NCBI GenBank assembly: GCA_943704425.1
Contig: CALSCP010002121.1
Location: 114,895-178,894 of the forward strand
Reading direction: 5' to 3'
Length of the DNA stretch: 64,000 bases
Source of the DNA: Ministeria vibrans ATCC 50519
Taxonomy: Eukaryota; Protista; Filasterea
The notes beneath the pieces were generated by a model that saw only the letters and a program-made list of their open reading frames with translations, was not told the DNA's origin and did no database searches. Position 1 is the stretch's first letter. Each line of letters starts with the position of its first letter. Below, piece by piece: positions 1 to 64,000 of this stretch. Position numbers and translations under genes: made by a program.

Positions 1-2181
1 CCAATGGAAAGGGAGAAGGGCGAGGTGCGTCGCGACGGGTTGTTCGCGCCACCGCCGTCAAGGCTACCCTGCGCCTGGGCACAGGTGTCCCCCGTGAACG
101 AACTGGTGCAGGCGCACTGAAAGTCAGCGACAGTTGCGGAGGACATGTCGGGCGACGAGTACTGCAGATCGATGACGACAACGGGCGACAGACACACGCC
201 ATTGTCGACCTGCGTCGAGAAGGACACGCTGATGTCGACCGAGCCGTGCGTGTACCACTGCAGCAGAATGGACTGCGTGACAGGGATGATGTCGACGCGC
301 GTGGCACAGTCGGAACCACCTGCGGCAAACAGCGTCGACGAAATGCCCAGCGCAGAGACAACAAGCCACTCGGTGGAGGCGCCCAAATCAGCGTTGGATG
401 TGACGCGCAGAACGCCGCCATCGGTGGACGGGTTGAGGAGGCCGTCAAACGAGAAGTGGAGTTGGTTGTTCGAATAGGCGTTGGAGCGTGTGATGGAGCG
501 CGCGTAAGGCTCACCAGCAAGGCACGTGCCAGAGTGAGCACATGGCGTCGACATACATGGGTCCTCCTGATTGCAGGTGGGTCCCACGTTGCCGGCGGAA
601 CACACACAGGCAAAGCTGTTCGCGTAGTCAACGCACGTGCCGCCGCGCTGGCACGGTTGCGACGCACACTCATCAATGTTTGAGTCGCAAAAGATGCCGG
701 TGAAGCCCGCGGCACACACACACGCGACAAAGTGACGCTGTGTCGTGCCGTCCTCGATGCAAGTGGCACCATGTTGACAGGGAAGCGATGCACACTCGCC
801 GGCAAAAGTCTCGCAGTTCTCGCCAACGTACGTAAGCGGACAGCTGCACTGGTACTCGGCAAACGACTGTGTCATGTTCAGCGAGGCCGTGAGGGTGGGT
901 GCTGCACACACGCCCGCATCGACAATGGAGGAAAAGGTGAAGAGTAGCTCAAAGGGCGCACCCTTGACACCTGCTTGCATGGCCAGCACACTGGCCGCCG
1001 GAATTAGCAGTGTCTCTTCGCGTTGCGCGCAGTCACTGGCACTGCTAGCAAACAGCTGCGCACTGAAAATCCCCCCAAAGGTGGCAGCGTCGCGCACATC
1101 GACAAACTCGGTAGGTGCGCCCAAATCTGCTATGGTGCTCACAACAAGTTTGGCGGGGGGTTCGGTGCTCGGAACCGGATTAACAATGAAGCCGCTGAAG
1201 ATGGCGCGCAAGGTTGACGGGTAGTAGACATTCGAGGAGAAGGTGACGGACTCGAAAAAGTTGCGACGTTCAAGAAAGCACGAGGCGCCATTGCTACAGG
1301 GCGACGACGAGCAGCCGTCAAAAGTTTCGCAAAGCGCACCATACGTGTCGGGAGGACATTCACAGGCAAATGAGGCAACGCCCGTCGAGTTGTTGCAGGT
1401 ACCGCCGTTGATGCAAGGCGACGACGCACACTCGTCGATGTCTTCAAGGCAGTGGTCGCCCCGGTAGCCCGCCGAACAGTCGCACGTGTATCCGCTCACA
1501 TGATCGTGGCAGGTGGCGCCATTGAAACACGGAGAAGAGAGGCACTAAAGTAAAAAGGAGTATAAGTCGAAAAATAAATGAAGTGTCTCAATCAGTTTGT
1601 GCATATGTACTTCGTCCAGGTCGGTTTCACAGAGGGGCCCAGTGGTACCGGGGATACAGGTGCAGTTGGTGAAGGCGCGGGTGACGGGGTCTTCGGTGCA
1701 GTTTCCATCGTAGAAGCACTCAATAGCGGCACACTCGCCCAGGTACGTCTCGCACGCCAGTCCCGAGTACGTTGGTGGACACTGGCATGAGTGGCCCTCA
1801 GGATCCAGGTTGTACGCAAACTCGCTAAGATGTATGTATATATAATTATACATAATTATTATATATATATGTGAGTGTAAAGAACAAAGGACAATGGTAC
1901 GGGGATCAGGTTTGACAGTCGGTGACATTTAAAGAGACGGCATGGGTGTACCATGAGAGAAAAGGAGCGGCGCAGACAAAGTCATTGACGTTGTTGGTGA
2001 AGGAGATTTCAAGAGTGAGAACACCTGTGCCATCGGTGCGATAGAGCGATTGAAGTTGGGCAATAGAGAGAGAAATGGAGGCAGAGAGGGTGTTGCAGTC
2101 GAATGTAGTCGACGAGAAGAGCACTTGGGTGATACCCAGTGCCGGTATTTCCACAAGCATATACTGTAAATCAATAATAAC

Positions 2182-2242
<61 letters not shown>

Positions 2243-4325
2243 GAGAGAGAGAGAGAGCGAAACAAAATGACGGAGAGAGAGAGAGAGAAAGAGAAAGAAG
2301 AGAAAGAAAGTGACAGAGAGAAAAATTGATAGTGAGAGAGAAAGAGAGAGAAAATAAAAAGAATCGGAATCAGTAAAACTATCAGACGCACACATACATA
2401 TACACACGGTGTATACCTCGGTGGAAAGGCCAAAATCCGCTACTGTGGAGAAAGAGAGCAGACCACCAGTGACGGGAAAGGCTCCAATGGGGTAGGAGAA
2501 GGTAGGCGTCTGAGGAGCGAATACGAGGGTGGTCGTGATGGTCTGGCTGGTGACGGCCAAAGCGGTGCACGAACCGCCGTTGCTGCAGGGTGACGAAACG
2601 CAGTAGTCGATGTCATGGCAGGTAAGCCCTGTGAAACCTGTGGGACAAAGACAGGTAAACCGGTTGCGCGACGACACACATGTGCTGTTGTTGCTGCACG
2701 GCGATGATGCGCACTACAAGGAAAATGAGTTTCACGCGCAGGTTAAGGGATGTAGACGAGTGCAACGGCGCCGTACCATATCGATCATAGACTCGCAGTG
2801 GTCGCCTGTGATACCCGCAAGACAGACGCATGAGAATGTGTCTAGATTAGACGAGTGCATGCATGTGCCGTTGTTCAGACACGGAAATGAGTCACACTGA
2901 AAGAAATGCACAAAAAAGAGAGCACAAACAAAGTATTAGTATTAGTATATAAAAGGGATCGACTTTTTGTTGAATACTTCGTTGATGTCTGTTTCGCAGA
3001 AGAGGCCGGTCGAGCCGGGAGGGCAGACACAAAAGGCGTCGGTGCCGTTGGCGTGTGTCTCGTTGCAGGTGCCGCCGCGCAAACAGGGCGCGGACGCACA
3101 GTCGCCAAGGAACGTCTCGCACAGGGCTCCCGAGTAGAAGATGGAGCAGGAACAAAAGATGGGGGGCACAGGGGAAGTTGAGCCGGCAATGGTGAGCGTG
3201 ATAGTGAGGTAGGGGTTGGTGCAGAACGAGTTGACGGCGACAGCGAAAGAGGCGCGCAGGGCCACCACGGCCGACGACGAGCGAATGCGTCGGATATCAT
3301 CGGTGGTCAGCGTTAAAGTGGATGTCTGTTGTGAGCAATCGTTGCCGGAATTGACAAAGAAACGTTGCGAGAAAGTCGGGTCGGCGATGGACACGACATC
3401 AATGTATTCAGTGTCCGCCGACAGGTCGGTGTTTGTCACGAGTGTGAGTGTGCCGCCCTGGGATGGAGGAGGCACGTTCAAAAAGGAATATTCTAAAATG
3501 CTCGGGTAGTGAGCTGGTTGTTCCCTAAGATTGCAAGACGAATATTAATAACAATACTGACGATGTTGTTTATAGCAAAACATACGTGAGATCCGATGAA
3601 TAAAATGTCGAAGCGCGACATTCGTTGCCATTTTGGCAGGGCGACGACAAACAGTCGATTACGGTGGCGCAGTGGGCGCCGGTGAAGCCTGCGGGGCAGG
3701 TGCAGAAGGAGGAGTTGGACGAGAAGTCGCAAGAGCCGAGTCCACCGCAATAGAGAGTGCTGCAGTCGTCGGTAATGGTCTCGCAGAGAGGCCCGGTTGT
3801 TCCTGGGAGACAGTTGCACTGGGCGGGACTCACGAGAGACTCGTTGTAGGCGAGTGTCATCTGGATGGGGGCGCACAGCAGGCCCGTCATATTCCGTGGG
3901 AAAGTCACGTCGAGCGAGACGGAACCGTCCAGAATCCACTGTGCGAGAGTAGCCTCAGCAACGTCGATGGCCACCACAGTCAAGGAGCAGTTGTCGCTGT
4001 CGATGGCAAGGAGGGCGTTGCGGTGCAGCAGCGGCGCCGTCACATTGACGTGGTACGACTCGTTCCCACGCAAAGCGTCCAAAATAGAGAGGGTCAGTTT
4101 CGCAACGGTGCCCTCGACGTTTGAGTAGGAGGTGTTGGCTGGCGTGGGCAGGGCGACTGTGACGCCGAACGTGAAGCCGTCGTTGTCCGACAAAGATTCG
4201 CCCAGTGAAACGTCTCTCTCCTCCGTCACCCCACACGACGCTCCGTTGAGGCACGCAGCGGCACCGCAGCCTGCATAGCCGCCTGTAGCATACATTAGTA
4301 TGCTTGCCACGGTGAGCAGCAGCAT
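1..4325 (-). CDS. Multi-exon EGF-repeat (Notch/fibropellin-like) secreted or cell-surface protein; 3' end lies beyond the window start
   Basis: Signal-peptide-like start [15 protein letters not shown] (ATG 4325). Many EGF/Ca-EGF repeats ([34 protein letters not shown]). GT-AG introns e.g. 3525-3585, 1825-1951, 1545-1610. Frame open from 1544 to position 1. Confidence 0.9.
2182..2242. repeat. (TAA)n microsatellite in intron
   Basis: Directly visible. Confidence 0.95.
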
Positions 4326-4490
4326 AAATGAAAAAGGAAATGTGGGACGAGAGACCGATTGGGAGATAAGAGAAAGAATGATTGAGTTTCGATCTGACAT
4401 AGTCATCTTCATACTTCATCTGTCTGTTGTCTCTTGTGACACTGTGACTTGTGACTTGTCTCTTGCTGTCATTTTTTTTTTTTTACATCA

Positions 4491-4742
4491 ATGATGGACG
4501 ATCGATACAGCGAGGCGGACGAGGATGAGGTGATTCACGAGGCGGAGTTGCCGCTGCCGTCGAGCCAACGGGTCGTGTTCTCGTTTGGCTTTGGCAATCG
4601 AATGGCCATTGCTAATAGTACAGGCGGCGCGTCCACACTGGCTCTTGTGGAATGGGACGACGAAGGGTTCCACTCCACCGAGGTAGGAAGCAACCACGCT
4701 GATCCGCATCGAGACAAAATGTCTGTCTCAAAAATTTATAAC

Positions 4743-4775
<33 letters not shown>

Positions 4776-6981
4776 ACTTGTTTCAAAAAAAAAAAAAACT
4801 CTCTCTCTCTCTCACACACACAGCCTCGTAAGCTGGCGGCCGAGAGTCATGGGGCGTTTATGTCGAAACGGCAGGAAGAGAGGGGAGAGGATAGCGAAGA
4901 GACGGGCGGTCGACAGGACCATGGGGCGGCGGGGGGGACGACGAGCGACGAGGCGTTGGTGAACGAGTCGCGGATGTTTCGTGCCATTTTGCGGGCGTGT
5001 GTGGAGCGCATCAACGACGCCCTGCTTGTCCGACGCAGCCAAAAGCAACACGCTCATGCGTATGGTGAAGACGAGGACGATGAGGCGGCTGCAGCGGCCG
5101 CCGACGACGAAGACAGCGAACAGCACATGCAATTGTATCGGCTGATGGAGCTCGTCTGGCATCTCTGCGAAGTGCTCTTTGTCGATCGTATGCCGGGTGC
5201 CACCATCATGGTACAGTTGCTTGAATGGCTTCAGTGGCATTTTGGAGATGAGCCTCGCGTTGGCCAGATTCTAGCGGCGCGCTTGGCGCACCCCGAGCAG
5301 CACGAATCGTACTGGTCGTGCGTTCGACGACTCGCTGTGCTGGGCCGCGTCAATGATTGTGCCGAACTGCTTCGGCTGCACAGCGACTACGGGCACTCGC
5401 AGGCGCTGCATACGATGGACGAGCTGTTGCGTCGGATGCCAATGCTGCACGCAGGGCGATCGGCGGCCGAATTTCTGATTGTGTGGTCGCGGTGGCACGA
5501 CGAGTGTGTGCGCAGCTGCAACACGACGTTTGCGGCGGGACACAGTACCTTTGGAGGGGATCTTACAGAGGAGTTGCATGTGTTGTGCACCTTGCTGTCG
5601 GGCGACGAAGAGCGTTTAGGCGAGCACACACACAAGTGGTACGAGCTGCTCGTGGCCAAGATGCTGTACACGCAGCCGACAGTCAAGTCGTTTGATCTAC
5701 GCAACTATGTTGACGAGTGTTTGACTGTGTTTTCCGCTGATGCGCGCACGGGTCTGGACAACATTCTCATTCATTGTATGGAGTTTGACATTCACAAGGT
5801 AAGAAGTGCGTTGCATTGTGCCTGAAAATTCGGACTGAACGAGTCTTGTAGGTTCTTCGCGAGTGCTCGATTTACATGGGAAGTCGGTGGTTTGTGACGC
5901 ATCTGACGGATCTGCTTATGCGCAGTGGTCAGCTGGAGGCACTTCCACTCAAGGCGGGCGGAGACTTGCGTGAGCACTTTATGCTCGACTATGCGAGCAG
6001 TCTCGCAATGGCCCCCGGTCTGTGGCCTGTAAGCAAGTTGTTTTTTTTTTGTGCCTGTGTGTGTGATTTTTGATCTTGTGTATGAATTTGTGTCTGTTTT
6101 CGATTTGTTTGTTTGACTTTATACTTTTTTTTGCGTAGTTGGCGTGTGATTATTTTGCACAGTGCAGTGAGTTTGGCGGAGCGCATCTTGAGGCTGTTTT
6201 GGAGCGCATTTCGCCGCTAGGGAATGAGCGACGGGCGCGCAAGCTCGCACGTCTTGCAGATGCGCACAACCTGCCAGAGACGGCAGCGACGATTGCGCGT
6301 GTGGTGGGAGTCCATGCGATGCGACATGGGCGTCCCGGAACAGCCCTGGGCTGGTTTACGCGTGCACGCGATGTGGTGCGGCTCGAGGCCGTTGCCGATG
6401 TGCTTCTGCAGTGCTACGCACAGAGTGGTGCTTTTACCGGAATGGTTCGTTTCTTGTCATTTCGTTCAATTCAATTTGACTTGCCAATTGTGTGCGTGTT
6501 TTTGTCTCTCTTTCTCTCTCACTCTATTTGACACGACCTCTTTTCTTTTTTCCAGGACGTGATTGATTCCCTTGGGTCAGAGAAGGTGCTGTCGGAGCGA
6601 CTGTTGTTTTTGGACAAGTACCGCGAGATGCACCGATTGTATCAGTCGCGTAGCTTTGTCGACTGTGCTCGTCTGCTTGTGCAGCTCATTGCCAGCAACA
6701 TTGCGCCTCCCGAGTATGCAATACAACGTGTGGGGTGACACTCTGTGATGCTATTGTGTGTTGTGTGTAGGTTTCGAGGGACTCTTCTGGTCGACGCTGT
6801 GCCCTTGCTGGAGACAGCAGAGTCACCCTTTACAGCCGAGCAGACGTACGAGCTGATGCGCTGCTGCGAGAATTTGTCACTGGCCTCGTCACAGCCGCAG
6901 TCGACTGCGATCACGGCCGATCAGCTGCAAGTGGTGCGTCTTGCGTTGGCTCGTGCTCTCGCGCGGGCCATTGTAATGTAA
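4491..6981 (+). CDS. NUP85: Nuclear pore complex protein Nup85 (multi-exon)
   Basis: ELVWHLCEVLF, LLEWLQWHF, YWSCVRRLAVLGR, WYELLVAKMLYTQP, WFVTHLTDLL, LREHFMLDYA, RLALARALARAIV match the Nup85 pattern. Confidence 0.88.
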
Positions 6982-7048
6982 TTAAGTTTTTTTTTTGTTA
7001 TTGAGATTTGGTTAAATCGCAAGTTCATATTTATTTTTTATATCCACG

Positions 7049-7600
7049 ATGAACCCTGCGACATTTGATTATACGCGCGCGTATTGCGAAGAGAACGTCT
7101 ACAGATTGTGTGAGCGTATCGGAGAGCAACAAAGCAAAGTGGATGTGGTGTTCATTTCAAATGCGACTGCGAGCGTCGCGATTTGGCAGCAGGCGCAGGC
7201 GACAGCGCCGCATCTGCCGATCGTATGGGACTATCATGTCATTTGCATTGCCGATGGGTGTGTTTACGACTTGGACTCATCGTTGCCCTTTGGCTGTGGC
7301 GTTGACGAATACCTTGCCAAGAGCTTTCCCTTTCGCGAGTCGGTTGCACGCGAATTCCACCCAATGTTCCGCGTCATTCCCGCCGCCGAGTACCTCCAAG
7401 ACTTTGGATCTGACCGATCGCATATGCAGCGGCTCGACGGCTCGTGGCTGGCGCCCCCTCCGGAATGGCCCTGCATTGGCGATGGACGACACAACCTCGA
7501 CTCGTACCGGACCATGCCGGACGCCACTGCGGGCCCCGGAACACTATATGCACACTACACGGCAGTGGACGACTTGAGACGGGCTGTCACGACGTCGTAG
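7049..7600 (+). CDS. NTAQ1: Protein N-terminal glutamine amidohydrolase (intronless)
   Basis: YCEENVY, signature WDYHV, VYDLDS, FGSDRSHM, WLAPPP. Confidence 0.95.
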   Translation: MNPATFDYTRAYCEENVYRLCERIGEQQSKVDVVFISNATASVAIWQQAQATAPHLPIVWDYHVICIADGCVYDLDSSLPFGCGVDEYLAKSFPFRESVAREFHPMFRVIPAAEYLQDFGSDRSHMQRLDGSWLAPPPEWPCIGDGRHNLDSYRTMPDATAGPGTLYAHYTAVDDLRRAVTTS

Positions 7601-7843
7601 ATTCAGTCATTACGGTGCACAGCAGTTCTGCAGCTTCAGTCACTGNNNAGCCTTCAGTCATTACGGTGCACAGCAGTTCTGCAGCTTCAGTCACTGCCCC
7701 AATTACTTCAGGTCATTAGGTTCTACAGTCACTACTTGCAATTGCTTCAGGTTATTGCGGTGGAGTTGCTCCTTACCTGTTGCCTTGGCTATACTTGGGC
7801 TGTGGATCATAAAAGTATATATAAAAAAATTCTTGATAATATA

Positions 7844-9969
7844 TTACAAGACGCTATCTTCGACGTGCTCTGCTTCAAGGAGGCGTGCCGCCAAGCGCAC
7901 GTCACTAATATCTGCGCCCGCATCGTCCTGATCGCACTCCATTGTCAGAGCGGTCCGCGCATCGTCGTCGTCCACCACCAGTGGTCTTCCCTCCTCATCA
8001 CTCGCGTTGCGTGTTTTGCTCTCTCTCACCTCTGCCGATTCACCGCCACCACCATTAGTAGCAGCAGCAGCAGCAGCAGCAGTGCGCCCCTTGAGTAAAT
8101 TCGCATACTCACTGTCCTCAATGAGGCGCGTGTGCGTCTCCTTGCGCAGATAGAAAGCAACGACCATAAACCAGAGGGCGCTGATAAAGTAGGCCGTGGG
8201 CACGACAAAGAGCAGCGCATAGCGCACCGCCTCGTTGTAACCGTATTTGCGCCCCACAATGCCATCGTCGCCATCGCCGCCCAAGAGCGCACCGATGATG
8301 ACCGAGCCAGTGCTTCCAATGAGCGTGTTGAAGGCAATGTAGACGGCGGTCGCGGTGCCGCGCATCGACGGCAGCGATACGTCCTGCACAATGGCGGCGG
8401 CAGGGCCCAGCCACGTCTCGGCCGACAGGTATGCCAGCGACAAACATCCAAAAGACGCATTGGCGGAGGGTGCAAGGAGTGTCGCAATGATCATGGGCAC
8501 GGCCATGAGCTGCGACAGCACAATGACCACCGCTTTGCCATCGACGCGACGCAGTGTTAGCCGGTCGGCGCAGTAGCCCCCGAGAAAGGATGAAAGCGTG
8601 CCTGCAATGGGGATGATCACCGCCAGAGCAATGCCATCTACACACAAAAAAGACAATCAGAGGAAGAGAAGACATCGCCAGTGCATGTGTACATTGGGTG
8701 GAGTCAAGTCCGTGCACTCGGTTGTAGAAAACGGCGGTGTATCCGCCCAGCGCATAGCCCGCAATGTTACGCACGGCCGCCGCCAGGCACACGTGTCGGT
8801 ACGTGTGCGATCGCCACAAATGTTTCAGGGTCACCATCAGTGTGAACTGAGAGTGTGGAGAGTGAGTGAACGAGGCAAGTTGAAGCGATACACTGAGTAC
8901 AACATGCGATGAAAAGTTGTACCTTTTCGTCGGTAGAGAGAGCATCGTCACGTTCAGCCTTTCCACGTGTGGGCTCGTTAGAGGTGAGAATCCACAGGAG
9001 AGCGACAGCAAAGCCAGGAAGAGACATGATGAAGAAAGTGCTGCGCCAGCCAACGGAACCGTTGATGACGCCTGCGAGATAGCCCACACCCCCTCCTGCG
9101 TACACCTGCAACCCACAATTACATAATTATAATAAGTGCAATATCAATATTATTATTATTATTATTATAATATTTTGGAAATAAACATACGCCAAAGTGA
9201 TAGATGCTAAATGCAGTGGCTCGATGTTCGGCGGCAAAGAGGTCGCTGATGATGCTGAAGGCGGACGGATTGTACGTCGCCTCGCCAATGCCGAGAGCAA
9301 TGCGGGTAAGCAGCAGTTGCCAGTATTCCTTGACGACGGCGTTGGCAAGGGTCATGGTCGTCCAAAGAAGCAAGCCGACAAAGATGATGCGAACGCGGTT
9401 GAAGTTGTCCGCTAAGCAGAGATGAGATCGAGATGAGAGAAGATGAGCTTTGCATTGCAATTTACCGAGTCTAGCCAAGGGGATGCCGGCGAGCACGTAC
9501 ATCACGGTGAATGCAGGGCCTGTCAAAACCCCTGTGCCGACATCTGAGAAGGAGATGCAGTCGAGGGTGACGTTGGACGGTGGCGCTGTGGCGTTGACGG
9601 GCGGACACTGCAGCCCGCCGGGGATCAGGGCCGGCAGGAGGGTTCGATCGGCACCGTCTGCAAGGGACGACGGTAAAGGAGAGGGAGAGACGGGTCAGCG
9701 TGGGTGAAGGAGAGGCAGAGACGGGTCAGCGTGGGCGTAAGCGGGCGTCTGGAGGGGTCTTGTGGTTGCAAGCGCGTGAGTCGATGCGATGCGTTTCAAT
9801 GTGTGTCTGCCGGGCGCACGACGCATGCTTGCTCGCCTTGGAAACGCCACTTACTCAAAATGTAGACGAAGAGCAACATGAGCAGCATGAATTTGGCGTG
9901 CTTTCCGTTGACAGCGGGCGGATTGTTCGAGCGGATCCACACGTTGAATCGGCGCCACATCTGGCCCAT
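7844..9969 (-). CDS. MFS transporter, spinster-like (multi-exon)
   Basis: ATG 9969 (MGQMWRRF..), GIPLARL-ADNFNR (motif A), RIALGIGEA, SIISDLFAAEHRATAFSIY, GGYCADRL, multiple TM helices. Confidence 0.85.
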
Positions 9970-10169
9970 TCCGGCTATTTCAATGAGTACAACTGAGGCG
10001 GCCGTTCAGCGCCAAGTAGTGCAGACGAGCGAGAAGTGACAGGATGACGGGAGTGCAGAAACCAAACAGACTGATTTTAGACTTGGGGCCATAATTAAAT
10101 ATTGATTCAACACACACACAACAACGCATATACCACAGCAAGTCAGTACTCAGTGACCACACGCATTTC

Positions 10170-12803
10170 ATGACTGTTCGTATGGAGCTGGCCACCAACA
10201 CCCTGCTGTTGATCGTTGCATCGTTGGCAGTGCTGGCAGTGGACACCGCAGCCACTGCCAATGTGACGGTGCACAACAAAGGTCTTGACACTCTCAGTCC
10301 GACGCTCTACGCGGCCTTTTTCGAGACGGAAATCAACTGGGGGTCTGAAGGCGGTCTCTATGCAGGTAGGCTAGTGTATTGGTGTGCGACGGTAGACGAG
10401 AATTGACTTGTGATCTGCAGAAATGATCGCCAATCGCGATTTTGAAACCCTCGGGCGTGGCGTCATCCCATCCGCACCGTCCACCTCGAGGCACATTCCG
10501 CAAGCAAGTGTAGCCTCGATTGGTAAGGGAGTGACCGAAGAGCATCTCAATAAAAAGCGAACTTATTCAATGAGTTCACAGGATTGGATCCGAAAGAGCC
10601 AGCGCCCAATTTCGTCGACTACGACCCATGGAAGGCGATTGCTTACGGCGGTGGGAGTGTGACCATTGCCGTTGTGAACTACACACAGCCGTTTCCCACG
10701 AATCCGTCTGTCCTGCAGGTCAAATCGAGTGCGCGCTGCACGCACCACAATAACACGCTCTTGTCGCTTCCCAGGTGGCCGTGGATTGCCCCATTTCGGC
10801 AACGGACAGTACGTGCGAGGGAGGGGTGTCCAACCCTGGGTTCTGGGGCATCAACGTGGTGAAAGGGCGTGCCTACAACCTGACGGTTGCAATGCGCTCG
10901 CTTGGTCATGTCAAGCGAGTGCGAATGCGTCTTGTTGATTCGGAAGGGGCTCTTGTGTCGAATGAGGCGACGGCGAGCATCACATCGCCTCCCGGTGAGT
11001 GGGGAGCGTACGCTGAGAGTCTTGTGGCGACCGTGTCAGACTCGGCCGCATTGCTGCAGGTAATCGAAACCGCACAAGCGTTTTCATTGCATCTTGTGCA
11101 CTATTGTTGCCTTGTAGGTTGTGACAAGTGACGATGGAACATTCTGGATGGACCATGTGAGCGTGTTTCCCAGTGACGCAGTCGGCGGGCTCTTTCGACG
11201 CGACCTGTTTGAACAGCTGCAAAAGCTGAACATGGGGTTTATTCGGATGCCGGGAGGAAACTACCTGGAAGGGACGGGAGAGCGGACGCGGTGGGACTGG
11301 AAGGGGACGGCGATGGCGCGACAGCGGCGGAGCGGACACTACAACAGTGCGTGGGGGTACTGGGTGACAGATGGGATGGGGGTGTACGAGCAGCTGCGGC
11401 TGGCGGAGCTGCTAGGGACGGAGGCGCAGATGGCGGTGTACACCGGCTACTCCATGGGGGCGCAATACAACCTGAGCGGGGTGTTTGCGGCGGAGGCAGT
11501 GGAGCTGCTTGAATTCTGCAACGGGGATGCGAGCACGCCGTACGGAGCGCAGCGGGCGCGCATGGGCCACGCAGCGCCGTTTGGCGTGGGGCGGCTGGAG
11601 GTGGGCAACGAAGAGCTGGACATGGACGGGTACACGACGCAGTACGAGCGCATTACGAGCGCAGTGTGGGAGCAGCAACGTAATGTGACTGTCGTGGCCA
11701 GCGGACGCTGGGGTCCACCCATTGCAGGCAACCCATGCCTTAGTGCAGGCGTGCGCTGTGACCTGTGGGACGACCATTACGTAGGACATTGTTATTATTT
11801 GTGCATCTTGCCTCTCTCACCTAGCTGACCCTTACCTTCTTTCATAGTATCGCTCTGCAGATGAAATGGCTGCGGTACCAAAAACGCCGCACGCGAGCGC
11901 CATACTCTGACTTTTTGTGTTTTCTTCTTCTGTTGTTCATGCGTCGTTTATCCTCTCTCTATCACTCTTTCTTTATGACTCATTCACACACACACTCTCT
12001 CTCTCCTATCATTTTGTTTCTTTCTCCTCTCTCTGTATAACTCTTTGTGTCACATTTTTTTGTTATATGTCTCTGTCTCTGTGTGCCTCTCTGTCTTTCT
12101 CTCTTTTTATGTTTAGTTGGGCACTGCGTATGACACGTACAACCGGTCGCTTCCCAATGTGTTTGTGGGAGAGTACGCGGCAAACAAGGATGGTAAGGGT
12201 GCGCTACAGAATGCCATTGCCGAGGCCGTCTTTCTGTTGGGCTTCGAGCGCAATGCCGACAAGGTCAAGGCCAGTGCATTTGCACCTCTGTTTCGCAATG
12301 TCGCTGCGAGTCAGTGGAGCTACGATCTCATCAACTTCAACTCGTCGTCGCTCTTTGTGCTCCCTTCCTTCCATGTTCAGGTGCACAATCAATATACCGC
12401 GTACCAAGCTCTAGGTTGTACTGACGTGCTCTCGTTCCCGCAGTCGATGCTTCAAAAGGTATCTGTGGGCGCAACGACACTGGCAATGACTCTGGAAGGA
12501 CTGGCCGCACCCTCAACGATTATTGCCAGTGCGCGTGCCGGCTCCGTCGACGTCAAGGCCGCCAATTACGCTGGCGAGCCTGTGCCCCTGACCATTCAGC
12601 TTGACTCGACTTTCAACGTCGCTTCTTCGTCGGCGTCCGTCGTCACTCTGACGTCTGCGCAAGGTCCACTTGCGGAAAATTCACTGGACCATCCAGACAA
12701 CGTCTCACCCGTGCTATCCTCCGTGCCCATCACCTCCAAAGGTCTTCTCACCATTACATTGCCTCCTTGGTCTCTGGTCATTGTTTCCGTCCCCACGAAG
12801 TGA
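10170..12803 (+). CDS. Secreted GH51 alpha-L-arabinofuranosidase (multi-exon)
   Basis: Signal peptide, LYAAFFETEINWGSEGGLYA, FIRMPGGNYLEG, acid/base GNEE, nucleophile FVGEYAA, LGFERNAD, C-terminal beta-sandwich ending LPPWSLVIV. Confidence 0.92.
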
Positions 12804-12941
12804 TGATTTGATTTTTTTCATCATGATGATGAAAATTTTACTCAACCCATTTGTGTAAAGATGAAAAGTTCCTCTCTCAACTCTCAAGAATCACTTTCAC
12901 TTTATTCTCTCTCTTCTCTCTTTTCAATCTCTACATATACC

Positions 12942-13871
12942 ATGTCGAACTGGGCGTGCTTTGGTCACTCGAAGGGGTTGCGTTACGACTTGGAGGCTGT
13001 CCGCAACGCTCTTCGTCGCGCCAAAATGCTCCCTGCGATTGTCGACCAGTCGCTCGCCCGCCTTGTGTGTGTCTGTGCGATGGGCAGCGCCCAGTCTGGT
13101 ACAGTGGACACTGGCGAGTACGTCGGCGACGTTGGCGCGCGCATCGTGGACTGTTTGAGTCATAGCGCGAGCGACGACTACGTCTTCGCGACGAAACCCT
13201 TGGCGTCGCTTGGTCCTCTCGTCGCACGTCTCTGCACGCGACTCTCCATGCGATGCGACGGAACCGATTCATGGCAACCCACTCTGCCGTATGACCTGAG
13301 TGCCATGCGTCTGTTGCGTGTGCTCACAGCATGCGCCAGTCGCGAGTCTCGCGAGGCGCTCGTCTCGGTCCTCCAGCAAGACGAAATGCGTTGCACCATT
13401 GAACGCTGTCGCGCCACGGCTACTTCAATGACTATGCGTCACACCCACACTGTTGATCTGGACCTTCCCGAGACGTTGATGACGACGCTACTGGGCGAGA
13501 AGAGCGAAAACATTCGTGCGCTCACGATGATCTCCAACGTGCACGTTTCCATCTTCAAGAAGTCGGGTGCCAAGCCCGCTCCGCTTTTCGCCAAGGTGTC
13601 GGCGAGCATTCTTGCGACATTCGAAATGATTGCGACGGACGAAGCGCTCGCCGACACGCGGCAGCACCTGGCCGAGACAGTCATGGGTGTCGTGGGCAGT
13701 CTCGTGTCGCACGCGCGCTTCACCAAGTATCTGGTGGCACTGCGCGTCGCTGAGAAGGCCGAAAAACAAGGTGAGAAGAAGACGAGTAAGAAGATGGCAA
13801 GTGAGGCAACTAAACGGCGTGCGCCCTTCCCGGCGGGTGCCGGTCATGCTCGCAAGCGATTCCATTATTGA
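12942..13871 (+). CDS. Intronless hypothetical protein with degenerate KH-like domain
   Basis: 309-aa ORF from ATG 12942; HTVDLDLPETLMTTLLGEKSENIRALTMISNVHVSI resembles a type-I KH core with altered GxxG. Confidence 0.6.
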   Translation: MSNWACFGHSKGLRYDLEAVRNALRRAKMLPAIVDQSLARLVCVCAMGSAQSGTVDTGEYVGDVGARIVDCLSHSASDDYVFATKPLASLGPLVARLCTRLSMRCDGTDSWQPTLPYDLSAMRLLRVLTACASRESREALVSVLQQDEMRCTIERCRATATSMTMRHTHTVDLDLPETLMTTLLGEKSENIRALTMISNVHVSIFKKSGAKPAPLFAKVSASILATFEMIATDEALADTRQHLAETVMGVVGSLVSHARFTKYLVALRVAEKAEKQGEKKTSKKMASEATKRRAPFPAGAGHARKRFHY

Positions 13872-13957
13872 TTTTTTTTGCTTGAGTCTCTCTAATGCAC
13901 CATTTTTCTTCCTTTTCTCTTTCTTCAAAAACAACCAATATTGGTATAGCAGAGCGC

Positions 13958-15595
13958 ATGTCTCGTCGGGTGTATGGTCTATCGATGGATAGTTTGGTCA
14001 TGACTGGTCGCGATGCGATTTGTGAAGCATTGGACTGTGATGACGGGGAAGAAGACGGATCAAAGTGGGGAAAGCGGAAGAACAGCCGACGCAGACCGAG
14101 TTGCAAACAAGCGAGAGAGGTGATGGCGCAGCGGCGGTCGTCGGGCCGACGCCAATCACGTCTGATGACTCGACTGCGTGATGAGAAGCAACTGGGATTG
14201 GCAATGGACAAGGCATCCATGGTGGTAGTGGCGGAGGAGAATGATAGCGGCGTGGACTCGAGCGAGGAACGGCGAGAGAGTGACAGTGACAGCGTGGTTG
14301 CTGATGCAGCGGATTTGGATTATGGCCACGAGTCGACGTCGCACCATTCTATTCCTTGTGTGGCTCACCACCGGCTATTCCGTGCGCTCACGCAGCATAC
14401 TCTCAATGCTCTGCGTGAGCTGTGGCATGACGTTGCGCAACACACGAGTGCCCTGATATGCTCGTGCGAACACCAGCGCAACCACGACCGACATACCCGT
14501 CAACTGGAAATACTCATGGCTCACGGGAATGCATTGATGAATCGTTCGATGACTTCTGTGTCCATTCAGGTGTCTCTTCCACAAACGGTGCAGGACTATC
14601 TGAAGACGCTGGCCGAGTCATCCTTTGAACAGATGCACCGTCTGCCACTCATTGCTATTGTGTTGGCGGATCCCCTGGCACGTATTCTTTTCAAGGAGAC
14701 GCTGGAGGATCTTGCGCTGCAAGAACGGCGGGCTCGCATGCCTGTCGACACGTCTCCTATAACAGCAGCGATACCAGTGAGTGAGACGCTTCCACTGGCG
14801 CTTCTTCTAGCAGACGTGGGCACCTTTGTGGGTAAAGGCGGAAAAAATCTGAAGGACCTTGTGCGCGAAGCTGTGTTTGTCGTCTTCCAGGAGCGAACGG
14901 AGGTAGTGACGGCGATTCATTCGGCTGTGGAACCGGACCCGATTGTGCACACCCGACGTGTGCTGAAGGTGACACTGACAGTGTCTGACTTGGCACATGT
15001 GCCACAGGCAATGCGAGCGATGTCGTGTTTGCGAGAGCGAGTGAATGCTGAGACGACGCGGGTGGCGCAGGAGCAAAAGGTGCGCTTAGCTGCAGTAACG
15101 AATCGACAACAGGCGTGGATGGCACGACAGGAGAAACGACGGGCGCGATATGCCAGCCGTGGTAATCGTGTAGTTGTACCACTTCCCCCTTCGGCCAAGG
15201 TGCTTGCCACGTTGCGAGTGCACGCCAGGAGACAGTGTGCTCACACGTACAAGTCAAAGGGAGACCGTGGATCGAGGAAGACGTTGGCGAATGTGGCTGT
15301 TCCAAAGCGACGTGAGCTTCAGCGGCTTGTGCGAGAGGCGTCGTCGACGACGGCCGCTGTTGAGGCACAGGCGCGCTCAAGTCAGCTTCGATGCCGATCA
15401 TGCCATGGCGACGCAACAACGGAGCAATGTGAGTGTCACGAGGGTTACTATCTTTCTCACGAAGGCTTCTGGTCGTGCTGCATGTCAGAGGGCATTGACG
15501 CGGCGCCTTGCGCGCTGCGCTTGTGTCATGATTGGCGATCAACCCAGGTCATGAAGCGAGGGCGTGCCAGGAACGATGATTTGTATCAAGAGTAA
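13958..15595 (+). CDS. Intronless protein with KH-like domain and C-terminal Cys/His zinc-binding module
   Basis: VGTFVGKGGKNLKDL (KH GxxG loop); C-terminal CRSC..CECHEG..FWSCC..C..CH resembling a Btk-type zinc motif. Confidence 0.65.
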   Translation: MSRRVYGLSMDSLVMTGRDAICEALDCDDGEEDGSKWGKRKNSRRRPSCKQAREVMAQRRSSGRRQSRLMTRLRDEKQLGLAMDKASMVVVAEENDSGVDSSEERRESDSDSVVADAADLDYGHESTSHHSIPCVAHHRLFRALTQHTLNALRELWHDVAQHTSALICSCEHQRNHDRHTRQLEILMAHGNALMNRSMTSVSIQVSLPQTVQDYLKTLAESSFEQMHRLPLIAIVLADPLARILFKETLEDLALQERRARMPVDTSPITAAIPVSETLPLALLLADVGTFVGKGGKNLKDLVREAVFVVFQERTEVVTAIHSAVEPDPIVHTRRVLKVTLTVSDLAHVPQAMRAMSCLRERVNAETTRVAQEQKVRLAAVTNRQQAWMARQEKRRARYASRGNRVVVPLPPSAKVLATLRVHARRQCAHTYKSKGDRGSRKTLANVAVPKRRELQRLVREASSTTAAVEAQARSSQLRCRSCHGDATTEQCECHEGYYLSHEGFWSCCMSEGIDAAPCALRLCHDWRSTQVMKRGRARNDDLYQE

Positions 15596-15820
15596 ATAAT
15601 ATTTGGAAAGAAAATATTTATAAAATAATACAATTACTTTATTTATTATAGTGTTTAAGTGTTGATTATTTTATTGTGTTACCCTTCCGTCCCTTCGTAT
15701 TTTGTATTAATTCGTTAAATTCTTAATTATTCTGGTGTATTATTATGCATTATAATATTACTTATATAATTATTAATAATTTGGCATTTGGCATTTTTTT
15801 CTGTCCTTGGGTCTCTCTTT

Positions 15821-16537
15821 ATGAATCTCTCGTCTTCTTTTGTTACCTATGCCATTCTACCATATGTTGTAGTGATTGGCACAGCTGTTCTGCTTACTTT
15901 TCCGTTCACAGTGGCCGATTGGCTTCGAGTTGGGCGAAAAATTCAATCCAGTCGTGCACAACCTCCTCGTCTCGCCGAACGTCTTCTCTGTGCCCGCCTG
16001 GTACTTACTAATTTGCTAGTTGTACTCCCTGTGTCACTTCTGTTGTCGTGGCGAGCGCTCGAGTGGCTAACGGACCCGCTTGAAGCGGAATGGCCTTCGT
16101 TTGCAAATGTGTGTGCGCAACTCGCGATTTTTTTTATCGCCGACGATACGGCGTTCTACGTGTATCACCGTGGCCTCCATGCCTCGCCGTGGCTCTACCT
16201 TCACATTCACAAGGTGCACCATCGGTTTACGGCGCCCTTTGCGTGGACGGCGTACGCTACCAATCCGGTTGAGTTTGTGTTGCAGGCTGCTGGAAGTGCA
16301 CTGCCGCTGCTGCTACTCAGACCGCATTTCGGCGTTCTTTTGGTTTGGCTTGTGGTCCGCCAAGTGCCCGGTGTGCTGGATCACGTTGGATTTGCGTGGT
16401 GGCCCTTTGCACGCTTTCACGATCTGCATCATGAAGTCAACACAGGCAACTTCGCCTCTGTCTTTCCTCTCTTGGATGATCTGGGAGGGACTCGAATCAA
16501 ACCAAGCCGGGCGAGTATAGCCAAGCGTGTCCAATGA
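15821..16537 (+). CDS. Fatty acid hydroxylase / sterol desaturase (C4-methylsterol oxidase-like)
   Basis: His boxes HRGLH, HKVHH, DHVG, FHDLHH, then GNFA; TM segments. Confidence 0.88.
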   Translation: MNLSSSFVTYAILPYVVVIGTAVLLTFPFTVADWLRVGRKIQSSRAQPPRLAERLLCARLVLTNLLVVLPVSLLLSWRALEWLTDPLEAEWPSFANVCAQLAIFFIADDTAFYVYHRGLHASPWLYLHIHKVHHRFTAPFAWTAYATNPVEFVLQAAGSALPLLLLRPHFGVLLVWLVVRQVPGVLDHVGFAWWPFARFHDLHHEVNTGNFASVFPLLDDLGGTRIKPSRASIAKRVQ

Positions 16538-17031
16538 ATTCTTGGTAGCGCGTCGAGGCAAAGAGAAAGACAAAGGAAGCGCGCCTGAATCACCAAAGAA
16601 AGAGAAAGGTGCGTGTGTGTGACTGAACAAACTTGTACGCGCCTTCGAGGTACTTGTCTCAAGGACGATGCCACCCTGACAAAGAGACAGCGATGTATGT
16701 CTTGGACGATAATACATGCGCGGTAATTATTAATGGGCGGCTTCATTAACCTGTGAGGAGTGTAATAATTATTATTATTAGTTTGAGTCAAAATAAAAGT
16801 TTACTCATTAATTTATCTGATACTTTTCACTATTGCGTGGCATTGTCTATCTCCCCATTCACAAATCACCAAACCCAAACCTCTGCCTAGCATTTGAACT
16901 TTGGACGTAGATTTTCGTAGATCTACGCAATGTCCAAAAATCCAACTGTACAAAACATGTTGTCACCAATTGGACTTGTACTCATTGCAACACCCCTACA
17001 CCCATAGCTAAACATCCGCACGCGGCCGAAC

Positions 17032-20000
17032 ATGGACCTGTTCTGCTCTCAGTTGCTTGAAATGGGTGTTGACAGAGACTTGATCGACCTCGCCATTCAC
17101 GATGGCTTCGTGGAAGTGCCAGCGGCGCTCGATTGGTAAGCGATCGTTGAAACTGCACCTACCGAGCCTCTTAGATCCCTCTGCCGCTCCAGCCGTTGCG
17201 ATGTCTTTTTGTTTTTTGTTGACGAATTGTTTTCGTGATGCGTCATTTTTGTTTCCAGGATTCTCGCTGGATGTATTCCTCGCGAAAACGCCGAAAAGGA
17301 GAGTGCGCTTGACGCGGCGCAGCTTGTCAAGAATGTGCCATCATATGGCGGACCTGTCGTTGCGGATGCGACGGGTGGCGAATCGAGGACGGCGACGGGA
17401 CGCGCTGGTGAGACGCACCAGCCGGCTGTGGTCGCGCTTGAGACGCGAATGCGCAACCGCGAGGAAGCAGAGGAATTTGAGAAGCGCGAGTCGTGCCGAC
17501 GTGCGGAACAGTTGAAGAAGAAGAAACGTGCTGACGCGGAGAACCGTCGAAATGTGCTTGCCGAAGTCGAGGCAGATCGCAAAATGCAAAAGTTGCGTCG
17601 TGGAGAGCTGGTCGATGTTGACATGGAAACGCCACACATTGCTACTGCTGCTGCTGCTGCTAGCACTGCCACCTCCACGACAAGACCTGCTGAGTCTGTA
17701 TTGCAAATCAGGCTGCCAGGTCCGCCGGGGATACTCAAGGTGGTGTTGGCATCGACGGCGTCCTTGAGTGAGGTCATTGCTAAAGTCGCACCCACCGTCA
17801 ACGGCAGTTTTCACTTGTTGCAGGCGTTTCCGCGGCGTATCTACAACGAAGAAGATCATTTCAAGAGCCTTGTAGAGCTAGGATTGGCGGGGCGTGCTAG
17901 TCTTAACGTCCTATTGCAGCCTGGCAAACAGGCTGTATCTCTGCCTTCACTGACGTACAAGCAAAAGCAAGAAAAACCATCACCAATGAGAATGATTTTT
18001 ATTTTTGTTTTCTGTGTATGTGTAGGATGGATTTGCCAGTCAAGACAGAGAAAGTGCCGGTACGAATGCCATCGCAGGAGCAAAGGGCGGTTGGTGTAGG
18101 ATACCGATGGGGCAGAGGTGCAAAGTTGGACGGAGACGGTGAGGTGGAGGAAGAAGAAGAGGGCGAAGAGGGGGAGAGGGAAGAGGGGGAGAGGGAAGAG
18201 GGGGAGAGGGAAGAGGAGGCGATGGGTGAAGAAGATGAGGAAATGGCCGAGGGAGAAGCTATGGATGTGAACGATGTGGACATGGAAGGTGGGGTGGACG
18301 AGAACGAAGGTGACGAGGAAGACGATGAGATGGGGGATGGCGAAGACGAAAATGATGCGGATGACAATGGTCCACCGCGAGTGGGACGATTTAATTTTGG
18401 ACCTGGGGCAGCGCCATTCAACCCAGTGCTCCATCAGAGACGAGTGGGTCGAAATGCCCCCATGCAGCCGTTTGGCGGCCAAGGTAACCGACTGGGCGAT
18501 GCTGCGTCCGCTGAGGCTCCCGCCGCCGCTGCCGATGCTGCTGCCGCTGCGGCGCCTGCCCTAGCCGCTGCTCCACAGCAACATGCTGAGCCACAGCCGC
18601 AAGTTGATCCTCGTCAGGCACGACTGGCCGCCTTGGAACGGCGCAGTGCAGAGGCGGCGGAGGTCGCTGAGGAGCAGGCACGCGAGAGGGCGATTGAACA
18701 GGAGTTTAGCGTGAAGAAAGTGTGGGAGCAGTACTGGCGCAAGAACCCGACACTGTTTGCATTGACCGCCGAAACTTTGGCGAGCCTTATTAAACGACGT
18801 TTGCCGGCGACGATGAAGATGTCGGGTCTGTCTGCGGACGTTGCCGCGCACGTGATTCGTCTGTTGTGCCGCGACGGCACCCTCAACGGCAAGATTGTCG
18901 AGACGTTTGCGCCGTGTGGCCTCACTGACCTCGACTTGGGTGACTACTCCAAGCTGGGCAATGAAATTGCGCTGGCAAGCTCGCGTCATGTGTACTTGCG
19001 CTCGCTCAATCTGTCAGGTGGTCCGTTTCTTACCGACGAAGGACTGCGATTATTCAACCGGTTTGATTGCCTGACGGCGCTTGACCTGGGACTGTGCAAG
19101 TGCCTGACGGACGGTGCAGTCGAGTACATTTGCGAGCTCAAACGCGACACGCTCACGGCGCTTAGTCTGGAGAACAGCAAAGTGAGCGATCATGGCTTTG
19201 CGCGTTTGTGCGAGCACTTTCATACGCTGGAGCGTCTCAACGTGGCCGGCACACATGTGACAGGCGCCACGCTGGGATCGTGTGCCTTGCTCAAGTGTCT
19301 CGTGTCGCTAAATGTGTCGCGCACGCAGACCCGCTCGTTTGCTCGACTGCCTGCGCTCACATCCTTACGCTCGCTTGCCATTGACAAGGTTCCCGTGAGC
19401 GACAGCCGCGAAATTTTGGCGCTCTGCATGGCCGTGCCCAGCCTAACAGCGCTAAGCCTGGCAGGTGTCGAGGTTGGCGACGAGGCTCTTGCGTTTATTG
19501 GCGAGCATCTGCAGCGTCTCGAGACCATTCTGTTGCCGCATCGACTGCACGTGTCGGACGCAGCGCTACCAAGCATTGCGCGTCTGCATTGTCTGCGTCA
19601 GTTAGATCTCGATGGTTATCGTCAGGTGACCGACAAAGGCGTGGCGTCGCTCGTGCCGCTGCGCTCCTCGTTGCGTCGTCTGTCGCTTGCCAACACCAAC
19701 ATTAGCGACGATGCTTTTGCGTCGCTCATTCAACTGACCGAACTGCGCGACCTTGTGCTCGATCGTACCGCCATCACCGACGCAGGCCTGCTCATGCTCC
19801 AGGGTCACCTACCCTATCTTGAGGAGCTATCACTGGCGGCCACGGCCGTTGGTGAGCGAGTCAGTCAGTCTCTCAACGGCCTTCAGCACCTGGAGCGCCT
19901 CAACCTGTCGCACACTCGTGCCTTTGACGAAGGTACGTTTTTATTTTATTTTTCTATCAGAATAAGAAAAGAATTATTAATAGAGAATTTCAATGTCAAA

Positions 20001-20343
20001 ACAAAACAAGACAATATACAAACCAAGCACAATACTTTTTCACCGTAGACTAACTACGATAATAATAATAATTATTATATATTTTTTCCTGACGATTGCA
20101 GATCTTATGGCACTCAATTTGCCCTCTTTGCGTCTGCTCAATCTTGATTGTGCCCACATTTCCGATGCGACGGCTGGGCTGATGCTGACGCGGCTGCTGC
20201 TGCCGTCGCTACAGACGGTGCGTGCTCGAGTGCGTCGAGCAGTGGTGGCGCAGCAGGGAGGCGCTGTCGGCCAGCAGAGAATGAATTGGAATGCGGCTGG
20301 TGTGGACGAGGAGGAGGACGAGGAAGAAGATGTGGACATGTAA
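17032..20343 (+). CDS. UBA-UBX-SHP-LRR protein (p97/VCP cofactor-like, multi-exon)
   Basis: N-terminal QLLEMG..AALDW (UBA); coiled coil; LQIRLP..FPRR..SLVELGL (UBX); FGGQGNRLG (SHP box); many LxxLxLxxT-type LRRs. Confidence 0.8.
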
Positions 20344-20508
20344 AGATGCACTAAAATTAATTGACTGTTCGATTTGCATAATAATCATTATGGTTTATCA
20401 GTCCTGTATCAGTAGTAAAACGACAAAAGAGTTGCATTTCCCTTCTAAATATACAGTTGTAAGTCTTGGGCGTCTCCCAAAGCTAAATATTGCGGGGTTG
20501 CAGCTTAA

Positions 20509-21156
20509 TTAGGTCTCGATCGAATAGGAGAAGAGGGCGAGACGACGACCCGACGGCAGGCGACTCACGAGAAACACAGGCTTGGTGGCCGAGTCAAACT
20601 CGTCGGCAGAGTCGACATGAACGTAGTCAATGGGAACAAGGGAAGACCACAGGGACCGTGCAGAATCGCTGTCCGTCTTGGACCAACTGTCCGTTCCGCG
20701 CGTGAGACGCCTTTGGAAATGAGCGAAAACCTCTTCGACAGTGTTGAGCCTTTCCACAGAAGTGCCCGGCCAGCGCGATGCCTCTCCTACTCCCAGGGCC
20801 GGCAAGAGATCTCCTTTTGATGGAAAGAGACCCACGAGGCAGCCAGCGTCCGTTTCGCTTTGCCAGTGAATGCGTTGTGGCGAGCGCGACCATTCGCAGA
20901 GCTGTTGGGCGACGCGACCGTCGTGAAGCACCATTTCCGCTTGCGCCATTGCCTCGACGTCGCTGTCCGCATGCACAGTCAGCGTATGGCAACCCTCGTC
21001 GTCGCTTCGATGGTACACGCCCGACGGCCAGCGCCTGACAAATGCTTGGGAGGCACCAAGACGCGCGGTGATTTCATCGACGACGCCACTCTCGACAGGG
21101 TCCGCATTGGAGTTGGAGGGTGCCGCTGTAGCAGTCGTATGGGCTTGGGTTGACAT
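20509..21156 (-). CDS. Intronless protein with NuiA (nuclease A inhibitor)-like C-terminal domain
   Basis: WQSETD and terminal PVFLVSRLPSGRRLALFSYSIET* parallel NuiA FMSESE and VYVIGETPAGNLAGISTKVVET* as recalled. Confidence 0.6.
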   Translation of the reverse strand: MSTQAHTTATAAPSNSNADPVESGVVDEITARLGASQAFVRRWPSGVYHRSDDEGCHTLTVHADSDVEAMAQAEMVLHDGRVAQQLCEWSRSPQRIHWQSETDAGCLVGLFPSKGDLLPALGVGEASRWPGTSVERLNTVEEVFAHFQRRLTRGTDSWSKTDSDSARSLWSSLVPIDYVHVDSADEFDSATKPVFLVSRLPSGRRLALFSYSIET

Positions 21157-21478
21157 TGTACGCAATAAGTAGGTGGAGCGTGTCAGATGTTGAAGCATAC
21201 AGGAGGAAGGAAAATGTGAAAGTTCAAAGTTGAAACGCTTGATTCTTGAAGCTGCTGTCGGTGTCACGAGACTAACGACTGACGACAGTTACATCGTACA
21301 TGTCGCGTGAGTTAAATTTATTGGGTTTGTGACATAGCACTGTACAGTGTACACAGTATACACCGGGGTGTCACGTACTTGTCAGAGCGAGGAGTGTCAG
21401 TGATCTGATTAGATTAGAGAAAGTCTTTTGATTTTCTTTGTCATTATTTTTTTGTTTTTAAAAATTAACTTCCCAATC

Positions 21479-22067
21479 ATGACTGACACACTTCCGGCCG
21501 ATGGTAGTAGTGACTCTGTTCACTCTGGCCATTTGGTTGGTCAACCTGGCGAGGCAATGGAGGAATGGAAAATGCGCATTGAAAAGGTGAGAAAAGCGAA
21601 AGACAAACGAGTTTTTGATTCGTTTTCGATGTGATTCTTTGTGGCGCCAAACCTCCTGTGACTTGAGCAGATATGTCATGGATTGGAGGAGGAGGTCAAA
21701 AGTGCCGAGCAGCGCATTGCAGTGAGCCATCGTAAGACAGTCGTTGAAGAGAAAGAAGGAAAAAACGTTTTGCGCTCTTTTTCTCGCTACTTTAGGTGAT
21801 GTGTGGGAATTGAACTGCTCTCTGTTGCTCTCCTCAAACCCCCAGCTGGTAGGATAGCATTTTGCACGCACGCTATGCAAAGCAACCAAGGCAACTGACG
21901 AAGGGTGTTTGCAGGAGGCAGAGTTTAAGGAATTGATGGACTCCGTTGCACATGAGCCGCACATGACAAGCTGCCCCGCACCGGCAACCACGCACACAAG
22001 CGACACATCTCTTACGCCCCCACAGGATTTGTCTGTCGCCGAACAGAGCGAACCAATGGAACTGTGA
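21479..22067 (+). CDS. Small spliced hypothetical protein
   Basis: ATG 21479 MTDTLPAD..MRIEK followed by plausible GT-AG introns, final exon EAEFKELMDS..EPMEL*; no recognisable domain. Confidence 0.4.
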
Positions 22068-22250
22068 ATCAAGTTGAAGTTTCGTATTTTGTTCTTCTTT
22101 CAACTCTTATTATGATTGTGCAAAATTGTACTCTTACACACAATTTTCCACAAATAACACACACATACTCTCACGCACACACATAAGCGCGAGAAAAAAA
22201 CAGCATCAAAATAACCAAGAAAAAAAAACAGAGAAAAGACAGCGCGACGT

Positions 22251-24254
22251 CTACTGAAGTTCTTTGATCTGCTTAATGAGATAGATCTTCTCGTCGTTAA
22301 ACTGCTCGTCTTCGCTGCGGTCCGTGTGGAACTTGGCAAGGTACTCAATGAGGCGGTCTTTGTTCTTCAGCAGAATGTCAAGCACCGGTTTCGCCTTGTT
22401 GGGATTTGCCACAAAGACCTAAACACACAAGTCAGCGAGCGAAGTGGGACACGACTGTGCGAGTCGGACCTTGAAGACGTGAAAGGCCTCGTATTGAATG
22501 TTGCGGGAGGAGTCGCGAAGGAGGTTCATGGTGAGCTTGAGGTTGTCGGCGACGCCAATAAACTTGGTCATTGTGTTGAAGTTGGCACGATCCAGCAGAA
22601 TCTCACCCAAAAGCTGGAGGGAGTAACATTGAGGAGGAAAGAAATGCGCGTCAGCAGCGTTGGCCAGTCACTGTGGCAGTACCTTGAGCGACTGTCGCTT
22701 TGTAACGTAGTTCTCACTGTTGAGCAGTTTCATAAAAGATTCAAAGAACTGCACATGCAGGAATGACAACAAGAGCGGTCAAGACTCGACGCGTGATCAT
22801 TCTGATTACCTTGTCATAGTTTTCGTCAAGGTACTCTGCACACATCGTCTTGTGCTTGGTGAGAAGATCTTTGAAGGTCGCATACGCATCACTGGCAATG
22901 TCAAAAGTGCTCAGCTCGACATAGCGAAACAGACTGTCAAACTTGTCGGAGCGCAGGATAATTTTGGCCAGTGACTCGTGTCGGATGCACTCTCGCAACA
23001 TTATTCCAGCCGACAGCGCAATCTCAGGAGTATCATATCTGATCATGACAAAGCGAGAAAGAGAGAAAGAGGAGAAGGAAAAAAACAAAGCGTTAGACGA
23101 AGAGCGAAGCAAAGCGTTAGAGGAAGAGCGAAACAAAGTGCGCGTGAGTGTGAGTGTACGTGCGTATGCGAGAGAGAAAAGGGAAAGAAATATGATAATA
23201 ATAATAATAAAATGAATATAATAATAATTAATACAGTACCCTGCGAGCAAGTCAAAGAGAATCTTGTCGTGCGCCTGGATGTACTCCACTGTGGGAAACC
23301 TTTGTCCAATTTGCCGTCGTACAAGATTGTTAAAGATCAATGCACAATCTTTCTTCGCCTACACACACAGGTGCACAAAGGACCATGTCAGATGCAACGC
23401 TTATGCCAAACGCGATTCTCACCTCAAAGTCTAGCCGATCGAGATTCTCCACAAGCGGCCCCAAGACATTGTTCTGACACAGCTCGCTGGCCAACTGTCC
23501 CTTGAGCTCCGTGCTCGGCTCGTTCTCTACGGTCAATAAGATTTGGTCAACAAACAAACATCATAGTTATTTTTAAGGGTTTGGCAAGTTTCGTTCTCAA
23601 CACGTCACGCTCGCCCAAAAACGACACCGGCAGACATTGAACATCAAGATTCACGCATACACGTGCAGCACGCGACGCCCAACGCTGCCTATCTATTGCC
23701 TTGTCGTTTTTTTTCTTCAGCAAAGGGCGATTTTGAAACAGCTTTCAAGAGACTGTGGGGCTTGATGGCCATTTCAAGTGCATTGGTGGGCAGGCAGGCA
23801 AACAGCAATATTGAATGCGAGGCAAAAGCAACGAGATTTCGACAGGAAAGAGGCGCACTGGTGCGAAACCAAAAACGTAAAATCAGGGGCAAAAAAGTCT
23901 TTTGGAGAAAAAAAAACGATGAGAGCGTCGTTTGCCTTACCCGAGTCGCCATAGAGCACCAGCTTGCATTGTCCCAGCAGCTTTCCAAGTTCTCCCGCGG
24001 CCTATTTCGACGGGGAGTGCGAGAGGGAGCGAGTGGATGAGAAAGAAGGTCAGATTGTCGAAGCGACGCTCGGGGCATCGCCCAGGCACCCAGGGGCGTC
24101 GAGCAGCACGCCACGATGCGTGTGCAAGTGTGCAGGGTGGAGTGCACAGCCACGGTACCTTTTCATTCGGTCGCGTCGCGAGAAACTCCTCAAAGGCTTT
24201 CGCCAGGTCCTGTGGTGATTTGATTTTACTCTTGCCGCTGAAGAACTTGGCCAT
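22251..24254 (-). CDS. CAB39: MO25 / calcium-binding protein 39 (multi-exon)
   Basis: [74 protein letters not shown]. Confidence 0.96.
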
Positions 24255-24558
24255 GGTGTTTTACAAAGAGTACTCAGTAGAGAAAAAAAAATGAGAAATT
24301 GTTTATAGAGACTAGAGATAGGAGAATTTCAGAGATAAGTGACGACTATTGTGCGACTATTTGTGTCTCCGCTCCCTCTGACCCTCTCGACGCTCATGTA
24401 GGTTGTAGTAAATGTAGGCTGTACTTTGGCCTTTGCGTCATTGAGTAGCTCATGATTATTCTCATAACTTATAAAGACGAGTTTCAGTTTATTTGTTGAC
24501 TTGTCATTCATTTGTGACTTTCACCTTTCTTTCTCTTTACTTCGTTCTTCACGTCTTA

Positions 24559-26190
24559 ATGCGCTTTAAAACGAGCGTGTCCAAGCTGGGGGCCACGGGC
24601 GAGAGCGACCGCGATCGCGTCCAACAGGGACTAAATTCAAAAGCACAGCCACTCACGACCCACAGCGACTTTGCCACTTGCGTTGCGTGGACCAGCAACA
24701 CAGACCTCTATTCGTTGGGTGATGACCGCAGAATGCTTCGATGGGACTCAGAGAGGTGGGCACAAACGACGGAAACAACAAAAAAAGAATCGGTGGCAAC
24801 GCACCAAATACCGTTGTCCAGCGTGTTTTCTTGCAATTGAGAGCACCCTACACCCAGCTTGCTATGTTGTTGGCCTCTTATATGCAGTATGGTTACTTTC
24901 TGTTGCGTAGAATGCAAGCAAGCGTGGTGGCTACGTTTCCCGAGACGCTTTTTCCGACGACCCTTGACGTTTCCTTGACAAGTTCAAAAAAGGGAACAAG
25001 CACGACAGGGGAGATTTTTGTTGTTGGGGCGTCAGACGGCTTTATGCATCTGGTCACGTCAAAGCAGGTGCGGGCGGTTTAATTTGTCATGTTCGTCGTG
25101 ACTATAAGCGTTGTGACACTGATTGGCGTGCTCGAACTTGTTTTGGTTTATTTGATTTTAGGGACGTGTTGACAAATCCGTTGAGGCACACCAAGGGGCC
25201 GTGCTGTGTGTCAAATGGAATCAGACCGGGTCGGCTATTGCGAGCGTGGGCGAAGATGGCCAAGTGAAGGTGTGGTCTCCGAGCGGGATGCTCCGCACAC
25301 AGTTGGGCCAGCACGACGTGCCAGTGTACGCGTGTGCGTGGAGCCCCGACTCGGAGAGTATTGCTTACTCACAGGGACGTCACATGATGATCAAAGCCCT
25401 ACAGCCAGGCATCAAAGATACCGCGTGGAAGGCTCACGAAGGACTTGTTCTCAACGTACTCCTCTCTTTTCATGGCGTTTTATTTACTTATTATTATTTT
25501 TGTACTTTTTTTTTTTTAGGTTGATTGGAGTTCGGCAAACAACACGCTTGTGACGTCGGGAGAGGATAAGAAGTATCGAGTGTGGGACAGCTATGGACGA
25601 GTGTTGTACGTGTCGCACGTGAATGACTATGCGATTACGGCGCTACGATGGGCGCCCGATGGGAGCATGTTCGCCGTGGGCTCGTACAACATGCTGCGGC
25701 TGTGCGACCGGGCCGGGTGGTCTCATGCGGTGGAGCGCACGAGCGGTGGATCGTTGTTTGGTGTGGCATGGACCCCGGATGGGACGCAGCTGGGTGGGGC
25801 GTGTGCGACGGGGCAGATTGCGGTGGCTCTGGTGGTGGAGCGCAAACTTGAGTGGAAGAACTACGAGGCCGTGGTGCTCGACGAGAGTCGCATTTTGGTG
25901 CGTGACGTCATTCACGACACACGCGAGACGTTGGAGTTTGCAGAGCGCATTGTCAAGGTGGCGAGAGTAAAAATGGGGTGGTGCACACATTAATGCCAAG
26001 AACACATTACTTGTGTCATATTTTATCATTTACAGGTGTCGATGAGACATGGGCATTTGCTGGTGGTAACACGCACGCAGTGTGCCATTTATGGGTAAGT
26101 TTATTATTATTATGTTTGTTATATATTATTGAATCATACCGTGTCATTACACTTACACTTGTACCATTCCGAATTTCCGAAGAGGTTGAA

Positions 26191-26274
<84 letters not shown>

Positions 26275-26705
26275 AAACAACGTCTTTATGTTCGCGTCTC
26301 ACTATGTGTGTCTGTCAGAGTCCAGCGGTGGAGTTCGCCTGTACTGGTGGACCTGCGGGCGGGCACGGTGACACTACTGGTGCAGGCGGGCAAAGTGTTT
26401 GTGCTTGGCGATGCGGCTGGGCTGCATGTGTACGGTTATGACGGCCGACATCGCAGCAGCCCCAAGGGCGCCAACATGGCGTCACTGGCTGGGCGTGGAG
26501 ACCAGCTGTTAAGCGAGCGCACTGTGTCGCTTGCCAATGACACACTCGTCGTGCGTGATGTTGCCGATGAGCGCTCGGTGCACGTATTTGATGTGGCAAC
26601 AGGAAAACCGCTGGGCGTTAACAACACCAATGCACCCGCCGTGCGCCACGACATTCCCATCATGGAGGTAAAAATCTCAATATGCGACAACTAAGGGTGT
26701 GTGTA

Positions 26706-26736
<31 letters not shown>

Positions 26737-28030
26737 GTACATATTTTGTATGTGTGATTAATTCAATCTTTTATTTTTTTATTTTTCATCTCCTTGCTTG
26801 GTCTCTGTCTCTCTGTGTTGCTTTCATGGCAGATTCATATCAACCAGGGGGGAAACCAGCTTGAGGCACTGCTGGCGGTTGTTGACAAGAACCGTGATCT
26901 CTACCTCACGCCACTGCGCAAGGCCACTATCGACTTTGTTAAGGTATAATATTATTAGAAAATATATTTTTTAGCACTAGCGAGTTTTATTCTCATCGTT
27001 TTGTCACATCAGATTGGAACAATGGTGAACTCAGTGCAGTGGCACGACGAGGCGAACATGCTAGTGGGGATCCTAGATGCGCACTTTGTAACATGGTTTT
27101 ATCCGAATGTGTTCTTTGTCGATCGGGACATTGCGCGGGCGACGCGGGTTGATTCGGACGCCACGTCGTTCGGCAAGCACGCGACGCTGGTTAACGTGTA
27201 CGAGAGCAGTGCACTGGTGCGCCGCAACGATGGTGCACTTCTACCTGCTTTGCTGTCACCCTATCCACAGCAGCTGCTTGCACTGGTGCAGGCCGACCGA
27301 TGGGCTGACGCAGTGCGGCTCTGTCGCTTTGTCAAGGTTCCTGCGCTATGGGCGTCGCTGGCTGCGCTCGCCATGTACCAGCGCGACCTCAACACCGCCG
27401 AGGTGGCATACGCTGCCATTGAAGAGCTTGATAAGGTACACTATGTGCAGTACATGAAGACCATCCCGACAGCGGAGGCGCGCAATGCTGAGTTTGCGCT
27501 CTTTCGGCGCGCGTACGCCGAGGCCGAGACCACCCTCATCCAAGCCAACCTCATCTTCCGTGCCATCAAGATGCACTTGGATCTCTTCAACTTTGACCGG
27601 TGAGTATCTCAAATGTCAATTTTCTACAACCTCACCTGCTCTGCGTGTGTACGCCTCTCCTCTTTTTAGTGCGCTTGACTTGGCAATCAAATACAAGACT
27701 CATGTGGACACGGTGCTCTTTTTTCGTCGAAAGTACCTAAGGACGTTTGGGCGCGAAGAGGTTCAAAACACTCATCGAACAAGCGAGAGCGAGACTAAAA
27801 TTCTAATACGCTGTTTTTTTTTTAGGATCAGGATCGCTTTTTGCAGTATCGTGAAGGAGTCGAACTGGACTGGGAAAAGATCGAAAAGAAGGTACGCAAA
27901 AATATTAATGGCTTCTTCTTCTAATATTATTGTGATTTGGGTTATCTGATCTGCATTCTGTGGTGTGACGTAGATGGAAATGGAGCTCGAAGCGGAAAAG
28001 AATCGTCCCGGTGCGAGACCCTATGTTTGA
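24559..28030 (+). CDS. IFT80: Intraflagellar transport protein 80 (multi-exon)
   Basis: MRFKTS start; WD40 repeats [41 protein letters not shown]; [34 protein letters not shown]. Confidence 0.95.
26190..26273. repeat. (TAT)n microsatellite in IFT80 intron
   Basis: Directly visible. Confidence 0.95.
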
Positions 28031-28275
28031 GACCTTTTTAAAGAAATGAAAGCAAAGCATTAAGAGCTCTACTCATCATTGGGTTATGAATGCTTTTCAA
28101 GTTTTGAACGCTTTTTTCGCTTGTACAGTGGGCAGTGGACTCGTGATACAGTGCGCGAGACGTTCGCTTTGGCGTTACTTTATGAGCTCACTATGAGCTT
28201 ATTGAACATCGGATGATTTGGGTCTTCAATTGAAACTTGAAAGAATAATAACTTATTACTTTTCTTTGCTCCGTC

Positions 28276-33931
<5,656 letters not shown>

Positions 33932-34322
33932 TTTTGTTGTTGTTGTGTGTGTCTTTTTTGTTTTTTTTATCTATGTGTGTCTCAGTGTGTTTGTGTTTCA
34001 ATGTCGTTTTTCAACAACAACAATACAGCAAGAAATGTCAAGTGTGTTTCTCTCCATCCGACTTTTATTTTCCATAGCGTATGTCTACCTAGTTCATGAG
34101 CAGTCAGAGTTGTAGTTATTGTAGAATTGTTAAAAGTATTATAATAATTAGAAGAATACAACCCATTTATTAATGATACAGTCACCCCGCGAAGACACAG
34201 CCAGACCGCCTTGCAAACTCAACCGAAACTCTAGAGGTAAAATGGGAGAACACTCAGAACAGTGGCGGGTCATAGTTATTTCTGGTGTCTTATTTAACAT
34301 TAATTTTTCATACAATTCATCT

Positions 34323-35787
34323 ATGCGGTCAGCTGCGAAAGTATTGTCACTTATGACGCTCATTGTTGCCACCTTAATACTCGTGGTGGGGTGGCACAGC
34401 CGTGGTGTAACGGTTGGAAGCCCCGAGGTGGAGAGCATTGTCGTCAGTGAGCGCTCTGCGTCACCACCGTCCATCCCACCGCAGTCAGCAGGACACGAGC
34501 TGGCCAAGAGCGATGTTGAACGCAGTCAAGTTGCAAATAATGAGCCTCCAGTGGTGGCAAGACGGGAGGAGGAGATCAAGGAGGAGGCGGAGGAGGACAA
34601 AGGGCCAATGGACGACGAGTCAAAGCGCATCAGCGACGAATTTCACAATTCGGGCATTACGGGGCCATTCAAGGGGGTGTACGCCCCGTCTCAAGTGAGA
34701 GAATTGTTAGACCTGTCACGAGTGGTGAAGCGTTGGCAGTTTGGCTGGAAGACCGATCCACAACTGAAGCATGAGCCTTGGAGTTTTTCGTGCATCGGCT
34801 ACAACTCGAAGTGTCTTCGCCTCGCACTCGAGCCACGCCTTCTCAAGCTTGTACACGCAGTACTGGGACGTGACATACTCCTCTTTGGAATGGAATGGGT
34901 CGATCGACGGCCCGGCTCTGGACACCTGTGGCACACGGACGCAATGAGTGTGCGTTGCGGCAGCAAAGTTGTCCTCAACGTCTGGCTTGGACTACACGAG
35001 GTCGAACATGCGACGTCGCCCTATGTAATCAGCCACACGAGCCGCATACAGAGCCTTGTGAGCGACATTCATGATTTGGGGCCGGTAATAGGCGCTTCTG
35101 TCGGGAACTACACAGATCCAGTGGTGACCAAAGCAACGAGCGTACGACATTAATATTTGATTGTTTCTCTTTGTTACAAGCAATGACGTGCCCTGTCTTT
35201 GACGCGGAATGTATGTCGTATTGTGTGAATTTGCTTCTCATGATGATGATGTTTTTTTTTTTTTTTTCTGGGGGGGGGGGGNNNNNNNNNNTATTAATTA
35301 TTTACAATTTTTCATCAATATTCAATAATTATTTTGTTTAGACTATGCGCGTAAGAACGGAAGCAAGGAGGCGGAGGTGGTGCATCGGGCGATGGAGGTG
35401 GGTGACGTGATGCTGTGGGACATGTGGACTTGGCACATGGCTCTCAACCCGCTAGCTAATAACCGGTACAACAACGCACACAAACGAGCGGAGGACTTTT
35501 GTCCTCTCTTCTGAATCTGCTGCTTTGCAACTCAATGATGTGTGTGTGTGTGTGTGTGTACTTTCAGACGTGCAATGACAATCCGGTACACGACACCCGA
35601 CTGTGCGATTCGACAGCCGCTGACGTACGAAACGCCCGTAACCTTCAAGGAGGCGACGCCACCGCCAACAGTACTGGTGCGCGACGGGCGTATTGCCTCA
35701 CCCGCACACGTTGCACGTGTCCGCGCGCTGTACCCAAACCGCAATTGGATTGCGAACGACGTTCTTCCCGCGCACGAGGGGCTTTGA
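34323..35787 (+). CDS. Membrane-anchored PhyH-family Fe(II)/2OG dioxygenase (HxD type), 3 exons
   Basis: N-terminal TM; WHTD, NVWLGL, distal WHMALN..R; one intron contains an N gap. Confidence 0.8.
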
Positions 35788-36041
35788 GTTTGGACCATTG
35801 AGCAACGCAGGTGTACTAATAATATTATTATTATAATAAGACGTATAATATTTTCATTATTTATTTTATTTTGACTTGAGAATGTAATACAGACAAACAA
35901 ACGCACATAAACACACACACACATACACGAGAGAGGAGGGGGAGAGAGAGGAGGGGGAGAGAGAGAAACAAAGTGATAGAGAGAGAGAAACAAAGTGATA
36001 GAGAGAGAAACAAAGTGATAGAGAGAACAAACGTGTGGGCG

Positions 36042-37124
36042 CTATGCGATAAAGGAAGTAAAGTTGTTGTGGGGGTGGCGGCGGAGGAAGGCCGAGTCGG
36101 GCTCGGGGACGGCTGTGCGGTTGCGCACAAGAAGGACGGGTGGGAGTTGGTCGTAAAACGTGATGACGGGCGGTTCGAAGTTTTTCGGACGGCGGATGGG
36201 ACAGTCGGGAGTGGTGTAGCGCAAGAGAAAGGCGTCGCGCGGTAATGCCGTTGGGTTGACTGTGGCGTGCCACGTGCGGAAGGACCAGACGCCTGCCCAG
36301 CCATCCTGCATGGTCGGGTGGAGCAGGTGGGCGCTGGGCTGGCCGTGCAAATGGGCATAGCGCACGAGCTGATCGCCGTAGTGCAGCAGTTCGCTCGTCG
36401 AGAACTTGCCCAATAAAGGCACCTTTACGGCTTCGTTCGCCATGGGACCTACCAGGTGGCTGTACGGAATGAGGTAGGGTGCCGTGTCGTTATTGATGTT
36501 GTTCAGGCCAATCCACACGTTGATCAGCTGCGACTCTTTGCAGTTGAGTGCCTCGACGCCACTGTGCCACATTTGCGACGTGTCTGGGGCGCGATGTACT
36601 CGATCGATGGCAAAGAGAATAAATTCGGGGCCAAGCAGCTGCTCGACGACATCGAGGACGGCCGGTCGCAAACCCAGCGTGCGACATTCGGGGACGTACG
36701 CCAGACACGACATGTACCAGCGCGCATCCTCCTTGCGGTCCGGCCCGGGTCTTCGCAGAATCTCCCACTTGCGCCACGCTTGTCGGGCCATGCGAATGTC
36801 GTCGGCGTCGAACGCCTTGAACGCCGGCACGTATCCCTTTTTGGCGAACATTTCCTTGAGCGGCATGTCTCCCGCCGCATCATAACCCGTGCGCATTTCG
36901 ACATTCTCTCCGCCTTTGGGGTGTGTGCTGACGACGACAGGCGACTTGAAAACGTGTGCAACCTCCTCGCGACGCGTCAGTGGCGGAGGGGGCGGCACAA
37001 CGACGTCATCGTCGGCACCGTCACCAGAAGCCCCCGTGCCCGCAACGATGAACCCAACGGCAATGCATGTGAGCACACACACAACAGCAACGGCGACTGG
37101 GATCTTTTTAAGGCGAAGGATCAT
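36042..37124 (-). CDS. Membrane-anchored PhyH-family Fe(II)/2OG enzyme with HxG motif (putative halogenase), intronless
   Basis: N-terminal TM; WHSG at 36558-36569; NVWIGL, LIPYSH, distal WHATVN..R; clear paralog of 34323-35787 (shared RYTTPDCxIRxP). Confidence 0.8.
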   Translation of the reverse strand: MILRLKKIPVAVAVVCVLTCIAVGFIVAGTGASGDGADDDVVVPPPPPLTRREEVAHVFKSPVVVSTHPKGGENVEMRTGYDAAGDMPLKEMFAKKGYVPAFKAFDADDIRMARQAWRKWEILRRPGPDRKEDARWYMSCLAYVPECRTLGLRPAVLDVVEQLLGPEFILFAIDRVHRAPDTSQMWHSGVEALNCKESQLINVWIGLNNINNDTAPYLIPYSHLVGPMANEAVKVPLLGKFSTSELLHYGDQLVRYAHLHGQPSAHLLHPTMQDGWAGVWSFRTWHATVNPTALPRDAFLLRYTTPDCPIRRPKNFEPPVITFYDQLPPVLLVRNRTAVPEPDSAFLRRHPHNNFTSFIA

Positions 37125-37344
37125 TTAAAAAATGAAAAATTATTATAATTATTTTTATTCATCGTTGATGCCTCAAAAAAAATGTAACATAAACTACTGG
37201 TACATCCGTGATTAGTGTCAAGTCGCAACAATTGCACCAAAATATGAAACGTTTGAAAATTTCAAGTCCTTCCGAAATATCAACGAGCATTAAATGGATG
37301 ATGAAATGCTTAATGTGTAAGTATTAGACTGAAGGGATTCGCGC

Positions 37345-38548
37345 TTAAGCGGAGAGGGCTTTTTGCGCAGCTGCAACAATGGATTCGATGCTCTCCGCGA
37401 GCGACTCAAACACGCCGCTCGACTCGTACGCGTGCATGTCGAGAGCCACGTCACAGCTCTCCTTGACAACGCGCTCGGCATCGCCAGCAAAGCGCTGTAG
37501 TACCGGCAGACACGTCTCGGTCGCCACCGAGCCCAGTGCCTCGGCACACTCGTGCCGTACCATGGGATTAGTGTCTTCTTCCAGAGCCTATTGCACACAA
37601 AATACAAATCAGGTCAGATTGTGATAGGATTGTGTTCGCTCACTCGTTGAAGACCCTCAGCCGAGACGGGATGTTGCATTTGGCCAAGGACATATGCAAT
37701 TTCGTGACGAAAGAGAGCACTCTTGTCGTGGAATCCGGCGACCAGCGCAAGAACGCTCTCTTCACTGTTGCGGTTGCGCAGTGCAAACATGGCTCGGTAG
37801 CGCTCGAACAGAGGACGACTCGTGTCCAAAAGATGTTCACGTAACGTAGACGTCTCCAAGGGCGCTGCATCCTCTGAGTCAACGGCCTTTTCGCAAGGTG
37901 GCGCCGGATCGACACTCGAGAAGAGTCTGTGTGTGTGTATGTGTGTGTGTGTGAAACTGGTGAGAGATGGAACATGAAGGAGCGTACGGGTCCGGAGCAC
38001 CGGCTGCCTCTGCCTTTTGCGCCATGACCCATTCAACACGCTGGATTGCAATTTGGCATGTCTCTGCAACTTCAACGGTCTCGTCGTGTTCATACTTGCG
38101 CAAGACATCCAACACATTGGGAGCTGCGATCGCTCCGAGCGCCTCGGCCGCCTCGTGGCGCACCATTACTTGCTGCTTTGTATTGTCGAGTACGTCAATC
38201 AACAGAGGCACTGCATGGGGGTCTGTGAAGTCGAGGAGAACAGCGAAGCGAGAGGAGGGTTGAGAAGACGACGCGACGAAAAGGCGCAGGCACACCTTGC
38301 ATCTGGCCCAGGCAGTAGGCGCACTCGTGCTTGAGCAGCTCACTGTCAGAGGCAAACGAACGCGCGATAGCATCGATTGCAGCCGGTCCATTGAGCGTAC
38401 GAAGCACAAAGAGGGCACGAAAGCGCAAGGGAAGCGGCACGCGTTCGTTGGCGATCACGTCGCCAAGCTAAATCCAAAGAGAAGTCGAATCAGGATGCAC
38501 GCCAAGCGGAAACAGTACCTGTGGAATGACTACGTCTCTGTCGACCAT
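37345..38548 (-). CDS. DOHH: Deoxyhypusine hydroxylase (multi-exon)
   Basis: [66 protein letters not shown] (four HE motifs). Confidence 0.96.
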
Positions 38549-38690
38549 TCTTAGCAACACTAATAATAATATTAAGAAAACTGAAAAAATAATTAATTGT
38601 GTGTGAAATAGATCAAATTGAAAATCTCAACTCAGTTATTACCTGTTATTTCAAGCTAAACCGCTGTCTTGTTCCGTTCAGCAGGCGACG

Positions 38691-40214
38691 ATGAACCAGA
38701 GACGTAGGACGAATTGGGTCGAGAGTGACGACGAGATGGAAACGCCGGTGGCGTCGCGAGCGTTGGCGGAGACGGTCGCGGCGCAAGAATGGCCGCGGTC
38801 GCTCTTTCTGCGCAACTGGGCCGCCTTCTTCCTGCTGGGCACCATCAACAACCTGGCGTATGTGGTGGTGAATTCGAGTGCCGAGTCGCTGTCCGACTCG
38901 TTCTTCGCTTCGAACCTTCTCGGACTCATTCCGTGGGCCAACGTCGGCTTTGGCTTTGTCGCGCGCGCAGTCGCGACTGGATTACGCGACGTGGCCCCTT
39001 ACCCTGTGCGTTTCTTCATGACTGGATCCATTCTCCTCGTGGGTCTGCTCATGCTGTCGTTTGCGCCCTCTTTCGGCCTGGTCATCGCTTCCATTGTTGT
39101 CTGTGGCTTTTCGTCCAGCTTCGGCGAGTCCGTCACCCTCGGCTACTTGCGCCTGTTTCCTCCCGAGCTCGTGAATGCCTGGTCAAGTGGCACGGGAATG
39201 GCCGGTGTTGCCGGTAGTGCTCTGTATCTTCTTCTTTCTGGTATGGGCATGACCAATCGTCAGGTGTTTCTCTTCTCATTGCCCAGCGTCGCGCTCTACT
39301 GGTTGACATACGTTGTCATTGTCAAGCGGTCAGATGGCAGTGAAATTCGCGCGGAGACCGATGAACGGGAAGCATTACTGGATCGTGCTGCTATCGACGC
39401 GGTTGTACAGGCGGATGACGACGCCAACGGTAGTCAAGAGGACGACTCCGTGTCTCAGGCGCCCTCGATGACCACGACGCTAGCCAAAGCGACCAAGTTT
39501 CCAACCGAATCGTCCTTTAAGCGCTACATGCGTTGTACACGCCTTGTCCTTGGTGTATCATGTCAGCTTGCCGCAGTGTACTTCTTCGAGTATGTCATTT
39601 CATCAGGATTGAGTGCGAAGGTGAGAAGAAAAGGATTCTATTGTTACAAACATATACACTTTCACCTGTTCCCTCACTTACACACACACACGCACGCACG
39701 CACACACTTACCTTTAATATAGGTGTTGACTGCACAACAGCAACAGAGCAAATCATACGTATATGTACATGCGTATGCGCTGCTATCTTTCTGCTACCAG
39801 GCAGGCGTCTTTGTATCACGCTCATCCCTTCAACTGCTCCACATCCACCGCATCTCCATTCTGACGCTTCTCCAAGCAGCCAATTTTGTTCTTTGGATGG
39901 TCGACGCTCACTACCGCTTTCTGCCTATTGGCGCACTTCTTCCCCTCATGGTCTTTGTGGGGCTCTTGGGCGGTGCAATGTATGTCAACGTCTTCTATCT
40001 TGTCCTTAACGACCCAGTACGAATCATTTTGTTATTCTTTTCCTGCTCTTCTCTCTCCTCGTCTTCTTCACCTCAACAATATGTCTCTGTCACGCAGGAT
40101 ATTGCCAATGAAGACCGTGAGTTATGCATCAACATTGTTGCGTTTGCCATCACCATTGGCATTACCCTTGGCTGTGCTGCAATCCTTCTGTTCGACAACA
40201 CCTTCCTCAAGTAA
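38691..40214 (+). CDS. CLN3: Battenin / CLN3 family lysosomal transporter (multi-exon)
   Basis: FFLLGTINNLAYVV, SSFGE, WSSGTGMAGVAG, VYFFEY, YQAGVFVSRSS, GLLGGAMYVN. Confidence 0.93.
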
Positions 40215-40410
40215 CTCTACCGTATTAATAATCATTATAATACTATAGCAATACAGCTTTAATACAGCTACGACTCGTGTACATTAGTCTTTTTGTTACA
40301 GAACTGTTCATAGTCGCCAAGCACAATCGCATTCTAAAAGAACGTTAGAGAAAAAATGTGTGAGAGAGAGAGGATATTGTACGAAAAAGAACAACAGAAA
40401 GTGATGCAAC

Positions 40411-40506
40411 TCAGATTGGAAGCGTCAACACAAATCCCACTCGGTAAAGAGGGGACTTTATGACATATGCTTGTCATTTTGTGCCCTCACTCGAGCAACT
40501 CATCAT
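40411..40506 (-). ncRNA. SNORD27: Box C/D snoRNA, U27/SNORD27 (snR74)-type, copy A
   Basis: Minus strand: box C ATGATGA, guide CACAAAATGACAAGCATATG (antisense to 18S 5' CAUAUGCUUGUC), box D CTGA. Confidence 0.82.
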
Positions 40507-40667
40507 AGTCTAGTAGACTGTGGTTGCAAAGTCGATCGACAAAGTACCTTGAAATAAACTTGCAGCGCATTCAAAAAGTACGCACGCATTCTCATCTAAG
40601 AAAGCCATACAAAGTTAGAACGAAGAAACAAAGAGAGAGACTCAAACAGAACAAATAAACATTTAAT

Positions 40668-40758
40668 TCAGATTGGAAGCATCAACAGAGACTCTGCATA
40701 CACAGAACCTTATGACATATGCTTGTCATTTTGTGCCCTCACTCGAGCAACTCATCAT
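40668..40758 (-). ncRNA. SNORD27: Box C/D snoRNA, U27/SNORD27 (snR74)-type, copy B
   Basis: Same C box, guide and D box as copy A; intronic. Confidence 0.82.
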
Positions 40759-40932
40759 AATAACAGCCTAGTACGCAACGGCTGCAAAGTCGATCGACAA
40801 AGTACCTTGAAATAAACTTGCAGCGCATTCAAAAGTATAAAAGTACGCACGCATTCTCATCTAAGAAAGCCATACAAAGTTAGAACGAAGAAACAAAGAG
40901 AGAGACTCAAACAAAACAAATAATCGTTTAAT

Positions 40933-41023
40933 TCAGATTGGAAGCATCAACAGAGACTCTGCATACACAGAACCTTATGACATATGCTTGTCATTTTGTG
41001 CCCTCACTCGAGCAACTCATCAT
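40933..41023 (-). ncRNA. SNORD27: Box C/D snoRNA, U27/SNORD27 (snR74)-type, copy C
   Basis: Same sequence as copy B; lies in an intron beginning at the GTAAGC that overlaps the INTS8 stop. Confidence 0.82.
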
Positions 41024-41078
41024 AATAACGCGCACAGAGAAGACAGAGAAGAGAAAAAGCGAGACAAAAAATAATTGC

Positions 41079-44000
41079 TTACTCGGAGTGGAAAAGAGCA
41101 GAAATGGTGCGCACAAGCTGAGCACGCTTGTGTGCAATGACGTGGGCGCGGAGGACCGCATTGTTACACTCGTTGAGGTCCTTATCACCGAGCGTCTTGA
41201 CCAGATGGGCGCCAATGTAGCGAAGATGATGCGACAACTGGGTATGCTTGTGTTTGGTGTCGTGGCGCACAAGGGCACTCGAGAGATACTCGAGCATGGG
41301 AAGATCGTACATGAAAGAAGATACAATGTGCGTGACGGCACTTGAATTGTTGAAGGCATTCGAGGCGTGCAGTGAGGCGGGGAGCGCAGATGATGGCGAC
41401 GGGTCAACATACACTTGGCAGAGACGCAACATGGCCGACGAGAGAATGCGAAAGGCAAGGGTGTAGTCGGGCGAGGGCAGCAGCTGACAGGTGGCCACGG
41501 CAAGCATGTGGGCACCTTTAGTTTGCAAACAGCGCACCAGTCGACGCACAACCAGTGTGTCGAATGCGACGGTCGGCACAGGTGCGCCATTCTGTGCAGG
41601 GGTGTTCGAGGCAAAGGTAGAGGCGGCGACCGCAACACTTTTGTCGGACCACACTGACATGGATAAGACGGCACTGTAATGACGGGCGGCGTCGTAGTAT
41701 TCACGCGCCTGGAAGCGCCTGTGTCCCGCACGCACACGCCACTCGGCCTGGTGCGGCCACAGATCGCTCCAAGCACGCTCCAACAGCTTGTCACATAGTT
41801 GAGCACAAGCAGGTACCAGAGGTGCCGGCACCACGGTAGAGTTGGGCTCAACGGCGGTGTCGCTTGCAGTTGGCTCCTTTGACTCGGCCGCCGGATAGCG
41901 GTGGTTTTCAATGTCACCGCTTGTTCCACTGGCGGGAGCCTTGGCGACTGCGAGAACAAGGCACGAGCACAACGACGCAATACAATCGGGATTGTTGAGG
42001 CCTTCAAGGCAGAGGAGTGCAGCACGCGACACACCACACATGCCAGTGTGCAACGTTGTCGAGGCGGCCGCACCCAAAGCATCCGACGCAGACGATTCTT
42101 CGCCCGCGGCGGCTGCGCGTCCACGACGCCGTGATTCGGTCTTGTTGTGCACACCATAGAAGAGTTGGGCGACGACTGCGTGTGCCACTCGCACCGGAGG
42201 CAACACCGATGTGGTGGTGACGACTGCGGAGCCGGTGTGGATCATAGGCACAAGCGCATTGCACAAGCTTGCCATTCCACCGTCATTTGAGCACCTAGTA
42301 AAACAAAGAAAAAGCAAAAGAAAATAATTAGTATTGAAAATATTCAAGTTTTTTTTTTTTTTTTTTTTTTTGTTACGTTCGATGTGCGTGAGCAAAAACA
42401 CGCGCAAGAGCACAGACGTTCTTGTAAAGTTGTCCATGTTCACTGCGAAACAGACCTTCGTTAAGAAGACGAAGCATGATAGAGTCACAGAGGTGAACGT
42501 CAGGGACGATGGCGACGCCCGGCAATGAGTTGAGCAGGCGAGGGAGATCGTCTGATGAAGCAACGGCAATTTCGTGAAAGGACACGAGCAAACGGTAGAG
42601 GTCACGTTGAGGATGTTGTTGAGTTGTTTCGCCCTGCAAATCGGATAGGATACGACGGGCGGCTACAGTGAAACGAGAGCATCGCCAGACGCGCGACAGA
42701 CGGAGAAGACAGAGTAAGACGCGCTGCCAAGGTTGAGACACGTCCAGTAGCAGGGGAATCCAGCTGTGAGCTGGCGGTGGATTCGACGCATCTGCAGTTC
42801 CATCTACGTTTGTGGCGACGGCCGCTTGATTTTCATACAACACAGCGAGTTCAACACCTGGAACGACGGAATCGCCTGCTACGCGATCACCGGCAAGCAA
42901 GGAACGCGCGGCATGAATAACTTGAGCGGGGTCACGCTCAGTCTGAAGCGTGTGCAGACAAGCGGCAACCGTAGTGCATGGATCGCTGTTGGTCGGGGAT
43001 GTCGAGTGAGAGGCAATGTCGTGGATGGGAACGTCGCCAGAGGACGAACTGGCTGCCAGACAATGGATTGCAAGGCGCAGTTCGGGGGTGTCGATACGCT
43101 CGACAATGCGTTGTGACCAAAGACGAAGACGCTCCATAACGGTTGGACGAAAGAAGATAGGAGCGGCAGAGAGTGAAGTGACGTGACGGGAAAGCGAATC
43201 GGCAAGGGTATCGAGTGCTTCGGCGGGGTGACGGCGAAGTGCGGAGCAAGCCAAGTCGGCAGCGTTGACGGGAGCACCTTGCATTGCTACGAGAATGCTG
43301 TTAAGCGCAATAAGTTGCGATGCAAGAGCAACGGTGAGGCCAAGGTCGTGCGGCACGGCCTGCCGGTAGGGCAGGGAGAGGGAGGAAGATGGATGAAAGG
43401 GATTTTCTAAAAGTGCCAGCGAGTAAGAGGAGAGTCTGATGGCGGTGTCCTCGAAGAAAAGCTCGCACAGCTTCGGGGAGTGTGCCGCTACGAGGTGTTG
43501 ACACAGTTCCATCGGACTTGCATCACCCGAGGCGACACCTGGCTGTGGAGTCGTATTGGCAAGGGCATGGCATGCGCGGGTGTAGCCGGCGAGCACATCG
43601 CTACTTTCGTCGGACGCGTCACAATCATGAGCAAGTGCAAACCAAGACAAGGCGGAGGCGTGATCACCGCGCAAAAAGAGTAGCTGAGCAACGTCAATGA
43701 TAGCCTGGCGGCGCAATGGAGGGGGTAATTGTTGTGAGGAACGGGCGTGGTCGGTGACAAACGCGAGGCTCTCGGCGTCGTCGGCAGGAACAGTGAGGCG
43801 CGTCAGAAAAGCACGATCGGCGCGTGTTGACACTGAAGGGAGTTCGCTCGAGTCGCTCGCGCCTCCCGTTGTGTTATTTGCAGTGGCTGTCGTCGGTGAA
43901 GTCGACTGGAGATCAGCAAGTTCTGCAACGAGTTCGGGCAACGAGTGACCACGTTGCGGCAGGCGCACGATCCACAGATGACGACGCAGCAAGTCAAGAA

Positions 44001-44728
44001 GACGAGTGCTAGGCGAAGTCTGAGGAGGACTTGGGACATGCGCGGCCACCATGCTGTCGACGAGAATCCACTGATTGACCAGGTCAAAGTCACTCTCGAT
44101 GACTTCCAAGGGAATCTCGAGTTGACGCACAACACGATGAGCTTTGCACAGTAAATCCATGGCGAGTCGTTCCTGGTCGGGTCGCATGGAGCGCTGCTGC
44201 GATGAGATGACGGTGGTGGCCATTGAGACGGTGCGGTGGAACGCAGGAGGCCCCACTTCGTTCATGGAGTCGTCGTCAACGTCAAAGAAGCGCGATGCGT
44301 GCAGCGTGGGCGGCGCAGGCGACACAGATCCCGACGACCCACTGTCGCTTGTGCTTGAGTCTGTGTCGTCGGCGGTCGCAGCAGGGAGAGATGCATTGGC
44401 GTCGCTATCGCCATCTTGCGAGGAATCCTGCAAGTCATAGGAACAAAGAAAAAAAAAATATGAAGACCAAAAAAAGAAAAAAAAAGAGGAAAAAAAAAAG
44501 GTTTGAGGGGATGGGATGAAGGTTGATGGGTAGGAGGGGGGCGACGAGGGAACGATGGTAGCGGACTCGTACGACGCTTCTCATGATCTTGGTTGCTTTT
44601 TCGAGAAGCGCGCGAAGGAGGGCGCGCGATTCGGATTTCGCATGGGACGGCGACGGATCGGTGCGTATTGCAGTGATTTCCTCATCGAGTTTGTTCGGAA
44701 AGAGAACAAACTCGAGGAAATCAGGCAT
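41079..44728 (-). CDS. INTS8: Integrator complex subunit 8-like (multi-exon)
   Basis: N-term FLEFVL..DP..LLEKATK; C-term RRLVRCL..ATCQLL..DYTLAFRIL, YDLPMLEYL, LGDKDLNECN resemble metazoan INTS8 as recalled. Confidence 0.72.
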
Positions 44729-44823
44729 ATGGTATCGAGTTGAAATAAAATAATAAGCTGATTGATCATTGAATTGAATTCATGTGCTGTGAATTGTCTC
44801 ATATTTTGTTGACCTTTGCCAAC

Positions 44824-45928
44824 ATGAATCATTCATGCAGAAAGTGTGGAGCCAAACCGAAAGTTTTGCATCTGTGTGGTAACTGTGAGGCGGTTATGTA
44901 CTGCGACGAAAAGTGTCAGCGGGCGGACTGGGCGAACCACCGGGGGCCGTGCAAAGCAAGGGTGGCGGCAGTGAAGGAGGCAAAGCGGACTGAGCTCAAT
45001 ACTCAGCGAGTACTGGATCATTACCGCCAGGCTCCCGAAGAGTTTGACAAAATGGTGCCTGCCTCGTGGAAGATGGCGGAGAGCGACGACGAGGATGACG
45101 ACGAGGATGCAAGTGGCGTAAAACAGTCAGTGTCGGCCGAGACGAAGCAACCGTTGCACATCGAGGTGGAGTCGCAAGGAGAGGGCGACGCACACGCACA
45201 TGCACACGCAACGGAGGAGGTGGATCGACCACGGATGTCGCTGTATCGTCTTGAAACACCCTCCGTGTTTGTGTCGCGTATTCATGCGAGTCCGACCGAG
45301 ACGCTTTCCGACTCGTTTACCGCAGTCGAAGGCGGCAGTAAGCCAGCCAAAGTAGCATCGACTCGGCCCGACAAGTTGCGAGTGTCTGTGTTCATGCCAA
45401 AGACACGCGGTGCGTCGTGTGTTCACAACGTGTACATTCGCGACGAGCGTCGTCTGACGGTCGAGGCAAATGGCTACCTGCTCGAGGAGTACACGCTGCC
45501 TTACGACGTGGAAAGCAGCACGATGGGGTTGAAGTATGTTAAGGACAAGCACAAGCTTGTGGTTGAACTGAAGGTGTGTCAACCCGACGTGGCGATGGAG
45601 ACGGGGATAGCGCCGATGCACGTGGAGGACAACGCGGATGGGGGCAACGGGACGTGTGATGAGAGTTGTGACAAGGAAGATGTGGAATTGGTAGAAGAAG
45701 AGGCAGTGAAGAGTTTGACGAAGAAGGCGCTGACGAGTGAGGCGATTGTTCCGGCGTTTGAGTTGGGTCAAACGAACGACATGTTGACCATTGTCATTTG
45801 TGTGAGTGCGATTCATGCAGCGTCTGTGACTGCTGTTGTCATGGGACAGGCAAGAAGAGAGAGAAAGTGTGTGTGTGTTAGTGTGAGTGTTAGTGTTAGT
45901 GTTAGTGAGTGAGTGTTAGTGTTAGTGA

Positions 45929-46000
<72 letters not shown>

Positions 46001-46002
46001 CT

Positions 46003-46068
<66 letters not shown>

Positions 46069-46729
46069 TTATTGACATGTGCACAATTAGACGTGTCGAT
46101 TGGCCATGTCGGACAGCGAGGGCCAGTTGTATGCCATGGGCGTGCGAGTGGACGATGCAGAGAGCAAAGTGACAATGTCACAAGCAACGGTGGATGTGAG
46201 TGCTCTCAACTGTGTGGTGAGTGTGTTGAAAGAGGGAGGCAGCGCACTGTGGCACTCGGTTGTGGTCGAGGGGCTTGGCGGGCAGGAGAGGGCTCGGCGG
46301 TTTGCTTTTGTGCATGACGGGGATGCAGCTGTGGAGGTGGGCGATGACGGAGGGCCACCGGTGCAAGCGGATGGTCCGACTGAGGACAAGTGGGTATGAG
46401 AAGGGCAGAATTGGGATGTATTTTTTTTTTTGGTTTTTTTGTCATATTATTATTATTATTATTATTATTTTATTTTTATTTCTATTGGTGTACAGGAGGC
46501 AAAGGGGTGCGAGACGCGTGCAAGTGCGACGCGATTGATGCGAGACGGGACAGCAGAAGTAGCCGTGGAGACGACAATGCCAAAGGAAGCGCAAGTAGAA
46601 GAGGTGACCAAGAGAGGGACAGAAGCAAAGGAAGGAATAGCATCGACGACAAGTGTCAGTGAGGCAGTGAATATGGGCCTGGCTACGCTGGAGCTTGGAA
46701 GCGAGTCGTTGGTGTTAGAATTGGAGTGA
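44824..46729 (+). CDS. MYND zinc finger + kintoun/PIH1-type CS-domain protein (multi-exon)
   Basis: CRKC..CGNC..YCDEKCQRADWANHRGPC (MYND); PDKLRVSVFMP..YTLPYDV..KLVVELKV and PAFELGQTNDMLTIVI (CS domains); ends SLVLELE*. Confidence 0.7.
45933..46067. repeat. (TG)n microsatellite in intron
   Basis: Directly visible. Confidence 0.95.
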
Positions 46730-46773
46730 TGAAAATAAAAAGTGTAGTGTACGATGCGAGTTGATAATTTTTT

Positions 46774-47619
46774 TTATTCTGCGGCTGAGCCGGCAACACG
46801 TGTACCATTGACAAAGACATGCTGGATGTTACGGTCGTCGCCAAGATAAAGGAAGCGAGAAAGGAGGGTCTCGGGACTATCAAGTGGTGTCGTGTCGATG
46901 AGACCGCAGTCGACGCGCACGACGAGCGCGTCAAAGCACTTGCCGACCTCAAAGTTGCCCGTCTGCTCGTGCAGCCGCAGGGCCTCTGCACCCGCCAGCG
47001 TTGCCAGATAGAATGCCTCGTGTGTATCGACAAACGCATCGCGCGTCTTCTCCTGAATCACCAGCGTCTTGGCGGCCGTGACAGCGGAGCGTAGTGCATC
47101 GAGTACACTAGGACTGGAACCGCCCGAGACGTCAGTGCCCAGCGCGACGGTGAGACCTGCCTTGCGTAGATGACGCACGCGACAAACGCCCGACATGAGG
47201 TTGTAGTTACTGTTGGCACAGTGCGCCACCGCAACGGAGCGCGTGTTCAACAGCGTCGTCTCGCTCTCGCCAAGATGGATGCAGTGAGCCATCACAGTCT
47301 TGTTCGTCAACAGCCCTACATATTTTATATCGACAAGTGAATGCAATTTGAGAGGTCAAAGATGCACACATGCATGACATCACTACGTCTTTTTACCAAA
47401 GTCGTCGTACACCTGTGAGTACGTCTTGCCGGGGTACCTTCCTTCCACTGCACTGATTTCGCCAAGATTTTCCGACAGGTGACTCTGGACGTGACAGTCA
47501 TACCTAGCAAAAACATATGAAGTTATTAATTAGAAGAAGAAGAAGAATACAACCCATTTAAAGTTAATAATTATGATAATTATGATTAATAGCAATCATT
47601 AATAATAATAATAATAATA

Positions 47620-47652
<33 letters not shown>

Positions 47653-48488
47653 ATTATTAGTATTGCATTATTAATGATCTCCAGTCGCTTTGAATTTTCC
47701 TCACCAAGTTCCGACTCTCTCACGATTTGTGTGTTTTCCATTACCTTCTTGCCAGGTTGCCGAGTTCACCAAGGAGCTTGTCGGAACAGGAGAGGACAAA
47801 GCGCGGGGTGATGACCGGGTGGAGCAAAGGAGAATTCTGGGCACGAGCCCACTCGATGAAGGTGCAGGTGTCACGCACGGCCACCTCGGTGGTCTGCGAT
47901 AGATCATTGGGCGACTCGTGGTCCATGCAGACAAGGCCCACGAGAGCACGCTGGCCCAGATTCATGGTGGTCTCCGCGAGAATCTGAGTCGCGCGCAGAT
48001 GAACCGTGGCAAAGTATTGTGCGGTGGTGGTGCCGCAGGAGAGCGTCCGTCGCACACACCGGCCGTATTGCTCGCGAGCAAACGACTCGTCGGAATAGCG
48101 AGCCTCGGTCGGGAAGGTGAGGGTGCGCAGCCAGTCGAGCAGCTCCATGTCCACGCCCTGTGCGTAGTTGGGATACTGCGGGGCGTGGATGTGCGTGTCG
48201 ACCAGGCCGGGCAGAAGCAGCTCGGTTGGGCCAAGCTGGTGGTGCTGGCACTCATCCGACAGGGCACCGTTGCGCTCGACAAACTCATTGATGACGCTCT
48301 CGTCGCCGCAGAACGCAATCTTGCAAAGGATGGACAAGCGACGGTCAGAGTGTTTCGCATTCCGAGCGAATGCGCACCTTTCCGTTGGCATCCACCCCGA
48401 GCGCTCCTTTGGGGAAGATCTGAAGTGCACCTGAAGCGGTGCTATGGGCAATGATGCCTCGAAACAGACGAACAACTGGCATTGACAT
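46774..48488 (-). CDS. GDA: Guanine deaminase (multi-exon)
   Basis: PGLVDTHIHAPQYPN, LLDWLRTLTFPTE, GTTTAQYFAT, ITPRF, MAHCIHL, LGTDVSGG, GDDRNI. Confidence 0.95.
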
Positions 48489-48705
48489 CAAAAAAAAAGG
48501 GAAACTGTAAAAAAAAATTAAAAAAGACAAAAACTCTCAAAAGTTTAGTCAATATCAGTCATGAGTGTGCAGAGTCAAGAGTGTGATCAATGATAATCTT
48601 TTTTTCTCAATTCTCATTTCTCACAGGGTTGTTTACTTTCCTGTCGGGATTCCAGGTGGTTATCGGACACCGCAATTGAACTTAACGGAATTCTTCTTGT
48701 TCATC

Positions 48706-48859
48706 ATGTCGAACGAGACCAACAAGAAAACTGGCTCGCTGTTCGGCAAGATTGTGTATGGTGGGGCTGCAGGACTAATTGGTGCAACCTTAATAATGCC
48801 CTTGGTATGTTTCTCTTCTGGTTTACTCAAAAATGTAGTGAACTTCGACTGACACTGTC

Positions 48860-48894
<35 letters not shown>

Positions 48895-49833
48895 CTAAAT
48901 GTTCTGATCCCACGCGCAGGACACAATCAAAACACGATTGATGGCCACCACTGGGCAAAAGATGTCTCCGAGTGGTGTGGTTCTTCAAATCGTCCGTAAA
49001 GAAGGCTTGCTGGCATTCTACACGGGACTCCGGTACGACAACGCTCGACTGGGCGCAATCGACTGTAGTGCGTGTCGCTGACAAGCCACTCATTGTGATC
49101 CATCGCAGACCCTACCTCATTGGCGTTGTACCCGAGAAGGCTCTCAAACTCGTGGTGAATGATACGGCACGAGAGTACTTCACAGCGAGCAACGGAGGCG
49201 GGAGCATCACTCTAGCGCAGGAAATTGCGTCGGGTGCATTGGCCGGCTTTTGCCAGGTGGTCGCGACAGCGCCAATGGAGCGAACCAAGATTCAGATGCA
49301 GGTAATGCATCGCCTTTTGAACGTTGAGGTGGACCCGTCGGGCTGAATCAATTTCCTCTTTTGTACAGATCAACGAGCAGAAGCAGCGCAAAGTACCGCT
49401 GACGCAAGTAGTGAAGGAACTTGGTTTGCGCGGCTGCTACCGCGGTACAGTGGCCACGTGGGCACGTGATGTGCCCTTTTCGTTGCTGTACTTTCCACTC
49501 TACGCTAACGTGGAACGATACCTGTCGAGCAAGACGGACCAGCGCTTCACTGCAGTCCTCGTCAGTGCGATGGGTGCAGGGGCTGTGGCAGCGTTTCTGA
49601 GCACGCCCATGGATGTCATCAAGACGCGAGTGCAGGCGCAGCGCAGCACTGACATGTCTGCGCCCGTCCTGCGTTGGGTACCTACAGCTCTGCGCACTGT
49701 GCGCGAAGAGGGTCCCGCTGCGCTCTTCCGCGGCGCCCTTCCACGCGTCTTTGTCATTGCTCCGCTTTTTGGCGTCGCACTCTCCGTGTACGAATTCAAG
49801 AGTGCCATGGAGTCGCAAGGCTACGTTATCTGA
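48706..49833 (+). CDS. Mitochondrial carrier SLC25, glutamate/aspartate-glutamate carrier-like (multi-exon)
   Basis: Three Px[DE]xxK repeats; GVVPEKALKLVVND, RDVPFSLLYFPLY, TPMDVIKTRVQ. Confidence 0.9.
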
Positions 49834-49940
49834 ACAGATGTGTAACACTAATTATTACTAATAATAATCAACGACAGTTCGTCCAGAAATTGGAAAATGG
49901 AAAAGAGGAGACATTGTTCACAAAGAAACACCAGCCAAAC

Positions 49941-50772
49941 TTAAAGCTCGTCCTTGCTGTAGTACTTCTGGGCGTTCTCCATTGCCTTGACCACCTGAGA
50001 CGGACCACCATAGAAGTACTTGAACTTGTCGTTGCTAATTAAACAGGAATGCATTTAGAAATTAGAAGATCACAACCAAACAAGGGGATATGAATGTAAA
50101 ACTCACCCGCCCACGTTGTACAGACCGGCGTTGACGTTGCCGTCGGGGCCAATAAAGAAAATGCGGGGAATGTAGGTGCCGTCTACAGACACGATCAGGG
50201 GGAAATCTTGGACAATGGATCGAGAGTCGTACCAGGACCATACTGAGCATCTTTGGGCTCCTCGTCGTCGTGCACGTTGATCATGACAAAGTTTTTAGCG
50301 TTGTTCTAAAGACGAGGGTGCCAAAAAAAAATATGACGAAAAGAAGGATTGGGGAATCATGATTCGTAGGAAAACCTTGATGCCGTCAGCCACGCTAAAG
50401 TTGGGCCCAAGACGCTTGCAGGCACCGCACCAAGACTTGTGAACAACCATCATGCCAGGCTTGCCGGTTGCCTTGACCTGATAGGACAAGAGTGTTAGAG
50501 AGAGAGTGAGTCAGACCGTTGCGAGGAAAAAGTGGTGAAATCCAAAAGAGAGAGACACACAGAGAGGAACACGCAGCACAAGGGAAGGCACACAGGACGG
50601 GAGATGGCGTGTGCGCCGATGCAAGGGCACATTTGCAATGTAAAAGGAGCCAAACCTCAGCGAGTCCTTCTTCCAGCTTGAACCAGTCGTACTCGTCGCC
50701 GAAACCACGGCCAAGTTCGTTGGCAAGGCACGATGCGACGGAGAATGCAGCAAGAACAACAAAAAGCTTCAT
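49941..50772 (-). CDS. TXNDC12: Thioredoxin domain-containing protein 12 (ERp18) (multi-exon)
   Basis: Signal peptide, LGRGFGD..W, HKSWCGACK, YIPRIFF, C-terminal KDEL*. Confidence 0.93.
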
Positions 50773-51426
50773 AGTTGTGAACCGAAGTACAAATAGTGGG
50801 TGATCAGTGATGAGCATGAGAGTGCAGACTGATGAGTTTTAATGCTATTAGTACAACTGATGCGGAAGCCGATTGGCCGAAGTCCGATCCTTGGATGAGT
50901 AATGAGTTGGATCAGTATTTATTCAGTTGGCTCCATGTGGCTGGCTCAGCACTCCTACAACTAAGGTTTGGAAATTGGAGAATACATCTTATGATCGAGC
51001 GCCGCTAGCATCGCGCAAACGAATAAAAGAGTGATACACTCTCCAGTGATCTGAGTGAGAGTGTCAGTGAGTGTCACAGACTCACGTATCACAGCCACTC
51101 ACAGTAGTGACAGTACCAACATTGCAGCTTTCGGCCTTGATCAGACTGCAAATATTTATCCGAACACCTCCTCCCCTCCCCTTCTCCGGGGCACCTAGGA
51201 GGCGGGATGCTGGACGGTGAATTGGAAACTGCTCAATCGGAGGGAGCGCCATGTCTGATGTCGCAGTAGAATGTCGGCACTACTTATAGTTTCGCAAAGG
51301 CCGTTGTTCCTGTGGTCTGTGATAAAATTGGCTTTATTTTCAGGTTTTTCATTATTCATTATTGGCTTTATTCAGTTTATTGCACTTTTTTTTTCCAATC
51401 TCGCATCTTTCCCTCGTCACACAAGC

Positions 51427-53261
51427 ATGTCATCAGAACGATTGAGCCGCCAGATGGACGAACGAGAGGCGTGGTTGGCTCGCTGGAATGACTCTAAACT
51501 TACAGATTTCGACCGCGCTGCGTCCGAACCCGGCTCGGACGAGTGCCGGTCGCTGATCCTCAACGACGTCCACATCGACTTGGAACTTGCACGCTTTGCG
51601 CCTTTGGTCGACGCAACGGACGCTCCAACGATCGTTTCCAATGGGTATGCAAGCGGCTAAAAATCGCGTGCAGAAACGCCTAACCGCAACTCTTCTCGTA
51701 GGCAGCCGTGCGTTGTGTTCTACAGCCAGGCAGGGGGCATGCGAATGTCACACATTCAGGAGGGCGGACGGCAATCGCCTGGCAACGTTCTGCTTGTCAT
51801 CTGTCCCACCTGGCTGTCCAAGCGCGACGGGAAAGTGTTTTGCACTCAAGGCATGTTTGTCAAGTCATCCCATCCGAAAAGAAATATTATTATTCTTATG
51901 ATTGTTTTTGTTTAGGCATCTCTATGGATCAATACCAACGCACCACTATGCGCCGATACCATCCACCACGACTTGTCACGTACTTTGTCAACATGATGAA
52001 TTTTGCGACCACGAACGGCTGGCGCAACGACGGCGTCCAATTTACGGAGAGTGTTGAGACTCCGCTGTCGTCGAGCGAGGCGCTGAGCAACGCCATTGGC
52101 GACAAGCTCAACGTCGGCGTGCTCTTAGGATGCACTACCAGTGTCCGCGTTCCCGTCACTCTCGCCTTCATGTACCGTCCGCTGCTCGAGTATGCCAAGT
52201 CGAGTGAGGTCCGTGTGCTCACCCTCGACTCGCTCGACCTCGACGCGGCTTACTACGAGCGCGAGGTCGCTTCCTTCCTTGCCGCGCAACAACCACGCAT
52301 TGCCCGCGTCGTCGTGAAACCAACAGGCGTGAGCTTTCACCAGTCGTTTGGCGTATCCTTTCATTGGTCCAATGAGGTGAAAATAAATCATTATAAAATT
52401 AATAATTATTATAATAACAATAATAAATTTTAACTGACATCCATCACTCAGGTGTCTCAAATTGCGGCTGCGCTGCGCGGACTGTCGGATCATCTGAAAG
52501 CTGGCGACGGCATGTTGGTGGAGGAGTATCTGCAGGCGTGCCCATCGAAGACGACCATGAACGACTTTGACCGCATGCTGGTGGACAACACACGCGAGCA
52601 GTTGGGCCCCGACGCGACGTCTGTGGGTCAGCTGCGTGCACACCGTCTTCGTGTAATTGTGGCGCGCACCGCCGACGATCGTGCTGTGGCCGCGCCGCCC
52701 GTCTGCGGCATTGGCATGGCAGGCGTGCCCATTGGCGGTCACAATACCTTTGCCGTCACTTTTGACGTGTTCTGCGACTTGAGCGACATTCCGCAGGGCG
52801 ACCTGCGCGAGCGACTGCGCTCAGACATTCGCCGCACTGGCGCCGACTCACTCATGGCGCTAATCCGTGCCGAGCCTAAGTGGCGTTCGGCCGACAGCCC
52901 GCGCTCGCAGACGGACAACATTGGCCTGGACGTCATCCTTGGAGTCGCGACCGACGGTACCATCTCGCCGGCGGTCATTGAAATCAACGACCACGACTGC
53001 ACCGCCTTCTCGCAGGAACTCAGTTCGGGTCTCAGCAAGTACAATGGCATCTTTGTGCGCACTTGGATCACCAACGGCCTCCACCGCAGCGTCCGCTATC
53101 TCCTCTCCAAGCGCACCATTGCCATCATAGGCAACCTCGACATCCACCACTCCACCTTACCCCGTCTGCTCGCTGGCCATCTCCACGGTCTCTCCATTGT
53201 TCACATTGTCTCCGTCTGCTCTTCCCCCGAACAATTGGTACGGAGTACATATCGTGCACTT

Positions 53262-53334
<73 letters not shown>

Positions 53335-54587
53335 TAGAGAGAAAGAGCACGCTGGTTTTCATACTATTTCTTCACCATTTATAGGCAGCACTACAGGCGG
53401 GTGATGCTTACGTGCAGGTGTTGGTGCGCGACGTGTGCGATACCAAGGAGATCATCGAGGCACTCAAAGCATCTAATCGCACTGTTGACGGAGTTCTTGC
53501 GGCGCGTGAAGATACAGTCGCGGTAACGGCGGACCTGTCGCACCAAATGGGTCTGTTTGAGCGCACAGGCGACCCTGCCAGTCTGAAGCGGGCGACACGT
53601 GCACTGGTGCGCACCGCCTTCCTGAAGCGCATGGCCGACATGCTGGCCGTGAGCATTAACCACGTCACAAACCCAGGTGAGGTTGCGCCCTTGTACACCG
53701 TCGCCGTCAAGGACCGCAGCGAATTGGTGTTGCTGGTGGGCGACGCTGATGCGCGCGCTCGCTTGACCAAGGCCGAACGCAAGGCTGATCTGGAAGTGAA
53801 GATCCACGGTGCCAACGCAACAGTTGTGTCACTGCCGGCCGTGCTCAAGCTTGACAATACCTCAAACGACCCGCAGTGTACGCTCATTACCTCGCTGAAA
53901 GACCTCGACGATCGCAAGCAGGAGGTTTCCGAGATTCTCGCACGCGCGACAGCGACCAACTCGGCCGTACTGGAGGCGTACGCGTATGGCAGCGAGCACG
54001 GCGTGGCCATTGTGCTCTTTGACGCCAAGACACTGGGAAGCGTTGTGATCGATTACGGCAGCGGCATCTACCCCAACCTTCCGGCGGCGTCGGCGCAGAT
54101 GCCCTCGCTACTGTCGGACGAAGCGCAAGAGCGCATGACTAGCTTGGCCAGCGACCTGCTGTTCCACCTGGGTCTGCGCAACGGCGTCTACTTTCTCAAG
54201 TTCCGCCACTCGACCCGCGCGCCCTCGCTCACCAGCCTGCGCATGGTCCCCTGGTCCTCGTGGCTGTGCGACTGGGTGCGCCTCACAACTGGCTACGATC
54301 TTACCGTGGCAGCCCTGGCCGTCGCCGCTGGCATCCACCCGCCACCCTTCATCGTAAATACCCAAAAGGAACCTCTGTGCTTCATCAAGGGTATCATTGT
54401 CAGCGACCAAGAGGCGAGGGACATCCCCAGCACCGTCGACGACGCCATCCTCACCGTCGCTCGTGCCCCCGCCTCCCACGCCGCCATCGTCTACACCCAC
54501 AGCGCATCCGCCTACGACGCCCACGCCAGCCTCACCACCGCACTTCGCACCCTGGGTCTCACTGATCTTGCTCAGCGTGCCCAGTAA
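51427..54587 (+). CDS. Carnosine synthase 1-like tandem ATP-grasp protein (multi-exon)
   Basis: LLVICPTWLSK, HPPRLVTYFV, VVKPTG, MLVEEYL, RVIVART..VCGIG, IGLDVI, IEIND, AQMPSLL..LGLRNGVY resemble CARNS1 architecture as recalled. Confidence 0.7.
53262..53341. repeat. (AGAGAGAGAT)n repeat in intron
   Basis: Directly visible. Confidence 0.9.
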
Positions 54588-55253
54588 CGAAAAAAAAAGA
54601 AAAAGAAGAAAAAAAGCGTGTATTCTTGGGATCAGGTTGTTTTATTATCTATTATTATTAAAAAAAGAAACCCCAAACAAAAGACTCTTGAATGAAAATA
54701 ATTATTATTGAAAACCAACAAAAGAAGAACAAGAAAAAAGAATAAAGTTCAAGGGTTTCAGAGGGGCTTAGCAGCAATGACACTTATCCCCTGATCAGTG
54801 GACATAACGCGATTGATCAGGTAACCCGGCCTCCGGTCTGAACGTGACTCACGTGAGCCGCAAACTGCGCCTGATTGTTGCTGCGTTCGCGCCCATAAAT
54901 ATTGGTCGTGATGGGGCAGTGGTTATCACTTCTAATCTCGCTGACTACTTAGCAAAATACATTAATTCAGAGACTATAGTCGGAGACTACAGACTACTAA
55001 CTCCCAAGGTAGTCAAACTGTAGTCTTGGCCACCCTTAATTATTTTGCGGGCCAACTGTGGCTCCTTCCTTGCGTTCTATGGCGAATCTATGGCCGTATT
55101 GAGTTCATAACTGAGGTGTTGTTTTGGAGATGTTTTGCAACAAGCAGGAAACAAGCAGTAACAAGGCGAGTTCACGTATATATTCACTCTCATAAGCGCC
55201 TGGCTCCACTCTCAGTTGATAACAAGTCTCTCTCCCCCGCTCGCTCCACCTTC

Positions 55254-58200
55254 CTACTGCCGGACGTACTCCACGCAGTATTCGGGGTAGGCCATGTGCC
55301 GATCGTACACAACGAACTCGCGAAACCTCTCCAAGTACGTGGCACGCGCGTCCTCGCGCTTGGATGGCGCCACAATACTGTCGCAGCGGTTGTCAACGCA
55401 CAAGTGTGGATCAAAGTGGCCCTTCACGCACGGGGGGCGCACGATGTTGCTGTTGCTCGCGTAGACCGTGTGCGGCTTGCCCACCACGACACGGCACACA
55501 AAAATGATTAAGCGTTGTCCACGGCAGTAGTGATCGCTCTTCGACGACCTAAAACAAAGGTGGTTATCAGTGCGTGAGAACAACGGCGTCCAAAAATCTC
55601 GTACTTCTCCGCAAAGTAGCAGCCCCGTCCAAACAAACCCGCATTAGACACACGCTCCTCAAATCCCTGTTGCTTGATCTGCTCAAAGAACAGCTCCTAA
55701 AACACGATAAAAGTATAACATTAATCATACGTTTTTCTTCTGTGCCTTACGCTCGTTCCGTGAAAGAGGTAATGCTCGCCCGCCTCCTGCATCAGTCGCT
55801 GACGTCCGTCCCACATCACCGAGTCCGTACGTACAGCTGGCGTCACCTGCAGCTGCCCCTTGCCTTTCCACTGGTCTGCCACTCGTTGTCGCTCCAGAGC
55901 GTACGTTCGCCACAGAAGCGGGTTCTCGATGCGGGTAGCTCGAGTCACCTTGAAACGCTGAAAGCGAACAGAATGACTGTCTCTGCCAACTCCGTGTGTG
56001 TCCGCCTCCGCCGTCTCATTCAGCAACCGCTCCAATCCCGCCTGAACTTCACTGCTCACGGCCATCTCCTTCATCATGGGTTGCTCGAGCGTTGTCAATG
56101 TCCAATGCAGTGGGGGCGACACCAGATGCTACAGAGTAGGATGAGACAAGAAAAAACGCGAACTATCCATCATACCTTGACCGACTTTTGCAGCTTCTCG
56201 ACGGCTTCACGGTCCTTGCGCACCTCTTCTATCTCTTTGCGCAGCCTCGCAGCCGATTCCTTGACCTGCGCCTCGTGTGCCTGCAATGTGCGTCGCGCCA
56301 CGTCGTCTTCCGCCTTGCTTGATTCGCGTTCGAGCACGAGCTCAGCCTCACGCGCTGCCTGCTCCTCTGCCGCGCGCTGCACACGCTCCTGCTCTTGGCG
56401 TAGCGCTTGTTGGCGCTCGCGAATCTCCGCAGCAACTTGTTCTGCCGCCACTGCCGCCTCACTCTGTTGCTGCTCCAGTGCAATTGTCTCTTGCGAAACG
56501 TCCGCCGAGAAGAAGTCGGCGGCCAGTGTGAGAGCAGCAGTCGGACGCCCGGCAGCGTCGTCGGTCACCAGCGTCTGAAGCACGCTCATCAGCGACACAT
56601 TGTCGGCGAGCACAGGAAGTGTTCGCTGCACTGAAAGCGTCTTCCCCGTCATGGTCCACAGAAGCGTCACGCCAAACGAGTACATGTCGACGGCAGGCGT
56701 AGGCTCTTGCGTGCCGCTGAGGAGCTCGGGCGCCATAAACTGCATTGTGCCTCGCGGTCCAGGCGCGGGTGCAGCAACCGTCGTCACCATCGTCATTGTG
56801 CGCCCACTCACGTCCAGACTCACATCAAAGTCGGCCAATACGGCCCGCGCCTGCTCCGACTCGCTTGTCATCAGCACGTTCTCAGGCTTCACGTCACAGT
56901 GAATGATTCCTTGCGNNNNNNNCCACTCACGTCCAGACTCACATCAAAGTCGGCCAATACGGCCCGCGCCTGCTCCGACTCGCTTGTCATCAGCACGTTC
57001 TCAGGCTTCACGTCACAGTGAATGATTCCTTGCGAGTGCACATACTAAAGCAGGTAAATAGTCAGATTTTACATTGTTCTCGTCCGCATTTTTCTTGCCT
57101 CAATCGCCGTCAGAGTCTCGCGCATGACCCAGCGACGGCGTGCAGAAGGGACCTCGACGCCACCGCCAGAAAGCCGCTCCAGCCAGGTTGGAAGTGATCC
57201 GCCCGCATAAAATGGCATCTCCATGTAGACGTTATCCTTGTGGGCAAAGCACACACCCACAGACACAACATGAGGGTGGCACAGGCGGCGTAAGCGATTG
57301 GCCTCCGAGACAAATGTCTTCAGAGCGTGCACTGAGAACTCCTTGAGCACACAGAGCTGCCCATCAAAAGACATGAGTCGCACCATGTGTGGCTTGCGTG
57401 CCAGAATTCTTTCCTGAAAGTACTCGTCGAGCGGTCGGTCTGCAAACAACTCGGTCCCTACCATAGCACGACCAAACTGCGCGAGCTCGGTGCTTCGGCA
57501 CAACACTTCAGGAAAGTGTCCTTGAGCAAGAGTAACGACACGGGAGATCTCGCGACGGAGCGAGCCCAACGTTGACTGCAGCTCCTTCTTGGACTCGGCA
57601 AGCTCTTGGATCAGGATCTCCTGCTCGGCCGGGTCGTCTTCGTTTTCGAGGTCGACTTTCGCATACCCTATGCGACGACGCAGCTTCTTGACTGTCGCAT
57701 TCAAAGCGTCGATCGTCGTCGTCTCGGGCGGTCCTTGCGCCTGTGCCCCCTTCACCTCCTTGAGAAGCAGCCCGTAGCGTTCCTGAGCGTCCAAGATCTC
57801 GGCAATGCGCGCGCAAAGTGTGGTAGCGACACCTCGAACAGTGTGCACCGCGTCCTGAACGGCAGCAGAAGGAAACTCACTCTGCATCTGAGATCGCCAT
57901 GTAGCGTCTCGCATGGCGTCAATGGCGGAGTGCAGCTCGAGAGAGGCGGCACAATGATGCTGAAGAAGCAGCTCGTTGGCGGCGGTACTCTTGCGCTGTG
58001 CTACTAGACTGCCAAAGTCGCAAATGAGGCGGCCCACCTTGCCACAGGCAGTCGTGATGTCATTGTTGCGCTTGTCAATAGCAGCGGACCACTGCGAGAC
58101 GGCAGTGACAGCAGCGTGCAACACCACAGACAGGGAAACGTTGTGTGAAGTGGTGCCATCATCGACTGTGACGGCTGCTGGGAAAGTAGCATTGTGTGAA

Positions 58201-59945
58201 GTGGTGCCATCATCGACTGTGGCGGCTGCTGGGAGAGTAGCAATAACATTGTGCACAACAGAGAGGAGATGCTCCAGGTCGGTGGACGCGACCGCGACAA
58301 GAAAACGATCCATAGCGGTGATGAATGCCTCTCGAAGACGGTCGCGCTCGTCAATGTCCGATTCACTGACAATGACAGTGGCGGGAGCGTCCTCAAAGGC
58401 CGTCTGGGCTGCGCGAAGGGCCGCCTCGGCATCGCTGCAGGTTACAAGGAGCGAGTCCGGCTCGTCAAGACCTCGCTCAAGGCGTTCCAGTGTGGGAGGA
58501 TCAAGCGAGAGCGAACGGAGGACGGCCAGATGCGACGCAACATCGGCACTGACGAGGTTGTCGGCCGTGGCGGACATAACGAGCTGATCGAGTCGATGGG
58601 CCGCGCGACCGAGCGTCACCAGCGGTGGCTCGTTCTCCAGTAGCTTTGCGTGAGTATGGTTGGCCTGGCGCTCCGACTGTGCAAATTCAATGCGATTTTC
58701 AAACACAACATGGCTGGGATTCTATGATGAGGTACCTCGAGAAGCTTTTGAGCGTCGTTCAATTCCTGGAAATAATACAATAAGGGGCGAGCTGAAACAT
58801 GAAAAGTAAAACTTACCGTCTCTAATTGAAGTCGCCGACTCGACGCGGTTTCGTTCTCCTAGAACAGATGATTTTTGGAAGAGTCAATGGAATGGTGTGG
58901 TACCTCAACGAGACGAAGCACTCTTTCCTCCAGTCGCTGTTGCTCCNNNNNNNNNNNNNNNNNNNNNNNNNNNNNNNNNNNNNNNNNNNNNNNNNNNNNN
59001 NNNNNNNNNNNNNNNNNNNNNNNNNNNNNNNNNNNNNNNNNNNNNNNNNNNNNNNNNNNNNNNNNNNNNNNNNNNNNNNNNNNNNNNNNNNNNNNNNNNN
59101 NNNNNNNNNNNNNNNNNNNNNNNNNNNNNNNNNNNNNNNNNNNNNNNNNNNNNNNNNNNNNNNNNNNNNNNNNNNNNNNNNNNNNNNNNNNNNNNNNNNN
59201 NNNNNNNNNNNNNNNNNNNNNNNNNNNNNNNNNNNNNNNNNNNNNNNNNNNNNNNNNNNNNNNNNNNNNNNNNNNNNNNNNNNNNNNNNNNNNNNNNNNN
59301 NNNNNNNNNNNNNNNNNNNNNNNNNNNNNNNNNNNNNNNNNNNNNNNNNNNNNNNNNNNNNNNNNNNNNNNNNNNNNNNNNNNNNNNNNNNNNNNNNNNN
59401 NNNNNNNNNNNNNNNNNNNNNNNNNNNNNNNNNNNNNNNNNNNNNNNNNNNNNNNNNNNNNNNNNNNNNNNNNNNNNNNNNNNNNNNNNNNNNNNNNNNN
59501 NNNNNNNNNNNNNNNNNNNNNNNNNNNNNNNNNNNNNNNNNNNTTTACTAGCACAGAGATTGTCGGGAGACGGCGAGAATCCCTCATTCCCCCAGTAAGT
59601 AATCTGCTCCAGGTGCTCACGCAACTCTAAAGTGGCTGCCGGGAGCGTCTTGAGGTCGCAGTTCCCGACGTCCAGAAGCTTCGTCCAGAACAAACAAAAA
59701 AAACAAAAAGAAGCGCCGGCCCGTGAGAAGTCCTCACCCTTCTCTTCCCCTTTCCATACCTTGAGCTTCTTGAACTGTCTAATCCAGTCGGGAATCATCC
59801 CAAGCGGGTTGCCTGTCAACAGCAATTCCTGTAGAGAGTCAGCAAGAACAAGAATTTCGTCCGGCAGAGAGGTGAGCCCCATCTCCCTTAGGTCCAAGGA
59901 ATGGGACGTCCGAGCCTCTTGAATGCGTTCCTGTAGCGAAAGCAT
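55254..59945 (-). CDS. LRR - coiled coil - protein kinase - coiled coil - PARP (tankyrase-like ART) multidomain protein; spans an assembly gap
   Basis: LRR LDLREMGLTSLP..LLLTGNPL; kinase VLKEF, HCDVKPENVL, DFD, GTMQFMAPE, DMYSFG; PARP YLFHGT, GFEERVSNAGLFGRGCYFAE, SSKSDHY, REFVVYD..YPEY. Joining the LRR across gap 58947-59543 is inferred. Confidence 0.78.
58141..58242. repeat. 51-bp in-frame tandem duplication within the kinase-PARP gene
   Basis: ttgtgtgaagtggtgccatcatcgactgtg..gtagca occurs twice, giving the 17-aa repeat ATxPAAxTVDDGTTSHN. Confidence 0.9.
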
Positions 59946-61547
59946 GCTTTTGTGACTAAGAAACAGAGAAAGATTGACTATTAACTATTAANNNNNNNCA
60001 TCTCCCTTAGGTCCAAGGAATGGGACGTCCGAGCCTCTTGAATGCGTTCCTGTAGCGAAAGCATGCTTTTGTGACTAAGAAACAGAGAAAGATTGACTAT
60101 TAACTATTAATTGACTTCAGACTTAAGTGTTTTTGAGCAATGAGCACACACCATGTATACCACCCTTACCATCAACCATCAACCTCTTCATCTCTTGTCT
60201 TCTGCTCCACCCACATCATCCACACCATTGACCTCGCGCAAACGTCCGTCTCCCTCCTACACGGCTCCACCCACATTAGCCGCAGCATCCGCCGCCCGCA
60301 AGCCTCCGTCTCCTGCTCCGCACACATCACCCACACCATCCACCGCCCGCAAAGAAACCGCAAACCTACGTCTCAAACCTACACTGCCTCTCTCACATCA
60401 ACCGCACCATCCACTGCCCGCAAACCTCTGTGTCCCTCCTCCCCTGCTCCACCCACATCACCACCCACATCACCACCCACATCAGCACCCGCATCAACCG
60501 CGCGCAAACCTTCGTCTCTCTCCTCGCCGACATCCTCTCCTCTGTCATCTCCCTCTCTTTCTCAAACAGAAGATGTTGTGGAAATAGGCTCGGCCAGGGG
60601 CGATGGGGTGCGTCGATTATCGCCCAGCTTCTTAACCGACGGGCATATTCTTCGTGGAAGCGACGATGAAGTGTGGTGGGGCACAGCGAGGACATACTCA
60701 ACACGAATGACTAAGCCAGCGCTATCTCAACATTAATTCCTTGTTAAAGGCGTTGAGCAGGGCCCACAAGAAGCAGCGCGTTGCAGTGGTCGCGCACTGG
60801 GTTCATGTCTGTGTGACTGAACAAAGAATGTATGTGCGAGTGTATCTCTGCCTGTTCGANNNNNNAAGGCGTTGAGCAGGGCCCACAAGAAGCAGCGCGT
60901 TGCAGTGGTCGCGCACTGGGTTCATGTCTGTGTGACTGAACAAAGAATGTATGTGCGAGTGTATCTCTGCCTGTTGTGTGTGGTGATGTGTGGCTAAAAA
61001 TACATTTTCTCTGTGTTCAAATGTTTTTCGCAAAACTAGTTTTATATCTGCGATTTTTCTTGGGAGAAAATCTTGATTTGACTGGCCTCCAACAACACAA
61101 ACCAGTTCAGGACTACAAGGCCTGGATCCAATTGGTTAACTGGTTTACAGGCCTGACCGAAGAACTGAACTAACAACCGGGTCTACTAGGAAAGCAAGTA
61201 ATGGATCGATTCACCTCGCGCGGGGCCTCGACCACGCGAGATTGAATCTCAAGTCAATAGAGTACCTAGGGTAAGATTATTTAATTACGGATTCCACTAG
61301 AGTACCATGTGAACCAATTTTATTATTCATAATTATATTATTAATGGTACATATATATACTTTTTAGTTAAAAAAAAATAACTGGTACACTCGGTACGCA
61401 AATCAGGGAAACTTCCAGAAATAAAGCAATAAATAATAACAGCAAATTTTTAGAAGTGTTTGATTTTGCCGTACCGGGCGTGCCAGCGAACCAAAGCGAA
61501 AGTTAGAATGCAAAGGCGGAAGCAAAGGCGTAGAGCGAAGGGGATGA

Positions 61548-61613
61548 GTTCAAGAAGGCCGCGTCCCACACTTTTTTTCCTTTTCTGGGGTATAGTATAG
61601 AATATCAAAAATG
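61548..61613 (+). promoter_or_regulatory. Conserved ~65-bp start-associated motif, copy 1
   Basis: gttcaagaaggccgcgtcccacactttttttccttttctggggtatagtatagaatatcaaaaATG, directly upstream of ORF 61611. Confidence 0.7.
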
Positions 61614-62072
61614 TGTAGTAGTTGTGTTTTAGGATTAGATAATTGCGAAATTTGTGACAAGTTCATGTGTACCTTCTGTTGCAAAGTACTGGAAGAGAAT
61701 GATGTGTACGACATTGATAAGTACTTTGATACACCAAAGCACATCGAACATAGAAATTCATGTGAGGAACCTGTATGGGCTGACGACGAAGACATATGTA
61801 TTGGTTGCCGAGATTTCTCAGATGAAAAATATGAGTTCACTACTTACAACGAGATGGTCACTGAGCCAAGGTTCAAGAACATGGCTGAAAAGGATATAAT
61901 ACACGAGACAGATGCCTATGTCATTATCAATTATGAAAATCGTTACAGGTTAGTGTTTTATAAACAAGTTCCTGCGAATAGGTTGGAAAAGGAAGAGCCT
62001 GAAGTGTTCTTACATGAACTAGACAAGGAAGAGAGAAGGAAAAAACTAAGAGCCACTAACATACCCAACTAA
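61611..62072 (+). CDS. Cys-rich orphan protein of the viral-like element
   Basis: 153-aa ORF with CxxC pairs (CSSC, CEIC, CTFC, CIGC). Confidence 0.65.
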   Translation: MCSSCVLGLDNCEICDKFMCTFCCKVLEENDVYDIDKYFDTPKHIEHRNSCEEPVWADDEDICIGCRDFSDEKYEFTTYNEMVTEPRFKNMAEKDIIHETDAYVIINYENRYRLVFYKQVPANRLEKEEPEVFLHELDKEERRKKLRATNIPN

Positions 62073-62182
62073 TATTAATTTCACCGCCAATTGTATAATG
62101 AGCTCCAAACCAGTTGTAGAAAAGAAGAAGAAACAACGGAAGAAAAAGCCATCCTTATACGATAAAATTGATAAAGAACTTG
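62037..62182 (+). repeat. 146-bp direct repeat, copy 1 (ORF1 3' end + integrase 5' end)
   Basis: Same sequence as 62623-62768; partly repeated again at 62867-62978 after the gap. Confidence 0.9.
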
Positions 62183-62246
62183 TTCAAGAAGGCCGCGTCC
62201 CACACTTTTTTTCTTTTCTGGGGTAGAGTATAGTATAGTAAAAATG
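62182..62246 (+). promoter_or_regulatory. Conserved ~65-bp start-associated motif, copy 2
   Basis: gttcaagaaggccgcgtcccacactttttttcttttctggggtagagtatagtatagtaaaaATG, directly upstream of ORF 62244. Confidence 0.7.
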
Positions 62247-62570
62247 GTAGCAGTAGATTTGGAACATCTTAAGCTTGATGGAGTTATTTACAAGATGGGA
62301 CGAATAATACACAATAACAAGACTGGGTTTCTCTGGATACATCCGGGAATTATGATGATAGATGGACAGCATGTAAATGCCAAAAGGGTAACTGAAATTG
62401 CAGGATACCGCCTTTTCAAATTAGAAAATATTACTGCTGATGGAGAGGTTACATTGACAACTAATGAAGACATAAGACGCCTTATTGTATTCAAATGTGA
62501 TATGGATTACAAACCAAAACAGGTTCAATATTTTTTGCAACAACTGCCCCTTATTAACGATGAAGAGTAG
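62244..62570 (+). CDS. Orphan protein of the viral-like element
   Basis: 108-aa intronless ORF downstream of the shared motif; no recognised family. Confidence 0.65.
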   Translation: MVAVDLEHLKLDGVIYKMGRIIHNNKTGFLWIHPGIMMIDGQHVNAKRVTEIAGYRLFKLENITADGEVTLTTNEDIRRLIVFKCDMDYKPKQVQYFLQQLPLINDEE

Positions 62571-62622
62571 CAGGGTTTAAGTGGCTTGCTACACTCTTTT
62601 ATTACCGCCTTCTTTACCTACT

Positions 62623-62768
62623 AGGAAAAAACTAAGAGCCACTAACATACCCAACTAATATTAATTTCACCGCCAATTGTATAATGAGCTCCAAACCAGT
62701 TGTAGAAAAGAAGAAGAAACAACGGAAGAAAAAGCCATCCTTATACGATAAAATTGATAAAGAACTTG
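62623..62768 (+). repeat. 146-bp direct repeat, copy 2
   Basis: Same sequence as 62037-62182. Confidence 0.9.
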
Positions 62769-62892
62769 GTNNNNNNNNNNNNNNNNNNNNNNNNNNNNNN
62801 NNNNNNNNNNNNNNNNNNNNNNNNNNNNNNNNNNNNNNNNNNNNNNNNNNNNNNNNNNNNNNNNNNATATTAATTTCACCGCCAATTGTATA

Positions 62893-63412
62893 ATGAGCTC
62901 CAAACCAGTTGTAGAAAAGAAGAAGAAACAACGGAAGAAAAAGCCATCCTTATACGATAAAATTGATAAAGAACTTGGTACATCCAGCGGTGACAACTCG
63001 CAGGTGAAGAACTTAACGACACCCATGAAGAAGGCAAAGGGGGAAAATGTAGCCCATTTCCAGCCTCCGACAAAGGATAATATAACCCATCAGGCAGATC
63101 TTATCCACTTATCGACCGACAATGGGTATAAATATGCCCTCGTTGTTAAAGATTTGAAATCAAAAAAGCTAGATGCTGAGCCATTGAAAAACAAAACTGC
63201 AAAGACAGTTGCAGGAGCATTAAAGAAAATTTACAGTCGCGAAACTCTCTCATGGCCCAAAATAATGCAGACAGATGGTGGAAAAGAGTTTAAAGATGCT
63301 TATAAGAAGCAGTTGGATGATAAAGGAATTATTCATAAAGTTGGAATACCTGGAAGGTCAAGTCAGACTGCCCTTGCCGAAAACGCTAATAAAACAATCG
63401 GGCATGCTGTTC
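62893..63412 (+). pseudogene. Retroviral-type (rve) DDE integrase, Polinton/virophage style, 3'-truncated by telomeric repeats
   Basis: HQADL (D1), YKYALVVKDLKSK, PLKNK, MQTDGGKEF (D2), ALAENANKTI (E, D-x34-E); reading runs into RVRVRV encoded by TTAGGG. Confidence 0.88.
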
Positions 63413-63448
63413 TTAGGGTTAGGGTTAGGGTTAGGGTTAGGGTTAGGG
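63413..63448 (+). repeat. Interstitial telomeric repeat (TTAGGG)6
   Basis: Six perfect TTAGGG units. Confidence 0.97.
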
Positions 63449-64000
63449 TCTGCTCTGTGACGTTTTGTTGGTGCGCGAAGAGTTTCACGCCAAGACGGAG
63501 GTTTTGCACGTCAAGGCACATGTGACGGATCGTGTTCGGACGCGTGAGGAGGAGTGGAACGAGCGTGCTGATGGGATTGCTCGCGGTGGTCTTGAGCGTT
63601 TGCGTGGCAATATGGAAGGGAACAATGAGTATTTGGCAGAGCTGGCAATGCGTTGGGACTGGTGTGCGTTACTGGGGTCGACGCCAATCAGTGGCGTGTG
63701 CATTCGCTTGGGTTGCGATGGCCGGCGCCGTCGAGTGGAGCGCGCGGATGCCGGAGCGGCCAATCAGGTGCCTGTTGATAGGGCTGGTGCTACTGCCGGT
63801 CTTGATTTGCAGGATCATAATGCAAAACGACTGTTGAAGGACGTGCAACGTGATCGACTGTGGCGTGCGATGTCGGGCCATGTGCACCAGGGCAAGGTCG
63901 TTCGGGAGTCTGGTCATGAGTGGGTCAGGAGTGTGACAAGTAAGGTGGAGTGGAACGTCCGTCGTTTTCTTGTGCGTCTATGCTGTGGTCGATTGCCATG
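63449..64000 (+). mobile_element. 5'-truncated RNase H-bearing retroelement, probably non-LTR; continues beyond window
   Basis: Uninterrupted + frame (absent from ORF track because open-ended): LLCDVLLVREEFHAKTEVLHVKAH..WNERADGIAR (RNase H C-terminus), ending RRFLVRLCCGRLP. Confidence 0.75.

Follow-up and report, generated by a model that had tools for sequence, protein, structure and literature searches.

An Asp-to-Gly substitution at the iron-ligand position of a putative membrane-anchored PhyH-like oxygenase in Ministeria vibrans

Introduction

The question raised by this locus is what a predicted Fe(II)/2OG oxygenase does when the carboxylate that should bind its iron is replaced by glycine. 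The window analyzed here, a 64,000-nucleotide stretch of contig CALSCP010002121.1 from Ministeria vibrans ATCC 50519, contains two convergent paralogous genes, A and B, with 3′ ends 254 bases apart. The HxD/E…H facial triad is present in A (H204-T-D206 plus a distal His) and absent in B (H187-S-G189…H286), which has the halogenase-type motif of two His with Gly/Ala at the carboxylate position. From this the initial annotation had concluded that a hydroxylase was duplicated and that one copy became a halogenase. The analysis presented here tentatively favors another reading, at a probability of roughly 0.4, in which B would be a catalytically competent oxygenase with a two-His (or His2-Glu191) iron site that does not halogenate.

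Organization of the two genes

Gene B occupies positions 36042..37124 of the minus strand as a single intronless ORF of 1083 bases, which is intact and encodes the HxG-bearing paralog, a PhyH-like Fe/2OG oxygenase (360 aa plus stop). Gene A lies on the plus strand in three predicted exons. Exon 1 (34323..35141) encodes a signal anchor, a stem and, of the PhyH-like domain, the N-terminal half that contains H204-T205-D206 (34932-34940). Exon 2 (35342..35465, the 5′ bound at ~35342 being provisional) carries the distal His (35434-35436) and a weak PhyH Pfam match, while exon 3 with the stop codon (35568..35787) includes the conserved TTPDC cysteine and opens with the base that completes an Arg codon (CG|A). 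Intron 2 of gene A runs from GT (35466) to AG (35566-35567), is of phase 2 and is in frame. Intron 1 (35142..35341, plus strand, bounds provisional) contains an assembly gap at 35282-35291 beside T16/G12 runs and has a GTAC-type donor, the same as the other introns of the paralogs in this genome. Because the best GT donor of this intron (35142, GTACGA) and its best acceptor (AG 35340-35341) are one base out of phase, the predicted intactness of gene A is not proven and the exon 1/2 junction is provisional, the in-frame options being either GT35142/AG35355 or an AG ending at 35341 paired with a GC donor at 35140. The HxD motif of gene A is unaffected by this ambiguity. A coding exon hidden in the gap was ruled out, as the flanking coding pieces match B residues 51-257 and 256-293 and abut on B, so that no coding block of A is missing. 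For A and for a further paralog, D, the exons were kept apart throughout the searches, the alignments and the tree.

By BLASTP, exon 1 of A aligned with B over 212 residues at 25% identity (E 8e-22), with exons 2 and 3 matching B at 37% (E 2e-7) and 39% (E 4e-10), all collinear. This similarity, together with the hydrophobic 19-residue stretches in both proteins, bears out the earlier description of two convergent paralogs with N-terminal TM anchors. The further statement that the HxD and HxG motifs align without gaps also stands, with GHLWHTDAMSVRC and SQMWHSGVEALNC sharing one ungapped block of the exon 1 alignment in which the proximal motifs are WHTD in A (HTD 34932-34940) and WHSG in B (HSG 36558-36566). 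What did not survive is the picture of a simple duplicate pair. Identity is only ~25-39% and no A-B sister grouping was resolved in a tree whose row for A was exon 1 and whose row for D was exon 2, leaving a recent tandem duplication unsupported. The hits ranked 71-150, P0001 (99% identical to paralog C), exons 2-3 of A and exon 1 of D were left out of this tree.

Family, fold and relatives

No Pfam match to B was found at E<1. Paralog C matched Pfam PhyH at 34.6 bits (cut-off 22), exon 2 of A scored 18.5 bits against PF05721 (PhyH), under the cut-off of 22, and a profile built from B and its relatives matched PDB members of the family, among them ThoJ (4e-19), EctD (3e-17), CytC3/SyrB2 (4e-15) and PHYH (9e-15). 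Since C and the profile match the PhyH family while B has no Pfam match of its own, the predicted membership of B in the PhyH-like Fe(II)/2OG oxygenases (PF05721 clan) is by transitive homology. A phmmer comparison of B with ThoJ gave E 0.0023. The AF2 model of B residues 81-360 (pLDDT 88.6, pTM 0.87) is a PhyH-type double-stranded beta-helix, which Foldseek matched with probability 1.00 to ThoJ, SnoN, PHYH, GriE, SyrB2 and EctD. In keeping with the initial assignment of A and B as Fe/2OG oxygenase-type paralogs, the two genes are supported as PhyH-like.

By sequence profile and by Foldseek the top matches were the PhyH-fold hydroxylases ThoJ (6zyk/6zyl), EctD (3emr, 4mhr), human PHYH (2a1x), GriE, SnoK/SnoN and MysH, which have the same DSBH fold and WHxD…WH…R layout, although at only 13-20% identity. 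The WHSDFE signature of EctD parallels the WHxDxE segment of the B family. ThoJ and EctD have the Asp and no PhyH-fold hydroxylase compared is described as membrane-anchored, whereas B combines the Gly with a signal anchor and additional cysteines. The halogenases SyrB2 (2fct), CytC3 (3gja) and BtnX (9pv1) belong to the same fold class, with a small residue replacing the carboxylate ligand (Ala in SyrB2 and CytC3) and family profile E values of 4e-15 for SyrB2/CytC3 and 2.5e-4 for BtnX; they are, however, bacterial, and B is no closer to them than to the hydroxylases. The substrates of SyrB2 and CytC3 are carrier-protein-tethered amino acids, while BtnX acts on free biotin.

These relationships are best explained if A and B are members of a PhyH-like Fe(II)/2OG oxygenase clade that is uncharacterised and patchy in protists, A being predicted to be a standard 2-His-1-Asp member. 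The closest named relatives outside the genome are four proteins of Balamuthia mandrillaris (KAL6056111.1, KAL6066802.1, KAL6078470.1 and KAL6078469.1) and one of Chrysotila carterae (A0A7S4BMN7), with profile bit scores from 156 down to 106. The Balamuthia proteins resemble A and B in having an N-terminal anchor and resemble B in the Cys195/Cys308 pair. All the Balamuthia and Chrysotila proteins have HxD and a C-terminal bicupin, whereas A and B end directly after the PhyH domain; paralogs C and D show the PhyH plus cupin architecture of these relatives. Of the features of the PhyH-bicupin clade, B shows the anchor, the Cys pair and the Glu but neither the Asp nor the bicupin, and the bicupin is missing from A as well. 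Grouping with the Balamuthia proteins reached an SH-aLRT of 84 only. The clade of signal-anchored PhyH(-bicupin) enzymes, comprising proteins of this genome, Balamuthia and a haptophyte, is defined independently of B.

The iron site of B

The proximal motif of B, H187-S188-G189 (36558..36566, minus strand), is encoded by CAC AGT GGC, with Gly at the facial-triad carboxylate position and E191 at +4. Gly189 aligns with the Asp of ThoJ and with the Asp of the 150 best relatives, HxD being found in 150/150 of the best-scoring of 690 relatives with B the sole HxG in that comparison. The Asp-to-Gly change claimed initially is real in the assembly and, as judged from these alignments, sits at the facial-triad carboxylate position. 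The GGC codon is one transition from GAC. The change is accompanied by H184Q, at the position of the 2OG-contacting Phe143 of EctD.

The rest of the cofactor site, with both His and the 2OG-binding Arg, is kept in B. The distal segment from His286 to Arg296, WHATVNPTALPR (36237..36269, minus strand), carries the second Fe ligand and, ten residues past it, the predicted 2OG C5-carboxylate binder, in columns with complete or 99% conservation across the family (the Arg column is 99% Arg). Along with H187, H286 and R296, B retains N290 and W186/204/285. The distal His and the Arg had been reported as conserved in both paralogs, which is correct for B and for the His of A, while the Arg of A hinges on the splice model since its codon is split over the predicted exon 2/3 junction. 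Overall, B keeps 28/46 conserved columns, including 11/14 of those conserved at 90% or more, compared with 28/45 in A, 30/46 in C and 27/43 in D, and its terminal branch is 1.16 vs 1.66 for A and 1.71 for D.

A carboxylate supplied by the Glu of HSGVE had been named in the initial annotation as an observation that would refute a halogenase. In the AF2 model, Glu191 lies at the start of the helix that follows the proximal motif. It is the family's own WHxDxE residue, standing beside the Asp in 92% of relatives, and on this ground its role as a B-specific compensating ligand was rejected. The EctD counterpart is not among the listed Fe ligands or product contacts. The objection based on Glu191 is thereby weakened, with a part for this residue as an opportunistic ligand in B being possible.

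No ortholog of B was found in a word-based homolog search or a 1.84-billion-protein HMMER search, nor did an exact look-up of B in public assemblies give a match, in collections from which this genome and its nearest relatives may be missing. Likewise, JGI metagenomes held no match to B by a protein-guided scan or by a 23-base DNA pattern with GGC or GAC allowed.

Predicted membrane anchor and luminal placement

The signal anchor of B, residues 10-28 (37041..37097, minus strand), reads VAVAVVCVLTCIAVGFIVA, with a Kyte-Doolittle mean of 2.95 over 19 residues; R4, K6 and K7 precede it and GDGADDD and an acidic Pro-rich stem follow. In each of the four paralogs of the genome, 19 strongly hydrophobic residues (Kyte-Doolittle mean 2.0-2.95) lie close to the N-terminus with 1-3 Lys/Arg before them, and N-terminal anchors are also found in the Balamuthia, P0004 and P0026 relatives. 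With an N-terminal signal anchor in clade members, the catalytic domains of the A/B clade would be expected inside the ER/Golgi lumen or on the outside of the cell. The Cys195/Cys308 pair is common to B, the Balamuthia proteins and P0004, while a second Cys pair is restricted to the four paralogs of this genome, and B has three N-x-S/T sequons.

The initial annotation knew of no luminal, type II placement for this class of enzyme or for unicellular holozoans; for the class, a precedent exists. Human AspH, anchored in the ER membrane, has its Fe/2OG oxygenase domain on the luminal side, binds iron through two His and has no halogenase activity in chloride (PMC6817910). AspH and B are alike in the membrane anchor and in a two-His site lacking a carboxylate ligand, the topology of B being predicted from sequence. 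AspH, however, carries a TPR domain and is of another 2OG oxygenase family, hydroxylates EGF domains and is an analogue of B rather than a homologue; it was absent among the listed sequence and fold matches of B, all of which were PhyH-type.

Possible activities of B

Since both His, the 2OG-binding Arg and the family core are kept, B is read as a protein that would still bind Fe and 2OG at a two-His site, with the position vacated by Asp filled by water, by substrate or possibly by Glu191. Its chemistry would most likely be the oxidation or hydroxylation of a luminal substrate, for which AspH, as an ER hydroxylase with a two-His site, may serve as precedent. Against an active B, the 150/150 invariance of the Asp suggests that this residue is needed for activity in the family, and Asp-to-Gly/Ala changes inactivate many 2OG hydroxylases. 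The H184Q change beside Gly189 would also count against a two-His oxygenase. In addition, the two-His members of the PhyH fold that are known are all halogenases, namely SyrB2 and CytC3 (PMC6817910) and BtnX (PMC13489965), which argues against hydroxylation. If active, B would join AspH as only the second kind of luminal two-His 2OG oxygenase found in nature, and no other of the PhyH fold would precede it in the secretory pathway.

Loss of the carboxylate may have ended turnover altogether, with B persisting in a binding, regulatory or scaffolding role (A being one conceivable partner) or heading for decay. This explanation is somewhat less probable than a two-His oxygenase. In its favor are the invariance of the Asp in all 150 best relatives and the status of B as a lineage-restricted singleton in sequence and metagenome searches; in plants, a DAH-like HxG paralog is likewise non-functional (PMC12346261). 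By a rough calculation, the three to five cofactor residues would be kept by chance with p ~0.2-0.3 if activity was lost at a random point on the B branch. Set against this are the retention of both His, the Arg and 11/14 near-invariant columns despite divergence to 25-33% identity, a branch no longer than those of the HxD paralogs and an intact ORF. That B is a radical halogenase, with Cl-/Br- bound in the vacant site, H abstraction by Fe(IV)-oxo and halogen rebound onto a lipid, glycan or peptide of the lumen, is unlikely. In favor of a halogenase, the 2His-1Gly/Ala motif is that of all known Fe/2OG halogenases and a proven discovery marker, and halogenases do occur sporadically inside hydroxylase families (PMC13489965). 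The fold class shared with SyrB2, CytC3 and BtnX, the retained cofactor residues and the absence of the EctD homolog of the +4 Glu from the listed Fe ligands and product contacts point the same way, as does the origin of plant dechloroacutumine halogenase, DAH, from a tandem HxD duplicate (PMC12346261). At the DAH locus, as with A and B, a eukaryotic HxD gene is duplicated nearby and one copy has HxG, but the 2OG family of DAH is a different one (2ODD/FLS type) and its duplication is recent, at 64-95% identity vs 25-39% for A/B; its switch needed more substitutions and insertions than D-to-G, and the locus also carries the non-functional HxG copy (PMC12346261). Against a halogenase, AspH, with the same two-His site and compartment, does not halogenate with chloride and FIH D201G remains a viable hydroxylase (PMC6817910). 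Glu191 is two residues from Gly189, whereas the discovery criterion is no Asp/Glu within coordinating reach of the metal (PMC13489965). Moreover, the searches yielded no ortholog of B that could show conservation of the Gly, and biosynthetic context is absent.

The proposal that a duplicated hydroxylase had turned into a halogenase stands as regards the paralogy, the Gly and the cofactor residues. The step from HxG to halogenase is not supported, as AspH and FIH D201G hydroxylate (PMC6817910) and a DAH-like HxG protein is non-functional (PMC12346261); an ordinary two-His hydroxylase or a dead copy fits B at least as well. It is improbable that B works as a radical halogenase in a secretory-pathway membrane and adds chlorine or bromine to a lipid, glycan or protein in the lumen or at the cell surface. 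Were it to do so, no earlier Fe/2OG halogenase in the literature covered would be both luminal and membrane-anchored, and B would represent the conversion of a hydroxylase into a halogenase inside a eukaryotic PhyH clade and a new cellular setting for radical halogenation. Expectations are tempered, as one codon of a draft assembly carries the whole case for B, the searches gave no ortholog, and 2His-Gly/Ala candidates have already been catalogued by the hundreds, eukaryotic families included (PMC13489965).

The assembly could also be wrong at that codon, or show a rare allele there, with GAC as the true reading and B an ordinary HxD hydroxylase. GGC and GAC differ by one transition, the draft assembly comprises 2860 contigs and the gap and homopolymer artefacts lie 1.3 kb from the codon. 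However, the codon itself is in clean, non-repetitive coding sequence, the nearby H184Q suggests a remodelled site and the prior for an error at this exact base would be very small compared with real catalytic-residue substitutions in paralogs, making such an error highly improbable.

In terms of what B might act upon, the context offers weak hints toward glycoconjugates.

Family Assignment and Gene Structure

Genes A and B are convergent with their stop codons facing each other 254 bases apart. Gene B (37124..36042, minus strand) is a single unbroken ORF of 360 aa, and gene A on the plus strand was read as three exons (34323-35141, about 35342-35465 and 35568-35787) that match B collinearly by BLASTP at residues 51-257 (E 8e-22, 25% identity), 256-293 (E 2e-7, 37% identity) and 298-357 (E 4e-10, 39% identity). 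The source genome (2860 contigs, 29.7 Mb) encodes two further paralogs. Paralog C (L002:553-2568, equivalent to G000:C2457:5743-7758, minus strand) is a signal-anchored protein of 671 aa with a PhyH domain (WHSD) scoring above the Pfam cut-off at 34.6 bits and a C-terminal Cupin_2 domain. Paralog D (L004:887-1321 and 1519-3003 on G000:C2382) has at least two exons, a signal anchor, the motif WHGDIE and a C-terminal Cupin_2 domain, with intron 1 opening at GT 1322 (GTAC donor) and closing at AG 1517-1518 (TTAG acceptor). The exons of A and of D were never joined, each being a separate row in all analyses.

B alone matched no Pfam model and exon 2 of A matched PhyH below threshold. A profile built from the four paralogs and searched against 1.84 billion representative proteins recovered 690 relatives, while a profile of B with single-domain relatives matched ThoJ (4e-19), EctD (3e-17), CytC3 and SyrB2 (4e-15) and PHYH (9e-15), as well as GriE, SnoK and MysH, with the biotin halogenase BtnX matched more weakly. 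AlphaFold modelled residues 81-360 of B with confidence (pLDDT 88.6, pTM 0.87), Foldseek ranked the same PhyH-type structures at the top and the ESM Atlas indicated PhyH clusters, together identifying B as a homologue of PhyH-fold Fe/2OG oxygenases. A quick ML tree grouped A-D with membrane-anchored PhyH-bicupin proteins of Balamuthia mandrillaris with weak support (SH-aLRT 84).

The Iron Site of Gene B

The aligned 13-mer pair given in the initial annotation forms one ungapped block within the match between exon 1 of A and B, and the D-to-G change was confirmed at the expected active-site position, B having His-Ser-Gly (CAC AGT GGC, bases 36558-36566, minus strand) where A has His-Thr-Asp (34932-34940). 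In the HMM alignment HxD was present in all 150 of the best of the 690 relatives, B being the only HxG protein. The change sits in an otherwise well-kept active site. Besides D189G, the sole departures of B from columns with at least 90% conservation are H184Q and one Gly that A and D have lost as well; the H184 position corresponds to the 2OG-contacting Phe143 of EctD, and Gln is found there in five HxD relatives. Binding of Fe and 2OG is most likely retained in B.

The Glu two residues downstream (HSGVE) was considered as a new compensating ligand and rejected, since the family motif is H-x-W-H-x-D-x-E and Glu at +4 accompanies the Asp in 92% of relatives; paralog D has it, with A and C lacking it. 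The Glu of B is therefore inherited. The equivalent segment of EctD is WHSDFE, with His146, Asp148 and His248 as iron ligands and the substrate cavity lined by the helix beginning at Asp148 (PMC2871039). The product contacts listed for S. alaskensis EctD are Gln127, His144, Thr149, Trp150, Arg280 and Leu284, the Glu not being among them (PMC6890836). By homology, Glu191 of B would thus not have been an iron ligand in the ancestral state, though with the Asp lost it might reach the metal opportunistically.

Function of Gene B

The initial annotation took HxG to imply that B is a halogenase. All known Fe/2OG halogenases share the 2His-Gly/Ala motif, which served Kipouros and Chang, in combination with the lack of a nearby carboxylate in 3D, to select 946 candidates among about 457,000 models, including several unexplored eukaryotic families, with two candidates validated (PMC13489965). 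Halogenases emerge sporadically within hydroxylase families (PMC13489965), and plant DAH derived from a tandem HxD duplicate (PMC12346261). However, HxG does not by itself imply a halogenase: human AspH, with His679 and His725 alone as metal ligands, hydroxylates EGF domains and showed no halogenase activity with chloride, FIH D201G is still a viable hydroxylase (PMC6817910) and DAH-like, an HxG paralog of DAH, is non-functional (PMC12346261). Halogenation by B is considered unlikely, and the favoured reading, at a probability of about 0.40, is a non-halogenating oxygenase with a two-His (or His2-Glu191) site.

The precedent of DAH-like would also fit B being a dead paralog, which is rated as less probable than the non-halogenating oxygenase though ahead of a halogenase. 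B is not visibly decaying: it keeps 28/46 conserved columns (A 28/45, C 30/46, D 27/43) and 11/14 near-invariant columns (A 10/14, C 12/14, D 11/14), on a par with its paralogs, and in the quick ML tree its terminal branch measures 1.16, with longer ones for A (1.66) and D (1.71). An assembly error at Gly189 would need only a single transition, GGC for GAC, and is regarded as very improbable. No ortholog of B was found by word-based homolog search, exhaustive HMMER search of the 1.84 billion representatives, metagenome scans or exact look-up, in collections from which this genome or very near ones may be missing. The only very strong HMMER match, P0001, is a metagenome fragment 99% identical to paralog C. 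Such a fragment is encoded on L006, a metagenome scaffold (ENA ERZ23497376, scaffold_15445, 1132 bases), indicating that this sample contains the source organism or a very close relative.

Topology and Genomic Context

The N-termini of all four paralogs comprise one to three Lys/Arg, a 19-residue stretch (mean hydropathy 2.0-2.95) and a Pro- or acid-rich stem, with a similar arrangement in the relatives from Balamuthia and in several unnamed relatives. Three N-x-S/T sequons occur in B, along with two Cys pairs, Cys140/Cys147 being restricted to the four paralogs and Cys195/Cys308 being common to the Balamuthia proteins and the relative P0004, yet present in only about a sixth of relatives. A type II, lumen-facing orientation of B is a reasonable inference from its sequence. 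Such a location, described in the initial annotation as not known for the enzyme class, has a precedent in human AspH, a protein anchored in the ER membrane whose oxygenase domain lies in the lumen (PMC6817910).

The gene for paralog C and a GT8 glycosyltransferase gene (635 aa, L012:3121-5028) are convergent. Among the bacterial relatives P0155 and P0009 (L007-L010 and L011), a PhyH-bicupin gene adjoins a UDP-glycosyltransferase and a sphingolipid-type desaturase, and a single-domain protein has a polysaccharide deacetylase, a GT4 and a TupA-type ATP-grasp protein encoded next to it. As anecdotes these three neighbourhoods point loosely to glycoconjugates.

Intron 1 of A contains an N run (35282-35291), the order across 35230-35300 being T16, CT, G12 and the 10-N gap, and the tract before the gap seems to be an artefact of assembly or sequencing, not a biological feature. 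As the pieces of A on either side abut on the B sequence (B 257 and B 256), the gap does not conceal a coding block. The donor at 35142 is GTACGA, the GTAC form being common to the other introns of these paralogs, and is one base out of phase with the sole AG after the T-rich tract (35340-35341). The reading frame would be kept if GT at 35142 were spliced to an internal AG whose last base is 35355, or if a GC donor at 35140 were paired with the AG that ends at 35341. Gene A may contain an assembly error of one base close to the gap or an unusual splice site, or may be broken; the ambiguity leaves the iron motifs of both A and B unaffected.

Between the A and B stop codons lie purine-rich tandem repeats (35929-36031; 2.5 copies of a 15-base unit and 3.3 copies of a 20-22-base unit). 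A multi-exon gene lies directly upstream of B and shares its strand (37345-38418, minus). It carries PBS-lyase/HEAT repeats, the part that was tested, and recurring RHE(A/C)AEALG motifs, and presumably resembles deoxyhypusine hydroxylase, a further non-haem iron hydroxylase.
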